DNA from: Candidatus Moranella endobia PCIT
Lineage (GTDB): Bacteria; Pseudomonadota; Gammaproteobacteria; Enterobacterales; Enterobacteriaceae
DNA: 32,000 nt
Direction of reading: 5' to 3'
NCBI RefSeq assembly: GCF_000219175.1
Contig: NC_015735.1
Coordinates: 120,001 to 152,000, forward strand
In this document: piece after piece, positions 1 through 32,000 of the stretch
Layout: each line of letters opens with the position of its first letter
Position numbering within the stretch: the stretch's first letter is position 1
Translations under genes and position numbers: made by a program
The notes under the pieces: generated by a model
What the model saw: only the letters and a program-made list of their open reading frames with translations
Told to the model about the DNA's origin: nothing
The model's database searches: none

Positions 1-651
1 ACTGCTGGTAACTGCAGCACCGGCTGAAACTCCCTTACCAAAATCGTAAGTAACTGATATACCATAGCCTACGCCATTTTCTTTCTGGAGATCAAGATCT
101 GTTTTATGCTCAACTTTGCTATCATTTTTTCCTTGATATTGCAGTGCAAAATTAAAGCCATCTAACCTGCCGAAGCAGTTGGTATTGCGATAGGTTAGCA
201 AGCTATTGGCGCGGCCAGTAATAACATTATCAGTAACTGTGGTATCCCCGCTGAATACTAGCACAATATCTGTCCAGGCACCGACGTCATACAGTACTCC
301 GTAGTTCCGTCCATAATCGATACTGCCCACGTTGGTGAACTTGATACCGGCAAAACCTAATCGGCTAAAGTGATTGTTTGCGACTATACTTTCGGTATGG
401 CGCAACCCAACTTCCTGTTCCAAGGTACCGAAACTAATAATATTAGCGCTAAGCTTGGTTTCTGCCCGGAAGCCATAACGAACAAAAGAACGATCACCGT
501 TTTTATTAGCATAAAATGACATATAACGTATACAGTTGAATTTACCGTACAAATCAAGTTTATTACCTTCTTTATTATAAACTTCGGTGGCTCTGGCACT
601 ACTTACCATCGCTATTGCCGACATTAGTACAGAAAGATATTGTATTTTCAT
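1..651 (-). CDS. General diffusion porin (OmpC/OmpF/PhoE family), N-terminal 217 codons; the CDS continues past the left window edge
   Basis: The minus-strand frame is open from the ATG (651-649) to position 1. It is missing from the ORF track only because no stop lies inside the window. Hand translation gives MKIQYLSVLMSAIAMVSSARA|TEVYNKEGNKLDLYGK...RLGFAGIKFTNVGSIDYGRNYGVLYDVGAWTD...FNFALQYQGKND. This is a signal peptide followed by the hallmark porin motifs (compare E. coli OmpC AEIYNKDGNKLDLYGK, FAGLKF, GSFDYGRNYGVVYDV, FAVQYQGKN). Confidence 0.8.
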   Translation of the reverse strand, partial: MKIQYLSVLMSAIAMVSSARATEVYNKEGNKLDLYGKFNCIRYMSFYANKNGDRSFVRYGFRAETKLSANIISFGTLEQEVGLRHTESIVANNHFSRLGFAGIKFTNVGSIDYGRNYGVLYDVGAWTDIVLVFSGDTTVTDNVITGRANSLLTYRNTNCFGRLDGFNFALQYQGKNDSKVEHKTDLDLQKENGVGYGISVTYDFGKGVSAGAAVTSS

Positions 652-814
652 CTTGATACCCTCTATATATGTTATATTTTGCCACTAATAACTTAACAGC
701 AGCAAAGGCTAAAATAACAACAAGAGTATGCAAAAAAATTGCAGCTCACTAATCAAGCTGATATTTCACTGAGCAAAAATTATGCTAAAACGCAAAAATA
801 AGACGACGTTGTCC

Positions 815-843
815 TTGTTTTTAGCCAACTAGCTCATTATAAT
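815..843 (+). promoter_or_regulatory. Candidate sigma-70 promoter of the rpsF operon
   Basis: TTGTTT (815-820), a 17-nt spacer, then a perfect TATAAT (838-843), about 100 nt upstream of the rpsF ATG. Sequence pattern only. Confidence 0.35.
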
Positions 844-942
844 TGCGCGCCGTTTTTCGAATAAAAACTTATGTATAAGTTCCTTACTTCCATGGGATAA
901 AGTTGACCATCGGAGGTTGAATAATCCGTAAGGAGCCATTCT

Positions 943-1353
943 ATGCGTCATTACGAAATAGTTTTTATGGTGCATCCTGACCAAAGCGAACAGGTTACTG
1001 GTATGATCGAACGCTATAGCAACCTGATTGCTATTGCTAAAGGCAAAATCCATCGTCTTGAAGACTGGGGACGTCGTCAGTTAGCGTACCCAATTAACAA
1101 ACTACATAAAGCGCACTACGTTCTGCTGAACGTAGAAGCACCACAGAAAGTAGTAGAAGAGCTAGAAATAGCTTTTCGCTTCAATGACGCCATTATCCGC
1201 AGCATAGTCATGCGTGTTAAGCACGCCGCAACTGAAGCATCTCCGATCGGAAAAGTAAAAGACGAACGCCGCAAGCGCCGTGAAAATTTTGTAATCGATA
1301 CTAACGAAGATTCTAATGCTGGTGATTCTGAAGAATACGATCATGTTAGATAG
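943..1353 (+). CDS. rpsF: 30S ribosomal protein S6
   Basis: [24 protein letters not shown]...[26 protein letters not shown] is near-identical to E. coli RpsF. AAGGAG lies 8 nt upstream of the ATG. It is followed by priB-rpsR-rplI as in enterobacteria. Confidence 0.97.
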
Positions 1354-1356
1354 ATC

Positions 1357-1683
1357 ATGTTAGCAAACCGCCTGATGCTGTCGGGCATAGTGTGTAAAAC
1401 ACCTATACGTAAGGTGAGTCCTTCCGGTATTTCACATTGCCAGTTTGTGCTTGAGCACCGTTCTGTGCAGCACGAGGCTGGTTTTTCACGCCAGGCATGG
1501 TGTAGATTGCCCGTTGTGTTTAGTGGGCAACAAACTATTAATATAAACAGTATTATATTAGGCACGCATATTGCAGTGCAGGGGTTCATTAGTTGCCATC
1601 AAGGACGCAATGGCTTAAGCAAAATAGTGTTACATGCTAAAGTGTTACATGCTGAGCCAATTGATTTGATATATGGAGACTAG
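1357..1683 (+). CDS. priB: Primosomal replication protein N (PriB)
   Basis: [46 protein letters not shown] matches E. coli PriB ([46 protein letters not shown]). The conserved operon position supports the call. It carries an in-frame 15-bp tandem duplication near the 3' end (see findings). Confidence 0.93.
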
Positions 1684-1687
1684 CCTT

Positions 1688-1915
1688 ATGGGAAGTTATT
1701 TCCGTCGTCGCAAATTCTGCCGTTTTACCGCGGATGGCGTTGTTGAGATTGATTACAAAGACATCGCTATGCTGAAAAACTATATCACTGAAAGTGGAAA
1801 AATTGTCCCGAGCCGGATTACCGGTACTCGTGCCAAATACCAACGGCAGCTAGCCAGCGCTATCAAGCGTGCGCGTTACCTTGCGCTATTGCCGTACACT
1901 GATCTGCATCATTAA
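1688..1915 (+). CDS. rpsR: 30S ribosomal protein S18
   Basis: [72 protein letters not shown] is near-identical to E. coli RpsR. I chose the internal ATG at 1688, which has GGAG 9 nt upstream, rather than the track start at 1673, to match the orthologue N-terminus (MARYFRRRKF). Confidence 0.95.
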
Positions 1916-1953
1916 TCAGTCTGGATCTACTAATTATTTGAGAGGAGAAAATG

Positions 1954-2406
1954 ATGCAAGTGATTCTGCTTGCTAAAGTAAGTAACCTGGGCGGTTTTAG
2001 TGATCAGGTTAAAGTGAAAGCTGGCTATGCTCGTAACTACCTAATTCCGCAGGGCAAAGCAGTGCCAGCTACCAAGGAAAACTTGAAAGAGTTTGAGGTA
2101 CGTCGTGCTGAATTGGAAACAAAACTGGCGGATATTCAGGCTGCCGCTGAAACACGCGCTGCAAAACTTCAGGAAGTAGGTTGCATTATTATTGCGGCTA
2201 AAGCAGGCAACGAAGGTAAACTTTTTGGCTCTATTGGTGCCCGTAACGTCGCGGACGCAATAACTACTGCAGGAGTTAATGTAACTAAAAGTGAAGTACG
2301 TTTGCCACATGGTGTGTTGCGCAATATTGGTGACCACGACGTCAAAATTCAGGTATATAACGATATGTTCGTTACCCTGAATGTAGTAATTGTGCCTGAA
2401 GCATAA
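1954..2406 (+). CDS. rplI: 50S ribosomal protein L9
   Basis: MQVILL.KV.NLG...[22 protein letters not shown] matches E. coli RplI. I chose the second ATG of the ATGATG pair because its spacing to GAGGAG is better and the length matches the orthologue. Confidence 0.95.
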
Positions 2407-2693
2407 CCGTAGCAGGCCGGCCTGACTAACCTATGTCATAGTTCCCCTATGATGGCGGGCATGGCTGCAATAACAGCCATACATACATAACATAATATGG
2501 TGGTTTAGTTTGTTGTTGTTTTTGCTGAACAAAACATAAAAAATAGCAAACCTGGGAATCACGTAGACTGTTCTTCTTGAAATTCTGCATGTAATTGTAA
2601 TGGTGGTTACGACTAGATCTCATTATGACGCAAACTGTGCGACTTGTTGATTGAGGCTATTACAGTAAATTATTATTAGAATAGGAGAATGAA

Positions 2694-3689
2694 ATGATAC
2701 ATATTGTCTACGTTGCTAGCCCAGAAAGTCAGCAAATACACGTCTGGCAAATGGATAATCAAGGCTCGCTAACATTATTGCAAGTGTTAAACACCCCCGG
2801 TCAAGGGAAGCCGATGGCAATTCATCCAGCGAACACACACCTATATATTGGTGTTCGGCCGGTATGTGGTGTGGTAAGCTACTACATTGATAAACTAGGG
2901 TTGTTAACCGAAGCTAATATAACGCCGTTGCCGGGTAGCCCGACGCATTTAACCACAGATTCAAAGGGCAAGAAACTGTACAGCGTTTCCTATAGCAGCA
3001 GTTGTCTCAGCGTCAGCCCCATCGATGAGCATGGTATCGTCGGCGCGCCGCAGCAAACCCTGGAAGGATTAACCAACTGCCATTCCGCTAATGTAGATAC
3101 CATCAATAAGTTACTCTGGGTGCCATGCCTGCAAGAAGATCGTATACGACTCTATGCTATTGACGAGTCTGAAAATTTGACAACTCTAAAGCCGGTGGCG
3201 CTAAAAAGTACCGGCGCTGGACCACGTCATATGGCTTTTCACTACAGCGGTAATTATGCCTATGTCATCAATGAACTCAGCGGTATGGTGCAGGTGATTG
3301 CTATAAACGCCGCGCGCACCGGTCCGCGTATTGTGCAAACACTAGATATGATGCATTCTTCTGGATTGAGTGATACCCGCTGGGCGGCTGATATTCATAT
3401 TACTCCTAATGGAAATTTGCTTTACTGTTGCGATCGCACCACAAGCATTATCAGCTGGTTTGCAGTGTCGGAGGAAGGCAACGTACTAAGTTTTTTGGGC
3501 CAACAGAAAACTGAAACCCAGCCTTGTGGGTTCAATATCGATACCCAAGGGCGTTTCCTAGTTGCTGCCGGGCAGAAATCGCACCATATAGCAGTGTACG
3601 CCATCGATGCAAAATCAGGCAAACTAGCGCCCATAGCACGCTATGAGGTAGGGCAAGGACCGATGTGGGTATCGATCATAAAACGGTAA
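2694..3689 (+). CDS. pgl: 6-phosphogluconolactonase (YbhE/Pgl type, beta-propeller)
   Basis: 331 aa, the same length as E. coli Pgl. Shared motifs are VYVASPESQQIHVW, GSPTHL, CHSANV, GAGPRHMAFH, SDTRWAADIHITP.G, ETQPCGFN, AAGQKSHHI.VY and VGQGPMWV. GGAG precedes the ATG. Confidence 0.9.
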   Translation: MIHIVYVASPESQQIHVWQMDNQGSLTLLQVLNTPGQGKPMAIHPANTHLYIGVRPVCGVVSYYIDKLGLLTEANITPLPGSPTHLTTDSKGKKLYSVSYSSSCLSVSPIDEHGIVGAPQQTLEGLTNCHSANVDTINKLLWVPCLQEDRIRLYAIDESENLTTLKPVALKSTGAGPRHMAFHYSGNYAYVINELSGMVQVIAINAARTGPRIVQTLDMMHSSGLSDTRWAADIHITPNGNLLYCCDRTTSIISWFAVSEEGNVLSFLGQQKTETQPCGFNIDTQGRFLVAAGQKSHHIAVYAIDAKSGKLAPIARYEVGQGPMWVSIIKR

Positions 3690-3808
3690 GTAACTACTGC
3701 ACGTGCGCACCTAGCTTTTAGCTTAAAGCTATCTAGACCATAGAACAACATCAATCAGGCATGTTTCTCATGTATAGTGGTTTGCGGATAGATAGTAAGA
3801 GGAAACAG

Positions 3809-4730
3809 ATGTTAAAAAAAGCATGACATAAACATTGCAGATTATGATGCTGAATTGTGGCAGGCAATGGAGCAGGAAGTAATGCGCCAGAAAGAGCACA
3901 TTGAACTGATTGCCTCTGAAATACACTAGTACCAGAATTATGCAGGCTAAGGGCTCACAGCTAACCAATAAGTACGCTGAAGGTTATCCCGGTTACTATG
4001 GCGGATGTGAATATGTAGACGTGGTTGAGCAATTGGCAATCGATCGCGCGAAAGCTTTGTTTGGTGCCGATTATGCAAATGTACAGCCTCATTCTGGATC
4101 ACAGGCAAATTATGCTATTTCAGCCGGTCGATACAGTGCTTTACATGCATCTAGCACACGGTGGTCATTTGACAAACGGTGCTTCAGTTAATCTGGTAAA
4201 TTATATAATTTATATAATAAATAATATCGTGCATTAATGTATGACAGACTTAATTCAGCTGTTTTCCATGGTGCGCAGGGCGGTCCGTTAATGCATGTCA
4301 TCGCCGCTAAGGCAGTTGCCTTGAAATAGGCCATGGAGCCAGCGTTTAAAACTTACCAGCAACAGATAGTAGAGGTTTTCTTATTTCGCGGTTTCAAAGT
4401 AGTATCAGGCGCTACCAATAATCACCTGTTCTTGCTAGATTTACGGGAAAAAACCTTAACGGACAAGAGGCTGATATTGCCCTGGGCCGCGCAAATATTA
4501 CTGTTAACAAAAACAATGTACCGAACGATCAACAAAGCCCGTTCGTTACCTACTGGATAAGTATTGGTACACCAGCTGTTGTCACCCGCCGTGGTTTTAA
4601 CGAAGCTGATGTGCGCACATTGGCGGGCTGGATGTGCGACGTTCTTGATAATATCAACAACAATGCAGTAATTACACGTACCAAAAACAACGTTCTGGAG
4701 CTATGTGCCCTTCATACAGTTTACGGTTTA
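3809..4730 (+). pseudogene. glyA: Serine hydroxymethyltransferase pseudogene (frameshifts, in-frame stops, internal deletion)
   Basis: GlyA-like peptide segments are spread over three frames. They are MLKK.., [150 protein letters not shown], ..NITVNKN.VPND...PFVT.G, GTPA...RGF.EA....[12 protein letters not shown]. In-frame stops lie at 3824-3826, 3927-3929 and 4327-4329. The span is about 920 nt against about 1250 nt for an intact glyA. The missing middle includes the region that carries the PLP-binding lysine in E. coli (around HVVTTTTHKTL). Confidence 0.88.
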
Positions 4731-4838
4731 TGTTCAATGACAGCGTTTTTACCCGCTAGAATATGTTGATAAAAAACTAAGACGTTATCCTGATTTTGAA
4801 CATAACCACATTACCGATATCAAGGTAACTACGCCAAC

Positions 4839-5570
4839 ATGTCAACGCTGTTCATCTCAGATATTCATCTTTGCGCACAAAATTCGGCTACTACCGCCAG
4901 TTTTCTGCATTTTTTGCGTAACAGGGCCCTGGACGCTCAAGCATTATATATTCTTGGTGATTTGTTTGAGACATGGATAGGGGATGATGATCCTAATCCG
5001 TTACATCACGAAATTTCTGTTGCACTGCAAATTTTGGGTCAGCGCTGTATTCCCTGCTATTTTATCCATGGTAATCGTGATTTCCTACTCGGTAAGCGCT
5101 ATGCTATAACTTGCGGTATGACGCTGTTGTCAGCACCGCAGGTTATGCAGCTTGATGGGCTTAGTGTCGTGATACTGCATGGCGACACGTTGTGTACCGA
5201 CGATAGCGAATACCAGAATTTTCGCCGATTAGTGCATCAACGCTGGCGGCAACGACTATTTTTATCGCTACCATTGCCATTGCGGTTAAGAATTGCCAAT
5301 AGAATGCGCGCGAAGAGCCTGCATGTAAATGCAATTAAAACCTACGATATCATGGACGTTAACACACAGGCAGTGATGACATTGATGGCGCACACTGGTG
5401 CTAAGGTGATGATACATGGCCATACCCACCTACCAGCTATTCACCGTTTACCTGGTGCGCGCTGTCGTGTTGTGCTTGGTGCTTGGCACCGCCACGGGTC
5501 GGTTATTGAGGTTACGGCCACAAGCGTTAAACTATGCGAGTTCTCTGTTAAGACTACTGACTACTCATAG
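4839..5570 (+). CDS. lpxH: UDP-2,3-diacylglucosamine diphosphatase (lipid A biosynthesis)
   Basis: MSTLFISDIHLC...ALYILGDLFE.WIGDDDPNPLH...PCYFIHGNRDFLLGKR...GMTLL...HGDTLCTDD..YQ.FR...IHGHTH.PA.H...RVVLGAWH..GS matches E. coli LpxH, including the calcineurin-like metallophosphoesterase motifs (DxH, GDxxE/D, GNRD, HGD, GHTH). Confidence 0.92.
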   Translation: MSTLFISDIHLCAQNSATTASFLHFLRNRALDAQALYILGDLFETWIGDDDPNPLHHEISVALQILGQRCIPCYFIHGNRDFLLGKRYAITCGMTLLSAPQVMQLDGLSVVILHGDTLCTDDSEYQNFRRLVHQRWRQRLFLSLPLPLRLRIANRMRAKSLHVNAIKTYDIMDVNTQAVMTLMAHTGAKVMIHGHTHLPAIHRLPGARCRVVLGAWHRHGSVIEVTATSVKLCEFSVKTTDYS

Positions 5571-5943
5571 TCTATAATCTATAATCTATCTTTGGGTCAG
5601 CGCTGCTATCGAGGCGAATAAAGAAAAAACTCTAGATTAAAATTACAACCAGCAGCGCATGTTTCAGACAGCAGTCTAGGCTAGCTGGCTAGAGCTCAAC
5701 ATATTCTAGAAGTAGCAGCATGAAGAATAATATATTACAGACGTTCCTGAGATGCCACCTGCGCTTATGTCTAACGGTGACAAACTGACTTAATAAGCAC
5801 ATTGCATTATTAATCAATGGAATCAAGGGCGGCATATAGGTGCAATTAATATTTCGCTCGTTTGTAGACACTGCCAGTTGCCCAAAACCTTGACTTAGTG
5901 GCTATGATCATGACATCATATAGTACTTACTATCATTTTTTAG

Positions 5944-6020
5944 GCGTCCGTAGCTCAGTTGGTTAGAGCACCACCTTGACATGGTGGGGGTCAGTGGTTC
6001 GATTCCACTCGGACGTACCA
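5944..6020 (+). tRNA. tRNA-Val (anticodon GAC), 77 nt with encoded CCA
   Basis: Hand-folded cloverleaf: GCGTCCG TA GCTC AGTTGGTTA GAGC A CCACC TTGACAT GGTGG GGGTC AGTGG TTCGATT CCACT CGGACGT A CCA. The anticodon loop TTGACAT gives GAC. The body is almost identical to my memory of E. coli valV/valW. The first acceptor pair is G1-U72 rather than G-C. Confidence 0.93.
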
Positions 6021-6353
6021 AATACTATCTTAGTTACTAGTTCTATTCAGTTAGACCACCACAGGTGGGTAATTGATATTTCATGATTGTATTTTTTTTG
6101 CTCATTCATGTCGACGTATTTTTCGGTATAGATAGAAGCAAATATAGCAATAATCGCTATATTTATTAATTTATCCCTTCTAAACATGTCATAAAACTAA
6201 CACATCGGGACTATATATAGTCTAAGTATGGCTGTGCTAGATATTAGCTAGAACCTAAATTATCTATGATAACTTGTGATAAGTTATCATTTATCATACA
6301 ATATATATAAAATAAGCAGTTAATACGTCAGTTTTAGCCAGATGAGGAAGTGC

Positions 6354-6962
6354 ATGTTTACAGGGATTGTGCAAACCACAGTGCCCATTATTGCGATTGA
6401 AGAAAAAAATTATTTTCGTACCCATTACCTCCGTCTTCCTGCTGAGCTGTTGCTTGATTTATCCATTGGCTCCTCTGTCGCCCATAATGGTTGTTGTCTG
6501 ACAGTTACCGGAATTAATAGCAACATGGTAAGTTTTGATCTGATGAAAGAAACGCTCATACTTACCAACTTGGGCCAGCTTGGGGTCGGCGACGAGGTTA
6601 ACATTGAACGGGCGGCGCGCCTACAGGCAGAAATTGGTGGACATCTTATGTCAGGGCACGTTAGATGCACAGCCGAACTAACTAAAATTATCACATCAGA
6701 GAACAACCGACAGATTTGGTGTTCAATGCAAAATAGGCAACTAATGAAATATATCCTGCATAAAGGCTATATCGGCGTTGAAGGCATAAGTTTGACGGTA
6801 GGCGAGATTACAGGCAGCTGTTTTTGTGTGCATGTGATACCTGAAACTTTGTTGCGCACCAACCTAGGTCAAAAACGGCTCGGCGAGAGCGTCAATATCG
6901 AACTTGACCCACAGACGCAGGTAATTGTTAATACCGTGGAACGGGTATTAGTTAGTAAGTAA
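6354..6962 (+). CDS. ribE: Riboflavin synthase (alpha chain)
   Basis: MFTGIVQ.T..I..I.EK..FRTH...LP......L..G.SVAHNGCCLTVT.IN...VSFDLMKETL..TNLG.L.VGD.VN.ERAA....EIGGHLMSGH....AE..KI.TSENNRQIW...Q..QLMKYIL.KG.IG..GISLTVGE.T...FCVH.IPETL.RT.LG.K.LG..VNIE.DPQTQ matches E. coli RibC/RibE. I chose the start at 6354 (MFTGIVQ), which has GAGGAAG 5 nt upstream, rather than the track start at 6342. Confidence 0.92.
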   Translation: MFTGIVQTTVPIIAIEEKNYFRTHYLRLPAELLLDLSIGSSVAHNGCCLTVTGINSNMVSFDLMKETLILTNLGQLGVGDEVNIERAARLQAEIGGHLMSGHVRCTAELTKIITSENNRQIWCSMQNRQLMKYILHKGYIGVEGISLTVGEITGSCFCVHVIPETLLRTNLGQKRLGESVNIELDPQTQVIVNTVERVLVSK

Positions 6963-7101
6963 GTTAGGCGCGAACGTACAGCAGTATCTCGATCTAGTAC
7001 GGGATGTAGGTAGATAGCAGCATAGCACCGGAAGGACCATCGATAGCAGCCAATAAATTATAATCTTAACAACTGAGTATTCCGATAAGTATATATCTTA
7101 T

Positions 7102-7932
7102 ATGAGATGCGCAAGGCATGACAAACTACAAAAAATCCTGGCCCGCTCCGGATATGGTGCACGCAGAAAGATCGAAGCACTTATTGAGCAGGGTCGCGTG
7201 AGCGTAGACGGTCAAGTTGCTACTCTGGGAGATCGTGTGGAGGTAATTAATACTACCAAGATCCGCATTGATGGTCGAATTATCACTATCCAACCGGTAG
7301 AAAACAATCGTTGCCGCGTGCTGGCATATTATAAACAGGAAGGCGAACTATGTACACGCCGCGATCCGGATGGAAGGCCAACGGTGTTTGATCGCCTGCC
7401 ACTTCTCAATCATTCCCGCTGGGTGGCCATTGGCCGCCTGGATATCAACACATCAGGGCTATTGTTATTTACCAATGATGGAGAACTTGCTCATTTCTTG
7501 ATGCATCCTAGCTGTGAAATCGAACGTGAATATGCCGTGCGTGTTTTCGGCATAGTGGATGAGGGGAAATTACGTCAGCTGACCAGCGGTGTTCAGCTAG
7601 AAGATGGTTATGCTTACTTTAACAGCTTGAAGTTACAGGAGGGGGGAACAGGTCTAAACCAGTGGTACACTGTTACTCTGAAGGAAGGGCGTAATCGCGA
7701 AGTGCGGCGAATGTGGGAAGCAGTTGGACTACAAGTAAGTCGTCTTATCCGCGTGCGCTACGGTAACATTAGCCTGCCCAAGGGAATGCAACGCGGCAGT
7801 TGGGCTATGCTGCCGCCAGAACAGATAAGTTATCTTATGCGACGGGATTATACTGGTAACACAATCAAAGCACATTCACGCTGTAGTGGTAACCACCATA
7901 GCAAAAAAAAAAAACAACTACACAGTAGATAA
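7102..7932 (+). CDS. rluB: 23S rRNA pseudouridine(2605) synthase RluB
   Basis: KLQKILARSGYGARRKIEALIEQGRVSVDG (S4 domain), CRVLAYYK.EGELCTR.DP.GRPTVFDRLP...RW.A.GRLD.NT.GLLLFT.DGELA..LMHPS.E.EREYAVRVFG.VD..KLR.L..GVQLEDG and NQWY.VTL.EGRNREVRR.WEAVG.QVSRLIRVRYG.I.LPKG..RG match E. coli RluB. The C-terminal tail diverges and contains an A12 homopolymer (7903-7914). Confidence 0.88.
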   Translation: MRCARHDKLQKILARSGYGARRKIEALIEQGRVSVDGQVATLGDRVEVINTTKIRIDGRIITIQPVENNRCRVLAYYKQEGELCTRRDPDGRPTVFDRLPLLNHSRWVAIGRLDINTSGLLLFTNDGELAHFLMHPSCEIEREYAVRVFGIVDEGKLRQLTSGVQLEDGYAYFNSLKLQEGGTGLNQWYTVTLKEGRNREVRRMWEAVGLQVSRLIRVRYGNISLPKGMQRGSWAMLPPEQISYLMRRDYTGNTIKAHSRCSGNHHSKKKKQLHSR

Positions 7933-8013
7933 CAAATTACATTGTAAGTAATTGATATTAGTTAGTGTGCTATTTACATTGTGTATTTATTTGGTTCAGT
8001 TCAGCCATGCAAG

Positions 8014-8046
8014 TTGACTTTTTGCCTCTATACTAGTTTACTAGTA
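8014..8046 (+). promoter_or_regulatory. trp operon promoter with overlapping TrpR operator
   Basis: TTGACT(8014-8019)-17 nt-TTTACT(8037-8042). The stretch TTGACTTTTTGCCTCTATACTAGTTTACTAGTACGTAGTT aligns position for position with the E. coli trp promoter/operator TTGACAATTAATCATCGAACTAGTTAACTAGTACGCAAGTT. The operator core is ACTAGTTTACTAGT here and ACTAGTTAACTAGT in E. coli. Confidence 0.75.
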
Positions 8047-8078
8047 CGTAGTTAAATACAAGTCATCGAGATACTCAC

Positions 8079-8156
8079 ATAATTATACTTGTCACTTTAC
8101 TTTTTCGCTGGCGGCGTATTTTTTGATGTGGTTGGTGGCGTTATCATGCGTTGTAA
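8079..8156 (+). other. trpL: Eroded trp leader-peptide (trpL) region
   Basis: GGTTGGTGGCG (8130-8140, codons Gly-Trp-Trp-Arg) and the downstream CATGCGT are conserved with the E. coli leader. That frame has no ATG, GTG or TTG between the upstream TAG (8049-8051) and the Trp codons. The position that aligns with the E. coli ATG reads ATA (8079-8081). An in-frame TGA (8124-8126) lies 2 codons before TGG TGG. Confidence 0.45.
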
Positions 8157-8182
8157 TCATTAGAACAAGCAAGATCCAGACT

Positions 8183-8207
8183 AGCCCGCGGCGCACGCGG
8201 GCTTTTT
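8183..8207 (+). terminator. trp attenuator (3:4-type intrinsic terminator hairpin)
   Basis: AGCCCGCG (8183-8190) / loop GCGCA / CGCGGGCT (8196-8203), followed by a run of 5 T, located 28 nt before the trpE ATG. The E. coli attenuator AGCCCGCCTAATGAGCGGGCTTTTTTTT sits in the same position, but the U-tract here is shorter. Confidence 0.7.
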
Positions 8208-8234
8208 CATGGGTAACAATTAGGAAAATAGATA

Positions 8235-9809
8235 ATGCAACAAATAACAAGTAGCCAATACCAGATAGAATTGCTGTACGCTCAAGCCTCTTACAGTTCC
8301 GATCCTACGGCTATATTCAACCAGTTGTGTGGTAACCGTCCCGCGACACTATTGCTGGAATCAGCTGAGATTGATAAGAAGCATGATCTTGAAAGCATGA
8401 TGGTAGTGGACAGCGCGCTGCGGATCACCGCCCTTGGCCAAACTGTAACAATTCAGGCTCTGAGTGCCAACGGCGCCGCTCTGTTGCCGCTGCTAAAAGA
8501 AGCTTTACCGGAGCAGGTGCCGTTGATTGTGCATCCCTATGGCTGTGAGCTAACTTTCCCACAAACGGAACAAGCAGTAGATGAGGACGCCAGGCTATGT
8601 TCGTTGTCTGTATTTGATTGTCTACGTCTGCTACTGAAGCTGGTTAAGCAACCGCCAGCATCACCGAAAGCGATGTTTTTCGGGGGCTTGTTCGCTTATG
8701 ATCTAGTTGCTGGTTTTGAAGCTTTGCCGTTACTGCGTCCAGGACAACGTTGCCCAGATTATTGCTTTTATCTTGCTGAAACTCTTCTGATACTAGATCA
8801 TCAGCAGCAAACCTGTGAACTGCAGTGCAGCCTATTTAGCCCCAATACAGTGGAAAAACAGCGATTGCAGCAACGTATTGAGCAATTACGACATCAGCTG
8901 CTAACTCAGGTGCCTGAACCACTACCGCATTTGGTTATTGATACCATGTCACTAACCTGCAGCCATAGCGACGAGGAGTATGGCATAATTATACGTCGCA
9001 TGCAGCAGGCCATTCGCAAAGGAGAAATTTTCCAGGTAGTGCCATCTAGGAGATTTTTCCTGCCATGTGCTTCTTCGCTTGCCGCCTACCGCACGTTGAA
9101 AAAAAATAATCCCAGTCCATATATGTTTTTCATGCAAGATAAGGAATTCACTTTGTTTGGTGCCTCGCCGGAAAGCGCGTTAAAATACGATCCAAACAAC
9201 AGGCAAATTGAAATTTACCCGATTGCTGGAACCCGCCCGCGTGGTCACCGCGATGACGGTACGTTGGATGCCGATCTCGACAGCAGAATCGAGCTGGCAA
9301 TGAGAATTGATCATAAAGAGTTAGCTGAGCATCTGATGTTAGTAGATTTGGCGCGCAACGATCTTGCGCGCATCTGTGAACCTGGCACTCGCTATGTAGC
9401 AGATCTTACCAAAGTCGATCGCTATTCTTTCGTCATGCATTTAGTTTCGCGGGTGGTAGGTAAGCTGAGAGCTGATCTTGACGTGCTACATGCTTATCGT
9501 GCTTGCATGAACATGGGTACATTGAGTGGAGCACCAAAAGTTCGAGCAATGCAGCTTATAGCCGAGGCTGAAGGTGAACGCCGCGGTAGTTACGGCGGTG
9601 CAATTGGTTATTTCACTGCTACTGGCGCTCTCGATACCTGTATTATCATCCGTTCCGCCTATGTAGAAGACGGCATAGCCACAGTACAGGCAGGGGCGGG
9701 CGTGGTACTGGATTCTGTTCCACAAACTGAAGCCGACGAAAGTCGCAATAAAGCACGTGCGGTTTTGCGCGCGATTGCTACCACCCATGATGCAAAGGAA
9801 CTGTTCTAA
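8235..9809 (+). CDS. trpE: Anthranilate synthase component I
   Basis: 524 aa, collinear with E. coli TrpE. Shared motifs are [110 protein letters not shown]...[57 protein letters not shown] and [31 protein letters not shown]. Confidence 0.97.
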
Positions 9810-10387
9810 TGGCCGATATTCTGTTGCTCGATAACATCGACTCTTTTACCTATAATATAGTGGATCAGTTACGTGCTAGCTCTCATAGAGTATTAATTTA
9901 CCGCAATCATTTGCCGGCAGAACTTATCACGCGGTCGCTTTCTAAAATGAAACAACCGATTCTAATACTATCGCCTGGGCCAGGAGCACCAGCTCAGGCA
10001 GGCTGCATGCCAGAATTGCTTACCAAACTACGAGGTCGGTTACCAATCATCGGCATCTGCCTAGGGCATCAGGCAATAGTAGAAGCCTACAGTGGTCATA
10101 TAGGCCAGGCTGATGAGATTATGCATGGTAAAGCTTCGCCTATACATCACGATAATCAGGGGATGTTCGCAGGGATACCTAATCCGCTGACGGTGGCGCG
10201 CTATCATTCACTGATATGCAGTCAGGTACCGAAGTCGCTAACAGTTAACGCTCACTATAACAAAATGATCATGGCAGTACGCAATGACGAAGATCGGATC
10301 TGTGGCTTCCAATTTCATCCTGAATCAATTTTAACTACCCAAGGAGCAAATTTGTTAAATCAAACACTAGTTTGGGCGCTGACATAA
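9809..10387 (+). CDS. trpG: Anthranilate synthase component II (glutamine amidotransferase only)
   Basis: [20 protein letters not shown].....[71 protein letters not shown] and [22 protein letters not shown] match residues 1 to about 195 of the E. coli TrpG-TrpD fusion. The start overlaps the trpE stop (TAATG). The ORF stops exactly where the phosphoribosyltransferase domain begins in E. coli. Confidence 0.93.
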
Positions 10388-10464
10388 CACACCACTAGTA
10401 ACGATATTTTATGATCAATACCTAATGGCTACCGCGCAGAATGGCCATGACAGCAAGAGGATAA
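10388..10464 (+). pseudogene. trpD: Relic of anthranilate phosphoribosyltransferase (almost complete deletion)
   Basis: Only 84 nt separate the trpG stop from the trpC ATG, whereas a TrpD domain needs about 1 kb. Directly in frame after the trpG stop the sequence reads HTTSNDIL*, comparable to E. coli ..ANTLQPILEKLY at the start of the TrpD domain. The last codons, ACA GCA AGA GGA TAA (..TARG*, 10450-10464), match the E. coli TrpD end GCG GCA CGA GGG TAA (..AARG*), which also sits just before the trpC ATG. Confidence 0.5.
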
Positions 10465-10471
10465 TCAATCC

Positions 10472-11827
10472 ATGCAGGACAAGATACTTGAAACAATAGT
10501 CGCCGCTAAATATAAATGGGTGGCTAATCGAAAACAGCTGCAGCCGTTGGATAGTTTTTTTTATCAGGTACATCCCAGCACCCGCAGTTTTTATCAAGCA
10601 CTGTCAGGTACTAGGACGTCTTTTATCCTAGAGTGCAAACAAGCGTCGCCGTCTAAGGGCATTATTCGCGCTAATTTTGACCCGCTAGCTATCGCTGGGG
10701 TGTACCGACATTACTCTTCTGCTATTTCGGTGCTAACCGAAGAGAAATCTTTCCAGGGCAGTTTCGATTTCTTACGTCAAGTTAGACAAACTGTGGGACA
10801 GCCGATCTTATGCAAAGATTTTATCATCGATCCCTGGCAGATTTACCTAGCTAGATTGTATCAGGCTGACGCTATTTTACTGATGTTATCCGTCCTGGAT
10901 GATGATACCTACTGTACACTAACTTCAGTGGCCCACAGCCTAAGTATGGGAGTGTTGACTGAAATATTAAACAATGCCGAGCGCGAGCGAGCGATTGCGC
11001 TGAAAGCGCAGGTGGTTGGTATCAATAATCGAGATTTACGTGATTTGTCCATAGATTTGAACCGCACCCGCACCCTTGGTCCTTGTCTTCCAGCAGGAGT
11101 CACGGTCATTAGCGAGTCTGGCATGAAGCATTATCGTCAAGTACACGAACTAAGCTACTACGTCAATGGTTTTCTTATTGGTAGTGCGCTAATGGCCGAA
11201 CTAGAATTGATGCTGGCGGTAAACAGGGTGCTACTAGGGGAAAACAAAGTCTGTGGTTTGACCCGCGCCGCTGATGCGCGCGCTTCTTTGGATGCCGGCA
11301 TGCTTTACGGTGGGATCATTTTTGTTCTTGGTTCTCCTAGGCAGGTCAAAAATAATTGCTGCACCGTCATTGCCGGTGCAGCGCTGCGCTATATTGGTGT
11401 GTTTTTTGATGCTCCGATGAGCAAAATTACTGCTAAAGCAAGAGCACTATCGTTGGCAGCAGTACAGTTACACGGTAGCGAAGATAAGACCTATATTGAC
11501 GCTCTGCGTCAGTCACTGCCAATCGATTGCCGTATATGGAAAGCACTAAATATAAACAATACCATACTGGCACGCAAACTGGCCCAAGTAGAGCGCTATT
11601 TGATTGACAATGGTGGCGGCAGCGGCAAACCTTTCGACTGGTTGCTATTAAATGATGCAGCGCTAAAGAACGTCATGCTTGCTGGCGGTCTGGGTGTAGA
11701 TAATTGTGTGGCCGCTGCCAGTTTTAGCGGCGTTGGCCTGGATTACAATTCTGGAGTCGAAAGTTCACCTGGTATTAAAGATCATAATAAACTAGCAACG
11801 GTATTTCAAACGCTGCGTGCATATTAA
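10472..11827 (+). CDS. trpC: Bifunctional indole-3-glycerol-phosphate synthase / phosphoribosylanthranilate isomerase
   Basis: 451 aa, collinear with E. coli TrpC(F). Shared motifs are FILECK.ASPSKG.IR..FDP, SAISVLT.EK.FQGSF.FL, PILCKDFIIDP.QIYLAR.YQADA.LLMLSVLDDD.Y, MGVLTE, VVGINNRDLRDLSIDLNRTR, ISESG, GFLIGSALMA, RVLLGENKVCGLTR, LSLAAVQLHG.E, D.GGGSG..FDW.LL and LAGGLG.DNC. AAGAGGA lies upstream. Confidence 0.95.
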   Translation: MQDKILETIVAAKYKWVANRKQLQPLDSFFYQVHPSTRSFYQALSGTRTSFILECKQASPSKGIIRANFDPLAIAGVYRHYSSAISVLTEEKSFQGSFDFLRQVRQTVGQPILCKDFIIDPWQIYLARLYQADAILLMLSVLDDDTYCTLTSVAHSLSMGVLTEILNNAERERAIALKAQVVGINNRDLRDLSIDLNRTRTLGPCLPAGVTVISESGMKHYRQVHELSYYVNGFLIGSALMAELELMLAVNRVLLGENKVCGLTRAADARASLDAGMLYGGIIFVLGSPRQVKNNCCTVIAGAALRYIGVFFDAPMSKITAKARALSLAAVQLHGSEDKTYIDALRQSLPIDCRIWKALNINNTILARKLAQVERYLIDNGGGSGKPFDWLLLNDAALKNVMLAGGLGVDNCVAAASFSGVGLDYNSGVESSPGIKDHNKLATVFQTLRAY

Positions 11828-11865
11828 CAAAAAAATTAGACTGAAACTGTGAGAGACAACCAAGT

Positions 11866-13056
11866 ATGACACTAGTTAATCCTTATTTTGGCGAGTTTGG
11901 CGGTATGTATGTGCCCCAAATTCTTATGCCAACGCTGCTCCAACTGGAAGAGGCGTTCGTTAACGCCCAAAGCGACCATGCATTTCAGGCTGAATTCAGT
12001 AGTCTGCTTACACATTACGCTGGGCGGCCGACACCACTAACCATTTGCCACAATCTAACCACCGGTACTAAGACAAAATTGTATCTGAAACGAGAAGACT
12101 TACTACACGGTGGCGCCCATAAAACCAACCAGGTATTGGGCCAAGCACTCTTGGCCAAACGCATGGGAAAAACAGAAATTATCGCTGAAACTGGTGCTGG
12201 CCAGCACGGCGTAGCATCGGCACTTTCTTCTGCATTGCTTGGGCTGAAATGCCGCATTTATATGGGTGAAAAAGATATTGAGCGCCAGTCACCGAACGTA
12301 TTTCGTATGAAGCTGATGGGTGCAGAGGTCATTCCAGTACACAGCGGTTCCTCTACCCTAAAAGATGCCTGCAACGAAGCTTTGCGCGACTGGTCCGACA
12401 GTTATGAAAGAGCTCACTATATGCTAGGCACCGCTGCCGGTCCACATCCGTTCCCTACCATCGTGCGCGAATTTCAGCGAATGATAGGCGAGGAGACGCG
12501 CGCACAAATATTAGAGCACGAACAACGCCTGCCGGATGCATTAATTGCCTGTGTTGGTGGCGGTTCCAACGCCATCGGGATGTTCGCTGATTTCATTAAT
12601 GAACCTGACGTGCGCCTGATAGGCGTGGAGCCAGGCGGTAAAGGTATCGAAACTGGCAATCATGGTGCATCTCTTAAACATGGCCGGACTGGCATCTACT
12701 TCGGCATGAAGTCGCCGATGATGCAATCCGCCGAAGGACAGATTGAGGAGTCATATTCGATCTCAGCTGGTTTGGACTTTCCTTCGGTTGGTCCCCAGCA
12801 TGCTTACCTTGATAGCATCGGTCGCGCCGAGTACGTATCGGTTACTGATGAAGAAGCATTGGGCGCATTCCAGCGCCTATCACGCCAAGCTGGCATTATA
12901 CCAGCGCTTGAATCATCCCACGCTTTAGCCCATGCGCTACGTATGATTCAAGAGGCACCAAAAAAAGAACAGATACTCGTAGTAAATCTGTCTGGCCGAG
13001 GAGATAAAGATATTTTAACCGTTCATGATATTTTATCCGAACGAGGAGAAATCTAA
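11866..13056 (+). CDS. trpB: Tryptophan synthase beta chain
   Basis: [86 protein letters not shown] and [15 protein letters not shown] are near-identical to E. coli TrpB. 396 aa. Confidence 0.97.
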
Positions 13057-13057
13057 T

Positions 13058-13864
13058 ATGGAACGCTATCAGAAATTATTTAGCAAGCTAACTTCACGCA
13101 CTGAAGGCGCTTTCGTGCCGTTTGTGACGCTTGGTGATCCTAGTCCTGTACTATCGCTGCAAATTATCGATACTCTTATTAGCGCAGGGGCCGATGCTTT
13201 AGAACTAGGCATACCGTTCTCCGATCCATTGGCCGATGGCCCAACTATTCAAAAAGCCAACCTGCGCGCGTTTGCCGCCGGCGTAACGCCGGCACACTGT
13301 TTTGAACTACTATCATCCATTCGTGCAAAATACGCTGAGATACCAATTGGATTGCTAATGTATGCCAATTTGGTATATAACGAAGGTATTGACTCTTTCT
13401 ACGCCCGCTGCGCCGCTGTTGGCGTTGACTCAGTGCTTGTAGCTGACGTGCCGCTGCAAGAAAGCCTACTATTTCGCCAAGCTGCGTTACGCCATGATGT
13501 GGCACCAATTTTTATTTGTCCACCAAACGCTGACAGCGAGCTGCTGCACGAAATAGCTTTTTACGGCCGAGCGTATACCTATCTGCTTTCGCGTGCAGGT
13601 GTCACTGGCAGTGAAAAAAGGGCAAATAAGCCGCTGACACAGCTTGTCAATGCATTGAAGAAGTATAAAGCAGCGCCCATACTTCAGGGCTTCGGTATTG
13701 CTGAACCCATCCAAGTACGCGCTGCTTTGCAGGCTGGTACCGCAGGTGCTATCTCAGGCTCGGCCATCGTGCGTATTATTGAAGAGCATGTGGATCATTC
13801 AACACTGATGCTAGAAAAATTGTCACTATTCGTTAGTGCAATGAAAGCTGCCACCCGCTGTTGA
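13058..13864 (+). CDS. trpA: Tryptophan synthase alpha chain
   Basis: MERY..LF..L.....[12 protein letters not shown]....[112 protein letters not shown] and LQGFGI...QV.AA...[14 protein letters not shown] match E. coli TrpA. The start at 13058 sits 1 nt after the trpB stop (TAA-T-ATG); the longer track ORF starting at 13025 is rejected. Confidence 0.96.
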
Positions 13865-14096
13865 ATAAGTAAGATTGCTGCTAATTTAATTGCTAAATTA
13901 AACTTAATATTTATAGAAAAACTGACTATTAACTGCTAGTTCATGGTAGCTGTTTTGTCATAACACTAGCTGTTTGATAAGCATCCTATGCTCACTGAAA
14001 ATAAATAAAATTACCGGCAAGCAATACGGGGTTATAACAGTTATTATATATTCAAATTATTGGTATATTAGTTGATGTTTTTACCCAGGAGCCCCC

Positions 14097-14846
14097 ATGC
14101 CAAGAATAGCAAGTACCATGTACCAAGACATGCTAAATTTTTTCCGCAATCAGTTGACTAGTGTCGTGCTGTTGGCGCTATTAACAGCACTGATCAATGT
14201 TATTCTGGGGTATATACTGTCTCCGGGTAGCGCTCAGTTGAGAATACTGAACGACTGTAATAATATTAGTAACATTGCAGATATGAGCATTCAGCAGTTG
14301 GTACGAAATATGTCGCTTGAACAGCAAATGGTGCTGCTGAAAGCAGCTGCTGCTAGCACTATTGCTGGTATAGTCGGTAACGTTCTGCTTGCAAGCGGGC
14401 TGCTGAACATGGTTCGCCTGACCTCTAACAATCAGCAGCCTAACAGTGTATTACGCGCTATCGGCTTGTCTGCACCTATTTTACCGCGCCTGTTGTTACT
14501 AATTTTTCTTACAACATTGCTGGTGCAACTGGGAATGCTGTTTATTATCGTACCTGGTGTTGTATTTGCCATCGCCTTTAGCCTGGCGCCAGTAATTGCT
14601 ACCAGCGATAATCTAGGCACGATTAAATCAATGCGTATGAGCGCTAGTTTGGCGTTTGCTAATATCCGTTTGCTAGCACCTGCGGTATGTTTATGGCTGC
14701 TAGCTAAGGCTATAGTGTTACTGTTGGCAACCAAGTTAACGATAATATCATCGCTTATAGTAGCGGTGTTATTAAATGGGTTAATCAATCTTCTTTCTGC
14801 TATTCTGCTGATCTATCTATTTCGCCTATATATTTTGTTGCGATAG
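14097..14846 (+). CDS. yciC: UPF0259 family inner-membrane protein YciC
   Basis: ..Y.D..NFFRNQ......L.LL.A.I.V.LG...SP..AQL, QN/RNMS.EQQ..LL.A.AAST..G..GN..LA.G, LRAIG.SAPILP.L...IFLTTLLVQ.G......PG, MR.S..L..AN.RL.APAV..WLLAK..LLL and SA.LLIYLFRLY.L matches my memory of E. coli YciC (247 aa). As in E. coli it lies in the trp neighbourhood. Confidence 0.85.
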   Translation: MPRIASTMYQDMLNFFRNQLTSVVLLALLTALINVILGYILSPGSAQLRILNDCNNISNIADMSIQQLVRNMSLEQQMVLLKAAAASTIAGIVGNVLLASGLLNMVRLTSNNQQPNSVLRAIGLSAPILPRLLLLIFLTTLLVQLGMLFIIVPGVVFAIAFSLAPVIATSDNLGTIKSMRMSASLAFANIRLLAPAVCLWLLAKAIVLLLATKLTIISSLIVAVLLNGLINLLSAILLIYLFRLYILLR

Positions 14847-14902
14847 GTCTAACTAACTAATTTAGCCACCGCCACCAATCAGTTTGTTCATAAGTAACTG
14901 TA

Positions 14903-16552
14903 TCAATGACGCCAGGATTTATATTGATTGATTAGTCCATTAGTAGAACTATCATGGGTGTCAATTATATTATCCTGTGTCAATTCCGGCAAAATGTGAT
15001 CAGCGAGCTGCTTGCCAAGCTCGACGCCCCATTGATCGAAGGTATATATATTGAATATCACTCCTTGAGTAAAAATCTTGTGCTCATACATTGCAATTAG
15101 CGCCCCCAGGCTATAGGGGGTAATCTCACGTAGCAAAATAGAGTTAGTGGGACGGTTACCCTCAAAAACGTTAAAAGGGGCTACGTGCCGTACTTGATCC
15201 GGCGACTTACCTGCAGTGCAGAATTCATGATCAACTACTGCTCTTGATTTGCCAAAGGCTAATGCTTCAGTTTGTGCGAAGAAATTAGACAAAAGTTTAA
15301 CATGATGATCAGTAATAGGATTATGGCTGATGGCTGGTGCAATAAAATCGCAAGGCACTATCTTGGTTCCTTGGTGAATTAGTTGATAAAATGCATGCTG
15401 ACCGTTAGTGCCTGGCTCACCCCATATAATTGGACCGGTTTGATATCTAACTGTATGTCCTTCGCGATCGACATATTTACCATTAGATTCCATATTGCCC
15501 TGCTGTAAATATGCAGCAAAGCGGTGCATATATTGATCGTAAGGCAAAATTGCCTCGGTTTCCATGCCGTAGAAATTATTGTACCAAATGCCAATTAGCG
15601 CAAGCAGCACTGGTAAATTATTATTTAGCGGCGTTTTTAAAAAATGATGGTCCATAGCATGTGCACCGCTGAGCAGTTTTTCAAAATTATCGAAACCAAG
15701 TGATAGCGAAATAGATAACCCGATGGCGGACCAGAGCGAATAGCGGCCGCCAACCCAGTCCCAGAACTCAAACATATTTTCCGGATCGATACCAAATTCA
15801 GCTACTGCTTTTGCGTTAGTGGACAAAGCAGCAAAATGGCAAGTAACATATTTCTGATCGACTGCGGTTTGCAGGAACCAATCCCGCGCGCTGCGGGCGT
15901 TGGTCATAGTTTCCTGAGTAGTAAAGGTTTTAGAGGCTACTAGAAAAAACGTGGTTGCTGGATCCAGGCATTTTAATGTTTCAGCAATATGAGTGCCGTC
16001 AACATTAGACACATAATGCATTTTAAGGTGATTTTTATACGGCCGTAATGCTTCAGTGACCATATACGGGCCAAGATCGGAGCCGCCGATACCAATATTG
16101 ACGATATCTATGATAGTGCGTCCGGTATAGCCTTTCCATTCACCGCTGATCAACCTCTCGCTGAAATGTTTCATTTTAGTAAGTACCGCATTGACGTCAG
16201 CCATTACATCCTGACCTTCCAGGTAAATAGGCGTATTGCTACGGTTGCGTAACGCTACATGCAACACTGCTCGATCCTCGGTGTGGTTAATTTTATCGCC
16301 GTTAAACATTGCAGCAATAGCATTACTTACGCCACACTCAGTCGCCAGCGCCAATAATAGGGTTATGGTTTTTGAGGTAATGCGATTTTTTGAATAATCA
16401 ACTAGTATCTGGTTAGCAAAATTTGCTGAGAAAGAAGAAAAACGTTCTGGATCCTGTGCAAACAGGTCTATTATTTGTACGTATTTCATCGATTCGAAAT
16501 GTGTTTGCAACGATTTCCAGGCCGAAGTATGGCTGGGATTGATATTTTTCAT
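14903..16552 (-). CDS. pgi: Glucose-6-phosphate isomerase
   Basis: 549 aa, the same length as E. coli Pgi. Shared motifs are [116 protein letters not shown] and [13 protein letters not shown]. Confidence 0.97.
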
Positions 16553-16709
16553 ACAAACATCCTATCGCTAAAATTGCTAAAAACAGTTCTATTTAGCACA
16601 TTAGTGCTACTAAAGGCCAATTTAAGGTATTGTTCGTAGATAATCGGTATAAATGCATACGAGCTATTGGCTGGCCGGCATCAGGAAATAAACTTTAGTA
16701 GCCACAGCT

Positions 16710-18155
16710 TTAGGCGGTACCACCTACAGTGATTTTATCCAACTTCACCGTCGGCTGGCCCACACCAACCGGTAAACTTTGGCCTTCTTTATTACAGACG
16801 CCTACACCGTTATCTAAAGCCAAATCATTTCCGACCATTGATATTTGCTGCATCGCTTCGATACCTGATCCGATTAACGTCGCGCCTTTCACCGGCTTAG
16901 TAACACGGCCTTTTTCAATTAAATAAGCTTCAGAGGTGGAGAAAACAAACTTACCAGAGGTAATATCCACTTGGCCGCCGCTAAAGTTAGGTGCATAAAT
17001 ACCGTGGTTAACACTAGCAATAATCTCGGCCGGTGTAGATTTACCTGTCAACAGGTAGGTATTGGTCATACGTGGCATTGGTAAATGTGCATGGGACTCG
17101 CGGCGGCCATTGCCAGTGGGCGCTACCTCCATCAGCTGGGCGTTGAGTTTGTCCTGCATGTACCCTTTCAACCAGCCTTTTTCTATCAGCACATTATATT
17201 GTCCTGGTACTCCCTCATCATCGATAGCCAGCGAGCCGCGACGGCCGGTAAGCGTACCATCGTCTACTACTGTGCATAGTTCAGATGCTACTAACTCACC
17301 TATCTGGCCGCTGAACACAGAGTTGCCGCGGCGGTTGAAATCACCTTCAAGGCCGTGCCCTACTGCTTCGTGCAACATAACACCAGGCCAACCTGCCCCC
17401 AGCACCACCGGCATAGCGCCAGCTGGTGCGGCGGCAGCAGAAAGATTTACAAGCGCCATTCGCACCGCTTCTCGCGCAAAACTATCAGCACGCACCTCGC
17501 CGTTCACCTCTTCCAAGAAAAAATTATAACTAACACGACCACCGCCGCCGCTGGTACCGCGTTCTCTTTTACCGTCCTGCTCCACTTGCGCGCTTATAGA
17601 AAGCTGCACCAGTGGACGCACATCAGTCGCAAGCGTACCGTCAGTAGCGGCGACCAGCATCTGTTCGTACAAACCCGACAAGCTGGCTGTCACTGCCTGA
17701 ACACGTGTATCAGCGTCGCGCGCAGCTTTATCCACTCGGTGTAGTAACGCGATTTTTTCATCGCACGGTAAGCTATTAAGCGGATCTAACAAAGGATACA
17801 GAGGGCAGTAGCTTACCGCCCCCAGGATCTTGACTTGGCCACTGCCAGCTTCTCTAACAATACTGCGTGCGGCCAGCGCGCTTTTGTTCAATGCCGCAAA
17901 TGTAATTTGGTCAGAATAAGCAAAACCGGTTTTTTCTCCGCTGATCGCGCGAGCACCAATACCTTGTTCGATATTATGCGACCCTTTTTTTATTATGCGG
18001 TCTTCAATGATCCATGTTTCATGATAGCTTGACTTAAAATATAGATCAGCATAGTCCAGACGTCGTGCGCTCATCTGTTCTAGTAAGTTAAAAAGATGTT
18101 CATACTGCAGATTATTAGCAGAAAGTAAATGGTCACTGACCAATGTCAGACTCAT
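16710..18155 (-). CDS. tldD: Metalloprotease TldD
   Basis: 481 aa, the same length as E. coli TldD. Shared motifs are [45 protein letters not shown], the HExxGH zinc motif ([15 protein letters not shown]), DDG.....[31 protein letters not shown] and [19 protein letters not shown]. Confidence 0.95.
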
Positions 18156-18239
18156 AGAGGTAACATCCTGAATGGAAGTATGTGTTTTTTTTACAAAACA
18201 TTTAGTAATAATACTGCAATTTTGTTTGTCTTATGAAGG

Positions 18240-19472
18240 TCAGTTCAATTGCAGCTGAGGTAGAATCTGTTTAACTTGGGCAAGATATTCTGCTCGATCG
18301 TGACCGATCAAAACTTCAGTACACGGCAATTTGGCGGTCAGAGGATTAACAGCCTGCTGGTTGATCCAGACTTCGTAATGCAAATGAGGGCCAGTAGAAC
18401 GTCCGGTATTGCCGGACAAGGCAATACAAGCACCGCGTTTCACTTTTTGTCCTGGTTTTACCAACAATTTTTTCAGATGCATATAGCGCGTCATGTACTG
18501 GCGGCCGTGGCGGATGGCAACATAGTTACCTGCGGCTCCATCTTGTTTACTAACAATAACTTCGCCATCGCCCACAGCAAGTACTGGCGTACCGACCGGA
18601 ACAGCGAAATCGACGCCGCGATGGGGTGCTATACGGCCGGTGATGGGGTTAAGCCTCTGCGGATTAAAATTGGAGGAAACACGGAATTTTTTTATGGTAG
18701 GAAAACGCATAAACCCCCGGGCTAGACCGGCAGCAGCATCACGGTTATAAAATTTTCCGTCATCAGCGCGGAAAGCATAATAATCTTTACCGCCTGTACG
18801 TAAGCGCAGGCCTAGCAATTTGCTGTTTGCATTTTTGCTCTCGTTTCTTGTCGTCAAAACTGAGAACTGATCACCTTTACGTAATTTAAGAAAATCTAGT
18901 TGCCACTGCAACGCTTTAATTACGGCGTTTATATCACTGCCAGTTAGTCCGGCTAAACGGGCACTATTAATGAAACTACCGTTGAGCTGTCCGGTTAACA
19001 AAACAGTGTTGCGCCATTCGCCTGTCATATTGACTTTTTTTTCCTTTACACCTCCGTCAACTATATCATAGGTACTAGTCGCATGGAAGGTAACACCACA
19101 GCCATACTGGGTAATAACACTGTTGATAGTATCGCCGCTGGTGATGACATGTTGATTTACACCACCAACCACTTCCATACATTCGTTGTTAAGTTCACTC
19201 TTCATAAGGTATTCAGTGTGATCAGGCGTGGTATACCCAAGTAGTTTAATAGCGGTTGATGTAAAATCTATTAATTTCTCGTCTTCCAACAGATTGCTGT
19301 GGCTATCACTATCATACGGTTCTACTACCGGCAAGTAGATATATTGTTGCCGTTGCCAAATGGCAATCGTTAACGTGAAAGTTACTATGGCTAGCAACCC
19401 CAGCATGATGTGATAAGATCGCGACAAAAAATAATTAAACGCCAAGGAGAAAAAGCGGGTTATATGCTGCAC
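18240..19472 (-). CDS. mepM: Murein DD-endopeptidase MepM (YebA), LysM plus M23 peptidase domains
   Basis: The C-terminal two-thirds are collinear with E. coli MepM. Shared motifs are GEW.N..L.G...GSF..SAR.AGLT....AVIKA.QWQ.DF.KL.KGD.F.VL, LLG.RLR..GKDYYA.RA.DGKFY.R, GF.RFPT.K.FR.SSNFNP.R.NP.TGR.APHRGVDFA.P.GTPVL.VGDGEV.V.K..GAAG.YVAIRHGR.Y.TRYMHL.K.LVKPGQKVKRG..IALSGNTGRSTGPHLHYEVWINQQAVNPLTAKLP. It sits adjacent to and in the same orientation as znuA, as in E. coli. Confidence 0.9.
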   Translation of the reverse strand: MQHITRFFSLAFNYFLSRSYHIMLGLLAIVTFTLTIAIWQRQQYIYLPVVEPYDSDSHSNLLEDEKLIDFTSTAIKLLGYTTPDHTEYLMKSELNNECMEVVGGVNQHVITSGDTINSVITQYGCGVTFHATSTYDIVDGGVKEKKVNMTGEWRNTVLLTGQLNGSFINSARLAGLTGSDINAVIKALQWQLDFLKLRKGDQFSVLTTRNESKNANSKLLGLRLRTGGKDYYAFRADDGKFYNRDAAAGLARGFMRFPTIKKFRVSSNFNPQRLNPITGRIAPHRGVDFAVPVGTPVLAVGDGEVIVSKQDGAAGNYVAIRHGRQYMTRYMHLKKLLVKPGQKVKRGACIALSGNTGRSTGPHLHYEVWINQQAVNPLTAKLPCTEVLIGHDRAEYLAQVKQILPQLQLN

Positions 19473-19484
19473 TAATAACTATCC

Positions 19485-20456
19485 TCATATGTTTTTCTCC
19501 AAGCAGCTAACGTACTGATTCGTCAATTGCGATAGAAAGCGTGCGTAGCTTTCTTTGTTCAATGCGATCCCGATTCCCATCGGGTCAAGAGTGCCAATAT
19601 GCACAGACGTACCGCGAACAACGGCATTGATAACAGCTGGTCTAAATTGTGGCTCAGCAAAAATACAAGTCACTTTTTGCTCAACCAACTGTGTTCTAAT
19701 TTTATGTAAAGCCTGTGCACCTGGTTGTATTTCGGGGTTAGCAGTAAAATATCCTGACGGTGTCAGGCCATAGTACTTTTCAAAATACCCATACGCATCG
19801 TGAAATACAACATACCTTTTTGCGCGAAAAGGCGCTAGTATTTTAGCAATATTTTTATCATTTATTGTTAAGTGTTTCTTAAAAAGATATAGATTATTAT
19901 CTAATTTTGTTTTTTTCTCTGGCATTAACTCAGCTAGACGGTGATTAATAGCTTCTGCTATACGCCTAGCGATAATCGGTGATAGCCACAAATGCATATT
20001 ATAGTCACCGTGGTGGTGAATGTGACCACCACGGCATTTTTTATCATATACATGACTATCATATAGTTCTTCTCCAATTTTTGGCAGTAGTGTTGTAACA
20101 GACGGTAGGTCTGCCAATGTAATACACCGTTCAGCCGGCAACGATGAAGCTGGACCTGTAAGAAACGTCTCCATTTTAGCCCCCACCCAAAGTAGCAAAT
20201 CTGCTTTTTTTAACTGCAGCGCATTCGTTGGACGCAAAGCGTAATCATGGGGTGACGCGCCATCTGGCAACATTACCTCTACCGGTATAACACCATCAGC
20301 GATAGCGGCAGCGATGAAGCCCAGTGGACGAATTGAGGCAACTAAAGCAGCTTGTGCATCTATGTTTGCTGTAAAACTAAACACAATTCCTAGAGAAACA
20401 ATACAGCAGATACGTAAAAAAAAACGCGAACATATGATAGGCTTGAACACAGGCAT
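19485..20456 (-). CDS. znuA: Zinc ABC transporter periplasmic binding protein ZnuA
   Basis: A signal peptide is followed by VASI.P.GFIA.AIADGV...EV.LPDGAS.HDY.LRP, a His-rich loop (GGHIHHHGDYNMHLWLSP), Y.VFHDAYGYFEK..GLTP.G.FT.NPEIQPGAQ.LH.IRTQLVEQK.TC.FAEPQFRPAV...V.RGTSV..GTLDP.G, and FLSQL.NQY.SCL. Matches E. coli ZnuA. Confidence 0.92.
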   Translation of the reverse strand: MPVFKPIICSRFFLRICCIVSLGIVFSFTANIDAQAALVASIRPLGFIAAAIADGVIPVEVMLPDGASPHDYALRPTNALQLKKADLLLWVGAKMETFLTGPASSLPAERCITLADLPSVTTLLPKIGEELYDSHVYDKKCRGGHIHHHGDYNMHLWLSPIIARRIAEAINHRLAELMPEKKTKLDNNLYLFKKHLTINDKNIAKILAPFRAKRYVVFHDAYGYFEKYYGLTPSGYFTANPEIQPGAQALHKIRTQLVEQKVTCIFAEPQFRPAVINAVVRGTSVHIGTLDPMGIGIALNKESYARFLSQLTNQYVSCLEKNI

Positions 20457-20484
20457 GGTAATACTCTCATCACAACAGCTTGTT

Positions 20485-20503
20485 ATGTTATAATTTATAA
20501 TTA
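20485..20503. promoter_or_regulatory. Candidate Zur box in the divergent znuA/znuCB control region
   Basis: ATGTTATAATTTATAATTA lies in the 89-bp znuA-znuC spacer and resembles the AT-rich Zur palindrome core TGTTATAwTATAACA. One half-site (TGTTATAA) is good; the other (TTATAA) is degenerate. The position matches the known E. coli Zur operator between znuA and znuC. Confidence 0.35.
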
Positions 20504-20545
20504 ACTATACATGATACATGCTAAAATTTAACAACTGCAATCATC

Positions 20546-21316
20546 ATGAACGATTTAGTAAAACTTGAACATATTTACGTTGCTTTTGGTCAAAAAGAGG
20601 TGCTAAAAGATATCTCTTTCACCTTGTGCTATGGTCGCATTCTTACTTTACTAGGACCAAACGGAGCTGGTAAGTCAACACTAGTGCGGGTAGTGCTCGG
20701 ATTAATAGCTACTACTGCCGGTACACTAATACGGCAACCTAAATTACGAATTGGCTATGTGCCACAGAAAATTCATCTAGATCCAACATTACCGATTACA
20801 GTAGAACGCTTCATGCGTCTGCGACCGGGAGTAAAGAAAAACGATATAATGCCGGCGTTAATGCGGGTACAATCACAACATCTGCGTAAGGCACCCATAC
20901 AGAAACTTTCTGGTGGTGAAATGCAGCGGGTATTGCTGGCGTATGCCTTGCTAAATTCTCCGCAGCTTTTGGTTCTGGACGAGCCTACCCAAGGTATGGA
21001 TGTTAATGGACAAGTGGCATTGTACGATTTAATTGACAACATTCGCCATAAACTTGGTTGCGGTGTGTTGATGGTGTCGCATGATTTACCTTTAGTGATG
21101 GCTAAAACCGATGCCGTGCTTTGTATTAATCACTATATTTGCTGTTCCGGCACACCGGAAGTAGTATGTTCCCATCCGAATTTTATTGCCATGTTCAGGC
21201 AGCTTAGTTCGCAGCCGTTAGCGCTTTCCCACAATAATCATCACTACTACCACCATTTTTTACATGGCGCGGCAGTAACGAAAGCACCCGCGCCATGGGA
21301 AGTTAGCCATGATTGA
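20546..21316 (+). CDS. znuC: Zinc ABC transporter ATP-binding protein ZnuC
   Basis: Walker A is [19 protein letters not shown], the signature is [12 protein letters not shown], and Walker B is [53 protein letters not shown] is also present. The protein is collinear with E. coli ZnuC and has a His-rich C-terminus. Confidence 0.93.
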
Positions 21317-22094
21317 ATTATTGCTGCCTGGATGGTTAGCTGGTGTGCTGTTATCACTGGCAGCTGGTCCGCTAGGAGCATTAGTCATCTGGCGAAAAAT
21401 GTCTTCTTTCGGTGATACTCTTGCCCACGCATCGCTGCTTAGCGTTGCTTGCAGCATGTTATTGAACATCAATCCGTTGTATACGGTGGTTTTGGTGATT
21501 CTGGTGCTGGCAGTTGGGCTCGTATGGCTAGAAAGTTTCCCCCACTTGGCTGTTGACACTTTGCTGGGAATCATTGCGCACAGTACACTATCCTTAGGCC
21601 TAGTATTGGTCAGCCGTATGCATGGGATACGGGTTGATCTAATGGCGTATCTATTTGGCGATCTGCTAGCGGTAACTCCAAAAGATATTGTTCTGGTGGG
21701 CACTGGTGTAGCGGTCGTGCTAACACTTCTCATTTGGCAATGGGACGCGCTGTTGTCCATAACCATAAGTCCAGAATTAGCCCATGTAGATGGAATATGC
21801 CTAAACCGTATCAAGCTAATCTTAATGCTGGTTACAGCGTTAATCATCGGATTGGCGATGAAATTTGTCGGTGCTTTAATTATTACTTCGTTGCTCATTA
21901 TTCCGGCAGCGGCAGCCAGTAGTTGTGCGCGTAGTCCAGAACAAATGGCAGGATACGCTACCTTAGCGGGCACACTAGCAGTCACTGGCGGGCTGGCATT
22001 GTCAGCGGTATACGATACACCAGCCGGACCGTCTGTAGTACTGTGCGCCTCGTTGTTATTTCTACTAAGCCTTACCCTAAAATATAGGTATTAA
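21309..22094 (+). CDS. znuB: Zinc ABC transporter permease ZnuB
   Basis: 261 aa, the same length as E. coli ZnuB. It starts [15 protein letters not shown], is polytopic and hydrophobic throughout, and overlaps the znuC stop by 8 nt. Confidence 0.93.
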
Positions 22095-22178
22095 CTGCTG
22101 TTGGCGGCGACAGGAAACTAACTAGCAGCGCTATCCACCGGTTAGGTGGTTAAGATTAGGTAGGTTAAGATGCTCTGC

Positions 22179-23183
22179 TTAGTCCTTGCCGCTGCGTACT
22201 TCTAGCCCAAAGTGACGATAAGCTCGGACGGTAGCAATACGACCGCGTGGTGTTCGTTGTATAAATCCTTGCTGAATTAAAAACGGCTCTAGCACATCTT
22301 CTATGGTATTACGTTCCTCACCAATTGCAACAGCCAGGCTATCCAAACCAACCGGTCCACCGACAAATTGATCAATGATTGCCAACAGCAGTTTACGATC
22401 CATGAAATCGCACCCTTCGGTATCAACATTCAACATGTTGAGTGCGTTCACTGCTACCTCATCGGTGATATGGCCACTTGCCCGCACGTCAGCAAAATCG
22501 CGAACACGGCGCAGTAACCTATTTGCTATCCTCGGCGTACCGCGTGCCCGGCGTGCAATTTCACTCGCGCCGCTTTCAGTAATATTCAACGCCAAACAGG
22601 TAGCACTGCGGCTAACAATATGCTGTAAATCCCTAGTTGCATAAAAATCTAACCGTTGCACAATCCCAAAACGGTCACGCAATGGTGGCGTCAACAAGCC
22701 GGCGCGAGTGGTAGCGCCCACTAGGGTAAAAGGTGGTAACTCTATTTTAATAGTGCGGGCTGACGCTCCCTCACCTATAATTATATCCAGCTGATAATCT
22801 TCCATGGCAGGATAAAGTACTTCCTCTACTACCGGTGACAATCGATGAATTTCATCGATAAATAAAATGTCATGTGGTTCTAGGTTGGTCAGCATCGCCA
22901 CTAGATCGCCTGCTTTTTCTAGCACTGGACCTGAAGTAATACGCAGATTTACACCCATTTCATTAGCAACAATGTTCGCAAGCGTGGTTTTACCCAGCCC
23001 CGGGGGCCCCGAGATTAGCAGATGATCGAGTGCGTTGCCACGCATTTTAGATGCCTGAATGAAAATATCCATCTGCATGCGCACTTGAGGCTGGCCTATA
23101 TAGTCTTCCAGTGTTTTTGGTCGTATAGTGCGGTCAATTACATCTTCTTCGGTTATATCTTCGACAATATTGGCTTCTATCAT
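22179..23183 (-). CDS. ruvB: Holliday junction branch-migration helicase RuvB
   Basis: MIEA...[108 protein letters not shown] and [17 protein letters not shown] are near-identical to E. coli RuvB. I chose the ATG at 23183 (GAGG upstream) rather than the GTG at 23195. Confidence 0.96.
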
Positions 23184-23191
23184 CCTACACC

Positions 23192-23812
23192 TCACAGCGC
23201 AACGCGTAGCGCAGCACGTATAAGCATTTCACAATCAGCGTCTGCGCTGGCCACTTTGTGTACCATCCTGCTTGCTTCCTGCGGTTTATATCCTAGTGTC
23301 ACCAGCGCGGCAACTGCTTCTTTCTCAGGATCATTCATCTTAAATTCTTTTTCGATGTTATTATTACACATCTCGCCAGAAACATGTGGTGCAAACAGAT
23401 CACTAGACAGGACTTTGAATCTGTCCTTCATTTCTACTACCAGCCGTTCCGCTGTTTTTTTTCCGACACCGGGCAATTTTATCAGCGCGTTGATTTCCTG
23501 TCGTTCCACAGCGCTAACAAATTGCTGCGCTGACATTCCGGACAAAATAGCTAGCGCCAACTTTGGTCCAACGCCGTTTACTTTAATCAGTTCGCGAAAC
23601 AGCAACCGTTCCTGCCTATGAATAAAACCAAATAGTAGTTGGGCGTCCTCACGTATTACAAAATGGGTGAAAATGATTATTTCTTGTCCAATTGCAGGTA
23701 ACGCATAAAAGCAGGTCATTGGCAATTGCATTTCATAACCTACTCCATTCGTTTCTAACAGTACCTGTGGTGGTTGTTTTTCTAGAATAATACCCCTTAG
23801 ACGTCCAATCAC
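23192..23812 (-). CDS. ruvA: Holliday junction DNA-binding protein RuvA
   Basis: (V/M)[21 protein letters not shown]...PMTCFY.LP..GQE.I.FTHF..REDAQLL.GF....[34 protein letters not shown]...[21 protein letters not shown] and [20 protein letters not shown] matches E. coli RuvA. The start is placed at the GTG at 23812, which has AGGAAGG upstream, to match the MIGRLRG N-terminus. Confidence 0.93.
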
Positions 23813-23846
23813 TTCTACCTTCCTTTCCACTGCAGGTGATTTATCT

Positions 23847-23862
23847 CTAATCTATCCTTCAG
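23847..23862 (-). promoter_or_regulatory. Possible degenerate LexA (SOS) box upstream of ruvA
   Basis: The minus strand reads CTGAAGGATAGATTAG, that is CTG-N10-TAG, against the LexA consensus CTG-N10-CAG. The E. coli ruvA box CTGGATATCTATCCAG sits at a comparable position. One of the critical trinucleotides is mutated. Confidence 0.25.
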
Positions 23863-23900
23863 GTGGTAATACGCCGCTGTCTGCAGCTTAACTTAAGCTA

Positions 23901-24395
23901 TTATCGCTGGTCCATGCGTAGGTAATTCTGGTTTACTTGGCAATGGGTAATGGCAATTGCTAGCGCATCAGCCGCGTCAGCCTGCGGATTGGCTGGTAGC
24001 TTCAATAGAGTACGTACCATGTATTGTATCTGGCTTTTCTCTGCTGACCCAGTTCCAACTACCATTTTTTTGACCTGACGTGCCGCATATTCAAAAACTG
24101 TCAAATTTAAGTTAATAGCTGCTACAATGGCTACACCACGCGCCTGGCCAAGTTTGAGCGCTGCATCGGCATTTTTTGCCATAAAAACCTGCTCAATGGC
24201 TAGATAATCGGGCTTAAACTTAGTAATTAGTTCACTAACGCCAGCATAGATCAATTTCAAACGACCGGGAAGGTTGTCCACTTTGTTGCAGAAACAGCCG
24301 CTGCCTAGGTAGCTTAGTTTTCTTCCCTCCTGACGAAGTATACCATAGCCGGTAATGCGTGAGCCGGGGTCGATACCCAATATGACGACGGTCAT
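23901..24395 (-). CDS. ruvC: Holliday junction resolvase RuvC
   Basis: [25 protein letters not shown]......[96 protein letters not shown] matches E. coli RuvC. It is slightly shorter at the C-terminus (164 aa against 173). Confidence 0.94.
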
Positions 24396-24452
24396 GCCGC
24401 TACTAGCGACTAGCGCAATAGATCACTAGTACCCTCACACCCTTATCCATCA

Positions 24453-25196
24453 TCAAATGGTAGCAGCTAATTTAGCGGATATTTCACCGTTGTGGTATAC
24501 GTCCTGGACATCATCGGAATCTTCTAACATATCGATAAGGCGCAGTAATTTTGGTGCGCTTTCCGCATCTAGGTTAACACGGGTAGATGGGATAAGAGCC
24601 ACTTCCGCAGATTCCGGTGTCAGACCGGCAGCTTCTAGCGTTTCTTTAACTTTACCGACCGATTCCGGCTGAGTGTATACATCAATCGCGCCGTCATCAT
24701 AAGTGATCACATCATCAGCACCGGACTCAAGTGCCGAGTCTATCACAGCATCTTCGCTCAGACCAGGCGCAAACGACAGCACACCTCGTTTTGTGAAAAG
24801 ATACGAGACAGAACCGTCAGTGCTAAGATTGCCACCGTGTTTAGTAAAAGCGTTACGCACTTCTGACACAGTTCTGTTTCGGTTATCACTCAGGCACTCA
24901 ACCATGACAGCGGTACCACCTGGGCCATAACCTTCATAATTAATGGTTTCCATATGCGTTTCATCATCAGAACCAACACCACGTGCAATGGCGCGATTCA
25001 GCGTTTCCCGCGTCATATTATTCGCTAATGCTTTATCTACCGCCGTGCGTAAACGAGAATTTGAGCCGAGATCCCCGCCGCCTAGCTTGGCGGCGGTCAC
25101 TAATGATCGGATAATTTTGGTGAAAATTTTCCCTCGTTTGGCGTCCTGGGCGGCTTTGCGATGCTTGGTATTGGCCCATTTACTATGACCTGCCAT
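24453..25196 (-). CDS. yebC: YebC/PmpR family transcriptional regulator
   Basis: [41 protein letters not shown]...[24 protein letters not shown] and [33 protein letters not shown] match E. coli YebC. It is upstream of ruvC as in E. coli. Confidence 0.94.
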
Positions 25197-25272
25197 ATTT
25201 TCTCCGCAGCAGCATTATCAAGCCCAATGAATAAATATTCCTAAATTACCTACTACTGGTTATTATAATATT

Positions 25273-25341
25273 TTATGGCTTTAGCACCAACTGAGATGCT
25301 TGCAAACGATTGTAGACTACTAGGTATAACCTATCTTTGAT
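25273..25341 (-). pseudogene. nudB: Relic of dihydroneopterin triphosphate diphosphatase (internal deletion, start lost)
   Basis: E. coli order is aspS-nudB-yebC-ruvC. Here only 200 bp separate aspS from yebC. The minus strand reads ATC AAA GAT AGG TTA TAC CTA GTA GTC TAC AAT CGT TTG CAA GCA TCT CAG TTG GTG CTA AAG CCA TAA, which translates to I-KDRLY-LVVY-NRLQASQLVLKP*. It aligns with the NudB N-terminus MKDKVYKRPVSILVVIY joined directly to its C-terminus SNRQAIEQFVINAA*. The ATG has become ATC and the Nudix core is gone. Confidence 0.5.
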
Positions 25342-25396
25342 AGTTTTGGCAATTTTGCAGTCCTCAAAAGTGCGTTCCTTGTTTCTGATTTTCCTG

Positions 25397-27157
25397 CTAG
25401 TGACCAACGACAGCAATAGAAAGATCGGCTAGTGCCTCAGACTGACCAAGGCTAGGGGCGGTGGTCATTAGATCCAACGCTGTAGTTGTTTTCGGAAAAG
25501 CGATAACATCGCGAATATTATCAGTACCGGTCAGTAGCATGACCAAACGATCCAGGCCGAAGGCCAGGCCTGCATGTGGGGGTGTGCCATAGTTCAAAGC
25601 ATCTAGCAAAAAACCGAATTTATCTTGCTGTTCATTTTCATTAATGCCCAAAATGTCGAAAACGGTCCGCTGCATGTCACAGCGGTGTATACGTACTGAG
25701 CCGCCGCCAACCTCAGAACCGTTAATCACTATGTCGTAAGCATTTGCCAACGCTGCAGCTGGGCAGGCAGCAAGTGTCTTGGCATCGATATCCTTTGGAG
25801 CCGTGAATGGATGATGCATAGTAGCCAGCCGGCCATTATCTTCTTCCTCAAACATTGGAAAGTCTACCACCCACAGTGGCTTCCATTGGTATTGTTTCGT
25901 GATCAGCAAATCCAAGCCTAGCTTGATACGCAGCGCACCAAGCGCATGGGTCACGATGCTGGCGCGATCAGCACAGAAGAAAATGATGTCACCATCGGCG
26001 GCATTGGTACGTAACATAATCTGTTCAATTACCTGTGGCTCCAAAAATTTGGTCACTGGGCTTTGCAAGCCTACTGCGCCGCCGAAACGCTGGTACACCT
26101 TAATCCACATCAAATTTTTAGCACCATATACTTCAATATATTTACTGTATTCTGCAATCTTTGTACGGCTTAGCTGAGCACCACCGGGCACGCACAATGC
26201 TGCTACGCGGCAGTTGCTGTCTGTGGCAAAAGCAGAGAACAATTTGAACTCAACATTCTTAACTAAGTCAGCCACGTCTACCAATTCCATTGGATTACGC
26301 AGATCAGGTTTGTCAGAACCAAAACGGCGCATGGCGTCTGCATAAGTAATCTGCGGGAAAACGCCCAGGTCGATGCCTTTAATATCGCGCCACAAATCAC
26401 GCACTAGCCGCTCCATTATTTCACGCACCTGTACTGCAGTCATAAATGAAGTTTCCATATCAATCTGGGTAAATTCAGGCTGACGATCAGTGCGTAGGTC
26501 TTCATCGCGGAAACATTTGACAATCTGGTAGTAGCGGTCTAAACCAGACATCATCAACAATTGTTTGAACAGTTGCGGTGACTGTGACAAGGCATAAAAT
26601 TTACCTTTATGCACACGACTAGGCACAAGATAATCGCGAGCGCCTTCCAGCGTTGACTTGGTTAACACCGGTGTTTCAATATCTATAAATCCTTCTGCAT
26701 CCATGAAACTGCGCACGAAATTTGAGATACGCGCCCGCATTTTTAGACGCTTTACCATAATTGGTCGTCGTAAGTCAAGGTAGCGGAATTTAAGACGATT
26801 TTCTTCAGTATTATTTTGGTTTGTATCTAGTGGTAGAGGTGCAGAACGGTTTATAATGGTAAGTTTTGTTGCCAAAATTTCTACAGTCCCAGTAACAAGA
26901 TCTCTATTTACCTGTTTGGCCTGGCGCGCACGTACCATACCTGTTAGTTGCAGACAGAATTCATTGCGAAGCTCGGCAGCACAAGTGAATATATCCTGAT
27001 CATCAGGATCAAAAAATACTTGTACCAGACCTTCACGATCACGTAAATCGATGAAAATCATACCTCCTAGATCACGACGTCGGTTGACCCAACCGCATAA
27101 TGTTACTTGCTGACCAACATATGATAGGTTAAGCTGTCCGCAATATATAGTGCGCAT
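25397..27157 (-). CDS. aspS: Aspartate--tRNA ligase
   Basis: 586 aa, collinear with E. coli AspS (590 aa). Shared motifs are [64 protein letters not shown], the class II motifs, G.E.GGGS.RIH and [28 protein letters not shown]. Confidence 0.97.
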
Positions 27158-27267
27158 GAAGATATCCTTGAAATTAATTCCTTCTTCAGTGAGTGCTTAT
27201 TAGCTAGCTTAGCTGTTAATTAGCTGCGAACTAACAACTAATTGTGGCTATAGACATCAAGGAAAAC

Positions 27268-27307
27268 GAAAACCATGCCGATAATAGATAATATCGGCAT
27301 GGTTTTC
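27268..27307 (-). terminator. Rho-independent terminator downstream of ibpB
   Basis: A perfect 16-bp inverted repeat, GAAAACCATGCCGATA (27268-27283) and TATCGGCATGGTTTTC (27292-27307), with an 8-nt loop. On the minus strand the stem is followed by TTTTCGTTTTCC. It lies 52 nt after the ibpB stop. Confidence 0.75.
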
Positions 27308-27358
27308 TGCGTGACTTTGACGGACTGAATTGAATTATTCACACCTATGGCTATCTAT

Positions 27359-27838
27359 CTATTGCGCTGGCGCTATTTTTTCAGAATCAATAGTACGGCT
27401 GCGATTACGCAACCCCGGCTGCTGCTCGTTGGAACCAATGGCAATACGCCTGGGTTGCAGCGATTCAGGAATATGCCGCTCTAGATCGATGTTAAGCAAA
27501 CCATTAGTTAAATCAGCCTGGGCAACATTCATATGCTCCGCTAAAGTAAAGCTCAAGGAAAACTCTTGGCATACTAGTCCCTGATGCAAATAACGTCGTT
27601 CTTTATCCGCTAGAGCTGGTTTGCCTTTAATTGTAAGTCGCGGGCCTTCAATTTCAATCGATAATTCATGCTGACTAAAACCAGCTAGTGCTAGAGTAAT
27701 GCGATAATGGTTATCATCGCTTTTTTCAATATTATACTGGGGGTAACTAACACCCTGAAAGTCGCCTTGCATATTGCTGGCTAATTCATCAAAACCGATC
27801 CATTGTCGCAACAATGGAGAAAGATCAAAATTACGCAT
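27359..27838 (-). CDS. ibpB: Small heat shock protein IbpB
   Basis: [18 protein letters not shown]......[36 protein letters not shown]........[18 protein letters not shown]...NGLL.IDL matches E. coli IbpB. The C-terminus is about 17 aa longer than the 142-aa E. coli protein. Confidence 0.9.
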
Positions 27839-27974
27839 ATTATTTGCTCCTTCGGTTAACCTCGATCCTATATTACCTAGAACCTATATAATTAACTAAA
27901 CCCACCAAGCGATTTAAAACAGCCCGTACATAGCATGTCAAATTTATTAGATGGAAGCTTACAGGAGTCAGAAG

Positions 27975-28391
27975 TTATTTTATTTCAATGCGGCGTGGTT
28001 TTAACGTTTCAGGAACTACACGTTCTAAATCAATAAATAGCAAACCATTTACCACATGAGCACCTTTGATTTGTATATGTTCGGCCAATTGAAATTTACG
28101 CTCGAAATTGCGCTCAGTGATACCTTGGTATAAGTAATTTCGTGCACCTTGCTCGTTATTAGCATGAGCACCTTTTATTGTCAATAAATTATCATTGGCA
28201 GTAATTTCCAGCTCACCGTCAGCAAAACCTGCTACTGCAACGGCAATCCGGTACTGGTCTTCGCTAACCAATTCAACATTATAAGGTGGGTAACCGCCAT
28301 TACCCTGGCCCTGGCCAGTTTCAAGCAGATTAACCAATCGATCAAAACCTATGGCAGAACGGTATAGCGGTGAAAAATCAAAATTACGCAT
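27975..28391 (-). CDS. ibpA: Small heat shock protein IbpA
   Basis: [21 protein letters not shown]......[38 protein letters not shown].......[19 protein letters not shown]...GA..VNGLL.IDLERV.PE..KPRRIEI is near-identical to E. coli IbpA. 138 aa. Confidence 0.95.
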
Positions 28392-28398
28392 ATGTGAA

Positions 28399-28423
28399 AG
28401 CCTCCAAAACTTAGCGATGGCGT
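28399..28423 (-). promoter_or_regulatory. Candidate ROSE-like RNA thermometer hairpin masking the ibpA Shine-Dalgarno
   Basis: The minus-strand 5' UTR ends GCCAUCGCUAAGUUUUGGAGGCUUUCACAUAUG. The U(U/C)GCU motif typical of ROSE-like thermometers (here UCGCU) lies 7 nt upstream of the GGAGG SD and can pair with it imperfectly, flanked by GCC/GGC. E. coli ibpA is known to carry such an element. The fold was done by eye only. Confidence 0.35.
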
Positions 28424-28496
28424 AACAACCTACCTAACCATCGGACAAGTCAACAACCTGATCAACCTTACGGCAAATCTATCTTGAGCCCAGTAA

Positions 28497-28527
28497 TAAG
28501 AATGGTACCGCAAACTAGTTTTTCAAT
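28497..28527 (-). promoter_or_regulatory. Candidate sigma-32 heat-shock promoter of ibpAB
   Basis: The minus strand reads ATTGAAAA-(15 nt)-CCATTCTTA, about 100 nt upstream of ibpA. The sigma-32 consensus is CTTGAAA-N13-17-CCCCATnTA. The -10 element is a partial match. Confidence 0.4.
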
Positions 28528-28858
28528 AGGTAACTAATAAAAATATCAAGCCGTTAGATCACTTGTGTAAGACAGGGTAGTACAAAGTGACTGAACTGCA
28601 AAATTAGTTTTTTTGCACCAAACTATAAAGCGAAAGCTTGGTATATCCATAGTTAACACCTGGACCACAAACATGCAAAGTAGCATTACTGAACAATGAC
28701 AATAATACGCTTTGTTATGTTGCTGTTAATTACAGCACTGGTTGTCCATAAAATTGTCTTTGCAGTCGAACTAACGTTAATTTTAGTAGGTATCTGGTCT
28801 CAAACCATCGTGCAAGAGTGAAATATTGTTAGGAACTTTTAGCAGTCACTGGCTACGT

Positions 28859-31800
28859 TTAGCCAATAAATAAATTATTAAGTTCCTCGACTAAAACAAT
28901 GTCCGGCCGGCAATAGAACAGCCCGTTTTCCGGTTGTGCTAAGTCTATACCGCGCATAAATAGGTAATATATCCCGCCAAAATCACGCTGGTAATTATAA
29001 TCCAATAAGCGTTGGCCCAAAAACCGATGCAAAGCAAGCGCATAAAGTTGATACTGCAGTACATAGCGATGGGTAATCATTGCCTGTTCAATTGCTGGTC
29101 TAGTGTAAGCATCGATATCCTCACCTAACCAATTTGATTTATATTCAAGCAGGTAATAACGACCTTGCCAGCGAAACACAAGATCTATATACCCTTTGAG
29201 CATACCCCTGAACTGCAGAAAATCTAGCGGTGGACAGCGGGCAGAAAGAGGATCATAACGCTTGCAGATCCGGTCCAACTTGTGCGCCTGCACGACAGCA
29301 TCTATTGGAAGATAAAACGATAATTCAGCATAGCGGCTAGCCGGTGTGAGTTGATTGAGCGAAAGTGAATAACCATCTAACGGTATAGTGATAATGCTTT
29401 TTATCCAGTGCATGATCACTGGCAGCCAAATTGCTTTGATGCCTTTCTGCGTCAGAACATCACTCAGATACTGTTGGTCCAAAGGCCGGTTAAAATCTAT
29501 ATTTTTAAATAATCCGTGTAAAAATGTCCCAGAAACAGCGCCACGAGGAAAAGTATGTGGTGTCAACTGTAACAGTTCTTCCTTTCGCTCTTCTTGCTTC
29601 TCACCCAAGGCATCCACATCTAACCTCGGCTGCGACTCAATTATTGACGAACTGCCATATAGCTGCATACCTGAGGTTACCTTCCAGGACCAGATATCTT
29701 TTGGCGGCGCAGGCCAGCTGCGGGCTTGCAGTAGGGGCGTTGGCGTTGGCGTGAGTTTTAGTTTAGTAACAGCTGGCCAAGTCAACGAGTCACACAAAAA
29801 AATATCGCCGCTAGCGCGCGCCACTAAATCCGCCAGTCGTTCGTGAAGATGCTCCACATTGCCATCCTGACCCTGTTGAACTAGGTAGCCAAGCGCGCTC
29901 AAATGCAGATCGCTGATACCAGATTTTTTGCGACTACCGCGATACAGTGGCGCTATGCCGATACTACAATGGTAAATAGAGCGCGTTAGCGCTACATAAA
30001 GAAGACGCACATCTTCTGCTAATCGCTCCTCTTCAGCTAAAAGTAAACTATCTTTAGCAGCGCTAAGATCCAACCAGGCCCCGTACTTATCTCGATCGTG
30101 AAACATCGGTCGTTTTTGAACGCGGAAATCAGCTGCGAATGGCAAGAACACAAGCGGGAACTCCAAACCTTTAGATTTATGCACTGTCATGATTTGTACC
30201 AGATGACGATCGTTTTCCAGCCGCAATTGCTGATTAGTTTCCTGTGAATTAGGGGATGCAACCTGTAGCGCTAACCAACGGACTAGCGCGAATTCATTAT
30301 CTACTATTTGCGTAGATGCTTCCTGTAATAGTTCACCTAGATGGAGTAAGTTAGTTAGGCGGCGTTCGCCCCCCTGGCTGGCTAATAAGCTTTCAGCGAT
30401 GCAAAATTTTACCATTATTTTACGCAGCATCGGCAATATGCCATGTTTTTGCCAGTGCTGACGATAACCAGCAAAATCTTCAACCATTTTATTCCACAGA
30501 CGCTCATCGTTATTCAATGTATCAATAGCGGTAGCATTTAACCCGAGCAGGCAGGTAGCCAGTGCCCGGCGCAGCTCATTCTTTTTCTCTGTCGTCAACA
30601 CTGCCTGCAAGATCCATTGCAGTTCGCGCGCCTCGGGTGTATTGAAGACACTGTCACGGTTGGAGAGTTGCACTGCTGGAATCAGCAGTTCCGCTAGTGC
30701 AGCATACACCAGTGCCGCCTCGCTGCGGTTGCGTACTAGCACAGTAATATCCGATGCTTGTATTAGCTGCTGCTTACCCAGTCGCCCTTCAAGCCAGGCT
30801 TTGCCTTCACAGGCAGCGCATAGCAAATCTTGAATAGTAGCGGCACACTGGCGCGCCATGTATTGTTTATATTCACTTATGCCAACGCCGGCGCCCGGCT
30901 GTAGCCAAATACGCAGCGCTGGCTGTGGCTGATGCTGCACTACCAAACGCAATGTTTGATTGACAGTAGCAGGCATCACTGGTAAAAATGGAATATCGCT
31001 GAAGATAAACGGCGACGGCAAGCTTTGGAACAAATGATTAACTGCATTTATCATCCCAGGCGACGAACGCCAGTTAGTATCAAGGGTATAGTGAGCATCA
31101 ACTTCATTCCTAGCGCACATATAAGTAAAAATATCAGCTCCGCGAAACGCATAGATAGCCTGTTTCGGGTCACCCATCAACAACATTCCACAGTTAGATT
31201 GACCAACGTAAATTTGACGAAAAATTCGGTACTGCTGTGGGTCAGTATCCTGAAACTCGTCGATTATCGCTACCGGATAGCGCTTGCGTACTGATTCAGC
31301 TAGAGCGGCACCGCTACTACCACCAGCCAACGCCTGATCCAGGCGGCTCAGTAAATCGTCGAATCCTATTTCATTCCGACGTTGTTTTTCTTGTTTTAAT
31401 GCCTGGCGGATTTCAATTAACGCCATGAAAAAAATTAGCTCACGAAGCGAGAGCCTGGACTGATAAAAAGCCTCCACAGCAGCAAATAACTCATGCCGAG
31501 GGGGTTCTCCGTCGGTGGTTTGTTCCTCCAGCACTGAGCTTTTAAACCGCGCCAATTCATTCGGTACCTGATCATCCACGGTCGGCTCACTCACCCAGTA
31601 ATCAATTTTTGCCAGCCAGGTCCGTAGATTATTGCTGCTGTATATCCGACGGTCTAGTTTATGGCTCTCTAGTAGCGTCATAAGCTCTAACGCAGACGTA
31701 CGCCATTGCTGTTTTAGGTCTGCAATAACAGCAATAATCCGAGCATGCCTAGCTAGGATAGACTCAGTTATATCTGGCGGATTACATACCATGGGCAATT

Positions 31801-32000
31801 CACCCTGTAAATAAGGCAGTAATTCAGCTAGTAGGTTTGCCGGCCCTTCCCAGTATTGTTGCACCATGCGCGCTACTTCCAGTGGCAACTTATGGCAATG
31901 GCTTCGCCAGAATTCAGCGCTTACCTGCTGATACAAGCAAGATTCATCATCCAGGAAAGTTTGCGGAAATAGTATGTTAGAAGTGACCGCGTTGTTTAGT
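28859..32000 (-). CDS. recB: RecBCD helicase/nuclease subunit RecB, C-terminal ~1046 codons; the CDS continues past the right window edge
   Basis: Collinear with E. coli RecB from about residue 140 to the end. The frame stays open upstream of the track's TTG start: the translation LNNAVTSNILFPQTFLDDESCLYQQVSAEFW corresponds to E. coli MLNLNAFESGMLFEQQLIEDESLLRYQACADFW. Shared motifs are VAIIDEFQDTDPQQYRIFR.I, GDPKQAIYAFRGADIFTYM.AR.EV.AHYTLDTNWRS.PGM, VLVR.R.EA, SNRDSVF.T.EA.E, GGERRLT, V.KSKGLE.PLV.LPF, ERLAEDVRLLYVALTRS, and the nuclease motif G.LKGYIDLVF...GRYYLLEYKSNWLG. Confidence 0.93.
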   Translation of the reverse strand, partial: LNNAVTSNILFPQTFLDDESCLYQQVSAEFWRSHCHKLPLEVARMVQQYWEGPANLLAELLPYLQGELPMVCNPPDITESILARHARIIAVIADLKQQWRTSALELMTLLESHKLDRRIYSSNNLRTWLAKIDYWVSEPTVDDQVPNELARFKSSVLEEQTTDGEPPRHELFAAVEAFYQSRLSLRELIFFMALIEIRQALKQEKQRRNEIGFDDLLSRLDQALAGGSSGAALAESVRKRYPVAIIDEFQDTDPQQYRIFRQIYVGQSNCGMLLMGDPKQAIYAFRGADIFTYMCARNEVDAHYTLDTNWRSSPGMINAVNHLFQSLPSPFIFSDIPFLPVMPATVNQTLRLVVQHQPQPALRIWLQPGAGVGISEYKQYMARQCAATIQDLLCAACEGKAWLEGRLGKQQLIQASDITVLVRNRSEAALVYAALAELLIPAVQLSNRDSVFNTPEARELQWILQAVLTTEKKNELRRALATCLLGLNATAIDTLNNDERLWNKMVEDFAGYRQHWQKHGILPMLRKIMVKFCIAESLLASQGGERRLTNLLHLGELLQEASTQIVDNEFALVRWLALQVASPNSQETNQQLRLENDRHLVQIMTVHKSKGLEFPLVFLPFAADFRVQKRPMFHDRDKYGAWLDLSAAKDSLLLAEEERLAEDVRLLYVALTRSIYHCSIGIAPLYRGSRKKSGISDLHLSALGYLVQQGQDGNVEHLHERLADLVARASGDIFLCDSLTWPAVTKLKLTPTPTPLLQARSWPAPPKDIWSWKVTSGMQLYGSSSIIESQPRLDVDALGEKQEERKEELLQLTPHTFPRGAVSGTFLHGLFKNIDFNRPLDQQYLSDVLTQKGIKAIWLPVIMHWIKSIITIPLDGYSLSLNQLTPASRYAELSFYLPIDAVVQAHKLDRICKRYDPLSARCPPLDFLQFRGMLKGYIDLVFRWQGRYYLLEYKSNWLGEDIDAYTRPAIEQAMITHRYVLQYQLYALALHRFLGQRLLDYNYQRDFGGIYYLFMRGIDLAQPENGLFYCRPDIVLVEELNNLFIG

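Follow-up and report, generated by a model that had tools for sequence, protein, structure and literature searches.

Loss of trpD from the tryptophan operon of the nested mealybug symbiont Moranella endobia

Tryptophan pathways divided between insect symbionts

In Cinara cedri the tryptophan pathway is shared by two obligate symbionts, Buchnera BCc, which carries trpEG on a plasmid, and Serratia symbiotica SCc, which carries trpDCBA. The same trpEG/trpDCBA split is found in Tuberolachnus salignus and, between Carsonella and a secondary symbiont, in Heteropsylla cubana. All these aphid and psyllid systems resemble the Moranella case in that anthranilate is an exchanged intermediate. However, they have a single split, after anthranilate (EG/DCBA), whereas the Moranella pathway is divided as EG/D/C(F)BA. 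Since Moranella keeps both ends of the pathway and is devoid of its middle step, two crossings, or a sharing of enzymes, are implied.

The closest described system is the 'metabolic patchwork' of Tremblaya princeps and Moranella endobia in Planococcus citri, where both the organism and the locus are those studied here. It is reportedly documented by McCutcheon and von Dohlen (2011), by Husnik et al. (2013) and by Husnik and McCutcheon (2016). The split tryptophan pathway of the two bacteria has been known from publications since 2011; published accounts describe the mealybug split as unlike that of aphids and as needing 'multiple intermediaries'. Moranella is an obligate symbiont that is nested inside Tremblaya, itself a bacterium, in citrus mealybugs (PMC3620526), and is therefore co-resident with a possible partner for a pathway divided between symbionts. 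The preliminary description of the locus had correctly observed the trpD gap. The gap is already known, and nothing in the present analysis differs in substance from the published patchwork. What we did not find spelled out in the published accounts, and add here as description, are the size of the net loss (~938 nt), the role of a 32-nt tail of trpD as the ribosome-binding region of trpC, and the split state of the ancestral trpG and trpD genes. The locus is a clean textbook case of the interdependence of nested symbionts, in which one step has been cut from a strongly conserved operon.

The trp operon and the trpG-trpC interval

The sequence read directly is a window of 32 kb from the ~538-kb Moranella chromosome. 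It contains five closely spaced trp genes on a single strand, the forward strand, in the order that is also found in Sodalis, Doolittlea and Gullanella. trpE (8235-9809) encodes component I of anthranilate synthase (524 aa) and trpG (9809-10387) a stand-alone glutamine amidotransferase (192 aa). An interval of 84 nt (10388-10471) separates trpG from trpC(F) (10472-11827), whose product is a bifunctional IGP synthase/PRA isomerase of 451 aa. Downstream are trpB (11866-13056) and trpA (13058-13864), which encode the beta (396 aa) and alpha (268 aa) subunits of tryptophan synthase. All five genes are intact. The translational coupling noted in the preliminary description is present at both junctions: the start of trpG overlaps the trpE stop codon (TAATG), and TAA-T-ATG at the trpB/trpA junction is seen directly in the sequence.

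Each of the five proteins matches its NCBIfam equivalog or subfamily model along practically the entire sequence. The scores are 833 bits for TrpE (NF010079, cutoff 471, full length), 177 bits for TrpG (TIGR00566, cutoff 121), 643 bits for TrpC(F) (NF006945, cutoff 380, model positions 6-461 of 461), 614 bits for TrpB (TIGR00263, cutoff 392) and 332 bits for TrpA (TIGR00262, cutoff 102). None of the five contains an internal stop, and their amino acid identity to a Sodalis relative is 76-92% (88% for TrpE, 76.5% for TrpC(F), 91.7% for TrpB and 84% for TrpA). From its first to its last residue TrpG is colinear with the 192-aa protein of the relatives, and C84, H170 and E172 are invariant. Thus the open reading frames, the NCBIfam matches and the 84-nt gap agree with the earlier reading that five genes are full length and that trpD alone is missing.

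No TrpD reading frame, with the domains Glycos_trans_3N (PF02885) and Glycos_transf_3 (PF00591), was found between trpG and trpC. The 84-nt spacer has stops in all three forward frames and holds no open reading frame of meaningful length, and a tblastn search of the window with Sodalis TrpD returned nothing (best E 1.5). Relatives from the Sodalis clade, among them Doolittlea endobia and Gullanella endobia from mealybugs, resemble Moranella in gene order, trpE/trpG overlap, 192-aa TrpG and fused TrpC(F) but, unlike Moranella, retain a trpD of 332-335 aa, which in the relatives whose loci were compared starts 14-16 nt past the trpG stop. In the relatives the trpG-trpC interval amounts to 1,022 nt, made up of 16 nt, the 999 nt of trpD including its stop, and 7 nt. 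Set against the 84 nt present here, this comparison with close relatives, which the preliminary description had called for, indicates a net loss of ~938 nt in Moranella.

The end of trpD is still recognizable. At 10433-10464, on the forward strand, we find its last 32 nt, corresponding to roughly 10 codons and the stop codon TAA, of which 27 are identical to nt 968-999 of Sodalis trpD. The local alignment score of this relic is 39, compared to 15.8 +/- 2.0 for shuffled sequences, none of which (0/300) scored as high. In each of nine relatives the top local alignment terminates at the stop codon of trpD; it is significant in eight of them (shuffle fraction <=0.01) and weaker in Sodalis RH13 (0.12). 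The Shine-Dalgarno sequence of trpC, AAGAGGA at 10455-10461, lies within the relic. In the Sodalis-clade relatives the corresponding end of trpD, ...GCAGCAAGAGGATAA, is conserved and doubles as the trpC ribosome-binding site. Since the tail remains in place directly upstream of trpC, an internal deletion is favoured over a translocation of the gene, as had been proposed.

The 5' part of the spacer (10388-10432, forward strand), in contrast, shows no homology that could be detected with either trpD or the spacer between trpG and trpD. When these 45 nt were aligned to the trpG-trpD spacer and the 5' end of trpD from 8-9 relatives, the matches were at chance level (best shuffle fraction 0.07); the segment may be a decayed remnant. 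These spacer tests were local and anchored alignments judged against shuffles, and a global alignment with a near-zero gap-extension penalty was discarded, because it gave over-fragmented, meaningless spacer matches. Of the trpD remnants previously described at both ends of the spacer, the one at the 3' end is therefore real and longer than had been thought, whereas the 'NDIL' codons at the 5' end do not rise above shuffled sequence. An ATG at 10411 was considered as the former trpD start codon and rejected, its alignment not being significant compared to shuffles. A candidate internal promoter at 10379-10408 is a weak 9/12 match, and such sites are as numerous in the region as expected by chance. 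No terminator-like site was found in the spacer, and the operon probably remains a single transcript.

The preliminary description had compared the end of trpD with that of E. coli, probably because the Moranella TrpG matches a fusion model, covering positions 1-191 of the 531-position TrpGD model PRK09522. The TrpGD of E. coli and Salmonella is similar in its amidotransferase part, which is what the Moranella TrpG matches, but it is a fusion, whereas trpG and trpD are separate in the relatives of Moranella. In all close relatives TrpG is a stand-alone protein of 192-193 aa, which rules out that the 192-aa TrpG of Moranella is a cut-down TrpGD of the E. coli type. Moreover, TrpG measures 192-197 aa in all of the best 120 homologues, with no TrpGD fusion among them, and a TrpGD polypeptide of ~531 aa is absent from Moranella and from the relatives examined. 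Judged from these sequences, the ancestor of the Moranella lineage had separate trpG and trpD genes and never the TrpGD fusion, and E. coli is the wrong reference for the end of trpD. Since in the relatives trpG ends in a stop codon of its own and a distinct trpD comes after it, the event is best described as the loss of a gene and not of a domain.

Source of the missing step

As encoded, and as previously proposed, Moranella makes anthranilate and can convert phosphoribosylanthranilate to tryptophan, while the connecting TrpD step is missing. Three explanations had been put forward for this gap: a second trpD, complementation by a co-resident symbiont or the host, and a pathway that has just been inactivated. 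The evidence favours complementation by the co-resident symbiont over the other two, and we consider it very likely that trpD was lost from a Sodalis-like operon and that its step is supplied by the trpD of Tremblaya. On this reading, the ancestor had the Sodalis-like order trpE-trpG-trpD-trpC(F)-trpB-trpA with separate trpG and trpD, and one or more deletions, ~938 nt in total, removed trpD. This produced the present order trpE-trpG-(84 nt)-trpC(F)-trpB-trpA, in which the 32-nt tail of trpD still provides trpC with its ribosome-binding site and spacing. TrpEG of Moranella would make anthranilate, the trpD retained by Tremblaya would carry out the phosphoribosyl transfer, TrpC(F) and TrpBA of Moranella would convert phosphoribosylanthranilate to tryptophan, and the amino acid would be a joint product.

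According to published work, the tryptophan of P. citri depends on a Tremblaya gene, and redundancy between Moranella and Tremblaya is limited to dapA and aroK (PMC4144094). Because trpD is the only gene of the pathway that Moranella lacks, the Tremblaya gene would, by elimination, be trpD. The literature holds indirect statements, and we found neither a direct statement on the Tremblaya trpD nor its sequence; it is from these published statements that we infer a functional trpD in Tremblaya. Tremblaya does keep a degraded trpG (Table S1, PMC3620526), and remnants of a trp operon therefore exist there. Moreover, published work does not count M. hirsutus and F. virgata as hosts dependent on Tremblaya for their tryptophan, which agrees with the retention of trpD in Doolittlea and Gullanella. 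The hosts of Mikella endobia, Hoaglandella endobia and Trabutinella endobia, in contrast, are reported to be dependent on Tremblaya in this respect, as is P. citri.

The step could instead be performed by a gene of the host, either its own or one acquired by horizontal transfer, or by a non-orthologous phosphoribosyltransferase. Mealybug nuclear genomes do carry bacterial genes by which gaps in other symbiont pathways are filled, and the Tremblaya trpD is known here from published statements, not from sequence. However, trpD is absent from the listed transferred genes, which comprise cysK, dapF, lysA, bioABD and ribAD, used to make essential amino acids, biotin and riboflavin, plus tms1. According to the published account, furthermore, 'the bacterial partners together' are able to produce tryptophan, host genes not being needed. 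Both points make a substitute other than the Tremblaya trpD quite improbable.

The loss of trpD might also have just inactivated tryptophan synthesis, in which case the other trp genes would be decaying neutrally. The region upstream of trpE (8014-8215, forward strand), which is a relic of the trp promoter, a TrpR-operator-like palindrome, the leader and the attenuator and is colinear with the trpL region of Sodalis sp., does look partly degraded. It includes TTGACT at 8014-8019, ACTAGTTTACTAGT at 8032-8045, a leader-peptide relic at 8079-8126 and, at 8183-8203, a terminator-like hairpin that was detected as intact; the Rfam Trp_leader model scores 34.2 bits (E=1.8e-5), short of its gathering score of 41. 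In place of the ATG ATG of Sodalis the leader has no ATG, and of the two tandem Trp codons one is lost, TGG TGG having become TGG CGG (WW to WR).

The structural genes, however, are full length and free of stops, and they are constrained. The dN/dS values of the five remaining genes are 0.03-0.11 (0.057 for trpE, 0.106 for trpC(F) and 0.034 for trpB), indistinguishable from the range in Doolittlea, whose operon is complete and retains trpD; with dS between Moranella and its relatives at 0.9-1.5, near saturation, these pairwise values are averages over the whole lineage and blind to very recent relaxation. On this sequence evidence the five genes are under strong purifying selection and the pathway is not dying. 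The comparison of dN/dS suggested in the preliminary description thus gave no signal of relaxation and contradicts a recent inactivation. In addition, the decay of the 5' part of the spacer, now past recognition, suggests that the deletion is not recent. Finally, tryptophan is treated in the literature as a product of the consortium, and the host, a phloem-sap feeder, requires it. A dying pathway is therefore very improbable.

An intact trpD elsewhere on the 538-kb chromosome, which would make the pathway complete within Moranella, is more improbable still. What leaves room for such a relocation is that 32 kb of the genome were read and that the TrpD searches covered the best 80 loci and the best 120 proteins. 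Neither the window nor these matches contain a second copy. Moranella is absent from the best 80 TrpD loci of the genome collection, in a search seeded by exact peptide words, and from the best 120 TrpD proteins, whose identities extend down to 77%, although symbiont TrpDs of lower similarity (80-87% identity) do appear among the matches listed. The Moranella TrpG is 84% identical to the TrpG of the same relative. The TrpG of the window is encoded on CP003881.1 (538,203 bp), the genome of M. endobia PCVAL (PMC3620526). The next closest TrpG in the protein collection (84% identity) comes from a Sodalis with an intact trpD, and TrpG of other Moranella lineages was not found in this collection. 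The tail of trpD that remains in situ points to a deletion and not to excision and reinsertion, and the published reliance of P. citri on a Tremblaya gene, with redundancy restricted to the two genes named above, argues in the same direction.

A collapse of the assembly, by which a real trpD would have gone missing, has no supporting point that we could find and is practically negligible, given that the junction is identical over trpG, the 84-nt spacer and trpC in an independent ENA metagenome assembly (ERZ1464665, NODE_1979), that no flanking repeats are seen in the window sequence, and that PCIT and PCVAL, sequenced independently, are nearly identical (PMC3620526).

Sharing of intermediates or of enzymes

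If trpD of Tremblaya bridges the gap, the retention of both pathway ends by Moranella raises the question of whether a labile intermediate or enzymes cross the Moranella envelope. Speculatively, anthranilate would pass from Moranella to Tremblaya and the product of TrpD would return to Moranella. Phosphoribosylanthranilate is a labile phosphorylated intermediate, and we know of no transporter for it. Alternatively, and again speculatively, enzymes freed by the lysis of Moranella would act together in the Tremblaya cytoplasm. That the gap is bridged by the sharing of proteins and not by the shuttling of metabolites seems to us possible, if rather unlikely. Such sharing may take two forms: TrpEG, TrpC(F) and TrpBA may be set free into the Tremblaya cytoplasm, by lysis for instance, and act there beside the Tremblaya TrpD, or TrpD may enter Moranella. 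That gene products are shared through the lysis of Moranella has been proposed (PMC3620526). Protein sharing, if true, would mean that an amino acid pathway is integrated in an organelle-like manner, at the level of its proteins. The sequence evidence is neutral between sharing and shuttling; what it reveals is a one-step hole that is stably kept in a strongly constrained operon.

Gene content and ancestral layout of the trp operon

All five remaining trp genes lie on the forward strand and, as the preliminary description had stated, are full length. The proteins encoded by trpE (8235-9809, intact), trpC(F) (10472-11827), trpB (11866-13056) and trpA (13058-13864) score above the NCBIfam equivalog cut-offs and that of trpG (9809-10387, 192 aa) above the subfamily cut-off, and all five match the expected families over essentially their full length. 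TrpG aligns over its whole length with its 192-aa counterparts in relatives, and the alignment shows the catalytic residues Cys84, His170 and Glu172 to be invariant. Moreover, the tight junctions TAATG (trpE/trpG) and TAA-T-ATG (trpB/trpA) are both present on direct reading, and the gene layout confirms that only 84 nt (10388-10471) separate trpG from trpC(F). No trpD-like sequence was detected elsewhere in the 32-kb window by tblastn (best E-value 1.5). Since no terminator-like structure was found in the 84-nt spacer, trpEG and trpC(F)BA probably still share one transcript.

Each of the best 120 TrpG homologues listed is a stand-alone protein (192-197 aa); they come from Sodalis, Biostraticola, Pectobacterium, Hafnia, Serratia and the mealybug symbionts Doolittlea and Gullanella. 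We read the loci of five relatives, namely a Sodalis sp. MAG, Candidatus Sodalis sp. SoCistrobi and an ENA metagenome contig (TrpG 84%, 83% and 81% identical to that of Moranella, respectively), Doolittlea endobia and Gullanella endobia. In all of them trpE-trpG is followed, after a gap of 14-16 nt, by a separate gene. In four this gene is trpD (332-335 aa), followed after 7 nt by trpC(F)-trpB-trpA; the fifth locus, on the short ENA contig, stops within the gene after trpG. Thus, the TrpGD fusion of E. coli, the species used for comparison in the preliminary description, is the wrong frame, since the relatives of Moranella have separate trpG and trpD genes. The trpG-trpC distance is 1,022 nt in the closest relative and 84 nt in Moranella, a net loss of about 938 nt, and judged from these loci the event in Moranella is the removal of a whole trpD gene, not of a domain.

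The trpG-trpC junction and the trpD relic

An assembly artefact at the junction is excluded, as the same junction occurs in an independent assembly: ENA contig ERZ1464665 NODE_1979 (1,151 bp) shows no difference from the window over the end of trpE, trpG, the 84-nt spacer and the start of trpC. The record of strain PCVAL (CP003881.1) also has an identical 192-aa TrpG, with flanking genes that match the window; judged by the position of this locus, the window is equivalent to about 459,252-491,251 of that record. CP003881 belongs to Candidatus Moranella endobia PCVAL, a gammaproteobacterium that resides within Candidatus Tremblaya princeps, a symbiont of the citrus mealybug Planococcus citri, and the PCIT and PCVAL strains have been described as almost identical (PMC3620526).

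The spacer had been thought to retain both ends of trpD. This holds for the 3' end, where the relic (10433-10464, forward strand) is longer than the five codons originally proposed: it covers about ten codons plus TAA and agrees at 27 of 32 positions with the 32 nt that close trpD, including its stop. Its local alignment score is 39, compared to 15.8 ± 2.0 for shuffled sequences, none of which scored as high (0/300). For every one of nine relatives, the top local match terminates at the stop codon of trpD; eight of these matches are significant, the weaker one being that of Sodalis RH13 (shuffle fraction 0.12). The supposed 5' remnant, 'NDIL', is not supported: it lies in the opening 45 nt of the spacer, which resemble neither the trpG-trpD spacer nor the beginning of trpD in any relative more than expected by chance. 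The 3' relic includes the conserved AAGAGGA, the Shine-Dalgarno sequence of trpC, and its TAA lies 7 nt from the trpC ATG, as in relatives. It has likely survived because these elements serve ribosome binding for trpC.

Source of the TrpD activity

Three explanations had been offered for the gap, and the negative trpD searches together with the literature on the partners point to complementation by a co-resident symbiont as very probably the right one. A second trpD elsewhere would have made the loss a relocation. However, no Moranella entry is found among the best 80 TrpD loci (one genome per species, down to 75% identity, Doolittlea and psyllid secondary symbionts included) or among the best 120 TrpD homologues listed in a protein search (down to 77% identity), and these best matches listed are good evidence, if not proof, against a second copy in Moranella. 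A pathway that has just been inactivated is at odds with pairwise dN/dS values of 0.034-0.106 for the five Moranella trp genes against a Sodalis relative, which lie in the purifying range, resemble those of Doolittlea with its complete operon (0.030-0.086 against the same relative) and, dS being high (0.9-1.5), average over a long history. Identity to the Sodalis relative is 76-92% for the five Trp proteins and 72% for the adjacent RluB. The substitution patterns give no hint of relaxed constraint and indicate that the trp pathway in Moranella is not decaying.

Complementation by Tremblaya is in line with the finding of Lopez-Madrigal et al. that functional redundancy between the partners is restricted to dapA and aroK (PMC4144094). 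The tryptophan gene encoded by Tremblaya should, by elimination, be trpD, because Moranella is without exactly one step. The pathway figure of McCutcheon and von Dohlen (2011) reportedly shows trpD in Tremblaya. Remnants of the trp operon persist in Tremblaya, since a truncated trpG is listed there, which the annotation gives as functional for PCIT but as a pseudogene for PCVAL (Table S1, PMC3620526). The situations are reciprocal: trpG is degraded in Tremblaya, whereas in Moranella it is intact and trpD is deleted.

Chorismate would be converted to anthranilate by Moranella TrpEG, the phosphoribosyl group would be added by Tremblaya-encoded TrpD, and the final steps would be carried out by Moranella TrpC(F) and TrpBA. 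As Moranella is located in the Tremblaya cytoplasm, these steps could be joined in two ways: anthranilate might leave Moranella and phosphoribosylanthranilate return, or the enzymes might meet in a shared compartment. A proposed route for sharing gene products is the lysis of Moranella cells (PMC3620526); the sequence favours neither the metabolite shuttle nor the shared compartment.

The published Tremblaya/Moranella patchwork is the same system as the one analyzed here, not merely a similar one. In the Buchnera/Serratia and Carsonella/secondary-symbiont splits, trpEG and trpDCBA are divided between the partners, whereas here one partner holds both ends of the pathway, a difference previously remarked on in the literature. 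The trpD gap is real and was recognized over ten years ago. What is added here is minor, namely the size of the deletion, the split state of the ancestral genes and the 32-nt tail, which was likely kept for ribosome binding at trpC.

The trp leader and other features

The leader region (8014-8215), with its promoter, attenuator and a TrpR-operator-like palindrome (ACTAGTTTACTAGT, 8032-8045), has remained colinear with the trpL region of Sodalis. Attenuation control looks partly degraded, because the leader peptide frame (8079-8126) reads ATA ATT instead of the Sodalis ATG ATG, the tandem Trp codons are now TGG CGG, and the Rfam Trp_leader match (34.2 bits) is below the gathering score of 41; the terminator hairpin (8183-8203) is intact. 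In the region upstream of trpE (1184-4433 in L003, the trp locus of a Sodalis relative), relatives carry rluB, yciO and a PHP-domain gene, all on the reverse strand, followed by trpL. In Moranella (6342-8235), forward-strand ribE and rluB directly adjoin the trp leader, so that yciO and the PHP-domain gene are missing and rluB is inverted.

Among the TrpD matches outside the window, one protein (P0124) is 89% identical to Sodalis TrpD and has the NCBI name 'Liberibacter crescens BT-1' (1,522,119-bp contig). The name is unexpected for a TrpD of enterobacterial type, and the source record may be misnamed or contaminated. Between the lactonase (pgl-like) and metallophosphoesterase genes, 1.15 kb (3690-4838) contain no ORF of at least 100 aa and show 71% identity to the serine hydroxymethyltransferase gene glyA of E. 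coli (query positions 129-968; 5,426 of 5,426 genomes); by this similarity the region is most likely a glyA pseudogene. Finally, the rpsF-priB/ssb-like-rpsR-rplI cluster is preceded by an RpsF leader (864-945; Rfam RF02893), which at 59 bits exceeds the gathering score and is a ribosomal-protein autoregulatory element kept in a 538-kb genome.
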